Shown here piece by piece: positions 1-64,000 of a stretch of 64,000 bases of DNA. Origin of the DNA: Phyllosticta citribraziliensis (Eukaryota); the NCBI RefSeq assembly GCF_038025025.1, contig NW_027117341.1:1798001-1862000 (forward strand), given 5' to 3'. Both the position numbers and the translations under genes were made by a program. Below the pieces are notes generated by a model. It was given only the letters and a program-made list of their open reading frames with translations. It searched no databases and was not told the DNA's origin. Numbering within the stretch: the stretch's first letter is position 1; each line of letters starts with the position of its first letter.

Positions 1-269
1 TACTCCTCTCTGGTCTTTGACTGTCCCCTGTATGAAAGCCACGCATTGTAGTATTGCCACGGGCTCGCCTTTTCCTCAACCTTTACAGCTCTTCTGTGAA
101 CCAGCGCGATATCCGCCGCCACATGCGTATGGCCCATACCAGCAAGAGAGCACCAGTGATGAAATCCAACGACAATCGTACAATGATTTGGTAATATACC
201 ATGGTGATGTTGAATAACAAGTCCAACTCTTTCCGGAGTTTGATGCCAGGCAAGAAAAGCGTAGCTTAC

Positions 270-490
270 CTCTTCCTCTTCTTCGCCTCTGGATTGTCAT
301 CCTCGTCAGGAAGCAGCCGACCGTCGGCGCCCTCGCGCAGCGTATCCTGCACGCCCTGCTCCCAGCGCTCCTTCCCGCGTCCCGAGTGTCCATTGCCGCG
401 CTTCTTGCCCTTGGCCCGCGTGCCGTAGTCGTTTGTTCGGACAACGTCGTCGTCGGAGCCGTACACGAATTCTCCGTCAGAGTCGGCCAT
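270..490 (-). CDS. SSL1: TFIIH subunit Ssl1/p44, first exon only (gene continues off the left edge)
   Basis: The N-terminus MADSDGEF...WE...EGADG...EAKKRKR resembles filamentous-fungal Ssl1 N-termini and is followed by a GTAAGC donor at 269. The vWA domain is not in the window. Confidence 0.65.
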
Positions 491-1194
491 GGTGAGGTTG
501 CTCGGCCAAGGAAGGCGAACGAGTGTGGTCGAGTGGTCAAGCTGGGGCGGCGGCTGCTACTGCCGACATGGAGTCTTGGACCAAAAACGAGCGTTGGGAG
601 CCGACGAGGTTGAACCGTGTAGAGGTGAGGTGATGCGGCGGTTCCGCGACTTTGGTCGAAATTCACGCGCGCGCGCTGGAGGCCTTCGCAAGTGTGGGCG
701 AGAGGCGCCGGCGGCGGGCGGGCAACGGGCGCAGAGACATCTGATGGAGCTGCCTGCGAGCTCGTCGGATTCTGGAACGAATCGAACGGAAGTTGGTCGG
801 TGTCGTCACCTCCCAGGCCCCGACGTGCACGTGACGGCAAAGCTTAAATCGCATCGCCGCGGACAGTCCCGCCACAAGGCACGTCGCGCGATGCAGGGTC
901 ATTTTATGTATATTTTTGGCAGGAATTTGAGTAATTACGTGCCTGTCGGCACGGTAGAATCCATTACATGTCAGGGTCTGAAGCTCGTCTTCTATCTTCG
1001 TACAAAACGTCGTGGGGGGAATAAGGTATCCATGGCCAGGTTCTTTGCCCGGCCTTTCATCTCGTAAAAAAGGCACGCCGCGCTGTGCTCCGAATCGAAA
1101 CAAAGAAAAACTTGACCGATTACTCCCAGCCGCCTTTACAACCGGTGCCAGCGCAAAAAGGCGAGTAATCAAAACGAAAACGTTAAAAGCAAAC

Positions 1195-2455
1195 TCATGC
1201 GTAAGTCGAGCCCGATACGGGCATGGGCCAGTCGTCTTCTGTGATGCTGGACCAAAACACCCACACCATGACGACGGCACAGAGGGTGAAGAGCGTCTCG
1301 AATAGCCCGCCGTTGATCTTGCCGTTTGTCGAGTTGCACAGATGCACGCTGATGACATATTGGAATATTTGGCCAATGGCAAAGAGGAGGGCGGCGCCAC
1401 CGAGGTATACTTCTGGGATTAGCCACGGATCGGACGAGGCAAACAATCAACTTACGCATCGGTCTCCTTTCTCCCAGAACCTGGATGACAAGGTAGGTTT
1501 CGACGGCGAAAAAGGCGACGAGGAAGATGAGCGGCACCAGCTGGTAGAGGGTGTAGAGGGAATAGGTGCGGTTTGGCGCGTTGAGGGTGTCGTCCCAGTA
1601 ACCCGTCCAGCTGAAGCCCGTGTCCAGCGCAATGTAGCCGGTGCCGACAAAGAAGATGGCGGCCGAGACGGCGAGCAGGCCGACGGACAGAGGGGTGCCG
1701 TCGTCGAGAAGCTGGAAGCCGACGATGCCGTTGAGGAAGAGGACCCAGATGGTTGCGACGACGGCAGCGATGTGGATGGCGCTAAAGGCCTGTCAGGTTG
1801 TCAGCGGCAAGGCCAAGGGATTCAGGGTCGGGGGATCCATTCCATACCCTTCGCACGGCACCGTCGAGGGGAAATCCGCCGACGGTGAAGATCTCACATA
1901 TGGAGATGAGGATGTAGCCAATGAGGAAGAGCTGCATTTCCCTGCGCCGTGTCAGACCTAACCAAAGTGGGCAGCCGATGGGGTGTAACGGCACCTTCTA
2001 CCGACGGCGGCTCTCTTGAGCTCGGAGCGCCATAGCAAAAGAGCGGTGACTGCAATTGCGATTCCGCAGAGTAATATGGAGCCTGTTGTGGTGGTGTTGT
2101 TGTTAGCAGTGTGCTGGCGGTGCGGAGCAGCAGCAGCACTGACCAAGATTTGCCAGGTTACGGCCGCCGCTCAACGAGATGCCCGTCAGGTCGCACCCGT
2201 CGAAACCGGTGCCGCCGCGCGCAGGAGACTCGTTGAAGAGCTATTTCGGACGTGTCAGCGGTGGCAGAGCAGGGTTGGTGGGAGAGCGAGCGTGTCGGAC
2301 GCACATTGCAGACTGTGGGCGGACGGGCGGTCAGCGTTAATTCCGGGGATTGGGGGAGAAATGTAGATCTGGAGAGACGAACCAGGAATTGTGGCAGCTC
2401 TGCTGCCCGAGTCGCGACAAAAGTCGTGGAAATTGCCATAGGCGGTCGAGGGCAT
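1195..2455 (-). CDS. CHS7: Chitin synthase export chaperone Chs7 (multi-exon)
   Basis: Starts MPSTAYGNFHDFCRDS. Internal exons give ...KRAAVGRR-EMQLFLIGYILISICEIFTVGGFPLD and YLVIQVLGERRPM. Ends GLFETLFTLCAVVMVWVFWSSITEDDWP. These are typical Chs7 motifs, separated by GT-AG introns. Confidence 0.92.
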
Positions 2456-2683
2456 TCTCGCGAGTGAAGTTGGCCCTTGGGCGCGAGAGAGGACGGGCGA
2501 CGACGGAGGGTGGGGGAGAGCGAAACCAGGCTGGCTCCGTCGCGAGGGCGAGCCGTGGCAGTGGACGATGGGCTACCTCAGGATGGAGACGGATGGCGAT
2601 GGGCGAGGCGAGGTGAGGTGAGGAGAGGACAAACGAGCGGGAGGGTGGGAGCGAGAGAGGACTGGTGCGGTGGTGGTGAGTCG

Positions 2684-2790
2684 ACAGAGCAGAGCAGAAC
2701 AGAGCAGAGCAGTTGGCGCAGCGCAGAGAGAGACGAGAGCAAAGCAAAGCAAAGCACGGTTCCAGTTGGCGCTGGGCTGGGCTGGGCTGC
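2684..2790. repeat. Pentanucleotide microsatellite cluster (AGAGC)n/(AAAGC)n/(GGGCT)n upstream of CHS7
   Basis: Short tandem repeats visible directly in the sequence. Confidence 0.8.
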
Positions 2791-3998
2791 TGCCGTGGGT
2801 GAAGAGCAGGGGTCGCTGGCCTCTTGAGCGCGCTAACCCACAGCAACGCAACCTGAACCCGACCCGACCAAAAGCGGATGAGGTGGGTGGCTGCCGGCGG
2901 TGAGGACAATCGAAGCTCGGCGGAGGCTGGCGACAAAGTCAAAGCGACGTCTCTCTGACACGCTCTTCGTTGTTGTTGTTGCTGTTGTTGTTCGCCATGG
3001 TCAATGACAGGCTAGCAGTCTCCTCCAGTCTCCTCAGCACCCTCACCTCACACTACATACACACCTACATCCACTACGACCACTACGCCCACTACGGCAC
3101 CGCCCACCCGGAACCCAACCAACATGTTCCCGGCCAACCTAATCGCCTTGAGCCCAACCTCGTCCACCTCTCCATCACGACAATCGCCATGGCCAATTGC
3201 TCACCATTACATTAATCCTGTTCTCCGCCGCCTTACCGTCTGCGTCCTCCGCTCCGGACATGTACCTTGCAGCGAAACCAGGCCCACGCCCCCTTGGCGC
3301 TCCCGTCGCCGTCGCCGTCGCCATCGCCGTCAAACGCTCCCTTTGTGCCCACGGCGCCCAACTGTGGCTGTCTCTTGTCGACCTTTTTGCGCCCGTGCCT
3401 GACGAGTGCGACTGATCAATTGTCTTATGTTGGTCCCGATCCCAATTCTCCTCCACCGTCACCAGAGACCACCATGAAACGGCGCCCTTTTGCCGTCGCC
3501 GTTATGCACCCACACTCCCCTAGCCGCCACGCCCAAACTCGTCTGGCTGCGTCCCCGACACGGCAGTGGCTCCGTATGACGATTGGTTGCGCCTCACTTC
3601 ATTTCCCCTTCCTTGGTGGTCCACTCTCGCCAGGAGAACGTGCAACCTCTGCGCGTCCCTTTGTCGACGGCTGACCCAATAGTCCACCACACTATTTCGC
3701 TCCTAATTACCGGCTGGACACACACGATTCGGCTAGTCTTGCCATCATCGCCCGTCCATCTACAACGTCTGCGCCCCCCGTCGGCCGCTCCTTCATCTGC
3801 TGAAACAATCTCGACTTGATCATCGCCGGCAAGAAAATAATGCACCCGCGAACAAGCGCATTGTTTTTCAGGCGATCTGCAGTCAAAAGGCCATGGCATC
3901 CCCGTCTTTTCTTCGACCTGGCTTCGATCGACGCCGGGGCCTTGCAGACCCACAAGCGACTGACCACAAGCGACTGACCACGCCCAACAGCTGCCAAC

Positions 3999-4289
3999 AT
4001 GGACTTCTCGAAGGACCTGTTCGGCATGCGCGACGTCGTCATCGTCGCCATGTTCATCTGGTTCTTTGCTGCCACGATCGCTGCCAAAACGCGCAAGACC
4101 CCCCAGACCCCCCCCTCCCCCACGACCCCTGTGATCCCACCCGCTCCCGTTCCCGCTCCCCAGCCCCGCCCGAGGTCCAGCACTGATGTCATTCGCGACA
4201 ACCACTCCATCTCCGTCTTTCGTCGTTCTCTTGCTGTCGATGGTATCCCTCCGGCTGACGATTGCGCGGTTTACAGTGATAGCGATTAG
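3999..4289 (+). CDS. Hypothetical 96-aa protein with one TM helix and a Pro-rich linker
   Basis: ATG in caacATGg context, hydrophobic VVIVAMFIWFFAATIAA, then a Pro/Thr-rich stretch; GC3-rich codons. No recognised homolog. Confidence 0.5.
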   Translation: MDFSKDLFGMRDVVIVAMFIWFFAATIAAKTRKTPQTPPSPTTPVIPPAPVPAPQPRPRSSTDVIRDNHSISVFRRSLAVDGIPPADDCAVYSDSD

Positions 4290-4707
4290 GTGGTAGGCTG
4301 AGATGAGCACGACGCGGTAGGTTTCCAGACGTAGGTCACTTCTTCACCAGATTGTCACAGAAGTACGGGTAGGTAGGTTTCACTTCACCAGGTTGTCTCA
4401 GAAGTAGGTCGATTCGTAGAATGCAACTCCTTTTTCATTGACCATTAGGAGGTAAGTAAGTGCTGAAGGTAAGTGATTCGTCCATGTCAAGAAAAATACC
4501 ATGTCAAGAAAAACACCAAAGAAGGAATCAACAGTGCGAACAACCACACGTCACACCACAAGACCACAAGAAACCTAATCGATAACAATACATGGAATTA
4601 TTGTCTACTTCTCTTCATCTCAGACTCATCGTACACCATACCTCAAAGGACAAAAGGAAAAAATATCATCAATCGCGTCCTCATGAGTTGGGCCAGGACA
4701 GCGCCGG

Positions 4708-4880
4708 GCCCTTGAACTTCATCTTGTCGATCCTCCAGCGACCAACCTCCGCATGAAGCGGGTGACCAGAGGGGCCTCCCTCCCTTGAACTTCATCTTGT
4801 CGATCCTCCAGCGACCAATCTCCGCGTGAAGCGGGTGACCAGAGGGGCCTTCCCCCCTTGAACTTCATCTTGTCGATCCC
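4708..4880. repeat. 73-bp tandem repeat, ~2.3 copies
   Basis: CTTGAACTTCATCTTGTCGATCC recurs at 4711, 4784 and 4857 (period 73), and the intervening sequence is near-identical. Confidence 0.95.
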
Positions 4881-5708
4881 CCAGCAACCAGTGACACAGT
4901 AATGGAGAATGTCCTCCTCGACGCACGCACGCACCCCACACATCCCTTTGTTATTTCGGTACGGCGTGCGTGACGCCGCCGAGGCGAGGTTGCGCATCTC
5001 GGTTCCTCGGGGATGTGCTGCTGCTGCTGCTCCCCCTCCTGCGGTGCGTCAAGCTAGGGGTCCGGCCAAGGCGGAGGCCGAGAGTGAGAAGGTGGGTGGA
5101 CAGGCGGTCGTAGTGCCATGTCGGATGGGTGGGTGTGTCGCTGTTTGATGCGAGGAGGATGGACGGCGGATGGAAGCGCTTTTAATATGTGAAAGACTTT
5201 GTGGTCGATGGTGTTGTGCGTGGATTAAGGCGTTGTTTGGGAGGTTGGGGGGAGAGGAGAGGCGTGGATTGTTGGGTGACTTGGGTGAGTTGTTTGTTCA
5301 TAATGTGTTATGGGGTTGGCTTTGCACTGACTGACTTGGACTGGATAGGGGGTTTGGTGGTTGGTGGTCTGCACGCTGGCTGGCTAGCAGACAGGGTTGG
5401 GTGCTTCTTGAGAGGAACTCCTGACGGCTCGCCACAAAAGGGGTATGTGTATCCTGTCTCGAACCCTTTGATCACTATCACTTCACGACCACAAGACGTT
5501 CATGGAAACTAATTTCGGAACAGATTCTATTGCTCTCTATCCTATTCTATGACCACACCGAAAATGCGAAAAGGGGTGAATCTCGCGTACACTGCTATAC
5601 TCCGAACCAGGTACCAATCTAAAACCAAAAGAGCAAAGGAAAAGCAGATCTCACAGCAAGGGCTCACCTCTCTCTCAGAACTCATCCCCCGTCTCATCCC
5701 ATCTCATC

Positions 5709-6254
5709 TCACTTACCCACCCTACGGCGGCGTGAAATGACATCAGGCGTCTCCCAAAGGAACTCAACAAACAGCCTCAGCACGCCCAACTTCTCCAACC
5801 TCGTCACCGACCCGGGAAAGCCTCCCGTACGTACCTCTTCGGCCAGCAAGCGCAGCAGCTTTGCCGCGAGCAGGCACAGCGTGCCCAGATGGCGCCAAAA
5901 GGTCTCGCGCTTCTCGCGCAACAGCGCGCGGTGCTCTGGCGACCGGGGGCCGGCGAGTCCGCATTCCTGCCACAGCAGCGCGGCCAGCGGCGACAGCCAC
6001 AGCCACAGCAGCAGCAGCGCGGCGCCGCCGACGCGGATGCAGCACGCAGCGCTGGTCAGCGCCGTGGTGGCCCAGCGGCAGGCGAGCGCCCCGTGCGTGT
6101 GGGCTAGGTGCGCCGCGAGCAGGCACAGGACAGCTACGCCGGTCACGGTGGCGTCGTCGGCGCGCGTGGGGCGGGCGCCAGTGTGCTATGCGGTGTACAG
6201 CCAGAACTCTACGCTGATGGATAGCAGGAGGCTGGCGTGGAGGGGGCGCACCAT
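5709..6254 (-). pseudogene. Hydrophobic ORF interrupted by one in-frame TAG (6186-6188)
   Basis: aaaATGg at 6254 reads MVRPLHASLLLSISVEFWLYTA*HTGARPTRADDATVTGVAVLCLL..., in frame with the 145-aa ORF ending at 5709. Confidence 0.45.
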
Positions 6255-7062
6255 TTTGAGTGGCGCGGGGTTTTGGTGGGTTTATGGGTGGAAAGGGAAG
6301 AAAAGGGAAGAAGAAAAAAGAGGAGAGTAGGGGGATCGTGTGCGTTTTACAGGGGAAGCGGGACAAGAGGTGCGTGTTGTGTGTACGAGGAGAAGCTGTT
6401 CGTGGTGTGCTGACTCTGCCTGGATTTGATCTTAGATGTCAGGTCGGATACTTCTCCCGCGCGCAACTCCCAAAGAAAGTTGAGGAGACTCGTCTCGATG
6501 AGATATGCACTGGTGTAAGTCTCTTGATTGATGTTCTTTCTTCTTCAAAGCACACTACTCTCTTCTTTTCTCTATTCCCTCTTTCACATTCTCTGCCGTT
6601 GGCGTCACATCATGTCGTGTACGGAGAAGATGACTTTACAATTGAGAGGATATCAGGGGTGGTAGCATCGGTGAGCGAACTTCACATGGTGTTGTTGTGG
6701 TATGCTCACGTCACCGTTCTTTACCTACATTAGAGCCGCAACGTCTCTTCCTTACACGAAGTTGCCATGCTATCCTGCAACAATGCGCCCAACACGCACG
6801 GCGCCAGACATTGTTCAAGATATCTTGACAAAGCCTCAGGGCGCCTTGGCGTCGTTGTCGTCGCATTGTTCACCCGCTTTGTTGCATTGTTCACTCCGAC
6901 CGCGATATATACCCAACCACAACGACCCCAACGGCATCGACCCAAACTAAACGACATATTCAACACATCGCGCCCCGTTGAGCGGAACCAGATATACCCA
7001 CGCACAGGAAGCAGGCTGCGCCTCAACTTTCCTGCCGTCTCTAATCGAGTAAAGTACGATAC

Positions 7063-7093
7063 TACCTACCTACCTACCTACCTACCTACCTAC
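7063..7093. repeat. (TACC)n microsatellite
   Basis: Tetranucleotide run seen directly. Confidence 0.9.
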
Positions 7094-7141
7094 ACTGTAA
7101 GTTCCTGCTTCCCTCTCTTTCGACGATTCAAACCAGACGCT

Positions 7142-8749
7142 ATGGCGGAGTACGACGACTTTTCCTCCCCCCTCTCCTATTTCCAAATCTTATGCTGGCT
7201 GGCTGCGGTGGGTTTCCTTCTTACGGGTATCTTTGGCAGTGGATGGTTTAACTTCTCTCCTTACTCTCGGCTTTGCCCGTGCCAGAACTGTATCCCCCAC
7301 CACAACGCGCAGACTCGGCCTCAGCCTCAGCCTCAGCCTCAAGCTCAACCTCAAGCGCAGCAACCTCAAGTGCAGACTCAGATTCAGACTCAGCCTCAGG
7401 CGCAACCTCAAGCGGAACCTCAAGCGGAATCTCAAGCGGAGCCTCAAGCGGAACCTCAAGTGCAGCCTCAAGCGGAGCCTCAAGCGCAAACCCAGAGTCC
7501 TCCCTTGACGCCAGAGGCCGCAACCGTCGGCCAGCCTCAGCCTCAATTCCAGGCCGGAGAACAACTCCCCACTCCCCCTCGTCCCCTTCTCGTCCCCACT
7601 CGCCCTCGGCTCCGTCTGATCACCCCCGGCCAGGCCCCTCGCGGCCAGATTCCACAACCGCCATGGAGAGGCCCCAACTTCCGCCCCGTCGCGGGCCCGG
7701 TCGAACGGGCGCTGGTGGCCGGCGCGTTGCGCATCCGGGAAGCGCAGCGAAATGCGGCAGCGCCGCAAGCTGCTGCGACGAGGCCGGCGGCTGCGCCGCA
7801 AGGAACCCAAGTGCCTGCTGCTGGTACAGCACAGCCTGGGAATGACAATCGTGGCACCGCTACGCCGGCGGCTGCCCCTGTGACTCCGGCCCCTGTGGCG
7901 CCAGCTCCCGCGGCTCCTGAGCCCGCTGTGGCGGACTCGAGGATCCGAGAAACTGATTTGATTCAGCCGCTGTTGTTCGTTGGGTCTGTGAACGTTGGCT
8001 CCCCGGTGGAGTCGGCGTGGAATACGGGTGCTAATGGCCTTTTTGCTGGAGGACGGCCTATGTTTGGTCGCGGAATACAGATTGGCAATAATGATGGCAA
8101 CAACAACGCCAGCAACAACAATTATAATGGCGGCGGCGACGGCAATGGAAGTGGTAACGGTGCAACGCCGCCTCCGCCTCCCCCTCCCCCAGCTGCTGCA
8201 CCGCAAGACGAGAACAACAATGGCACGACCCCAGAACTTGACGGACAGGCTGCGGTAGACGGTGGGAATGAGAAAGCACCACCTGCTGCACCACCACAAG
8301 GCGAGAACAACAATGGCACAATCCCAGAACCTGAGGGACAGACGCTGATAGGCGATCCCAATGGCTTCTGGCTGAGAAGCCGCGCAATCGACCCAGAGGA
8401 CGCAGGCGTCAATGTCGACACGCAGTGGAACCCATTGGACGACGTGCAAGTCACCAACAACCCCGACTTCGAAGACGGCGACGACGTCGTCATGATGAAC
8501 GTCGACGACGAAATCGAACGGCAGATGGAAGCGCAGTTTTACGGGCGCTGGTTGACCGGCAGATTCACCCAGGACGAAATGCATCGCTACTCTCAAGGCG
8601 AGGCGCTGAGTGGGACAACCAACGTGACTGCGGCTGCATTGCAGAGGTATTTTAGGAGGTGGCAGCGCGAATTCCAGGCTGGTTTGACTGGCGCGGGTGG
8701 TGCAGATGCTGGCCAGGGGGATGCCCCTCAGGGGTTTAGAGATGTGTAA
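7142..8749 (+). CDS. Hypothetical ~535-aa protein: N-terminal TM helix, then a Q/P/A/E repeat and low-complexity regions
   Basis: Long intronless ORF (open from 6767). Most likely start is MAEYDDF at 7142, followed by hydrophobic ILCWLAAVGFLLTGIFG. Confidence 0.7.
   Translation: MAEYDDFSSPLSYFQILCWLAAVGFLLTGIFGSGWFNFSPYSRLCPCQNCIPHHNAQTRPQPQPQPQAQPQAQQPQVQTQIQTQPQAQPQAEPQAESQAEPQAEPQVQPQAEPQAQTQSPPLTPEAATVGQPQPQFQAGEQLPTPPRPLLVPTRPRLRLITPGQAPRGQIPQPPWRGPNFRPVAGPVERALVAGALRIREAQRNAAAPQAAATRPAAAPQGTQVPAAGTAQPGNDNRGTATPAAAPVTPAPVAPAPAAPEPAVADSRIRETDLIQPLLFVGSVNVGSPVESAWNTGANGLFAGGRPMFGRGIQIGNNDGNNNASNNNYNGGGDGNGSGNGATPPPPPPPPAAAPQDENNNGTTPELDGQAAVDGGNEKAPPAAPPQGENNNGTIPEPEGQTLIGDPNGFWLRSRAIDPEDAGVNVDTQWNPLDDVQVTNNPDFEDGDDVVMMNVDDEIERQMEAQFYGRWLTGRFTQDEMHRYSQGEALSGTTNVTAAALQRYFRRWQREFQAGLTGAGGADAGQGDAPQGFRDV
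7319..7490 (+). repeat. Coding 6/12-bp minisatellite (CCTCAG / CCTCAAGCGGAA) encoding QP/QAEP repeats
   Basis: Repeat units seen directly. Confidence 0.9.
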
Positions 8750-8945
8750 ATGGAATAGGAAAGTTTCCTCGAGAGGTAAGTCTGTGAGTAATGAACCAGG
8801 TAAGTCAGTCATGTTCTTGCTTCGACTTACAATGAGTGAGTCGGGACGCCGACATGTCGCATTCGAACAACGCCATTGTCCTCGGACCCACCGTGTATAA
8901 GAGCTCCTTGCACCCCCAATAGATTCTTCCCCACCAACCTTTCCA

Positions 8946-9383
8946 ATGGCCGAGTCCCTGCTACTACCAGCAGTCCGCGGACTGGGGCTCGCCGTGGAGC
9001 TCGTCATGGTCTTTACCTTCCTCTTCTTCCTTTGCCTCGCGATCGGCACCACCGTCATCCTCCTCCAACGTGCCCTCTTCGCCCTCGTGTACTTCTACAT
9101 CGTCGCCCCCGCGGCGCAGATGTATCGTCGCCAGACGCAGAGGCTGGCCGCATGGTACCATCAAACGACCCACGGCTGGATCATGGCTATGCAGGATCGC
9201 AGACTCAGGCGCGAGATGAACGCGCGAGGAACGCCGAGTCCGCAGCAGGAGAGCCAGCAGGAGAGTATCCTTGACAGCTTGACGCGCCCGCGTGAGGATA
9301 TCGCTGAGATGCGTATGCGCATTATCCGCACCGCCGACGAGAAGCGTAGGATGAGGGAGGCGGGCATCTTGACGTACATGTAA
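8946..9383 (+). CDS. Hypothetical 145-aa membrane protein
   Basis: ccaATGg start, long hydrophobic N-terminal half, charged C-terminal half, GC3-rich codons. Confidence 0.65.
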   Translation: MAESLLLPAVRGLGLAVELVMVFTFLFFLCLAIGTTVILLQRALFALVYFYIVAPAAQMYRRQTQRLAAWYHQTTHGWIMAMQDRRLRREMNARGTPSPQQESQQESILDSLTRPREDIAEMRMRIIRTADEKRRMREAGILTYM

Positions 9384-10248
9384 GCGAGAGGCGGCGTATA
9401 CAGGTGGACATGTTGGCCGCGCGCGTTGAAATTCGCAAATTGCTGGGCGCGTGGATTTCCTGGTCGACAGTCAGTCCTGGGTAGCTTGGGCGTTCGGGAG
9501 TAGGCTGTTTTTGGGAGTTGAGATTCAGCATAGACAGAAATTGAGTGTGTTTCCTGAATTTTGACGCGTACAGTGGAAGTGACTTGGACTTTCGAGATGT
9601 TTGCTTCTTGTGGCGATTCGAAGCGTGTCGATGGAGAAAGATCATCGGGGAAGGGCGCTGGTTGAGGGTTCTGGCGTCATGGATTGATTGACTGTGGTGC
9701 TTCGTTGCTTTGTTCAACTGGCCCAAATTTCCTCTTCTTCCCTTTCGGTTAAGAACACGACCGGCCCCGCCACCCTGGCCATCTCTCTGGGATGCTTCGT
9801 CCGTTGGCACATACCCCTGAATGGAGAGATATATATTTGACAGCGTCGACCGCCTAGATCACCGCAGTGCTCTGGGGAGGCCGTCGCTGTCTTCCTCTTC
9901 GCCACGATCCTCTCTGCCGTCACACTTCGCCAAGTCATCTGACTGCACAAATTTGTCATTCGTTGCCTTCCAGGCCGCGAGGTAGACGATGCTTCTCCCA
10001 AGCCGTCTACTTTTGGCGAATGTGTGCCCTCCCCTTCTGCATGGTCTTGCAGTGCATGTAGTATACTTGCGCTGTAGCCTCTACCTGACTGACAATTCTT
10101 TCCAGGTTACCCAGCTTCACGAGTACCTTATATGAAGTCTCTCTATAGATTCTCAGCATTATTCGAATACAACGTCCTTGCTTCCGTAAATGTCTTGGTA
10201 TAAGGGTTCTTCGCCGTCCTCCAAGTAAGCCACTTTCACCAAGCAAAG

Positions 10249-10461
10249 ATGGATCGACTACGCCAGCTTGCACTTCTTTCTGTCCGCGTTGCTTCCCTCG
10301 GTTGGTGGGCCGTTCGGGCCACCATGGATGTCCTTTTCCCTTCGCGTGAGATTGGGCCAACCAATCTCACCCCACCAACTTACCTGACGGTTCTTAAACC
10401 TGACGGCACCAACGAGCTCAGGCGCATGCCTGATGCCAAGATGTGGAACGAGGAAGAGTGA
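10249..10461 (+). CDS. Small orphan protein, DG-motif family member 1 (70 aa)
   Basis: Ends ...PTYLTVLKPDGTNELRRMP.... Start context accaagcaaagATG is shared with 11361. TATAA at ~10199. Confidence 0.6.
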   Translation: MDRLRQLALLSVRVASLGWWAVRATMDVLFPSREIGPTNLTPPTYLTVLKPDGTNELRRMPDAKMWNEEE

Positions 10462-10874
10462 TGGAAAGCAGGACATGGTGAGGGAAGCATAGTATACATG
10501 GTAAGTCCACCACCGGGAGTTTGCTGAAGTTCCGTCGGAGTTGACTGTGGTTTTCCCTTTCCAACACGACAGAAGTTGCCCCTTTCTTTACGAGATTCGG
10601 AGAGAGTGTGTAGAGAAATAAAGACCTTTTTCACTGAGCTCCTTGAGCATTCATATCCCTTTGTCCGCTTGTCTTTTGCTGTGCGCATCGTATTATGGCA
10701 TTCCGGCGCCCCTGACTGACAAATTATTTCAGCCTGGTGCTGTGCTCAGCACGACAAGAAAAAGAGTGTCCGCGAGTCACCATCATTATCCAAAGATAGC
10801 GTCGTTGTTCCCGAGGAATATGTGGCATATTGAACGTGAATTTCTCCTGTCTATACTCCAACCACCACGCAAAG

Positions 10875-11069
10875 ATGGATCAAATTTTGCAGGTCATTCT
10901 GTTCCCAGGCCGTCTAGACCGCGTGGACCTTCCTCTTCCCAGAGGAAGTGGCGTCCCCCTAGTCCTTTACTCCACTGACTTATCTGGGCTAGGAGAATGC
11001 CTCAGGCCGAGATCTGGTATGAGGAGGAATGCTCCCGTGGAAGAGTGGACCGCCTTTGGGCGGAGTTGA
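10875..11069 (+). CDS. Possible degenerate member of the same family (64 aa; lacks the DG motif)
   Basis: Start context gcaaagATGGATC is identical to 10249. ILFPGRL resembles VLFPSRE and LLPGRL in the neighbours. Confidence 0.35.
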   Translation: MDQILQVILFPGRLDRVDLPLPRGSGVPLVLYSTDLSGLGECLRPRSGMRRNAPVEEWTAFGRS

Positions 11070-11360
11070 TTGCAACCACGACAAGAGTGAGTAGGCCCCC
11101 TTTCCTTTTGATTTAGAATCGGAGATTCTTTACAAAGAAATAGAGAACTTTTCCACTTCAGAATTAGGCACGTGTGTTTGCAACTTGATTGCCTTGAGCT
11201 GTCCTCTGCCCCTGAAAACTCAGTCACATTCTTGACCATGCAAAACTGACTCGATTCTTAGACTACCTGCATTATATAAAGACAAAGTCATCGTCCTCAA
11301 TTTCGGAAACCTTTAAAAAGCCAGCGCCCTCCTCTGTTGCTCCAGTTCAACCAAGCAAAG

Positions 11361-11726
11361 ATGTACGCGCTACTACAAAACGCGATCGTCAACGCGAAGA
11401 CGCAGCCCCTCGAGGGCCTCTCTCGCTTCGGCCTCGTCGCGCTCCCTCTTTTCCTCTTCGTGCTCCTCTTCGTCGTCCCCAGGCACCAGGAGATTCTTGC
11501 CTTTCTCGCTTTCCTTGGCCGCAAGGCCTTGAACCAGCTTTGTCTCTTGCCCGGCCGTCTCTTCTCTGTGTGTGTCTGGGCAGTCAAAACCACACCCAAG
11601 GCTTTCTGGTACGTCTGTGTACGTACTGGATTCGTCACTCTGAGGGCCCCGGACCCGAGCTATGTTACTGTGCTCCGGGCTGACGGCACCAACGAGCTTG
11701 TCCAGATGCAGAGCGCGTATGAGTAG
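11361..11726 (+). CDS. Small orphan membrane protein, DG-motif family member 2 (121 aa)
   Basis: TM segment FGLVALPLFLFVLLFVV; ends PSYVTVLRADGTNELVQMQSAYE. TATATAAA at ~11273. Confidence 0.7.
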   Translation: MYALLQNAIVNAKTQPLEGLSRFGLVALPLFLFVLLFVVPRHQEILAFLAFLGRKALNQLCLLPGRLFSVCVWAVKTTPKAFWYVCVRTGFVTLRAPDPSYVTVLRADGTNELVQMQSAYE

Positions 11727-12293
11727 GCGGTTGGACTCGCCGCGGAGTCACTTCTCGTTGTTTCGTTGAGAAGAGGAAGCGAAGAATGAGGAGATGAGTT
11801 GGATTGTTTTTCCTTACACCTTGAAGTACTCATTCTCTTTTGTCATCAATTCAGGTCCGGATATAGTCTCATCAATAAAATACAATCCCCCAAATTTTGA
11901 AGCCGCAGTTTCGATTGACTCGTGAGTGACTAAAAGAAGCGAATGGTCCCCCTCCAGCACTGAATTGTCAAAGTCCATGTACTTCGAGTGTACCTCCGGA
12001 AACCCCGTCCAAGTCTGTATGTTACTCGCACCTTCTTTAGGAAAGATCTGGAAACCCACCATTCACCGTCTTTCCGACCATCTCGAATCCAAATCCAAAA
12101 GAAGCATCTCCCTGCCTCGAACCTCCATCTACTCACCACTAACCAATCCCCAATGCACTCACAACGTCCTCCCCGCAGCGTACAAAAACACGCAAAAGTA
12201 ACCTTCCCAAATCAACTCCCACCCTTCTCCACCATCCTCTCTCCTCTCCTCTGCAAAAACCGCAACCACCACAACAACCACAAATATATCACC

Positions 12294-12506
12294 ATGCACC
12301 AACAAACCTGGCCCATCCTCTCCGCCCTCCACGCAGCCGGCTCCTCCTCCATGACGCTCATCATCGCCGCCGTGGTCTGGCCCGTCGTCGTCCTGCCCTT
12401 CGTCCTGTACCGCAAGTGGCGCCAGCCCAACATGTACCTCACGATCTGGAAGCCGGACGGCTCGAAGGAGGTGGTGCGCATGCCGAGTGTGTATGATTTG
12501 GAGTAG
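12294..12506 (+). CDS. Small orphan membrane protein, DG-motif family member 3 (70 aa)
   Basis: accATG start; TM segment LIIAAVVWPVVVLPFVLY; ends PNMYLTIWKPDGSKEVVRMPSVYDLE. Confidence 0.7.
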   Translation: MHQQTWPILSALHAAGSSSMTLIIAAVVWPVVVLPFVLYRKWRQPNMYLTIWKPDGSKEVVRMPSVYDLE

Positions 12507-13298
12507 GAGGAGCAGTTTGGATTGCGGGTTCGCTTTTGCGCGGAGAGTTGTGGACAGAGGCGTTGTTCGTCCGTGGCGAGCACACACTATCTATTTCGGC
12601 AAGAGTCGAACAGCTGGAGAACAGAAACGGGGACTGTCTGTCGCTAGATGGGTGCAGTCTTTTACAAACCATGACCTTCTCTTTCTCGTCCGCAGCACCG
12701 CGACACCCTCTCCGGCAGCATTGAGGCTTTTTGTTAGATATCCAGCAAGAGCAGCAAAAGTCAAAGGAAAAATTCATGGCATTCATATCATCTCACCATC
12801 CCACCACCACCTGCAAAACCTTCCCGAATGCCTGCATGCCTGCCAGCCTGTGTTGCCACGTCCTATCATCAAGACGTAGTGGTATCTAGAAAATCCAGCA
12901 GTCTCTCTCCCACAGACTGCCTTGCCTGCCTGATCCATTGCTCGCTCGCTCGCAGTAGATGTACTGCATGCAGCTCCATCGTCATCGCCACCGCCGTGAC
13001 CAAGTCCAAGAGAGACTTGATGAATCGACCTGACCGCTCGATCGAACGCTCCCAAAGCAAAGTAAGATGGAGAAAAAGGGAGAAGAAAGAAAAAGAAGAA
13101 AGAGAAGAAAGTCAAAAGCAAAAGGGGAAAGGCAAGAACCGTTTTTCTCCAACTGCACCTCCATCCGGGCACAAACACCCAAACTCCAGACTCCAGACTC
13201 CCGAACCCCGAAGGAAAAATCACCACCTCCATCAATCCCAATGAAATCATCCAAGCCGCTCTTCTTGCTTTCCTCCCTGCGTTGTCGCCACCCGTCGC

Positions 13299-16200
13299 CT
13301 ACATCGGCACGCACGGCGTACGGGACCTGTTGCTATCGCCACTGTTGTTGCTAGCAGCGCTGTGCTGGCTGCTGCTGCTGCTGGCGATGCTGCTAGGACG
13401 CCTCGTGCCAATGGCTTCGTCCTGCGGTTCCACTGATTCCACTGCGGCGGTGGCCGCCGCCGCCGAGTTGCCTTCTTGGTCAAAGACGAGGCCTCCTGCG
13501 TTGTTGCGGATTCCAGCGCTACCGGACTCGATGGGGATTGCATTGTTTGTGCTCTGCTGGCGAGGGTCCGAGTCGAGGTCCAAGTCCATGGCGTCGTTTC
13601 CTTGATTCTCTTCATGGTCATGAGCGTGATCGAGAGTATCCGGCTGCATCTGCTGCTGCATCTGCCCCTGTCCCTGCGGTGTTGATTCCCAGTCCATGTG
13701 CTGCACCCCGCCATCACCATCGTCGTCATGTCCATCCTGGCGATCCAGACTGTCCAAAGGAGTGGCAGACTGCGCGTCAGCGCCGGCGCCGCCCTGCTGC
13801 GCACCGTTGTCAGGCAGGCCGGGAGAGGGGGGCGCGGCTCTGTGCTCACCAAGGTATTTCGGGCTGTCCCGGCGTGCGGCGCGGCTGACAGAACGAGAGG
13901 CAGGGGGGGAGGCAAGGAGAAATGGGGGAGCATCAGGAGCTTCCTTCAAGCCCCAGAGACTGGCGTGCCACTCATCCATCCCGCACTGGTCGCTGTCATC
14001 TTGAGGCACAGAGTCGCCGTATATGCGCCTCTTCCAGGTCCGCGAAACCGGTTCTTCGTAACCGGCCACGCTCTGTTCTCTCCACGATTGCAATCGTTTG
14101 TATCCGAGCACGTCGGCCCGGTAGATCACTTTGTCGTCGGACAGAATCGTAACGGCCTCTGACCGATTGTCCACCGTTTGCTGTGGGAGAACGACAGTAG
14201 TATTATGGCCTGGACGGAGCGCACCGAAGTCATGGCGCTCGCAATGAAGGTCTTGCTTGCTACCTTCAGCGTCATTGTCCGGGCGAAGGCGGACCGGTCG
14301 GTCACAGCCTTCTACTGAGCACTTGAGAGATGGCGTGACGCCCAGCAGCGACCGTTGCTTTGGCACATCTTCCGCATTAACATCAGTTGGCTCAGGGCGC
14401 AGCGTTAGTGCGGCAGGAATGCGATCCTTCCAGCGACCTGAGTCACCGCACTCCTCTTCCGTGAGCTTTTGGACATCTCCGCATTCCTCGACGTCGCACT
14501 GCTCGCCATTGTCGTTGGCAGACGCAAGATTCTCCTGGAACATGGCGGCTTTGTCCCGAAGGTCCTCAGCATCCATGGCGGAGTCGAAAGGCCCAGCGTA
14601 TGCAGGACCCTGCAGCGCCTGGCGGACGGGGAATCCGCCCATAGGAGCAAGGAAAATCTGGCCAGTCCGCATCAGGGTCTTTGACGCCTCGACACCCGAG
14701 TCATCGTCAGCAGTGGAATTGTCATCTCCTGGAGGCTTAGGAGGGGAAGATGCAGGCTTCAGGTTGAAGGAGTCCATATCTCTGATCGACCGGTCCTCTT
14801 TGCCGACTTCGAGAACATTAATAGTACCATTGACCTCGCCAAGAAGGAGGCTTGTGAAGTCCGGGCTGAACGAACCACACATGACCCCCGAGTTGAGTTG
14901 GACAACGTTCCGTACCAGTGCGTCTTCCCTCGCGCGGTACAAGTCCCAGGACTTGACAACACCGTCTGAGGAACCAGTGTAGAAGCGATTCTTAGAATGG
15001 CCCCAAGAGCAGAAACGTATTCCGGTGTCAAGCCTCTCTCTCGATTCAGGATCAGCCAGCTCCATGAGAGGCTGGTCGTGCTCTAATGAGTAAAGAGGGA
15101 TTTCTGGGTGGGCCCGGCGAACGTCCCAGACGTACGTTTTGCCATTCGTACAGCCAGCCACAATGAGGTTTTCATCATGGGGGCACCACATGACGTCGTT
15201 CATGTCAAGGGCAGGACAGTCCAGCTCGATAGACATCCCGCACTTCTCGCGCGAGCGAATGTCATACATCTTAACAACTGAGCGAACGCCACGGTTAACG
15301 TTTGACCCGGCCACGCAACCCACGGCAAAATCTAGTTGAGACGACCTGGACGGATTCCAGGCCACGTCAAACACGTTCCTTGTCTCCGGGAATAAGTGTA
15401 GCTGCGTCCCACTCTGTAGGTCCCAGAGACAAGACTCTCCACACGTGAGCTCTTCTCTTGACGTGGAAGCAAACCCAGCCAAAAGGTACTTCCCGGCGTG
15501 TGGGTCAAAGCGAATCGTGGAAGGGTAGATCATGTTTTCGGGGCGTTGCGCCGCCCTGCGCGAGTTAAAGCCACTAATAGACCATCTCTCTAGGTCACCC
15601 GATTGATTGGGATCAAAAATGGTTATGGCGTTGGTGGTTGTCCTCTGCGCACCCGTAGCAAGCAACCCATTCTTGCTCATAGTGAGCAGGTCGATTTTGG
15701 CATTCCTGAACATCTTGAGCCGCTGTCGGGCCCCTGACTCTTTGATGTCCCACATCCTCAGCATGCCATCATAGCCTGCCGAGTACATAGACTTTCCGTT
15801 AGGAGAAAAGCATAGCGCCGCGACGGTCTGAAATAGCCGTCTATCTTGGGTGACGTGCATGGTGTTGCTCGAGTTAGGGCCGGATGCGGGTCTCTCACGC
15901 AAGGTATGATGCTCTGGTAACTCCAGCAATGTTCTCTCATGAATGGATCCAAAGAGCAAATTGTTTGGCCGGTTGTATTGCATAGAATCAGAATCGACGT
16001 GGCATGCAGAGCCCGCCGCAAAATGAACGCCATCTGGCGCCCATGCAACGGTGTTGACATCGTTCGAAGTGCCTGTGAATGACATTGAAGGCCCGATCGT
16101 GTCAAGAATCATGGTCGTCATCGTTGTCGTCGGGACATTAAGGTTGCGTCTGAGCTCCCGTTGCCGGACAATTGAAGTGATAGAAGGAGCGGTAGGACGA

Positions 16201-18539
16201 CTTTCGCTTAGCGTGGTCTTGGTGTTGAGGAGGCAGCCATCTTGAGCATCTCGGAGCGCAGCCTCGATGCTTTCCTTGGTGCGGTCTTGGAAGGCTTTTC
16301 TCTGTGAGGCGATGGCAGCGATCTCAAAGACGTCCGCTTCTTCAGTATCTTTCATCAATGCCTCAATCCGTCCTCTCGCTTGTAACTGGGCAAGATCTGC
16401 TTCAGATTCCCTAAGGACGTCCACAATCACCTCCTCAAGCTTCAAAAGCTCCTGCGGATTGAGACCGATGTGGACTGACACCCCATGCCAGTCTTTCAGA
16501 CCTTCTTCATCCCAAGTACCCTCATTGAGAACGCTGTGAAGCGACTGGCGCTCGAAGCTTGTGAGATACGGCTTTTTGTTTCTGTATGTCTTTCGCACCT
16601 CAGGCTTAGTCTTCTTTGGCTGAATGTTGGTCGTTTCATGAGGACCACCTTGACGCTGAGCTTGTTGAAGCATAGGTTCAGCTGGGGATGTTGTGGACAC
16701 GTCAATGTCCATTTGGCTGCTGAAATATTTCTTGACGTCATAATCTACTTTCGGCCGCGTCCTTTTTGCTCTTCCTGGGGCGGTTGAAAGACTCTGATCT
16801 GAGCTTTCATCTTCAGTTGTTGGACGGGCTTTTTGGAGCAAGTTGTGAGGCTTGCTTTTGATGTGGGAGGGTGACTGTCTCTTTGGCATGGAAGAATGTG
16901 GCATCTCTGCAGCCGCAGGTTGTTGGCGCGGTCCGGCAGCTGGAGTTGGGGCTCCTGCTAACAACTGGTCGTGTGCAGCGGGATCCAGGTGGTGCGAAAA
17001 CTGCGAAGAATTTGACAAACAGTCTATGGCTTCCTGAAGGCTGATCTGTCCGTTTCGGAGTTTGGTGGAATACCTTGTGGAACACGCTCCGGAGGTTCGC
17101 CCCAGTGCGTCGGCGAGTCTAGTGGGTCCCCAACCGAAAACAGTCTTTAGGTAGACCATTAAAGAGTCGTCCTCGTGGCTCCAAATAGCTCTGTTGTCGG
17201 AAGTGGACCTTGGGGTTTGACTTCCCGCCGAATTGCTTGGGCTTGGGACCGGCTTCGCGCTTGAAGGTGAATGCACATTGGAGGACTGCTTGGCTGTCGG
17301 CGTTTGCTGGTCGCCAACGGGTCGCTGCATATTGCTTGGCTGCACATTGGCCGCCGCTGGTTTGACACCCGATGTTGTATCGACGGCGCTCGACATCCTC
17401 TTTTTATTTGGCTTTAATTTCGACACTGGCAGACGCATGGTCGAGTGAGCTGAGTCCGAGATGTTGACCGCCTTGATAGTCGCAGGCTGGGGAGCCGAAG
17501 CCGAAGTTTTCTGAGGGTTGGATGACTTCTTGGTGCTCGCAATGGGTGTGCTGCGTCCCGTGGACGTGGAATCTTCAATTGCAATTGGGTCTGACATGGC
17601 AGATCCCTTGACTTTCCGAGTGTTTTTGACAGGCGCTTGGGCGGGAACTTCCGTGGTGAGGTCTACGACATTTTTCGCCTTCCAATCTGTCTTTTTTCTC
17701 GAGGCTTTGGCCGGGTCTTTCAAGGTTGCAGAAGGCGTACTGGAAGAGGGTGATTCCTTGACTTCCTTGGATTCCTTGGCTTTTTTCGGTGGGTCTGAGG
17801 ATTGACTTGGGGTTACTTGAGCAGACGCAGGTGTGGGCTCCAGCAGGCCGGACGCACCTACCCAAAGGTTGAACCTCTTGAGCAGGTCCTCTCTGAGCGG
17901 AGGAGGCTGCAAGTCTTCGAACTCCTTCAAGATGTGACTACTTGACATGATCTTTTTCTTGGCCTCTCGAAGGTCACCACATGTGATTTCTTCGGGTCCT
18001 CTGGTATTGGTCCGCCCATGCTTGGAAGCTTCACCTTTGTTCATTCGCAGTAGAGTCTCGTTCAAAATGTAATACCGTGCCGTCTTTTCGGGGAACCGCT
18101 TGGACAAGTATGCGAGCAGCTCCATAGAGCCTTCAGAGCAGTCGGCGTAGCGTTGGTAGGGCTCTTCACCCCAATTGGACCTGACAGCCAACCAGTCCCT
18201 CTCTCTACGCTGGTTTGACAACGTCCGGGGTGGAGCTGCCGCGGCACTGTCTTCAGAGGTCGCTGGGCCCGGGCCAGTCTCCGTGGCTTCACCATTGTTG
18301 CCGTCGGGCTGGACGGTGTTGTCTGCACCGCGGATATTTGAGCTAGAGCTCTTTCGAGAGGGGATGGAGTGTGAAGAACCTCGAGAAGGTGGGGCGGGCT
18401 TCGCCTTCTTGCTCTCGCTGACGGATGTTCTGGCAGGCCTTTGGAACCGGCGGAGGAGCTCTTCCGGGTCTTCGTCTTCCTCGTCGACCGAGTGGTGTGT
18501 CTTACGCCTCTTCTTGACAGGCGACTCTCGAAAGGGCAT
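13299..18539 (-). CDS. Large WD40 protein, Rik1-associated factor Raf1/DIM-9-like DCAF, with a Myb-like domain
   Basis: Intronless ORF (open to 18731; first in-frame ATG at 18539). WD repeats with GTSNDVNTVAWAPDG..FAAGS...MQYNRPNNLL, WDVRR and DTGIRFCSWG. Myb-like WSHEDDSLMVYLK...W..LADAL.RT.GAC..RY. Confidence 0.8.
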   Translation of the reverse strand: MPFRESPVKKRRKTHHSVDEEDEDPEELLRRFQRPARTSVSESKKAKPAPPSRGSSHSIPSRKSSSSNIRGADNTVQPDGNNGEATETGPGPATSEDSAAAAPPRTLSNQRRERDWLAVRSNWGEEPYQRYADCSEGSMELLAYLSKRFPEKTARYYILNETLLRMNKGEASKHGRTNTRGPEEITCGDLREAKKKIMSSSHILKEFEDLQPPPLREDLLKRFNLWVGASGLLEPTPASAQVTPSQSSDPPKKAKESKEVKESPSSSTPSATLKDPAKASRKKTDWKAKNVVDLTTEVPAQAPVKNTRKVKGSAMSDPIAIEDSTSTGRSTPIASTKKSSNPQKTSASAPQPATIKAVNISDSAHSTMRLPVSKLKPNKKRMSSAVDTTSGVKPAAANVQPSNMQRPVGDQQTPTAKQSSNVHSPSSAKPVPSPSNSAGSQTPRSTSDNRAIWSHEDDSLMVYLKTVFGWGPTRLADALGRTSGACSTRYSTKLRNGQISLQEAIDCLSNSSQFSHHLDPAAHDQLLAGAPTPAAGPRQQPAAAEMPHSSMPKRQSPSHIKSKPHNLLQKARPTTEDESSDQSLSTAPGRAKRTRPKVDYDVKKYFSSQMDIDVSTTSPAEPMLQQAQRQGGPHETTNIQPKKTKPEVRKTYRNKKPYLTSFERQSLHSVLNEGTWDEEGLKDWHGVSVHIGLNPQELLKLEEVIVDVLRESEADLAQLQARGRIEALMKDTEEADVFEIAAIASQRKAFQDRTKESIEAALRDAQDGCLLNTKTTLSESRPTAPSITSIVRQRELRRNLNVPTTTMTTMILDTIGPSMSFTGTSNDVNTVAWAPDGVHFAAGSACHVDSDSMQYNRPNNLLFGSIHERTLLELPEHHTLRERPASGPNSSNTMHVTQDRRLFQTVAALCFSPNGKSMYSAGYDGMLRMWDIKESGARQRLKMFRNAKIDLLTMSKNGLLATGAQRTTTNAITIFDPNQSGDLERWSISGFNSRRAAQRPENMIYPSTIRFDPHAGKYLLAGFASTSREELTCGESCLWDLQSGTQLHLFPETRNVFDVAWNPSRSSQLDFAVGCVAGSNVNRGVRSVVKMYDIRSREKCGMSIELDCPALDMNDVMWCPHDENLIVAGCTNGKTYVWDVRRAHPEIPLYSLEHDQPLMELADPESRERLDTGIRFCSWGHSKNRFYTGSSDGVVKSWDLYRAREDALVRNVVQLNSGVMCGSFSPDFTSLLLGEVNGTINVLEVGKEDRSIRDMDSFNLKPASSPPKPPGDDNSTADDDSGVEASKTLMRTGQIFLAPMGGFPVRQALQGPAYAGPFDSAMDAEDLRDKAAMFQENLASANDNGEQCDVEECGDVQKLTEEECGDSGRWKDRIPAALTLRPEPTDVNAEDVPKQRSLLGVTPSLKCSVEGCDRPVRLRPDNDAEGSKQDLHCERHDFGALRPGHNTTVVLPQQTVDNRSEAVTILSDDKVIYRADVLGYKRLQSWREQSVAGYEEPVSRTWKRRIYGDSVPQDDSDQCGMDEWHASLWGLKEAPDAPPFLLASPPASRSVSRAARRDSPKYLGEHRAAPPSPGLPDNGAQQGGAGADAQSATPLDSLDRQDGHDDDGDGGVQHMDWESTPQGQGQMQQQMQPDTLDHAHDHEENQGNDAMDLDLDSDPRQQSTNNAIPIESGSAGIRNNAGGLVFDQEGNSAAAATAAVESVEPQDEAIGTRRPSSIASSSSSQHSAASNNSGDSNRSRTPCVPM

Positions 18540-19262
18540 GGTGTGAATAGGGTATGTGGGTGCAGGAAGGATTTCCAGGTCGGAGTCGGGGTCGGAGTCG
18601 TGGTCGGGGTCGGAGGAGCGGGAGTGGAAGGTCAGGTCAATGACCTCGCGGGTCTGGGTAGAAGAGGACCTGAGGTAGCGCGAGAGAGTCAGTGCTGAGA
18701 CGGCGTGGGCGGGCTCGGCGGCCGCAGGCAAGCTGCGTCGTGAGTTGTGCGAGCATACATCCCCGGAAGTGACAACCTCGTTGCGGCGGCGCTGCGTCTC
18801 GAGGTGGAAGGTGGTGCATGACCATGAGGGCTTGCTTTGAAAGATCCCAAGGCTCAGAACGTGCGAGCCCTTATATTAATTCACGAGAGGGGCCACCGTA
18901 TATAATACAGAAAGTACATGGAGTTGTGGGAGAAGTGGTGGTTTGCAAGTCGAAGCTTGAGTGAATGTCGAGGTCGAGGTGGGACCGGGTACGGAACGCG
19001 ACGCGCGGATACGCGCCGTCGATCTCCACAAGAGCTAGGGCCACACCTGATGCATGTGAAGAACTCACCTACAATATCGACGAAGAATATTACGACATGT
19101 TTATTGCAGAAGTGAATTCCTCCCTTGGCTGCAGCAAGCAGTGTTGGGAATTCATCCTAAATGTTATCCTACCCATATCCCATCCAGTGACCCTAAACTA
19201 GTGACCGCCAAGCTGATCTCAGCAGTCGGATATCCTTCAAGAATCGAAAACCTAAAGTACGC

Positions 19263-20562
19263 TCAAAGAGTCGCTGTTGAAAAGTAGTACTGGTCCCAAA
19301 GAAATTCGTAGTCTTCAATCACCCCGCCCAAGACATCGAGCAACGGCTTGCCCTTCAACTTTCTTGTGACAGAGGAGATCCATGCCCTGCGTCTGTTAGC
19401 GTCGTTCAGTCTATCAAGGAACAGTTCCTACTTTGTGATATTTTCATAAAACGCGCCCCTCATGAGCCACCAGCCCATGTTCCAGCCTCTCTTCTTGAGC
19501 TCCTCGCGCTCGAGGGCAGTCAAGCCTCGCAGCCCGCCGGCGAGCCTCTCTTGAAAGTCCTTCTTGGCCAGCTGGCGCGCGCCATACTCGATGCTTATCC
19601 CGAGAAGCCATGGCCTCCAACTGCTCTTGCCTTTGCTATTCCAGTATGACATCGCAAGCGCGTAGATGACTGGCCTCAGGATGTATATGCATTCGGCAAG
19701 CTCTCCCTTTCCAGTGACTCGATGCAACAGCGCCTTTGGAGGCTTGATGTCATCCGCCGTGAGGACTTTCGAGAGGAGGTACGACGATATGTCGGACGAG
19801 TCTGGGAGCGACGGAAGCGAAAGACCGGTTCGGGGCATGGTCCAGCTGGCGTCGTCGCTCTTCTCGCTCGGCGGGCTTTCGATTTCATCAGATGGGGAGT
19901 TACTATTGTCCTCGAGGGCACTAGGATCAAACTCTCTCTGGGGAAGAGGTGGGCTCAGGAGCGGCCGGGAATTGGTCAAGCGCAGCAACAGAAGCCTGCA
20001 GACGGCCTTGATGGCCTCGAGCAGCACAATGACCCTCCAGCGCACCTTTTCGCCGCGCCTCTTCGCAGCCATTTCCCACAAAAGCTCCGTGTACTGGATC
20101 ATCTGAAGCGTCAAGGCAATGCGCCTGTATGTTGGCGAGTTTTGCGTCCAGAAGCGAGTGTATCGGCTGTGCGGAGTGGGGTGCGGTCGTTGCGCCGGAG
20201 GCAGTCGCGCCACGGCCTTTGCGAGGAGAGAGTCATGGTAAAGGGATAGAAGCTGGACGCCACTGTATACTACGTCTTATGAGCAAACTCATTTCAATGG
20301 CGAAAGGGGGTAAACATACTGGATTCGGAGGCGATTTCCGACTCCCGAAAGCGGCCTGGCGAGCTGTCAGATGTTGAAACGCATGTGTAAGAGATGCGCC
20401 AATGATACCAGGAATGATGTAGGTCAGTGAACGAAGAGCAGACTCGATCTGCGAGACTGCGCTAGCATTCTTGGTGATGAATTCACTGTACTGGGAGAGC
20501 CATTTCGGAGGGAGCGACAAGGCCTCTGACACCTTGGAAGATGTCTGTCGTGAGAAATCCAT
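19263..20562 (-). CDS. PEX16: Peroxin Pex16 (multi-exon)
   Basis: Y.EFITKNASAVSQIESALRSLTYIIPG, QYTELLWEMAAKRRG, AECIYILRPVIYAL, WWLMRGAFYENITK; last exon ends EDYEFLWDQYYFSTATL*. Confidence 0.93.
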
Positions 20563-20974
20563 CACATGGAGATGGCCAGCAGCGCGGGGAAGAGACGCAA
20601 GCAAGTCAAGAAGTAGAGAAAAGCAAAAATCGAGAACGGTGGTGAAGACGGTTGGGCCGACAGCTGATGGTTTGGGACCGGGAGCAGCCGAATGACGACG
20701 GTCAACTTGGGCCGAGGTCCCTCCGCATACTACGTGATGTCGCGCTCCCGCGATGCACCGACGCGATCCGTATGTTGCGACTCGATTGGACTCAGAGCAC
20801 GGGCACTGAATGACCAGCAATGCAAATGTCTGCCTGCTGGACCACCATGCTGATTGGAGTATCACGTCGGACAGGTAGCCTAGGCGCCGGTAGGCACTAG
20901 CGCCTTTAATTCTCTCCATCGTCAGCCTCGTCTCCTTCAACGTTACAATCCAATTCCAGACCAGAGCGACCGCA

Positions 20975-21706
20975 ATGGAGACACTCGACAACAGCGCTGC
21001 TCTCTTCGAGTCCGTCAAGGACTACGTCAAGGAGTACATGTCTCGATACGACGCGAGCCACGACTTTCAACACATTCTCCGTGTCCTGAGGCTGGCCAAG
21101 CTCATTCTGGCTGATACGCAAGAGGGTCTCGACGAGGCCGCCGTGTTCCTCGCAGCGTGAGTTTCAACTGCCACATGGTTGGATTGGCACATGATTGAAA
21201 CGTCCAGGCTCGTCCATGACATTGGCGATCACAAGTACGCTCAGCCAGGGGAAGATGTCGAAAATCAAATAGCAAAACTGCTGGTGGAGCGAGGAGCATC
21301 CCCAGCGCTGGCGGCCAAGGTCCAGACGATTGCAACCAACGTCTCGTACTCGAAAGAGTCCAGAAATCCAGTTGCATTCAGGGCCGTCCTCGACAAGCAT
21401 CCCGAGCTGGCCGTTGTGCAAGATGCTGATAGACTCGACTCGCTTGGAGCCGTTGGCATTGCGAGGACGTTTGTTTACACGGGAGCCAAGCGGGGTGACA
21501 TGAAGGAGGCGATTGGGCACTTTGACGAGAAGCTTGTCAAGCTGGAAGGGATGATGAAGGTTAGTAGGCGGCCGCGAGGGTTCACGGGAGCATCCAGCTA
21601 AGCTTGTTTACAGACGTCAGCGGGAAAACGGCTGGCAGAGGAGCGCACGAGACGGCTTCGAGAATATCAGTCGTGGTGGAAGGAGGAATGCGGTCAAACG
21701 TTTTGA
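20975..21706 (+). CDS. HD-domain metal-dependent phosphohydrolase (3 exons)
   Basis: Motifs [20 protein letters not shown] and [19 protein letters not shown]. Introns at ~21158-21208 and ~21561-21613. Confidence 0.88.
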
Positions 21707-22128
21707 GGGTGTCCGGATGTAGACAAAGAAGGGAGCTGGAGGGCGGCAGTCGTCAGTTGGTCACCGGCGGTGTTGTGTCCAACATCATGAAGGGCACAAA
21801 CCCGCGTTTGCCTTTGTCAGCAGAGGCTGGAACATGCGACCAATGGTAGCGCGGCATTAGGTACCGGGTTCACGCTCGTGCGGGCCGACAGCTGCCAAGC
21901 GTCCACCTTGGGTTGGTTGGTGACGGTCCGGTAGTCTGGGCTGTCGCCATCACATCCGCTCCCTCTCACTATTCTATTCCTCCCACAACAACACTCCTCC
22001 TCGCTCTGACGTCGTCCCTTGGACCTGCCAGCGCTACTCACTCTTGATCTCGCTCTCCTTGCTCGTGGCCCAGCGCCGCCAGGCCATCTCGCCGCCTCTT
22101 ACCATTCGTTTGTCCCTCTAGCGCAATC

Positions 22129-22637
22129 ATGTTCTGTCTTCGCAGCTGGATCCCCATCCTCTTCTTCCTGTGAGTCCCCTCGTGCCCACTCACTTTCACC
22201 CTCTAACTGGGCGATCGCGCAGCACAAATGCCTCTCCCGTCTACCTCGTCCTATTCATCTCCGCGACCTACTTCCTCAACCGGCCATGCGTCTACTGCAG
22301 CCTCCTCCTCGCTATCCTGGTCATAGCCCTCTTCGACTTCAACACCAGCTGGTTTGAGCCAAACACGCGATACCACCCTGAACCCTCGAAAAACGCCACA
22401 TCAGAGTCTTCCTCAAATTCTACATTCATGACCGACTTGGCCATGGAGACGGTATCGCTCGCCGCATCTGCCACAAACGAGACGGCTGGAGCCCTGGTGT
22501 CTGCCGCCATGGATATGTTCACGCGCAAGCGAACACCAGACGCTCAAGTCAGCGCGGGCGCCGCCGAGTGGAGTAAAGGCTTGTTTGCGAGAAAAGAGTG
22601 GAAAGTGCCATGCATGGATGTCATTATTCGGTTGTAG
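22129..22637 (+). CDS. BC10/BLCAP-family small membrane protein (intron 22170-22222)
   Basis: Spliced MFCLRSWIPILFFLTNASP...YFLNRPCVYCSLLL matches the BLCAP pattern MxCLxW...RxPCxxC. Confidence 0.8.
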
Positions 22638-22968
22638 ACTCTGAATCACACGTGGACCAATTCGAAGACTGGCGTTTTGCGACAATGCGATGGTCGGGTC
22701 GGGAGGTCTAGCAAGGGAGATTGTGTTTATAGCGGGCAACTGGGAGGCATAGCGCTGGAGTTCTGGTCAACCATGTTCTCATTCTTTTTCGAATGGCTGT
22801 TTTTGTCGGTCGCATAGCATCAGACTCAATGAAACGAGCGTTTCGGCCTTGTTCGATGCTGTTTGGCACCAGAGGGAGAAGGCGGCAAGGGTCGCGCATT
22901 TTTTAGAGACTAGAATGGCGGCAGATCCATCACGAATCATAGCCGCAGTCGAAACATCATCTTCCGCC

Positions 22969-25900
22969 ATGAACGCTTTGCGCCAGCCGTGGGCCAGACG
23001 GTGCATTAAGCCGCCTCACCAAAGCATCCGTGCCTGCCGCAACTGGAATGGACGGCGATGCGCGGGGTTCCAGTCGACGGCGGGGCAGCTGTGTCGACCG
23101 CTCCAACTCCAACCAACGTCGACTTCCACCTCCAAAGCACACTCCACTCTTGCAGCACTCGAAAAGCACCGCCAATTGCAACGTGTGCAACCTTTGCTTC
23201 CACTTCTCTCACGGAACTGCAGCACAGACTCGTGGAGACACGCCGCCATGGCCTCCGACAGAGACATCCTTCCGGACACGTGAGGGGCACCTTCATCCCA
23301 GTTGCTTCTGTTCCCTCAATGCAGTGATGCTGACTAAATTACAGCGTCAAGCCGACCAATTATGACATTTCTCTCTACGACCTAGAGTTTGGCGGTGCCT
23401 TTGACTACCAAGGAACGGTCAAGATTACCGCCGATGTTCGGAAGGCCACCAAGGAAGTTGTCCTAAACACGCACCAGCTTCAGATTCACGAGGCTACTGT
23501 TGCAACGGAACACACCAAGACTCAGCAGGCGTTCAAGGCTTCTAAAATCACGTTCGATGAGACGACTCAGCGTGCCACGCTCGCCTTTGACCACGAGCTT
23601 CCTGTTGCGTCCAAGGCCGAGATTACAATCAAGTTCCAGGGCACCATCAACAACGCATGTCTATGATCCTCTATGAAAGATGTCAGTCTAACATGTTGCA
23701 GTTGATGGCTGGCTTTTACCGGTCCAAGTACAAGCCCGTCACGACTCCTGCAGCTTCCGTGGCCAAGGATAACGAGCACCACTACATGTTCAGCACGCAA
23801 TTCGAGTCTAGCGATGCTCGCAGAGCCTTTCCCTGCTTCGACGAACCCAACCTCAAGGCCACCTTTGACTTTGAGATTGAGATTCCAGAGGACCAGGTTG
23901 CTCTCAGCAACATGCCAGAAAAGGAGGTCAAGAAGGCCTCGAAGCCTGGCTTCAAGATTGTCTCGTTTGACAAGACCCCTGCCATGAGCACGTACCTTCT
24001 TGCCTGGGCGGTTGGCGACTTTGAATACGTCGAGGACTTTACTCGCAGAAAGTACAACGGCAAGAACTTGCCTGTTCGTGTCTACACAACGAGGGGCCTC
24101 AAAGAACAGGGTCGTTTCGCGTTGGAGCATGCCCACAAGACTGTGGATTACTTCTCCGATGTTTGTCTTATCCAACTCTACGCTAGCGCCATGCTAACAT
24201 TTGCACCAGATTTTCCGCGTCGAGTATCCTCTTCCCAAAGTCGATCTCATTGCTTGCCATGAATTCGTACGTACATTTCTTTACCAGCAAGAGACTTGGC
24301 TGACGGTCGCCCGTAGCCAATTATAAGTCTACCTTGCTTGAACTCTCCCCTGCCCAGTCTTGTTCGCTAACACGTCCTCCTAGTCGCACGGCGCAATGGA
24401 GAACTGGGGTCTCATCACTTATAGGTACGTACAAATCTTGGCACATTTCTGTTTGTCAGTCGGCTGACAGACTCCTCAGAACAACGGCTGTCCTCTTTGA
24501 CCCCGAAAAGTCCGACCAGAAGTACAAGAACAGAGTGGCATATGTGGTTGCCCACGAACTTGCCCACCAATGGTTCGGCAACCTGGTGACCATGGACTGG
24601 TGGAGCGAGGTAAGCGACCCGGAGCGAACCTCAAGTAAAGTACTGACATGGAAAGCTCTGGCTCAACGAGGGCTTTGCTACCTGGGTTGGTTGGCTCGCT
24701 GTCGACCACCTCCATCCCGGTAAGTCTTGCCCGCAATGACGGGAAACTTTGCTGACATGTTCTAGAATGGAACGTGTGGGGCCAATTCTGCGTACGTCAA
24801 CGTCGAGGTACTGCTCCATGCTCTTTGATTGCTAATATGATTGCCTAATCTAGAGCGAATCTCTTCAAACAGCTTTCTCTCTGGACTCGCTTCGCAACTC
24901 GCACCCGATCGAAGTTCCCGTCAGGAACGCACTCGAGGTTGACCAGATCTTTGACCACATTTCCTACCTCAAGGGTAGCTCCGTGATTCGCATGTTGAGC
25001 GCTCACCTCGGTGTCGAAACGTTCCTCCTGGGAGTATCTCAGTACCTGAACAAGCACAAGTACGGCAACGCGACGACCAACGATCTGTGGTCGGCTCTCA
25101 GCGATGCTTCTGGCCAGGATGTCAACAAGTTCATGGACCCATGGATCCGCAAGATTGGCTTCCCCGTCGTCACTGTCGCCGAAGAGCCTGGTCAAATTAG
25201 CGTTCAGCAGCGTCGCTTCCTCCTGACCGGCGATGTAAAGACTGAGGAAGATCAAACCACTTGGTGGATTCCTCTTGGTCTCAAGACGGGCTCCAAGGCT
25301 GCCAGCGAGTCTGCTGGAGCGCTGACTACAAAAGAGGACACGATTCGCAATGTCGACGAGGCTTTCTACAAGCTCAATGCAGACCAGACTGGCTTCTACA
25401 GGACCAACTACCCGCCCAACCGCCTTTTGAAGCTGGGAGAATCCAAGGCAAAGTTGAGCGTGGAAGACAGGATCGGACTTATCGGTGATGCCGCGGCACT
25501 CGCTCAATCTGGCGATGCTACGACCGCTGGCTATCTCTCACTCATCGAGGGCTTCCGTGATGAATCTGAATACATGCAAGTAAAGCTTGCGTGCACATGA
25601 TGCTTATGCTAACAGTGTTCAGTGTGTGGCAACAGGTTCTCCTGACCCTTGGCCACGTTCGGTCCATCTTTTCCGAAGACGAAAAGGTGTCGGCTGCTCT
25701 CAAGATGTTCACTCGCAAGCTTGTGACGCCGGCAACGGACAAGATTGGATGGGAGTTTGCAGAGAATGAGAGCTTCCTCACCGGGCAGCTCCGTGCGCTG
25801 CTCATTTCGTCTGCTGGCCTAGCAGGCCATGAAGGGTGAGAATGATCGCCATATCAGACGACGCCAGTACTGATCTAGGATTTAGAGTCATCAAGGAGGC

Positions 25901-26480
25901 CCAGCGCCGGTTTGCGGCGTATCAAAAGGGTGACAAAAAGGCGATTCACCCCTCTCTGCGTAGCGCGATTTTCCGCATCGTCGTGACCGAGGGCGGCCAA
26001 GAGGGATACGAGGCGATCAAGCACGAGTATTTGAACAACACGTCGATCGACGGCAGAGAAATCTGCTTGCAGGCCATGGGCCGGGTGCAGACGGCCGAGC
26101 TCGCAAAGAAGTACCTCGAGTTTACGTTTTCGCCGGCAGTGGCAGTTCAGGACAAGCACAGCGCGGCGTCGTCGCTGGCGGCCAACTCCAAGACACGGCA
26201 CGCGCTGTGGGAGTACATCAAGCAGCACTGGGACGACCAAGTGTACGCGCAGCTCAGCGGCAACATGGTGGTGCTGGACCGCTACGTCAAGCTGTCGCTG
26301 TCCAAGTTTGCCAGCTACGAGGTGGCCGAGGACGTCAAGAAGTTCTTTGCGGACAAGGACTGCAAGGGCTTCGACCGGGCGCTGGCGCAGTCGAACGACA
26401 TCATGACGGGTGGAGCCAAGTACCGTGAGAGAGACGGCGCGGTGGTGAAGGAATGGCTGAGCGCGCACGGGTACCTTTGA
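22969..26480 (+). CDS. M1-family (puromycin-sensitive, Ape2/Aap1-like) aminopeptidase; alternative start at 23248
   Basis: [42 protein letters not shown] (HExxH), WLNEGFA and an ERAP1-like C-terminus; many short introns. Confidence 0.95.
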
Positions 26481-26791
26481 GAAGATGTGGAGTGAGGGCG
26501 CCGCAGAGTAGCTAGCCAATTTGCATGCCCACGATTGGTGCAGTGGAGACCCCGCCGTGCCGTGCAGGGGCCAAGTGTGGTCTGACCGATCGTCGAACCG
26601 TCTGACTTTGGGAAACGTCGCGCTCAAAGCAGACAACCACCACGGACGATAAATGGCTGACGGCGCTACCTCACTCTCTCGTCAATGATTCAATGACCTG
26701 CCCTCTCTTTTGCCCTCTCAATTGATTCCAGCTGTGTGCCGAGCTCCTCCACACTCCCCTCTCCGCTGCCCTCTCCCCCGCTGTCGCCATC

Positions 26792-28161
26792 ATGTCCGTG
26801 GTACGTTGCTCCCTCCGCTCCATGGCCGTCCGCCTCCCTTTCTTCCAAAAGTCCTTTGCCGGACTGCGTTCGAGTTTCTTCACGGTCAATGCCGCCGCCG
26901 CAGGTCGTCGCCACCTGTCCGCGAGCCCCATCGCCAGACCCAGCACCTCACCAAGACCCGCCCGACTCAACACGACACACGTAGCCACGGGCCTCGCAGT
27001 TGCATCCATATTGGCCTACTCGATGGTACGCCGGGACAGCCAGCAGCAGCAGAAGCCGCCAGCGAACAGACGCGCTGGATCCTGGAGCCACAACTGCAAG
27101 CAGACCAAAAGCTAACACCACGTCTTTCTCCGCAGATGAACGGCGTCGAAGCCGACAAGCTCGACGGGCCCTCGCTCGCCGAGCAGGACCGCCTCTCGAA
27201 GCGCGAATCGGGCGTCAGCGCGCAGTCGCCGATGCGGCTGCGGATGGAAAAGTTCATCCACGAGCAACAAAAGGAGATCGTAGCGGCGCTGGAGCAGGTC
27301 GACGGCAAGCTGTTCCAGGTCGACACGTGGGAGCGGCCGCACGGGGGCGGCGGCATCACCTGCGTGCTGCAAGACGGCAACGTGTTCGAGAAGGCGGGCG
27401 TCAACACGAGCGTCGTGTACGGCACGCTGCCGCGGGCGGCCATCCAGAAGATGCGCGTCAACCACAAGGCGCTGGACCCGGACGTCGAGGCGCTGGACTT
27501 CTTCGCGGCGGGCCTGTCGCTCGTGCTGCACCCGGCCAACCCGCTCGCGCCCACGGTGCACCTCAACTACCGGTACTTCGAGACGGCCGACGGCGCCGGC
27601 GGCACGCAGGCGTGGTGGTTCGGCGGCGGCTGCGACCTCACGCCGGCGTACCTGTTCGACGAGGACGCCATCCACTTCCACCGCACCATCCGCGACGCCT
27701 GCGACGCCCACGACCGCAGCTACTACCCGCGCTTCAAGAAGTGGTGCGACGAGTACTTCAGCAACAAGCACCGCGGCGAGTCGCGCGGCGTCGGCGGCAT
27801 CTTCTTCGACGACCTCGACGACTCGGAAAAGGACCAAGAACAGCTCTTCAGCTTCGTCCAGGACTGCCTCAAGGCCTTTTTGCCGCAGTACCTGCCCATC
27901 ATCGAGCGCCGCAAGAACCTCCCGTTCACCGAGCACGAGAAGCTGTGGCAGCAGATTCGCCGCGGCCGCTACGTCGAGTTCAATCTGGTCCATGACCGCG
28001 GCACGAGCTTTGGCTTGAACACCCCTGGCAGCCGCGTCGAGAGCATCTTGATGAGCCTGCCGCTGACGGCGCGCTGGCAGTACATGCACGAGCCGGAGAA
28101 GGGCAGCCGGGAGGAGCGGCTGCTCAACGTGCTCAAGAAGCCCGTCGAGTGGGTCAATTAG
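26792..28161 (+). CDS. HEM13: Coproporphyrinogen III oxidase (oxygen-dependent) with presequence; intron 27026-27135
   Basis: [59 protein letters not shown]. Confidence 0.97.
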
Positions 28162-28355
28162 GTGCGGCACGCTCGGCCGTATTTTCCTGTTGATATTTGG
28201 GACTGGATGGTGTTTTGGGCGCAGCATCGGGATGCATACTGGATGGACGGATGGGCTGTAGATACGTTCTGGGTTCTCAAGACAATGTTTTACTATATGC
28301 CAGCCAGCAGGATAAACCAACGAACAATGGCATAACATGACGACAACTCCCTTCT

Positions 28356-29603
28356 CTAATCCAGCACGCCTCGAATCAAATTCTTTATGCCCTCGCCTCT
28401 GCCCGTCCGGTCCCACGCCTCCGTCGCACGCTCAAACGGCACCTCGGAGCTGATGAGGCGCTTGACGGGCACGCGGCCCTCGTCCATCAGCCGCAGCGCC
28501 GTTTCAAAGTCGCCCGCGCCGTAGCGGAAGCAGCCCTTCATGTTGAGCTCCTTTTCCGACATGACAACCATGGGGAACAACAGGAGGCTCTTGCCCAGGC
28601 CAACCTGGACAAACGTGCCGCCGGGCGCCAGCGCGTGCACGCCCATCTGGACGCAGGGCTCGGCGCCCGTCGCCTCGAGCACCACGTCGACGCCGACGTC
28701 GGCGGGATCCGGGCCCGACGCGTCATCTCTGCTCGCGGCAACGATGGTGCTCGCGTTTTCCTGCGGCGAGGCGTCCTTGCTGGGGACGACGCCGCGGACG
28801 CCGCCGCCAGGCACAAACGACGCGGCGAAGTCGAGCTTGCGCTGCAGCACGTCGACGACGACAACGGAGGTAGCGCCAAAGGCGCGCGCCACGGCCGCAC
28901 AGAAGATGCCAATGGTGCCGGCTCCCATGACGACGACGCGCTGGCCGTGGCGCACGTCGGCCAGGCGGGCAGCGTGGACGGCGACGGCAAGCGGCTCGAC
29001 CAAGACGGCCTCGTCGAGTCCCACGTTCGGCGGGATGCGGTAGCAGAAGTCGGCGGGGATGCGGAAGAATTTGGTGAGGGTGCCGTGGGTGCTCTGGGCG
29101 GGGTCGCCGTTGCGCGGGGCGGCCGCAAAGCGCATGCGGCGACAGAGGTTGTAGCGGCCGCTCTTGCACACGGCGCAGCGGCGGCATGGGAAGCCCGGCT
29201 CAATGGCGACGCGGTCGCCTGGCCGCAGCGCCGTGTCGGCTGGAGACGAAATGGCCTCGATGACGCCCGAGGCCTCGTGGCCCATGACGATGGGGTTGTT
29301 TGGCGTCACCTTGTGCGTCATGCCGCCGTGGTTCCAAAAGTGCACGTCGGAGCCTGGCAGAGGTCAATTAGAGCGGCGGTGTGGGTGAATTGGCAGGCGG
29401 CGTACCGCAGCAGCCGACGTAGGAGATGCGGACGAGGACATCTTGCGGGTCGGTGGGTTGCGGGATGGGGCGATTCTCGTAGCGCGCGTCGCCGGGGGCG
29501 TAGAGGAGGAGGGACGGGTTCTGCGTGGTGGTGAGGTTAGAGCATTGGAGGCAGGGGAGAGGGGCTGGCATACCTTTTCTGACTCGGAGGGCCAGGTAGT
29601 CAT
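28356..29603 (-). CDS. Zn-dependent polyol (xylitol/sorbitol) dehydrogenase, MDR family (3 exons)
   Basis: CGSDVHFW, GHEASG, structural Zn motif CRRCAVC...NLC, GAGTIG, GCFRYG. Confidence 0.92.
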
Positions 29604-30877
29604 GATGAATGATGTAGGGCTGGGTGATCAATTGACGTGATTCCGTGGTTGGCGATTGATATATCAAGCCTGCAGCGAATTGAGAAAAACATCCAAAAAG
29701 CCGTCGAGTATCCAGCCAGATAGGCTCGTTCCATGGCGGATCGCCATCACGCAATCCGAGGCCGGCAGGCAAGTCAGCCGTCAGCCGTCAGCCGTCGACG
29801 GAGCCGTGGCCGTGGCATCGAACAGCAGAAATTGAATTCATAGCCAAGTCGTGGAAGGTCAGGCTTAGCTGCTGACTGGACTGGGAGGCGTTTGTTTGGC
29901 GGTTGTTTGGTTGGGATGTCGTTGGTTCGACGTCGACCTGACGTGAGGAAAGTCGGCCGAGTGCGGGGCAGCAGACAATGCGGGGCGGGGCAAACTACCT
30001 ACCCGACGACGACACAACCACGACACAACGACCTGAACCTCCCCATCCGACGTTCGATCTTGGGACTTTGCAACACACGGTATTCCTTCGCTGCACCTGC
30101 GTCGCACAGAAGCCTCAACCACCATCTGCCGGACAAAACTTCCACTTTGGACGACTCGTGATAGTTGCCACGCTCAACGACTCGATACACAGACCTCACT
30201 GCTGGCATTCAACGCGACGCTAACTCTTGATAGGCCATGTACAAGAATTCCGGTCAACCACACACTTTGGCACTTCACCTATCACCACCCAGAGAACTAT
30301 CAATTCAATATCTTGTCCATGGCCACCCGTCTGCTTGTTCATGACTCTGGCAACTCTGTTTCCTCTTGCGGTGCTCTCAAACAGGAAACAGAGATACCGC
30401 GTACCTTTTCGCACCGCCTCTCGTCCCATTCGGCCTCGTATACCCCGAACTGGACCCCGATCAGACATCAACTCAAACTCGCATGGACCCCGGATAGAGC
30501 TTAGCCTGGCCCCCATGTCTCCGCAACCGGCAGGCGGCCCGCCCAGAAGACGGGGTATTCAAGGCGGGGTAGCTTGGTAGGTCTACCGAGCTTTGTCAAG
30601 TCCATTGACCCTCATTCGCCTGCTCGACCACGGGGTTACTCAGCGTCACCACGAAGCCTAGCTTGCGCCTGTGGCGCCGGAGAATTCCCACCTGTCCAGT
30701 GAGAACGAGTAGCTCTGGCGGCAGGCGAAGCGGTCTTTGAGCACCTGTAAGGAAAGTTGCCCCAGCCTGGAAGAGTATAAGTTCTGCAGCGAGCATCTCT
30801 TCCCACTTTGTAGGCTGTCCTCCCCAAGTTACTTTTTCCAACGGCTTTGACTGCTCTTGCGAGCCCCCAAAGCCAAA

Positions 30878-32839
30878 ATGCTTGCGACAGACTCTATCCA
30901 CACCATCCAACTCCCCAACTTTACCCCAAAGCATCCCAGCATTGCTCCTCCGTCTCCCACCGAAATCACGACCAAATGGTTCGCCGCTTTCCAAGATGTT
31001 CTCGCCAACCCAGCTACCTTGGGGACCCGGCTGCCCACCATTCTCCACACGGATTGCTGGTGGCGGGACAAACTTGGCCTCAGCTGGGACTTTCGCACCT
31101 TGCGCGGCATCGACGCCGTTCGGGACTATCTCCTCAAGTACCAGCCCACTTTGAAGTTGCGTCCCGAAAATCTGGCCAAGCCAGGCAACCGCTTCACACC
31201 CCAGGTTGACGTCCCCATGGAGGGTCTCGAGTGGATCGAGGCCATGTTTGACTGGGAGACGAGCATTGGGCGGGGCAAGGGCATCATCAGGCTTGCGCAG
31301 CGCGAGGACGGCCAGTGGAAAGGGTACATGGTGTACACCACATTGGAAGAGATCAAAGGACACGAGGAAAAGATTGGCCACCGGCGCCCCCATGGAGGCA
31401 GGAATTCGCTCTCAGGCGGAGGCAACTGGGCTGAGCGTCGAGAGCGGGAGAGGGAATTTCTGGACGAGGAGCCCACGGTGATCTGTATTGGAGCCGGCCA
31501 GGCTGGACTGAACTTGGCTGCTAGATTCAGGGCATTGGGAATACCTTGCCTCGTGATTGACCAGAACGAGAGAATCGGTGACAACTGGAGGAAGCGGTAT
31601 AGGGTGAGCACCTACACCCCCTGACAATGGTAACCCTTTACTAACAGACGACAGACGCTTGTGACCCACGACCCAGCACAATTCACGCACATGGCCTATC
31701 TCCCTTTCCCTTCCATCTGGCCCACCTTCACGCCCAAAGACAAGCTGGCCGACTGGTTCGAGTCGTACGCGTCACTCCTCGAGCTCAACGTGTGGATGCG
31801 CACCACCATCACCGAGTCGACCTACGACGACGCCACGCACAAGTGGACGGTGACTGTCATCCGGCGCGATGCTGACGGCAACACGACGACGCGGATCATG
31901 CACCCAAAGCACATCATAATGTGCACCGGGCACTCGGGCAAGCCCAAAGTGCCCAACTTCCCCAACCAGGCGGCCTTCCAGGGCAAGCTCTACCACGGCA
32001 GCGAGCACAAAGACGCCTCCCTGATCCCGCCATCCGAGCTCGCCAACAAGCGCGTCGTCGTCGTCGGCACAGGCAACTCGGGCCACGACATTGCGCAAAA
32101 CTACCACGAAGCGGGCGCCGCATCCGTCACGATGCTGCAGCGCCGCGGCACGTACGTCATCAGCGCGCTCGACGGGAAAGGCATCTTCATGATGCACGAA
32201 GGCCTGTACGACGAGAACGGCCCGCCGACCGCCGACGCCGACGTCTACGGCGAGTCGCTGCCCAACGCCGTGCACTTTGCGCTCAATGTCGGCTTCACCA
32301 AGCGCGTGGCGGCAGCCGAAGCCCCCGTGCTGGCCGGACTCGACAAGGCGGGCTTCGCGCGCGACGCCGGGCCCGACGGCTCCGGCCTCATGCGCAAGTA
32401 CCTCACGCGCGGCGGCGGCTACTACATCGACGTCGGGGCGTCCCAACTCATCGCGGACGGCAAAATCAACGTCGTGCGCAGCGAAGGCGGCATCAGCGGC
32501 TTCACGCGCGACGGGCTCGTCCTCGCCGACGGCGCCAACACCCATCTCGCCGCCGACGTCGTCGTGCTGGCGACGGGCTACGACAACATGAAGACCAGCG
32601 TGGCCAAGGCGCTGGGCGAGCAGCACGCGGCGCGCTGCGCCGACGTGTGGGACCTGGACGCCGAGGGCGAGATTCGCACCATGTGGCGCCCCAGCGGCCA
32701 CCCGGGGCTGTGGTTCATGGGCGGCAATTTGGCCATGTGTCGCATTCATAGTAAGACGTTGGCGCTGCAGATTTTGGCGTGCGAGGTCGGCTTGAATCGC
32801 CAGGATGAGCCGTGTCGGAGTATGGTGCAGGCGGCGTAG
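30878..32839 (+). CDS. Flavin-containing monooxygenase (class B, long N-terminal domain); intron 31604-31654
   Basis: FAD motif GAGQAG, GDNWRKRY, FxGxxxHxxxH, NADPH motif GTGNSGHD, VVLATGY. Confidence 0.92.
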
Positions 32840-33183
32840 AGGACGGAAAGGGGAGGGGAGGGAAAGGGGGGTGTTGATCGGTCAGTGGTTCGTCCGTCAG
32901 TTCGTCAGTTCGTCGTGTAGCTAAGTCGATCTCTAGAACAGGTAACCAGGCAGTCAATCTCTAGAGAGCGAAATAGAATGATATCTACAGTAGATTCAAT
33001 CAACGCGCATGAACAAGACGCCTAGCTCCCCTGTCTGCCTGAATTGGCTGTCCTGAAGCCAAAGTCTCCAAGTGTCAGTATTGATGTCATTTCCTAATTC
33101 GAATGTCTGAAAGCGCTGTCCGCGACACCAGCATGAGACGCCTTTTGGAGAAAAGAAAAGAAGTCGGCCCTTCGTGAGTCGTC

Positions 33184-35096
33184 CTAGGTCCTACTCCATT
33201 CCATCTCATCCTCCGTCTCTTTCCTTCGTTTCTTCTTCTGCTGTCTGCCCGGCTCATCTGTCGATCCAGCCTGCTTTTCCGATGCTGTCCTCGAGGATTC
33301 GAGTTCTGCTCGAGCTCTTTTTGTCGCGGCAATATTCCCCCAGTGACAATCGAGCTCCCTTAGAGTACAGCGACGACAAACAGGTGTCTTGTAGTCACAG
33401 TTGGTCCTCGCTGCCCAACAAGCATTGCACTTTTTTCCTTTGTATTTGCGGGTACCAGCTTCGGCTACTGATTGTTCGGAAACTGCCACGTTCTGGCTGT
33501 CTTGAGGCAAGCTACTGGCACCAGCTGTTCCAGACGTAGGGACTTTGTCTTTCGGTCCGGAGGCCAGTCGGATGCTGGACCTCCGTGATGACTGCTCCGG
33601 GCTGCAAGTTCCTTGATGTGTATGAGGATCATGGCCAATGGCTCTGGCGTCTCTCTCTAGGAAGAGACGGGCAGGTACAATGACTCGACGCTTCGAATAG
33701 TCTTCTCCAAAGGCATCGCCGTATGCCACCAACCCTGTTCCAACGACTATATGGACAACACGGTCATTCAACGATTCGTCCGCCCTATCAGCAAGATAGT
33801 GCAATTGGTCGATCCAGAACTCATCGTTGCGGACACTGAATCTCTTCCCGACCTGCTGCGCCGGAGAAGTCCAAACAAAGGAGGCCTGCTGTGTGAGCAG
33901 TCGGAAGTGGAGATTCCCAGCTCTTTTGAAGATCTGGTCCAGATCTTCCTTCATCTTCTGGGTTTCCTCACTCTCCCCAGCTTTAAACATCCACTGAGGA
34001 ATGGATGTCAAGAACCTGTCTTCCAAAAAGCTATACACGCGCTGTAGCACTTCCTCGCCGACTGATTTCGGTACGAGCAGCTCGCCGGCATGAGAATCCC
34101 TGATCAAAGGACTCGCAGAATCTGGGAATTCGTGTCTGATGATGTCTTTTCTCCACGAATTCGCCTTTCGTTCATCCACTAGTTCCTGAGTCAGCCACGG
34201 ACCCCCTGGCTCACACGACGTTACTTACCATCACGCATCCCATAAAACGTTTTATTAAGACCTCCCGCGAACGAGTACGCGTGTTCCGCGTTGAGATTTT
34301 GGAAATGGAAAAAAGGATCCCCCCAGACGGTCACACGAATGACTTCGGACAAAAAAGCAGCCAATAGCAGAAACGGATGCTCCAGTCCCTCAAATTGCGA
34401 GTGTTCTTTGTATACCGAGCATTCACTGACTCGTCGAAGGAAACTGGACTCCTCGGGCAGTCTTTCGGTGTCAAGCACGTCAGAGAAAGACTTGACGCTA
34501 CAGTCTTTCGCCCACGACCTTATAGTCAGTTGCAAGTCCTGGACCGCGTGTTGAATGGACTGGTCTTCTTCCGGTATCCATTTGGAACTTTCGCACTTCA
34601 GGAGCTTACCCCGGATGTTCTTCAGCTCCAACTCACGCCTGGCAAGTTCGCACCGCTTGCTCTCCAGACTCTTCGCCAGCTTCTCTGCTTCGTCCTTCCA
34701 TTTTGCGACTCTTTCAACTTGGTTCTGTTCAAATGTCCTGCACATACTGATAAATCCTCTCAGTTCCATGGTTTGGGTGTCATACAGCCGTTGCACGGCG
34801 CGCATCTCCGTGGACGGTCGTCCGTCTTGATCCACGTTTGCTCCGAACGATCTCTCGCATGGTCCTGTCTTTGTCGATTCCGATGTGACAATCCTGAGTT
34901 GCGGATTTAGTTCCATCATGGCTTTTTCCAGATCAGCTTCAGTGCCTGCCAACTGCAGATCGGACTTACGCGGGCAGAGGTCGACAGATGCATGTGAGAA
35001 ACCACCTTCATTACAAGCAGTCACTGACCATTTGTAGCAAACACGACCATTACTCGCCTCCCGTCTTGGCCATGGCGCGAAGCTCGCCCAACGCAA
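33184..35096 (-). CDS. Hsp70-partner 1: coiled coil, conserved helical/beta domain and C-terminal Zn2Cys6; intron 34179-34228; 5' end uncertain
   Basis: Paralog of 41373-43574 (shared W.PE, IR.WAK, PFL.LAA.LSE.IR, KAN.W.K.I.RHEFP, RAGN.HF.L.TQQA.F.W, GTGL.A.GDA.G..YSK.RV..P). First secure ATGs are at 34919/34916. Confidence 0.8.
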
Positions 35097-35755
35097 AACG
35101 CCTCCGGCATGAAATGGTCGTCAAGCTCGAGTCGCGCACAAGCTCACCAGTCAGGCGAGCTGACAAATTCACCATCGCGTATGCACTGCGACAGGAGAAA
35201 GCATATTGTGTCAGCGATCCAATCACGTAGCGAGGAAGGAGAAATATACTGCGGCATCACTGCCCAAGCCAAAACCTCAGCGTCCTGCTCTGTCCGTCAA
35301 GTTCAACACCAGATCCTGTGAGCGAAAAGACTGTTGAATTGACAACGCCAGGGAAGCCGCATGCGTATCAAAAAAACATCTGGGTGCGTCAGAAAGTACT
35401 CAGGAATCCTCTCAACCACAAAAAAATCCGTCTAGGTGCAGAGACGACGAGAATGGCGGACATTTTCTTCTATCAGTATTCTAGCTCAGAACACAAGCGA
35501 CGACGATGGACAACCACGCGTGTTGACACCAGGCACTCGCAAACTTTTTCGGAGACTCCGGTATCTCCTATTGGACACCACAGCGGGATATTGCATCCCA
35601 ATGGAGCGGCGATGCATACATGCGAGGCTACAAATGTCCGCAGCGCATGCTCCGTTCGATTGGTCTCGTAACTCCACGATCGCATCTTGAAGGAAATCCG
35701 ATCCTTCAACACAACATCAAGGAGTCCATCACTCTGTTCAAGGATTTCCACGTTC

Positions 35756-37711
35756 ATGATGGATACTGACCACAAGATTGTCCTCGGTCTCGATTTTGGG
35801 ACCACCTACACTGGTGAGTTGCCTCGGCTCTTGCTATGTTCGGCCCCCTGAAAAGTCTCCAGGCGTCGCGTACGGCAGCACTGCTGGCGACGTCCAAGAC
35901 CTCGAGATCATCACCAGCTGGCCGGATTCGTCGGGCGCCTCATACAAAACACCCACCAGGATTGCGTATCACGACGAGAATATCGACGAAGACGATGGAG
36001 AGGATAAGTGGGGGTTCCAAGTCAACTCACGACTGAACTCGTACACATGGTTCAAGCTCCTTTTGAACACCGAACTCGACCCAAACAAATACGACGACAA
36101 GCCGCACGAGTCCAAGTCGCAAGGCATTCTGCGGCTTCCGGAGGACCACTCTGCGCAAGACGTCTGCAGGGACTACTTGAAGCTCGTCTGGGAGTTCATC
36201 AAAGACGTGCTCGAGCAACGGTTCACGGACGACTCGCTGAACCTGCCGATTGAGGTGTGGATGACCGTTCCGGCGATATGGAACGACGCGGCCAAGGATC
36301 AGACGAGAGCTGCAGCGAAGGCGGCGGGATTTGCGTCGGGGCCAAAAGACTGCATCAAATTGATCACCGAGCCAGAAGCGGCTGCGGTGGCCATTCTGCA
36401 CCCTACGCTGCGTGGAGCCGCAGTTGATCCCATCCGCAAAGGAGAGGCCTTCGTCGTCTGTGACTGTGGCGGTGGCACTGTGGACCTTACCACGTACAGA
36501 GTCGAGTCGTGCAGCCCAAATTTCAAGTTCAAGGAGATTTGCGGGGGGGAAGGAGCGAGGTGCGTGTCCACGTTTGTGGACCGCAACTTTGATGCCTGGA
36601 TGGCGAAAAGGTTCAAGGGAAACTACACCAAATTGGGCGCAAAGAGTAGGGGACCTGGCTCCAAGATGATGGAGTCGTTCGAGAAGGCGAAATTGAAGTT
36701 TGGGCCCAAGTTGATGGACCAGGAGACGGAAAGAGTGAAGGTTGAAAATGTGGACATGAACGTTCAGGGGTCGGAATTTTACGACCGCGAGGACCACACC
36801 GTGCTCTTTCCGTGGTGAGTATCCATCCCCCTGACATTTCCCACAGCGCGCGGTTCCAGACTAAGTTCGTCGTCCATCCAGGGCGGTTATGAAAACATTC
36901 TTCGACCCCGTCATCGACCGCGTTCTAGAGCTTTTGGAAAGCCAAGTCCGAAAGTCGAAGAGACGCGGGTGTGATGTGGAACGAGTCATGCTGGCCGGTG
37001 GATTTGGCGACAGTCCTTACCTCAAGCACCGTCTCAAGATATGGTGTCGGTCCCAAAAGCGTGAAATCAAGCTTCTTTGTCCGCCCAAATGCCAGGCCGC
37101 CATCATGGCAGGGGCCGTCATTCGTGGCCTCATCGGATTAAAGCCAATCATCAGAATTGCACGCTGCCACTATGGGTTTTCCTGGAGTGAACCGTTCAGA
37201 GAAGGAATCGACCTTGATAAAGACGCGTGGTATGATCAAGAGACGGGGGCGAAGATGGCATACCATAGGATGAAGTGGATCGTGAAAAAGGTACGTCGTC
37301 TTGCGCGACTGTAGGGCGAGAGTGCTGCAGACCATGAGAGCTGACTCTTCCTGCCAGGGTCAGCAATTGAAAAACAACTTCTCCATGAAGCAAGAGATCG
37401 AACGGCAGATCCTGCCAGGGGAAGTGCGCAGCAAAGATCGCCTCCAATTTTTCTCGTGCAGCGCCGAGGCCCGTCCAGATTTCGAATATTCGGAGAACGT
37501 CAAGCTGGTGGGACAGGTCAAGATTTCCTTCACTGAAGAGGACTGGGAAAATGCTCGTCCCGTCATCAGCGAGAAGAAGGAGAGGATCTGGTACCTCGGA
37601 TATGATGTCTTGATCAACGTAAACGCTGACGAAGGCATTCTCGTCGTCAACGTTTGCAACGAAAAGCGACAAATGGGTAACGCTGAGATAGAGTTCATCC
37701 AAGAAGAGTAG
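35756..37711 (+). CDS. Atypical Hsp70 (HSPA12-like actin-fold ATPase) 1, ~590 aa; introns 35814-35862, 36815-36881, 37291-37357
   Basis: GLDFGTTYTG, TVPAIW, ITEPEAAA, VCDCGGGTVD, LAGGFGDSPYL. No canonical DnaK substrate-binding domain or EEVD seen. Confidence 0.92.
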
Positions 37712-39034
37712 GGCCGTGGCTGCGGGCTGTCTGGCAATGGTACCAGACTGGGGGAAAATGTTGTGCGGCTGGGGTTTGCGGAAGTAATGGTTTGGAGCTG
37801 CAGTATTCCTCTTATCTGGGCCAGTCAGTTCCTTACAGAACACTCACACTATTTTGCGTATGGCACTGTACCTGATGATGACGTGTGAAAACAGCTTGGT
37901 TGAGTCCATCACGCAAGCTGCACAAGACTGCGACAAAAAGCTCTAACTGACAAAGGACACCAGAGAACTGTCAGAATTGTCTGGAAGTCAGGATTGTCTC
38001 AGACCTCAAAGTGAGCAAACAAGCAAGCATGCAAGCAAGCAAGCCACCTGCAGGTCCTGCAGGACTGGAGTCGAAGGTGCGCGCGCAGGCGACGTTTGTC
38101 AGTACTTTTGCCCGCGATAAACCGAGCAGTAAACGGCGACGAACTCAGAGGCGAAGGCCTAGGATTAGGTTCGCGGGGACGGCACATACCGGTGCCTTCA
38201 GCTTGCTCGCGGAGTGGCCAAACATGACATCCAGACTTCAACGAAGCCAGTGCTGTTGACAGGGTAGTCCTCGGGCGATGAGCGGGCCGCTGCGTCCCCC
38301 TCGCTTATAGTTCCTTAGACACTTTCCCTGTTATGGTCGCCGGCGCCAACAACATGTTCAGTCGGAAGGTCTCTCCTCTCTTCCGCAAGCCTCCGCAACC
38401 AAGCCACTGCTTTTCAATCCCCACGCCCGTACATGTCCTGGTGCTGCTCAATTCAGTAGCTGACCCTAGTCGTGATGGTGGGACCCCCGAAGTCCGGCAA
38501 CAGTCAAGGGGTAGCGACTCGCGAATCAAGGTATTTTTAGTCCTCAAACGAACAGGTAGTCAAAGGCAGCATCGTTGCCGGCCCGATTGGCCTGCGAGAG
38601 TGTGATTGCTTCTCCGCACCTCAATGTCTCTGCAATAATTGCATCGTCGTATTGCGTTGCATTGCCTCATGCTTTACATGCTTGCGACTTGGCCTATTCT
38701 CCCCACGCATCCGCGCCAAAGCTGTTTTGCAGTAAAGGGGTGGGTGGATTTTTTGCCAGGCGGTATGTACTTTACCGCAATCAACAAAGGCTATGTGATC
38801 TAATTTGGACTGTCCATTGCGCAACGCAGTTAACTACTCCACATCGCACTTGGCAATCATTGCGATGGGCGTCTCACATATGTCACCCTAAGATCATCAT
38901 CCATTGCTCTTGGAGTACAACAATAATGTTGAGCCCGTGGTTCCACGCCAGTCAACACCAGAACGCTCAGTGATACAATTTGAACCCATCAAACTCCATG
39001 GAGGGATACCGGGTGCTCTCCTCGATTGAACAAA

Positions 39035-40963
39035 TCAGTCTTCCGCCTGAAACTGGAGTGTAGCGGTGCCCATCTGCCGCCCGGTAGTTTCGTGTTTCAC
39101 AACGACCGTCAAAACCCCCAAGTCCGAGCTCATGTTGATTTCGATGTTGTAAAACACGAGCGTCACATACGCTTCCAATCTTTTGCTGTATTTGCTCCGA
39201 GCCGTGGCCAATTCATCCTTTGTGAAGTGGATTTCGATGCATGCGGCAAGCTTCGTGCTGGGTGCATACTCAAACTGGGGAGGTTTGTCGTCCGAGCACG
39301 TGAAAATTTCAACTTCGTCGTAATCAAGGACCTCTCCTTGCTTGATCTCTTTCTGGATCATTTGGGTTATAGTCTTTCCTGGTGGCACTGCTTCACCCTG
39401 TAAAATCATGTTAGTACTCACAACAAACTGATCAGTTCGTCAACGTTGAATCACCTTTGTGATCAACCATTCCATTCTGTCATACGCCATCTTTTTGGTA
39501 CCAAAAGCGCTCATCCAAGCAGAAGTCTGCTTGTCTATCCCCTCTCTGAAACGCTTACTGACACTGCAACCATAGTGACATCTGGCAACTCGCAGAGTTG
39601 GTTGTAGTTCCGGCGTCAGCCCACGTATGACTGCTCCCCTCATCACCGCAGATTGGCAATTTGGAGGACACGACAGCTTCAGGGGCGGTTCTTTTGCCTC
39701 ACAGAACTCTCTCATGCGAGCGTTCAAGAACTCATTTTCTCCGAAGCCGCCGACGAGAATAATATGACAAACCCGGTGCTTGTTCATTCTCGCGCGATCG
39801 ATCTGAGTCTGAACGAGCTTCAGGATCTTCTTGATGATGGGCCTGAAGAACTGTTCCATGACATCTCTACAGTCTTTCAGTGGATTGTATTTGGTAAGTA
39901 GCCAACTCATGACTCACTTGGGAATCTTTACAGTGCGGTCCTCGTGGTCGTAGAACTGAGTGCTGGGATGGTCCATGTCTACGTGGCAGACATCGTACAC
40001 CTCTTTGTCGTCGTCATATTGAGAGCCGAAATCATGTTTCGCCTTCTCAAAGGATTCCATCATCCTCGTGTGAGAGGCTTGTCGGTTTGTGAGAATCTGC
40101 GTGTATTTTCTCCCAAATTCCCGTGTCATCCATTGGTCAAAGTTCCGGTCGATGAATGAAGCACCGAACTGACCACCGTCTCCCTGGCAAGCTTCGTCAA
40201 ACTCTGGCGGATTGAAAGACTTGATGATGTACGTGACCACATCAACCGTGCCCCCGCCACAGTCACAGACCATGAATGTTTCGCCAACCTCGACCGGGTC
40301 AACAGTCGTTTGGTTTGCTGAAGGATGAATAACGGTCAAGGCAGCGGCCTCGGGCTCGGTAATGAGTCTGAGAGTGTCGCCCGGTCGCGCACCGAATCCT
40401 GACGCCAAAGCAGCCTCTCTTGTCTCGTATTTGGCTGCGTCGCTCCACACAGCGGGTACGGTCATTACAACGTCGATGGGAACAGATCGAACCTTTTGTG
40501 CGCCAAACTTCCTGGATAGATAGTCCTCGACGAACACCCAGACGTTTGTCAAGAAATCCTGGCATGTTTGCTTGGCGGACCGACCTTCGGGGAGCTGCAG
40601 TATCCCGCTGAACTCAGTGAACAGTGATACATCACAGCCACGAGTGACCTCTTTATCCCCATCGAGCCGAAGTTTGAACCATGTGTATGACACGTGTTGA
40701 TGGTCGACTCTGAAGCCCCATCTCGTGACACTTAGTTCCGGATTTTCGTCTCTGTATGCGATCCTCGAAGGAACTTTACACGTTCCGGAGCCTTTGGGCC
40801 AGCTGGAGATGATCTCAATGTCTTGGACAGTTCCGACAGTGGAGCCGTACGCAACGCCTGTTATCACCGCAATCATTACTTGATCTGAGAGTCCATCATC
40901 AAGCCTACCAGTGCATGTTGTTCCAAAATCCAGGCCGAGAATAATGCGGGGCTGGTTGGCCAT
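39035..40963 (-). CDS. Atypical Hsp70 (HSPA12-like) 2, ~589 aa; introns 40858-40908, 39867-39917, 39398-39454
   Basis: GLDFGTTCTG, TVPAVW, ITEPEAAA, VCDCGGGTVD, LVGGFGENEFL. Same three intron positions as copy 1. Confidence 0.92.
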
Positions 40964-41372
40964 TGTTCATGGCTTTATCGAGCGCAGAATTTCCAGATTC
41001 TTCCGTTCTATATCTACTGCAGACTCCCGACGAAACCGGAAAGGGCCGCAGTGGAGCGTGACTCAAGTTCCCGTTGTAGGAGCTTTGGGTTTTGCGCTTT
41101 CCTCGCCGCTGTTGAAAGGTTCCTTTGGATTGGGAACGGTGTGTCGGGTCGACGACAGGGTTCCGTGGCTACATCGAGAGCCCTGCAAGATGCCGCCCTT
41201 TTTGACAGGTCTCCCCTGCCTCTGTACCTGACAGTCCTAACATTCCTGAAAGTTGTTACAGTTTGCCAACCATCTCTCCTCGACTTTCATTCCGCAAATA
41301 CCGGTCGCCAAATCGCTGTTTAAAACGAACACTTCCTCGATTGGGAATAAGCCCCTTGGAAGTCTTTCAAAC

Positions 41373-43574
41373 ATGGCGCGACGAGGTCGACCATCAAAAG
41401 GATCATCTGCGCAGAAGTCGGAGCCACAGCCTACGCCTGCCTTTGAAAGCAACCAATCAAGGAGAAGGGCTCGATCGTTGACGCAAAATCCACTGTCTCC
41501 AACTGCGACTAGATTGGAACCGGCCGGTGGATTCTTTCGACCGAATCGCCCTATAACCAAGCCCTCCACAGCCAATGGCTCGCACCAGAAGTTAGGAAAG
41601 AGGAAATTTGAAGCCGAAGAGGATGAACAGGCCAAGATGCTTCAAATTTTCCAAAGTATCAAAGAAAGACGAGCCGAGGAATCAAAGGACCTGCGCAGAC
41701 TTTTCCAATGCGGGGTTCAATCAATGAAGAGCTCCCAACGAGAAGTCGAAAAGCTGGAGTCTTCTCTCCAAACGCTAGAACACTCTTTCCAAACTCTGGA
41801 ACATTCTCTACAAAAGAAGGACAGAGTCATCAAAGAACAAGAGCAGCTCCACCAAGAGATTAGTGCAAACGCTCTCAAATGCGAAAACTCAAGATGGAAC
41901 CCGGAGCAAGAGAAGGATATCAAGTTCGCCGTGGAGGGCCTGCAAAAGTCAATCAGAGACTGGGCCAAACAATACGCCGTCCAATCTTTAATTCCGGTAT
42001 TTTATCATGGAGGAACGACCTTGGAACTCCTTGTTCAGCAGATAAGACAGATCGCTACTTTTGAATGCGCGGAATCTGCGCACGACCTGGACAGACCATT
42101 CCTCTTCCTGGCTGCCGTGCTTTCTGAGTACATTCGCCGTACCATTCTAGACAATCACTACTTCCATTTCGAAGCCCCCAATTCTTATGGGATGTACAAC
42201 ATGTTCTCCTTTGCAAGCAAATCGAACCAGATCTACAAAGATCTGGTGAAAGGTAAGTGATCTGACTAGGTCAAAGCGCACCGTTTGCTCACTTATGTAG
42301 TGGACCATCAAAAGGCAAACTGGATGAAGAAAACAATTTTCCGCCACGAGTTCCCCGCGACCCGTAGTACAAGCACCAAACGAGCCTCACTAGACGAACC
42401 GCTATGCCCCGAGTCCATCGATCAAGATGTCTTGATCTACAAGTACAAATCGATTCAGGACAACTTCCTCAATGGGCCTGCTGGGTTACTCGTTGACGAG
42501 CTTGGGCAGTCCAAAACCGCGGAGATGAACGAAGAGTTGAAGAAGATCTTGTGGAGGGCTGGCAACATCCACTTTTGCCTCCAAACGCAACAGGCGGCGT
42601 TCACGTGGATTGCTCCGCGACTGCTACTCGGCAAGACTTATCTGGAGCGAAACAGACAAATGGTGCCGGACACATCCCAGGGAGGCGACTCCTCAGAAGG
42701 CAACGAAGTCCGGATCGTTATCGGTACTGGCCTCCTCGCTTGGGGTGATGCTGCTGGAGATACGTATAGTAAGTGGCGTGTGGTAGCTCCGTCGCCAGTC
42801 CTCCTCAGAGTCGAGGGTGGAAGCAACGAAAGCCTTTCCCTGGCTGACGAAGAAACCCTTCAGGGAGATGAAGAGATCGAGGATTCTCTTCAGGGGGGTG
42901 AAAAGCTCGAGGATTCCCTTCAGGAGGATGAAGAAGTCGGGGACTCCCTCCATGGGGACGAAAAGGTCGACGAAACCCTTCAGGAAGATGAAGAAATCAA
43001 AAGTTCTCTTCAGGAGGGTGAAAAGGTTGACGATTCCCTTCAGGAGGATGGAGAGGTCGATAATCGCTGCAGGGGGATGAAGAGATCGGAGAATTCCTTC
43101 GGGAGGATGAAGAGGTCGAGGATTCACTTCAGGGGGGCGAAGAGATCGATGATTCCCCTCAGGAAGATGGAGAGATTGAGGATTGCATTCAGGAGGGTGA
43201 AAAGGTCAAGGATTTCCTTCAGGGGGATGAAGAGATCGGGGACTCCCTTCAGGAGGATGAAGAGGTTGAGGATTCACTTCAGGGGGATGAAGAGATTGAT
43301 GATCTACTTCAAGGGGGTGAAGAAATTGATAATTCCCCTCAGGAAGAAGGAAAGATTGAGGTTTGCATTCAGGGGGATGAGGAGGTTAAGGATTTACTTC
43401 AAGTGGTTGAAGAGATCGATGATTCCCCTCAGGAAGATGGAGAGATTGAGGATTTGGACACAAAATATGAACAAGAGCGGTGCACCTGCTGCTGACGGCA
43501 TTCAATACGACCACTCATTTTGTTTACGAGGGCTCATCTGCTGCGCAGTAGCCATGAGCAAGCAGTTCTCATAG
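41373..43574 (+). CDS. Hsp70-partner 2: basic N-terminus, coiled coil, conserved domain and repeat tail; intron 42253-42300; apparent frameshift at ~43064
   Basis: aacATGg start MARRGRP; paralog of partner 1 with an intron in the same codon and phase. Ends at 43574 as assembled, or at 43495 if the repeat frame is restored. Confidence 0.8.
42858..43456 (+). repeat. Coding 30-bp minisatellite, ~20 imperfect copies (consensus CTTCAGGRGGATGAAGAGRTYGAGGATTCC = LQ[GE]DEE[IV]EDS)
   Basis: 10-codon period seen directly; one unit at ~43064 is 1 nt short. Confidence 0.95.
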
Positions 43575-43738
43575 GCACATTGTTGAAAGGTGGTCTCGGT
43601 CGCGGCCGAGCCACGCAGTCCCAAGAGTAGCTTTCCCAACACTCCTAGTTCTATAATGGTCCTACTGCACCTACCGCTGCTACGCTACTACAAGTACATC
43701 ACCACCAACACATGCATATAACGATGCGCCAAAGATGC

Positions 43739-46700
43739 TCACGCCTCCTCGTCCACCTCCTCTTCCGCCTCCTCTTGCTCCTGTTCTTGCTCTTCCTCAC
43801 CCGCGTCGCCCATGGGCTCGGTGACTTCGACTTCGACGTGGCTTTCTGCTTCTGGTGCCTCGCTCTCCGCCGGCCCAGGGCCCGCAGCGAGATCGGCATC
43901 GGCGTCGGCGCCGTCTAAAGCCTGCACTGACACCTGTCCCGCCTCCGCTTCTACTTCCTTCTGCGCTGCCTTTGCTTCTTCCTGCTCTTGCACTTGCTCT
44001 TGCGCTGCGTCCCGTTTCTCGCCACCAACAGCGGCGCTTGCAACAGCGCCGGGCAAAAGACTGGGACTGGCACTTCCGCTCCCCACACTCCCAACGCCGA
44101 CGCCACCGCCACGAAACTCGACCGTCCAGCCCGCTCTCTTCTTCCCTCCTGCTGCTGCGGCTGCTGCGCCACCGCTGCTGCCGCTGCCGCTCCCAGCGCC
44201 CGTGTCCCGTCTGGGCACCGCGTCTAGGAGAATTGTCTCTCTGCGCTGCGGCTGCGGCGGCGGTGGCGGTGGCAGCATCGGCGCCTGCTGTTGTTCCCCT
44301 GAAAGCATCATCGCAGACGAGAGGCTCGTGTTGGCGCGCGTGTGGCCGCCCGCTGCTCCGCCAGCCGTGCCAGGCCGAGTGGTAGCAGTGCCAGGACGCT
44401 GTATCGCGGCGGCGGCCCCGGCGGCCGTCGAAGTAGTAGGCGTGCCCGTGCTGCCGGGGTTGTTGTTGGTCGCGGTGCCCGGCCGGATAGCCGCGGTGCT
44501 GGACCCGCTGTCGCGATCGCCGCCACCGCACACGACGCCCACCGTGACGCTGCCGTAGTCGGGCACGACGCGGACGGCCGCGGCGGCGCTGAGGGCGTCG
44601 ACTTCGTGCGTCAGCTCCACGTCCGGCGGCGGCGGCGGAGCGGCAGAGCCGGCGGGTTTGCCGCCCTTTTGCGCCGGCGAGGGAGGAGGCGCAGGACGCA
44701 CGCCGACGCTGGGACACCACACGGTGGCGCCGGTGCGCAGCGGGACGAGCGTGACGTCCCACTCGCGCACCTCGCCCTCGCGGGCCTCGAAGAAGGCGCG
44801 CTTGGGCCCCGCGACCAGCCACGTGTTGGGGTCGGCGTCGACGTCGAGGATGAAGGACAGCGGCGCCGCGGCCTGCGGGATGTTGGCTGCGGCGACGAGA
44901 GATGACGGCGCCGCCCATTTGCGCGTGTGCTTGACGCGGATGGTGGCGGGGATGGGCACGCCCAGGGCCAGTATGGGCGGCGTGAGCGCTGGCGTAGGCG
45001 TTGCGAGAAAGGCCTGTGTCAGGTCTGTTGTTTTGGTCGTCGTGTTTGTTTTGGAGCGGTGGTGCGAGGGTGGCTTTGCTGCCGCCGAGGGAGACGAAGA
45101 AGGCCGCGGAGGTGGATGCAGCACCAGCTGGGTCGTGGTGAGAATGTGCAAGTGAGGCACGGCGACGGTGATGGTGATTCGGCGAGTGAGAGGCGACGCG
45201 AGCGAGAGAGCCCGTGATGGTGGCGGCGTCACGTCAATGGTTGGATTGGACTCGTGCCAGTTCGAGAGGTAAGTTGAGAGCTCTGGGCGCATGGCCGGGG
45301 GGAGCAGCTCCAAAGTCTGCGGCCAGACGAGGTGAGAGGCAAACTCGCCGCAACGCAGCTGATTGCGGAAGCTTGCGTGGTACCAGTCGTCGGCCGTCAA
45401 AGTGGCCTTGATATGCTCCCAGAAGCGCGGGAGGAGCAGACGTCGCAGCGTGGAAAAGGGGCTATCAGCCAGCGCGGTACAAAAATTTGCCTCCAACTTG
45501 TCGTATATGTGGTCGTCGAGACAGCGGTAGTCGATTGTGAGGGAGAGATTCGAGTCCTCAGGGTTGGTGAGGTTGGCGCCCTCTTTTCTGAAAATGCGAT
45601 AAACAAAGGCAGGCGGCTGGCCTGGGCGTACTGGATTACGGTCTCCATAGAGACGCGCAGGGTCGACATCAAAGGTGGCCGTGCCTTGAAGCTGAATGTC
45701 GAGGACATCCAGAGGTACGTGACTTGACGTAGTGACTTTGAAGGTGGACAGGAGCATCTGCTCCATAAACTGATCGTGAACATTAACATCCAGAGGAAGT
45801 TCAATGTTGATGGTGCAGTTAGACCGGAACTCGTGCGTTCCGTGCTCTGTGGAGTACAAAATGTCCAGCTTGATGTGCAACTCGGACAGCGTCACTTCCA
45901 ACTCGTAGGGAATGCGTATCTTGACGGTGCACTGGGCCTCCATCTCTGAAAGAACGAGCACGCCAGGACTCGGACGGTCTGCAATGGTGGCTTCTCCTTC
46001 AATCACCTGAGCATTTCCTGTCCGTAGTCTCAATCCCGCAGAAGCAGCCTTAAGATGCACCTCCAACCTTGTAGGTCTGTTTGCAAAGGGCCGTACTGTG
46101 AGCTCTATCGACTTCAACTTGTCGATATGGACAGAGCGAGATACTGATAGTTTTGCGTCCAATGCCTCGGAGCGCGGGTATGATAGCGTTCTAAACTTTC
46201 GCGGAATCTTTGAAATAGACGAAGAGGATCCGGGCATGGTGATTCCCAGCGGTTCCAGAGTATGTTCCTTTTTGATCGTCTCATGCGTAAAGTGGATTCT
46301 CTTGACCTCAAGAACTACCCTGTCTATTGCATAGAGACCAAGAGTATTGACCTGTTCCGGTCAGTTAAAAGTCCACAATCATGCCAAAACTCTTACATTC
46401 GTGTGGAGCCAGACGTTAGCGGTGCCTTGACCGATTTCGAGTTTCTCACTCGTCTCGAGCCAAACGTCGCGGCTTTCTCCCGGCTCCATGGGCGCAAGGC
46501 GTACTTTGGCCTTGTCGACCACCACGTCATCTTCCAAGAGATGGCGGAAAGTCAGTTTCAACTTGAAGCCGTCTCGGTCATCATAGTGATAGATGTACGG
46601 CTCGACCGCAATGTCTGCAAAGTACCGCTCCATTGGTGCCTGCACGTCGTAGGGCATGTCGGCCGAGAAGTCAGTCAGCTGCTTTAGAATCCCTGTTGTG

Positions 46701-49449
46701 TCGAGTTGGTCATCGTCGAGCCATGGCATGCCTCCCGCTGCGCCGGCCTTGTGGAGTTTGAGAGACCTGCAAGATTTCCTGTTGCCCACTGACTTGGCGA
46801 GCAGATCGAGCAGGACTCGAGCATACTCGTCCCTTCGATTGAGCTTTTGAAGACACTGAGCATACATCTTGAGCATCGTGACTTCGACCAGATTCCATCG
46901 GTTCTGGGCATAGAGAGGGGCCATGTGGCTGAAGAATTGCGCCGCGGCTGAGAAGTCGCCGTCCTCGCTATTCCGGGTCAGCAAAGTTGCCTCGAATCCA
47001 TGGGAAGACGTACAATTTGATTGCAGCGAGATCCCCCATGATGCTCTCTGCAGACTTGGATCGGTTCGCGGCAAAGTAATGCTTCACTACCAAATCGCTC
47101 AAGTTCTGCTCATGTTAGTATGGTAACCAGTCTCTTCTCGTCGTGCATACCTCGAATAATTTCCTGAAGTCCTCAAATGTAGATGTTGCCTCGCGAAGCG
47201 ACGGCTCGCAAACACCAGCCATCTTTTCTCCCTTGGGAGCATCCCCGTTGACCTCCTCGCCATTGGTCGTGGCTTTGGGCTCGTCATCGAGTGACACATC
47301 GGTGAATGTTTGGTCTTGATGCTTAGCAGCCACAGACGCCCATCCCAAAAGCCAATTCAGCTTTTTGCCTATCCGTTCCAGGATTCTCCTCTGAATCAGA
47401 TAGAGCTCTGCACGATGTGCTGCGAGTTCCAGTTGACCTGACTTTTGAGTGCGACCCGAGCCCAGGTCCGTCTTTGCACTGTTGGTGCTGTTGGACTTGC
47501 CGTGCTCGAATACCACCTGGCCCTGTCGGATTTGAGGTAGTTCCTGGACCGACGTGCGGCGATCCAACAAAGAGCTCGAACGCTTGGGATGCAAGGTCCT
47601 GTTTTGATCAGGGACAGCGACTTTGAGGTCGTTTTTGGGCGCTAGACGGTTTGAGGAAGAGCCGGGCCTTGATGCAGATTTGGACCCGCCTGAAGATTCG
47701 GGCAGCGCAGAGGTAATGGTATCGTTGAGCACTTGCTGTGCCACGGCATAGCTCCACGACGAGATGAAGTTGTCTGTGAGATTGGCCGGGTATTCCTCCT
47801 CTTCCGTTTCTAGACTGTGGCCCAAATCCCGCCGCATCATGTGCGCAGCTATATTCAAGAAGCCCATGGCTCGTCGACAAAGCTCAGCGAGATGTGTCAG
47901 GTCTTCGTTTTGCTCTTCTTCGTCGGCTTTGGTGCCCAGGAAAAGATCGTCGGCCGATTTGGCACCCTCGATTGCCGTTGCAGGGACCTGAATGCTGTGC
48001 CGGGAGGTTGGCCTCGAATTAGGTCTCGAGCTTGGCCTCGAGCCATTCCAAAACTCGGATCGCGACGCTGATGCATTTCCAAGCCGCAGGAGCAGAGCCA
48101 TCTGGCGCGAAAAGATGTAGCTCTGGAAATCAAATACAGAAATGTTGTTTGACAGAATCATGCCCCTGTAGTCCTTTCGTGACGAGCTGATTGGCTTGCT
48201 GTTGAATGGATCGAACTGCGGTGCCTTTTTAGAGTTGATGAGTTGTTGTTTTAGATCCTCGGTATGCTCCAGAAAAGACTGCGCAGAAGTAGATCCCTCT
48301 GCAGCCTGCTCTCGGATAATGGCGTCCAGCCCAACGGACAGCTCGTCATAACCAACCAAAGCATCCTCGACAAGTCCAACGCTCTCAAAGCCCCGCGCCA
48401 AGCCTTCTTTGAGCATGAAAAAGGTATTAAAGTTCCAACCAGGTAAATGTCTCTGGGCGTCCTTTTCTTTAATATCTTCTTCATACTGGCTGACACGCAG
48501 ATCAAACGAGATTAAGATGAGGGCCTTGAACTTGGTAATGCTGTCACTCCAGGAATTGATAATCTCCTGAGAGCTCTCCTTGTACGGATTTGGATCACCC
48601 CCGATGCCAGGAGGAAGAAGATGAGGAGGGATATCCTTCATCTCCAATCGAATCTGGGCCACGCGGTCCGGGGCCGTCTTGGTGGCAACGTTGAAATCAT
48701 GGCGAATCTTTTCAAAGAGGGTGGTCGAAGCACGCCAGCGGGAGGCGCTGGGCTTGTCGAGAGTCCCCGAAGTAGCGCTGGTAGAGCCGCTGAAGCGCGG
48801 CTGGGCGGATGCTGCGGTGTCTGGAAGCACGACGTGCAGAATCAAATACTCGTAGGCGTCGTGGTTCTCCTGGTTGCTCTTCTTCTCGCCTTCGGTGCTG
48901 GGGGCGTTCTCTCGGATCCATTCGCGGATTTGCTTGCGGGCAGTCACCTTGTAGGTGTCGTTGTCGTCGCACCTGAGCAGATAGACTTTGAGATAGGGCG
49001 TCTGGCTCAAGCCGGGAATCTGATGACGTCGTTTGCGGCCATCAGAGGAACCCGGGCGCGCCGAGGCCGAGGAGGCGGCGCGCATGCGCGAGCCATCGTG
49101 ACCGGAAGAAGTAGGCCGGGATTTGAGAAAATCGTCCGTAGGGTCCCGTCCAGGCACCAGCTCGACGTGGAGCGAGTCAATGGAGCGCAGAGGGCGCGAA
49201 GGAGATTTCCAATGGAGATTGCGCAGCGGCAGGCGGGACCTCAGATGCGGCTCTACAATAGGGAAAAGGCCAGCGGGATCGTAATATTCGACTAGAGGCA
49301 GCGGTTAGCATGGGTCAATGATGCATAGCTAGCAAACACATGGGTGGGCGCGTTGTGGGCGTACCCGTGACCTTTGAGCTAGAAGAGGCGGCCATGATGC
49401 GTCGTTCGGCATGGGGCGCTTGGTCGGCATGCCCATCGGCGTCCGTCAT
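43739..49449 (-). CDS. TRS130: TRAPPII subunit Trs130/TRAPPC10 (multi-exon; start 49449 or 49395)
   Basis: SKVTVEYYDPAGLF, LPLRNLHWKSPSRPLRSI, RRHQIPGL.QTPYLK, LPGWNFNTFFMLKEGLARGFE; C-terminal WLVAGPKRAFF. Confidence 0.93.
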
Positions 49450-49831
49450 ACACTCGACGATAAATTTTTGGCTGGCTCGACTGTTGCGACGACAGACGGC
49501 TCCGGACGCGGTGAAGGGGGATCGGGGGTTGACAGCGAGTCGTTTGTCCCGAAGCAGCCATGATCTGCCCGCGCGCTAGCTCCGGCCGCGTCCCCGTCCG
49601 CGTCCACCGCCTGCGACATTATCACCTATGTACATGCACCTACAACACCACAACCACCTCACTGTCCAAGCTGGACGAGAACGACTCACGCACAACAATT
49701 TCGTCGTAATTGCTTCATTCCATCACTCGTCATACACTTCATCTCGTCTGGAAGTTTCCTTGTACATACAGACTATACAGCCAAATGGAGCCTCCCAGTA
49801 AAACGCCTCATGTCCTGCCATCTAGGTCTGT

Positions 49832-51554
49832 TCAACTCACTCGCACCCCGTGCGCATACACCGCATCCCCCGGCCTCCATGTATCCTCCTGTCGCGTGCC
49901 CGGCGCCAACCACCCCACGGCGCCGCTCTCCCTCCGCGGTCGGCCCGGGCCGGCGTCGTCACGCTTCTTCTCGTCTCTATTGAATCCATTGGCATACCCA
50001 GTCATCACGCCATTGGGCGGCGGGGTGTTCGAGGTGCTTACAATTGCAGATGGTCTCTCTGCCAGCTTCTCCAGCGCCAGTGGGAGCAGCGACTCTTGGC
50101 GGTTCGCCGCCGACTGCAACATCTTTGCCTTTTGGTCGGCGCGGTTGTCTCTCGTGCGGTCGTACAGGTAGAGCCCGACGAACGTGAGCCCAATGCCCAT
50201 AGCCTGGATGCGTGTCATCGGATTGCCATACCAAATGATTGCAAACACGATTACGAAGACGCGTTTGATCAGACTCGCCACCGAGTACGTGACGGGGCTG
50301 ACCATGGACAGGAGAACAAAGGCAACGAGGTTCTGCGCAAAATGAAACGTGCCGTTGAAAATGTACTCTAGCGTAAGGCGGCCGTGGTCGTAGCTGCCAG
50401 GCCGCACCTCTAGGTCGATCGACGCGTCGTACATGAAATCCGTCAGAATGTGGAATCCCTCGGAGAAGAACCAGATGGGGGCCGTGCACAGAAACGCTAG
50501 ACCCGCAGAGTAACACAGCAGGTTCAGCTTGTCGGGCTTGCGGCGCTTGATTGGCTGGTTGTCCTGCTCGGCCTGCTCGGCCTCGTTGAAGAGCTTCTTT
50601 GAAACAATGTTTTGAGTCACAAACAGGAGGGCACTGCCGAATGCGCAAATGAGGCCAATGAAGTTGCCTGAGAAGTTGGCGGAGCATGCCAGAATCACCC
50701 CCATCGTGAGGGGCACCAGCGACAAGTATGTATAGACAGAGTAGTGGATCCGAAAGTAGAATCGATATGCCAGCACCGTGAAAAGAGGCGAGAGACCTTT
50801 GATGGTGTGGACCAGCGACACGGGGATTCGTGACATGGCATCGGAGCTCAAAATGTGGCCACCGATTTGGAACACCGTCAGAGGGAGGGTCGTAATAATT
50901 ATTTCCTTATTAGGCGGCTGGATCCCATACTTCAACGCCGGTATCAACGATTTCAGCCGTGGGAATTTTTTTGATAGCCATGACAGGACGAGGCACCAGG
51001 ACGAAACGAAGAGGAATTGGACGAGGGTGAGGGTAATTGGCTTTGGGAAGGCGGTTAGGATGGCCTTGGACGACGTATTCGACATGATTGAGGTCGTGTA
51101 CCAGACGCCGCAAAGAGCCTGTTGATGGTGTGAGCCTCGCGGTCCGTCGAACGGGACCGACCCAACTTACGATAAGCTTCAGGGAAATTGGCGCCCTTAG
51201 CGCGTCCGCTATTTCGTGGGCGTTGGCGCTCACGCTGGCGCGCCGAGTCCTGATTGTTCTCAGAGCTTCACTCAGGCTCTTTTGTCTCCCATGTCTTGTT
51301 GTTCCTCCCACGGCATTGCCGTTGCCCCACCGCGCCCCGGACTCCTTGCGGGGGTACCAGCGATCCCCCGGAGGAAAAGCACCCTCCCCCGGCCTGATGG
51401 GGCTCGGCGAGCGAACCGGTATGCCAATGTCTCCCATGCCGTCTCCAGCGTGCGGCGGGAGGACGTCGGGAGAGAAGGGCGGGAACTTGAAGGTGCGCGG
51501 CGACGCAGCAGCCGCGGGATGCGGCTCGCTGGTGGGAAGAGAGTTGGACGCCAT
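49832..51554 (-). CDS. SLY41: Triose-phosphate/nucleotide-sugar transporter family, Sly41-like (one intron near 51120-51168)
   Basis: IPVSLVHTIKGLSPLFTV, LFVTQNIVSKKLFN, KLNLLCY, VSPVTYSVASLIKRVFVI. Confidence 0.85.
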
Positions 51555-52074
51555 GAGGCCGGATCGATGTGTGGAGTCGTCGGGTCGCTCAAGCCATGAG
51601 AGAGGACGGGAAGGCGGACAAGGTGTTGGAGCTGGCGAGGAGGGATGGCAACGTATGCCGCCCTGGAGAGCTGGCCTGTGTTACGAGAGGACGGGTGCAA
51701 CGGTCGGCGTGGTGTTGGTGGGTGGTGTCGATGGCGAGGACGGACGAGGACAGCATTGACGGGCTCGCGGTGGAGTCGCAGTGGTCTCGGGCAGTGACGA
51801 GACAGGCCGGGATCCAGGCGTGATGACGGGAATCGGGACGGCGGTGCTGAAGGTTGTGGTGGTGCACTGTGCAGCGCCAGTCTTCACCTTTGGTCGGGCT
51901 GGGCTTCCGGTTGACCTTTGCACACGCGGCGTCTGCAGGGATCGCCGTACATGCCCTCGGCCCTAAACCCAAACGGGCCCGTCACCTCACACCTCACCAC
52001 CCACCCGTCTTCATGCACCACGACCCAGCCATGGCCTAGTGATCGTGCCGTAGTTCCATGGTCAACCGCTAACC

Positions 52075-54930
52075 ATGCTCTCTTCCCCCGCCCTCTTGGG
52101 CGCCCTCTTGGGCATGTCAACGGATATTGTCGACTCGTTCAGGCCTGCTGCCATGCTTCCCCAGATCTCTCTCAACCCTCCCTCCCGTTCCCAACCCCAT
52201 GCCATGCTTGCCTTGTCGCCTGTCTGGCAGCTTCTTGGCCCATTTCAGATAGGAACCCGAGGCATGCCACCCCGTATCTGCGCCGGTGATGCGTCCATTG
52301 ACTCGTTTGCGCAGAGGCGCCATGGGGGGCGGATCCCCTGGAATACTACGGGGGCTTTCGCAGCCTCGAGTACAATGACTCGTCCATCTTTCGGAGCTCC
52401 CTAACCCCAAACGGCACCGTCAAGTGGTCAAAGGTGACGGGCGATGCCTCGACGACGCACGGCGGCGGCGCCAATGCGTCTGTGACTGTAGAGTTTCCTC
52501 AGGTCGACTGGGATTTCCTTTCCAACGTCTACGGCTGGTCCTCGTCCCAGTGCCAGGCTTGGATTCGGGGGAGCATCAAGGTCGACGGTGAAGGAATAAA
52601 GACTGCCCTGCTATACACTGATTTTTTACTCGAGTTTTGGCTGGATGGCGTACCTTACTTTGGTGGCGACTTTTATGGCTTCAGAAAAGCACCCCCAGTG
52701 CTCCATCTTGGTCCAGGATCGCATCGACTCGATATCCGCTTGTCCAGAGACGTAAGATCTTTAGGAGGGATAGGGGAGATTAACTTTCCAGTAAAGCTTG
52801 AGCTTGTTCCCGCGGGCAGATCAGGACCGCTAGAGCTGGCAGATGGGGTTTTAATTCCTGACGCTATCGACGGAAAACCGGCCGGACGATATGGATCAGT
52901 AGCTGTCCGCAATGTCGGCTTCGAAGATGTCGAGGTCATCTCGGTCAAGACTTTGACGGTGAGTATCTGCCAAGTTCAACAGATCGTCTTGCCTGACAGA
53001 CTCTAGACCGGTTGGACTATCGAAAACCTTACAAGACCAACGAAACTCGTTCCTGGCCAAACGAGGCCCATCCCATTCGAGTTATCCTCTGATGGCAGTA
53101 ATGTGTCGAAGATAGAGCTGGAGGTCAGCTACACGCGGCAAAATAATGGTGTATCCAGTATCACAACGACACAAGACCTGACAAGAATATCAGCGTACGA
53201 ACCCCACAAGGTAACATTTCTTCACCCTGGTGGTATAGTCTCTTATGCAATACTCCGTCCTCCTGCAAAGACTGCCGCATGTGGCAAAGCCACCTCCGCG
53301 CCAGTCCTCCTTCAGCTTCACGGAGCCGGATTAGAAGCGGACAATCCAGAATGGAGACGCGTTCTGGAGCCGCTCCCTGATTTGTGTGCCTGGGTCCTCT
53401 TGCCGACGGGAGCTACGCCATGGAGTGGAGATGACTGGCATGCTTGGGGTTTTGCTGATGTCGAAGCCGCAATAGCCTCCATTCCGAGCTGGATCGAAGA
53501 TCATGACTGGGCAGGACCTGGCGTGGATACAGACCGCTGGCTTGTTGCCGGGCATTCCAACGGAGGACAGGGAGTTTGGTACACCATGACCCATCGTCCT
53601 GACAAGATCATTGCCGCTGCGCCCGTGTCCGGGTACTTGTCCATCGAGAAGTACGTGCCGTACGAGTTTTGGGCTCCCATGGATCCACGGAAGCAGTCGA
53701 TTCTCCGCGCGGCCTTGAACAGCTACCGTCATGAAATGCTCGTCGAAAACTGCAAGGGCATACCGATTCTCCAACAACACGGGGGCCGCGATACCAACGT
53801 GCCCAACTACCATTCCAGATTTATGAGCCAGCTTCTGCTGCAAGCTGGTGCGCCATCGACCTACGTGGAACGCCCTGGGGAGGATCACTACTATGATGGC
53901 GTCATGACTACTCCTTCTCTGAGTGAGCTCTACAAGAAGTTTGTTCCCAACGGAAATGCGTCGTCGTTGGCTCTAAAACGCTTCAGCATCGTCGTTGCAA
54001 ATCCAGGAGATATGGGGTCAAAAGGCGGCATCAAGGTGACACAGCTCATTACTCCAGGACAGTATGCTCGTATGGATGTTACTCTCGATCCTCTCAACGA
54101 GGAGACTTGCCTTTACCAGATCAAAACGAGCAATGTCTTGAGCTTTCGAATAACACCTCAATCTTGTACCGATGCGCATGTGGCGATTGATCGGTCGACG
54201 GTGGCCACGAGCATCAAGAGGTCCCATGGAGAATCGGAGTTTAGAAAGAGCGACGGGTTCTGGAAGGTAGGCGAAAGTGATCGTTGCGGGCTGAAAATTC
54301 TCTGACCGTTGGTAGCAAACTTCTCCCGTAGCCCCATTTCGCCAGGTCATGCAGTACCGCCGTCAAGGGCGACAGCTCGGCCAGATGGATGCCATACTCA
54401 GAAGCAACGGCAGCTTCATTATCAACCATCATGGCGGAGACACGTACGGTATCGCCCTCCAGATATCTCGCAACTTTTACCAGTACTTTTCGGCAGACTC
54501 TGTGATTGGACATGGACCGGCTACTGGCAACTCGATCCTCATAGTAACGGGACAGAGGCTTGCGGAGAGTCCAGTCGCATCGTTCCCGATCCGCGTCACG
54601 GGAGGCTCGGAAATCAGGCTCATCGACAATGAAGGGGAAGAACATATTTACGAGGGCGAGGGAATCTCGGCAATCTTCTTGCGGCCTGCGGCAAAGGTCG
54701 TCCATGGAAACCACGTCGTTGAGCAGGAAAATCTGGAGTTGGTCATCTGGGCACCCAGCGCACGGCAAGCCGCAACTGCTGCCAGGCTGGTGCCCATGCT
54801 GACGGGTGGAGGGCAGCCGGATTTCATCGTTCTGGGCAATAGCAGCAAGTGGAAGGGAGTAGAAGGTGCTCTGGCAATGGGCTTCTATGACGACCAGTGG
54901 AGGATTGTTGGGTCATCGATTTTTACTTGA
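52075..54930 (+). CDS. Uncharacterised alpha/beta hydrolase (peptidase S9/esterase-like), possibly secreted; multi-exon
   Basis: LGPFQIGTRE..WGADPLE, LHGAGLE, nucleophile elbow GHSNGGQG, QQHGGRDTNVP, late His (DHYY). The first intron needs a GC donor (52262-52314). Confidence 0.85.
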
Positions 54931-55641
54931 GGGGCGCGGTTCGGCCTCTTTTTGCACGTCGGCGTATAGGTAATCCCTTTCCGTCACCACGGCACGTGAT
55001 CGGCTCGCTTATTTCGCCGTAGTCCGTTGTTGTGGTGTTGATTGACCTTGTGTATGCCTCGAGGCTGAACCTCTTCCACCACCCGCCCTCCCCACCACCC
55101 TCCCCCAAGTCAAGATTGGCCTTTCCGCTTGTTTTGTTGAACTGATTGAGCGCGCATTTGAGAACTTTACGGAGCCGTCACTCCTTCTTGTTTGGTTGCT
55201 CTCGACCAGCACGCAGCTTCAGTTGGTCGCTCAGATTGGCGACGTGCCAGAGGCGCGCACCAGCAAAGCAGCACGCCAGCTGCCTCCCCGGAGCGCATCT
55301 GGCTCGGCGCCTGCCTTCTCCACGAGACCCTGATCGCCCACGGCACCGCAGTCACTTCCCCACGGCAGGCCTCGCTTCGCTTCTCAATTCTCGATTCTCA
55401 CGTTAGTGCTTCCTTCTTCCTTCTCTCCTCCCTCGCTCCCCTCCCACGCTTTTCTCCTCCCGCTCGTGTCTCTCGGCCTGTCCCTCTCGCATCTTGCCTG
55501 TCATCTACTGCCACTTCTTTCGACTCGCTTTGGCTGACACCCACCACCAGCGTGTTGTGATCTCATATTCGCCTTATTCCCCACACTCTTGACCCTCCGA
55601 TACCTTCTCCCTCCGCCCCACCTTCTGCCTCCATCGACAAC

Positions 55642-58225
55642 ATGGCTGGCAGTACTCCCCGCAAGGCCACCACCTCGCCCATGGCTTCTCACAGCGAAGA
55701 CATGGGCCTCGGCTCCTCACCTCCTGTGTTTGGCTACGTAAGTCTTGCAGCCGCTCCTCTACTCTGTCGATTCTGTCTGACCAAGCAACAGGGAACCAAG
55801 CGAAACAATCAGATGGTGACTCGCACCGACTCCCCCGGCCCCTTGAGCACTTCCAAGTCGGGCAATAGCCACAAGCCCTTCAAGGTTGCTGGCGATCACA
55901 ACGATGCGGAAATCCAGAATCTCACTTACCGTCTCAAGCAGATGGCTAAAACGAGTTCTCCTACCGCCCCGCTCTCTGACGAGGCCAATGCCAACTTTGC
56001 CATGAACACCCTCCTTGCCAAGATCTCCGAACAGCAGAACACCATGGCCAAGCAGCCCAAAGACGTGTACAGCGAGGACAAGGGCAGCAACGGACTGGCC
56101 GTAAGTCACTCCTCGTGGTGTTCAATCCCAGGTTGCTAACAAGCATTAGTCTGACCGTTCCTCTCCTGACACCATGTCCATGTCTACCGCCGACGACAAG
56201 CCTGTCCTTACTCCGATGCTCAGCGAGCCTGACCCAGAGCAAGTCTCTCATCTCCGCAAGGAGCTCGAGATGGCCAACAAGAAGATTGCCCTCATGGACG
56301 AGGAGCTGGCCCAGACAAAGATCACCACCCACACCATCAATCAGGCCCTTGGCCCTCCCTCCGAGGCCAGCTTTGACCTTCGTAGTGACGCGGGCGAGCA
56401 GAGCGACAACAAGATGCAATACACGTTCAACCCTGCTGCTCGCATTCCTGCCATGGCTCGCCACGATACCTGGCCTCAGAACGGTGAGGCTGCTCCGGGC
56501 ACGAACGGTGTTATTCCCGGCGCTGGCTTCAACCGCCCTCGCTTTCCGACCCCGGGCATTTGGGGAAATGGCTTCAAGCCCAATGTGCCTTACCCAGCAG
56601 TCTCTGCGGCCGCCAACCCGCATGGCTATGGTATCGAGCAGTGGAATGCCAATGTCAGCCGTCAGGCTTTCAGCAACGGATTTGCCCCTTCTACCCCGGC
56701 CTTTGCTCCTGGCCCGCAGCCGCAGCGGTTTGGTCCTCCCATGATTCGTGGCTCTCAGACTGAGCCTGGCTTCCGTGGTATTAACCAGCCCTTCAGCGAC
56801 ATCTCCGCGAACCCCATGGGTCGCTTCAACCCACCTGGTCGCCCAACTTCTGCCTTTGGAAACCGTACTGACGGTTGGGGTGCTGGCTACCCTTACAATT
56901 CTGCTGTTCGTGTCCGTCCTGCTTCACAGCCGTATGGCACTAACATGTTTTTGTATGGACAGCCCACCCCATTCCCATCGCAGGCCCCCATCGGCAGCCG
57001 TCTCTCTCCGACCGCCGCTGAATTCAGTCTTGTCAACAACGGTTCTTCGAACGGATGGCCCGCCGCCTCTGAAGGTTCCGTCTCAACTTACATCTCGCCC
57101 AACGAGCCCGTCAACTACCGCAAGCTGCTCGATCGCAACGTCAACTGCAACTGGGAGCAGATTGTCAACAAGATTGTCCAGAATGACGACCAGCAGGCGT
57201 CCATCTTCCTGCAGCAAAAGCTCAAGATGGGTACGGGCGAGCAAAAGTTTGCCATTGTCGAGTCCATCATCTTCCAGGCCTACCCTCTCATGATCAACCG
57301 CTTCGGAAACTTTCTCGTTCAACGCTGCTTCGAACACGGCACTCAGGAGCAGATCATCGCCATTGCCAAGAGCATCACGGGCAATGTCATCGAGCTCAGC
57401 AAGGACGCTTTTGGCTGCCACGTCATCCAAAAGGCTTTCGATGCGGTCCCCGAGAGCTACAAGGCCGTCATGGTTCATGAGTTGCTTCGTGACATTCCCT
57501 CCACGGTCGTCCACCGCTACGCTTGCCACGTCTGGCAAAAGCTCTTTGAGCTCCACTGGATCGACGAGCCTCCTCAGATCATGCGTTATGTCAACGAGGC
57601 TCTTGCCGGAATGTGGCACCAGGTCGCTCTGGGCGAGACGGGCAGTCTTGTCGTGCAGAACATCTTCGAGAACTGTCTCGAGGAGGAGAAGCGTCCGGCC
57701 ATTGAGGAGGTCCTGGCCAGCATCGACCTCATTGCCCACGGCCAGTTCGGCAACTGGTGCATCCAGCACATTTGCGAGCATGGAGCCAGTCCCGACCGTG
57801 AGCGTGCCGTCGACTACATCTTGCGCAACGGTGTTCGCTTCAGCATGGATCAGTATGCCTCCAAGGTCGTCGAGAAGTGCCTCAAGATTGGCGGTTCCGA
57901 GTTCCTTGACAGCTACTTGGCCGTCGTTTGTGAGGGTCGCCCTGATCGCCCTCGCATCCCCCTCATCGACATTGCTGGCGACCAGTTTGGCAACTACTTG
58001 ATCCAGTACATCTTGGCCAACTCTGGACCGCAGCACCGCGACATTGTCATTTCGCACGTCCGCAAGCACATGGTCTCCCTCCGTGGATCCAAGTACGGCT
58101 CTCGTGTTGCCATGCTATGCTGTAACACAGCCACGTACACGCGTCCTGGTCCTCCTCCTGGTGTCCAGATGAACCGCCACAGCAGCTACGGCAGCGGTCG
58201 CGGCGGCTTCTCTGCCTACCACTGA
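55642..58225 (+). CDS. Pumilio/PUF RNA-binding protein (meiotic PUF Mpf1/Mcp2-like)
   Basis: PUF repeats with DQQASIFLQQKL, NRFGNFLVQRCFE, FGCHVIQKA, FGNWCIQH, YASKVVEK, FGNYLIQY; two 5' introns. Confidence 0.92.
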
Positions 58226-59300
58226 GGCCGGGGCTGTTTCGGTCAGACCCCGTCTTCATCTGGTGCATGAATGCATTTGTACGACTTTTTAAAAACCAAC
58301 ATGTCGGCGCTCCTCTTTCCCTTTTTCATGGAATTTCCCAGCAGTTGTCACCCCGATCGTATGCGTCTTGGTGTAGTCGTTTGACTTACCATACTACCAG
58401 AGTATCGACAGCGACGCGTCAAGTGCGAACATGTGCAGCCGACACGCAACGAACCCGCAGGCAACGGTTTCTCATCGAAGAGTGGTCCATTTCGGCATGC
58501 ATACAAGCAAGCATATGTTAGATGCGCCTTTGATTTTGCCGATTCTCTGATTTTCCTCGTTGTTTTCGACCGGCCATCTTCCAGCGATGCTCCTCAGGTC
58601 ATTGGATCATGGGTCGGACAGCAATCTCTCGTCCGGCGGCAAACGACGACATCTTCCAAGGTTGGCTGCATTAGCCTCTTGCATACCAGCACCAGAGCAG
58701 TCTTCTTTATCAGAGCATGCTGTTTTAGGAGGGGTCGCGCATAGTGCCTTGTTTTGACGTCGCTCACGGAAAAGGGTTACAAAAAAGGGGAAGAGGAAAA
58801 AGGCTGAGCGACTGAAGCTCTGTTGCTCTGTAATGGAATGGGGAGGTCGGCATGCGTGGTCATTTCGGACAGGTTCAGCAGCGAATAGCAGGATAGGTTG
58901 AGTAAATCAATAAAACATTTGCTCGATTGCTTTGTGGACAGTGAGCTGCATGCATGAGCGTTGGCCCGACGAGGAGATGTGGATGTGCGCAGGCACTGCA
59001 CTGGGGTGAAGTGGGCCAGGGCCCCTGGACCCCTCGACGCTGCGGTGCGGTGCGGTACGGTCGAAGCCAGGCGCAACTGCAACCGACGTCCGAGGTGCGC
59101 ATGCGCGGTGCTTGCCAGCCACATACGACGCCAACCACTCGAGCCCCCCGTCACTCAAGCGCCTGATCCAACCCTACTATCTTCTGACCCGGGCTTTTTG
59201 TATCCCTACGTTACGCGATTTCTAGACCAGACGGGACCCTTTGCCTCGCCGGCTGCCAACCTGCCAACCTGCCTGCCAACGGAACGTCTGACGGTTCCCA

Positions 59301-62154
59301 ATGGCGTCACCTGCCCACCTGGCTCCAAATGGCTCCAGCAGCTCCCCTCGCCCACAACTCAACGCCATGCAGTCGTCGCCCTCGGTCGTCATGAATGGCC
59401 ACTTTGCGTCTGTGGGCGACAAGCCCTCCCAGCAGCACTACGACCATGGCATCCAAGTCATCGACGAGAACAAGGAGTTCAAGTAAGACCTCCTGCGCAA
59501 CCATGCCCGATTGAGCATCCTCTAACCCGCCCTGCAGCCAGCAGCTCTCCAAGTATCTCGACGTCGAAAAAATAACAAAGTCCGGCTTCAAATACCACCT
59601 GATATCCGTCTTCGGGTCGCAGAGCACCGGCAAGTCGACGCTTCTCAACCACCTGTTCAAGACGTCATTCGGGGTCATGTCCGAGAATGAGCGCCGACAA
59701 ACAACCAAGGGCATCTGGATGTCCAAAAACAAGCGCGAGAACAAGGATGACAAGGCCATGGCGGACAACATCCTCGTCATGGACGTCGAGGGCACCGATG
59801 GCAGGGAACGCGGCGAGGATCAAGATTTCGAGAGGAAGAGTGCACTTTTTGCGCTTGCGACCAGCGAGGTCTTGATTGTGAATATCTGGGAGCATCAGGT
59901 CGGCCTTTACCAGGGCGCGAACATGGGCCTTCTGAAGACCGTTTTCGAGGTCAACCTGCAACTCTTCATCAAGGACAGCAGGTGTGTTTATCTGCGACCC
60001 TGCTCTTGGCGACATGCTGATCATCCTCAGGTCCACGCCCCGCTCGCTACTCTTCTTCGTTATCCGCGACCATATTGGCAATACCCCGCTTGCAAACCTC
60101 AAAGATACCCTCGTTCAAGACATGTCGCGCATTTGGTCTACTTTGGCAAAGCCCAAGGGCCTCGAGAACTCCAAGATTCAGGATTACTTTGATTTCGCCT
60201 TCGCCGCACTACCGCACAAGATTCTACAACCAGAAAGATTCGTCGAGGAGGTCGAGAAGCTTAGCTCGAGGTTTAGGGAAGGATACAAGGACCCCAAGCT
60301 TGCCGAAGTGCTGGATGAAGCAGACCAGGCCGTGTTCCTGCCAGAATACCACCGGCGCATCCCGGCAGATGGCTTCTCGCCCTACGCCGAGGGCATCTGG
60401 GACCAGATTGTAAACAACAAGGACCTCGACCTTCCCACGCAGCAGGAGCTCCTTGCGCAGTTTAGGTGTGACGAGATTTCGAGAGAGGTCTTGGTCGCCT
60501 TTGATGAGATAATTGCGCCGCTGGAGGAGAAGCAGGCCGAGGGCGTGCGAGCAGGCAAGCCTCTGACCATCTCTGGACTCGGTCAGACTATGAACGGCGC
60601 GCGCAGCGCAGCACTCAAGAATTTCGAGACCGAGGCCTCGCGCTACCATAAGGGGGTGTACGCTCGCAAGTCCAAGGAACTCGTCGGCAAGATTGACACC
60701 CGCCTTAAGGCATTGTTTTCGGGCCAATTGAGTGCGGCGCACAAGTCGGGAGTCTTCGAATTCTCGGAGGCTGTGAGCGCGGCGGTCAAGTCAGGACAAA
60801 AGAAGGGTGCGAGTTACGACTTTGCCCAGATTGTGGAGAGTCAAAAGAAGGAAGCTTTGGACAAGTTTGAAAGGGAAGCAAAGGCCTCGGTGGTCGATGG
60901 CGCCTCGTGGAGCAATTACAGCCAGGAGCTCAACCTCTACAAGAAGGACCTTGACGAGGTCTCGGCACGTCTTCGCCAGGACGAGATGCGCCGCCTGGCT
61001 ACCCGCGTCGAGCGCTGGGTGCGGTCGCGTCTGAATGAGTCGGTCGGCCTCGAATTCAACAAGCTTGGTTCAGGGCGCGGCGGTTCGGGCGCTCCCGAGA
61101 GCGGCGAGCGACACACGGCTACCACAGAAAAGGAGCTCTGGGACAGGATATGGAAGGTCTTTACCGACACTGTCTCAGAAGCAGAAACTCGTTTCACCGA
61201 GCGTGCTCGCAGCTTCGACGCATCACCGGATGAGGTCGAAGTTGGCCTGTGGCGCCTTCGCCGGAAGAGTTGGGGCTGCCTCCGCGCCAAACTTGACGAG
61301 GAGACGATGGAGGGCAACCTTTTGCTGAAGCTTAGGGAAAACTTTGAGGACAAGTTCCGCTACGATGACAGCGGCGTCCCTCGCATTTGGCGCCCCACCG
61401 ACGACATTGAGGGCATTTACACTCGCGCCCGCGAGTCTACGCTTACACTTATCCCGCTCCTTAGCCGCTTCAAGCTGTCGAGTACGTCGTCACCACCGCC
61501 TCTCGACGCCTGGATTGGTGCACCTCCTGCGACGGTCACGCCCGCCGACGAGGAGGACTTGGCCCCGATTGGCGGTGTTGACGAGGAGGAGGGCAAGAGC
61601 CTCGAGGAAGAAATGACGATCCTGACCGAATCGAAGCAATCGGACCTCAGCGTGCGCTTCAAGAAGACTGCCGACGGCGTCTACGTCGAGGCGAAGCGGA
61701 GCGCCATTGGAGCAGTTGCTCAGATTCCCCTGTACTTTTATGGTCTTTTGGTCGCACTCGGCTGGAACGAGATTATAGCAGGTAAGTTGAGCGCCCGATG
61801 TTCCAATGCGCCAAAGACATGCAGCTAATGACGGGTCCGGCAGTTCTCCGCAACCCCATTTACTTTATCTTCCTCATCTTGCTCGGCATCGGCGCCTACG
61901 TCACGTACACGCTCAATCTGTGGGGACCAATGATTCGCATGGCCAATGCGGCATCGGCGCAGGGTCTCGAGGTCTTCAAGGAGCGTCTGCGCGAGTTCCT
62001 CGAGAGCACCGACACGGGCCGCCAGGCCATGGCCATGGGCGGGCGCAACGAGACGTCGTCCTCCAGCTCTGAAGGCGTCAAGCTGGATTCACTCGACGGC
62101 CGTGGCAAGAAGGCGTCGTCGCCCGTTGAGGACGAGGACCTCGACGAGATATGA
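59301..62154 (+). CDS. SEY1: ER fusion GTPase Sey1/RHD3 (4 exons; start could be 59301, 59367 or 59391)
   Basis: P-loop [36 protein letters not shown], hairpin [11 protein letters not shown]...LRNP. Confidence 0.97.
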
Positions 62155-63448
62155 GACGGGCTGGTTGTGCGGCTGTTGGGTTTGGCATTGAGGGCATGTG
62201 GCGTTTGTATTGTAGACATGGACTTGGGCGTGTTGTGTTGTTTATTGGCTAGGCAATCCACCCGCAGCGGTGCTTTGAGTTGGAGGGGTGCAGTGTATAG
62301 TTCATTGATTCGGTCGTTGCGAATGGCCTGCTGATGGATATCTACCTATGAACCCGTGTTGTGTAAAGTTACCTACCTCAGCATCGACAGAAAGCATCAA
62401 TTATTGCGGACGTTTGTCTCTGTGTTTTGCCTCGTTGCAACGACCCAGTACGCGTCCGAGTGAAGTCACCCAGCGCCAAAAAAAGATTTTCAACAGCTTA
62501 TCGGCCACTCGAGAGATTGTCGTCTTCGCCGGAGCCGTCGACGATGACGTGCAGCGCCATGGAGCTATTTCGGACATCTGTGCAGTGTGGACTCTGGCGG
62601 GTGCGGTGCCCGTGTTCACCGATATCGGGTGAGGGAGGGGAAAATATATATGGCCGAGTCGCCCAAAAGGAGCGGGTGTGTTTGAAGGGGATGGCCTCTC
62701 TGGTGTTGAGGACACAGCGGGCGAGGGCATCTTGATATGGCTACAGGTGGATGAGCCTTGAAACAGCTGCAGGTAAGCTCCCCAATTTTTTCAAGGCACA
62801 TGTTTCCTTGTGCTGGTTTGACGCACGCACGGTTTGTGGGAAACGTGTCTTGAAGGACGCAGGGAAAAAATGTTGATTCAGAGGCAAGGAAACACCACCA
62901 GCCTTTCTATATCGCTCCTCTCGCGCCCGCACAAAGCGTCCACATTGGCGACGGCATGCCATTAAAGGAATGAAACAGAAGAAAGCAGAATCGGATGTAG
63001 CATCGTTGGTAAGGAACAGAACGTCATGGGGCGTTCGAAAACAGCCCGTGGCCTGCTCCAGCTACGATGCCCGGTCAAGTCGTGGTCTCGGACAACTAGC
63101 AGAGGAGTTTCTGGTGGAAGGGGATTGACAGAGAAAAACACGTCGTCCAGAAGCGCCCACAATAATAATTGTCCTCAATGAGTTGAGGAGAAAAAGAAGA
63201 AGAAGAGCGCGTCGGCGTGGGGAAAAGGCTTTTTGTGCAAATGCCAGCCCGGGGATTAGCCGAGCTGGCGCTGTGGCCCCGACGCTCAGACGCCAATCAG
63301 CGGCCTGGGGTTGCGGGTAGGCTAAGAGCTAAACCGCTTTGGGCCCTCGAGCTGGGGTTGGGTCCTGACGACACTCCAACACCACTGCACGAGTATTGTC
63401 CTCTGCTCCCATTGCCATCGACCCTCGTCCCGTTGCTGCTCGTCCACC

Positions 63449-64000
63449 ATGATGCGGCAACACCTCCTCCGTTCAATCAGGCAGCCTGCGCGCCTGTCGT
63501 CCCTCAATGCTCGCAGGACCTTTGCCGCCTCGTCCAACCGCCCGGCCGAGGTGGAGCTCACAATCGGTGCGTCTGCTGCCCACCCCGCAAACCGTCGCCG
63601 CCGCGCAAGCTAACCCGGACTCACAGACGGCAAAAAGGTATCCATAGAAGGTGAGCCTTTGATCAACCCCACGAGCCATGCCTCCTCCGCTCCATTGGGG
63701 ACGCTCTCGCTGACGGCCGCTCCTCTCACGCCACACAGCCGGCTCTGCCCTCATCCAAGCCTGCGAAAAGGCCGGCTCCACCGTCCCCCGCTACTGCTAC
63801 CATGAGAAGCTCATGATTGCCGGCAACTGCCGCATGTGCCTCGTCGAGGTCGAGCGCGCCCCCAAGCCCGTCGCCTCGTGCGCCTGGCCCGTCCAGCCCG
63901 GCATGAACGTCAAGACCGACTCGCCCCTGGTGCACAAGGCCCGCGAGGGCGTCATGGAATTCTTGCTCGCCAACCACCCGCTCGACTGCCCCATCTGCGA
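63449..64000 (+). CDS. NDUFS1: NADH:ubiquinone oxidoreductase 75/78-kDa Fe-S subunit, 5' part (truncated by the window edge)
   Basis: Presequence MMRQHLLRS..., then spliced [23 protein letters not shown]...[21 protein letters not shown]...NHPLDCPIC. Confidence 0.96.

Follow-up and report, generated by a model that had tools for sequence, protein, structure and literature searches.

Phyllosticta citribraziliensis carries genes for HSPA12-type Hsp70s head-to-head with genes for a coiled-coil protein (hereafter the partner), and this pairing is real and conserved. Predicted structures make it quite probable that the fold of the partner is GrpE-derived, and the partner is probably also a physical partner of the neighbouring Hsp70. 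We analysed a stretch of 64,000 nucleotides (the window) that holds two such pairs, with the following features:

C4:1798001-1862000: the window
33184..34919 (-): partner 1 (database form P0045), with coiled coil, helix A, insert, helix B, beta head, Zn2Cys6-like cluster and basic KKKRRK stretch
35756..37711 (+): Hsp70-like gene 1 (P0166), 590 aa, head-to-head with partner 1
39035..40963 (-): Hsp70-like gene 2 (P0052), HSPA12 type, 589 aa in the database form, three introns, head-to-head with partner 2
41373..42252 (+): partner 2 exon 1, with disordered basic N-terminus, coiled coil, helix A (W..E.D / R.WAK) and the first half of the helical insert
42253..42300 (+): partner 2 intron, 48-nt, phase-1, GT-AG
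42301..42830 (+): partner 2 exon 2 core, with the remainder of the insert, helix B and the predicted GrpE-like beta head
42831..43574 (+): partner 2 tail of 30-nt acidic repeats

The gene order, partner 1 (-), Hsp70-1 (+), Hsp70-2 (-) and partner 2 (+), defines two head-to-head pairs whose start codons lie 836 bp (partner 1/Hsp70-1) and 409 bp (partner 2/Hsp70-2) apart; partner 2 starts at the ATG at 41373. Introns in the window are GT-AG, and the nearest named homologues are from Phyllosticta. The cassette is flanked by ordinary-looking genes for a zinc-dependent sugar-alcohol-dehydrogenase-like protein (28356-29345, -) and a flavin monooxygenase-like protein (30857-32839, +). Beyond partner 2 lies a gene resembling the large TRAPP II subunit Trs130 (43739-49304, -), with a long low-complexity C-terminal part; all three were named by eye.

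Partners 1 and 2 are paralogues with a common intron, as judged from their sequences. Identity is 38% across 173 aa of the C-terminal exons (E 7e-37) and 29% across 256 aa of the first exons (E 1e-22), and the partner 1 intron (34179-34228) matches that of partner 2 in position and phase; partners 3 and 5, elsewhere in the genome, have exon junctions at the corresponding place. The beta-end motifs quoted in the sequence-only reading were located in both proteins, at 42705-42806 (+) in partner 2 and 33658-33759 (-) in partner 1, and the order that it gave for both, coiled coil, helices and beta end, was reproduced by AlphaFold2 models. In these, partner 1 shows a helix at residues 2-60 (pLDDT above 88), helices at 69-275 and strands at 280-354, and exon 2 of partner 2 shows helices at 2-94 and strands at 99-168. 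The a/d heptad positions of partner 2 are 57% hydrophobic, versus 29% overall, in the best of seven registers. Across the partner family, the beta head (0.50) and helix A (0.48) are the most conserved parts, ahead of the insert (0.36) and the coiled coil (0.33).

The family comprised 44 proteins at E<=0.001 in a representative search, the named ones being from ascomycetes, and in the ESM Atlas the partner domain grouped with unnamed ascomycete clusters (0.95-0.96). Pfam searches of the window exons (E<=1) and of 23 homologues returned coiled-coil noise only, and a PDB sequence search with the family profile gave only coiled-coil matches. None of 690 candidates passed when homologues of exon 2 were sought among longer proteins, and the partner profile matched in none of five bacterial genomes, a search run without positive control. 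Two homologues are called 'kinesin heavy chain' at source; we rejected this name because Pfam shows no motor domain in them.

To examine linkage, we searched the whole genome with the last exon of the partner and with the Hsp70, obtaining six and eight matches, respectively. All six partner copies were divergent from an HSPA12-type Hsp70, two in the window and four in tandem at C4:2.085-2.109 Mb, and no partner copy in this genome occurred without an Hsp70. The remaining two Hsp70 matches, a conserved housekeeping HSPA12-like gene and BiP, had no partner match in their vicinity. The second cluster (C4:2085400-2109400; L008-L010) is about 220 kb away, beside a leucyl-tRNA-synthetase-like gene named by eye.

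The six pairs of this genome are non-independent events. Beyond it, linkage was read from accession numbers alone, which show neighbourhood and not orientation. Accessions were consecutive in Lasiodiplodia (KAF9629606/605) and Rhizodiscina (KAF2102745/746), that is, for two of the four non-Phyllosticta partners looked up; those of Neofusicoccum were 4 apart and those of Diplodia corticola 90 apart, and the Hsp70 lookup left out Aplosporella, Vezdaea, Monosporascus, Zasmidium and unnamed homologues. Other Phyllosticta species contain several pairs with consecutive accession numbers. A linkage test in metagenomes with a single Hsp70 query retained none of 52 candidates. The partner and Hsp70 trees of 12 pairs agree in their well-supported groupings, with four two-member groups and one five-member group in common, indicating that the pair is the unit of duplication. 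The rank correlation between partner and Hsp70 identities was 0.66 for these 12 pairs (0/5000 permutations), a value that orthologues inflate; among the six pairs of this genome alone it was 0.36 (75/720 permutations).

The paired Hsp70s are of HSPA12 type, an assignment made from their motifs, their length, 40% identity to the housekeeping copy and the source names of their homologues ('heat shock 70 kDa protein 12A/B'). PF00012 scored above cut-off, with DnaK as best PDB match (E 2e-7), and the main exons of Hsp70-1 and Hsp70-2 are 48% identical. All six paired Hsp70s carry the phosphate-2, catalytic glutamate, lysine and adenosine motifs, and the four full-length forms checked also have the phosphate-1 motif. 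At about 590 aa and with no helical lid, they resemble HSPA12A/B-type Hsp70s in their ATPase domain, intact motifs, length and lidless state, but form a fast-diverging set apart from the housekeeping copy. They begin almost at the ATPase domain, so that no targeting peptide is evident by eye, and are likely active nucleotide binders in the cytosol or nucleus. The lobe IIB hairpin measures 55-57 residues in five paired Hsp70s versus 52 in the housekeeping one, counted between end points that differ slightly, and was dropped as a distinguishing feature because the difference is too small. The housekeeping HSPA12-like gene (L012:4135-6758, -) has a proline/glutamine-rich N-terminus. To our knowledge, no cofactor has been described for HSPA12A/B-type Hsp70s. 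The function of HspA12 is itself given as unknown in an excerpt of one paper (PMC13580251).

The partner falls outside the Pfam GrpE family: PF01025 gave no match to the window exons (E<=1) and was absent from the families listed for 23 homologues, and the genome's own Mge1, used as positive control, scored 128 bits. This true Mge1 lies on C1 (L014, E 7e-36), and we thus rejected the identification of the partner as fungal Mge1. The GrpE-like fold suggested by the sequence-only reading was in part supported by the predicted structures, GrpE ranking first in four of six comparisons of the predicted head (two programs, two models). A long N-terminal helical stalk like that of GrpE is present (the 2-60 helix of partner 1 and the heptad bias of partner 2). 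Conversely, the two short helices on a short loop typical of GrpE are absent, since in the monomer model of partner 1 helix A (69-90) and helix B (250-275) are split by a helical insert of ~155 residues. HHalign placed the head motifs of partner and GrpE in register, but the comparison of the partner with 33 GrpE proteins, a narrow and mostly alphaproteobacterial set kept from 80, gave 0.4-0.6%, not convincingly above shuffles; an HMM of the head was likewise no better than shuffles against this set. As far as the models indicate, the partner most likely has an architecture remotely of GrpE type, into which a large helical insert is built.

This predicted architecture has in common with GrpE, Mge1 and GrpEL1 (PF01025) the order long N-terminal stalk, short helices and C-terminal beta domain, and its gene is linked to that of an Hsp70, just as grpE and dnaK are joined in operons. 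It differs by the ~155-residue insert, longer head loops, variable C-terminal tails and the lack of an obvious organelle presequence. Moreover, these proteins act on DnaK or mitochondrial Hsp70, whereas the neighbour of the partner is of HSPA12 type, not DnaK type.

A Mieap-type likeness had also been proposed, with GIL1/IRKI C-terminal domains named as a further comparison. Language-model features gave leads in this direction, GIL1_IRKI_C (PF24994, 0.81) and MIEAP (PF16026, 0.77-0.79) being the nearest named ESM clusters, at scores that under 0.9 count as leads only. Profiles gave nothing: PF16026 and PF24994 had no Pfam match in the window exons or partner homologues. Searches of the genome with both, run without positive control, were blank, and neither Mieap nor GIL1/IRKI proteins were among the PDB structure search matches. 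The plant GIL1/IRKI C-terminal domain and animal Mieap/SPATA18 also combine a coiled coil with a helical domain and an end that resembles GrpE. In the literature searched, we found no published link of either family to HSPA12.

The head-to-head pairing with an Hsp70, together with the predicted GrpE-like end, suggests that the partner is likely a private regulator of its neighbour. According to excerpts of three papers (PMC4753570, PMC11685456, PMC12987570), the GrpE dimer inserts a beta-wing into the nucleotide cleft and rotates lobe IIB, assisted by short helices from both protomers. We tentatively propose, at somewhat under an even chance, that the partner may use its predicted beta-wing-like end to bind the ATPase domain of its own lidless HSPA12-type neighbour and so govern the nucleotide state of that Hsp70, much as GrpE acts on DnaK. 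In this scheme, one short two-way promoter would drive both genes of a pair, the partner would dimerise via its stalk, and one beta head would push in between the IB and IIB lobes of the cognate Hsp70, leading to ADP release. Each pair would have diverged with partner and Hsp70 staying matched; specificity and an output would come from the insert and the variable tails, with the tails (Zn2Cys6, acidic repeats) bringing the complex to its target. By eye, no N-terminal targeting peptide is obvious in either protein, and the pair therefore probably works in the cytosol or nucleus.

True exchange activity of the partner is putative, with a likelihood that we place slightly below one half. The proposed job, ADP release from a non-organellar Hsp70, is that of the eukaryotic cytosolic exchange factors Hsp110, Fes1/HspBP1 and BAG, but these have folds unrelated to the partner and are not gene-paired with one Hsp70; BAG1 gave a chance-level match only in the PDB sequence search (E 0.32).

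Alternatively, the pair could be a guard or self/non-self switch, comparable to toxin-antidote or incompatibility pairs, in which the partner, with a coiled coil that oligomerises and tails that vary as outputs, would be the effector and the Hsp70 its nucleotide-gated keeper. The GrpE-like head would then be a docking surface and exchange incidental, which makes this idea compatible with an exchange factor; we consider it unlikely. It agrees with the strict one-to-one head-to-head pairs in two clusters and with the faster divergence of partners than of their own Hsp70s between orthologous pairs (63/82, 50/69, 44/56 and 50/56% identity, partner/Hsp70). Non-synonymous to synonymous changed codons were 14:5 in the partner-2 core and 4:6 in Hsp70-2 (against one related run; 40 of roughly 59 differences), although relaxed constraint alone could yield such counts. 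A Phyllosticta Hsp70 orthogroup, from its names likely the same family, varies from 4-5 genes in pathogens to 6-7 in endophytes, as given in an excerpt of PMC9073689, and Hsp70 and GrpE genes occur in some bacterial conflict neighbourhoods, those with GAP1-N2 (excerpt of PMC7159879), a different system. Against an effector and its keeper, we found no death, HET, NLR or toxin domain in the partners, and several pairs have syntenic orthologues across Phyllosticta species.

A role of the partner as client or adaptor dedicated to the Hsp70 and devoid of exchange activity, its GrpE likeness being superficial and due to a long helix and a small beta domain, is rather unlikely, because GrpE topped four of six fold comparisons, made with two programs on two models, and the neighbour is an Hsp70, the sole known ligand of the GrpE fold. 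Finally, compact fungal genomes often contain divergent gene pairs and the six copies are not independent, but a pair that merely shares a promoter and joint duplication, with proteins that do not interact, is highly improbable given that adjacency persists where partners are just about 22-38% identical and extends to two further genera, of which one is a distant lineage, and that every partner copy found has its Hsp70.

Eukaryotes retain GrpE in organelles only (PMC13580251, PMC4753570), with no cytosolic GrpE kept (PMC13580251), as far as excerpts of these sources state. If the partner is indeed a GrpE-fold protein paired with an HSPA12-type Hsp70, it would be an exception to this rule and the first candidate cofactor for HSPA12, and the six diverged cognate pairs in one genome offer a ready 6x6 specificity test. 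We found no published description of such a pair in the literature searched, largely without subscription papers. As a long shot, filamentous ascomycetes might carry matched two-gene switches, in which a GrpE-derived protein outside mitochondria would be the exchange factor for its own HSPA12-type ATPase and would also supply the output arm of that ATPase, a DNA-binding Zn2Cys6 or an acidic tail. These pairs would multiply and diverge as lock-and-key units for self/non-self or stress sensing. Extended to animals and plants, the idea would make Mieap and GIL1/IRKI the missing cofactors of HSPA12 there.

The C-terminal tails differ between the two partners of the window. The Zn2Cys6-like cluster at the C-terminus of partner 1 (33346-33429, -) falls below the Pfam cut-off (E 0.0045), and that of the orthologue P0175 passes it (21.9 bits vs 21); the cluster and the basic stretch are conserved in P0175 and left out of gene model P0045. 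Partner 2 does not end at 42820, as had been supposed, but continues into an array of about 20 acidic 30-nt repeats (42856-43454, +). A frame change near 43060 in the window copy turns this tail from acidic (42% D/E) to basic (31% K/R). In contigs of the related runs X1 and X3 the acidic frame is maintained and the number of repeats varies, suggesting that the tail in the window is a strain variant or an assembly slip. Upstream, differences cluster at 42365-42541 (+), in the insert and the helices before the head of partner 2; they are mostly non-synonymous, many are common to X1 and X3 against the window, and they possibly reflect recent fast change in the window lineage. Apart from the cassette, the window contains a 73-bp tandem repeat at 4709-4890 (2.5 copies, 94% matches).
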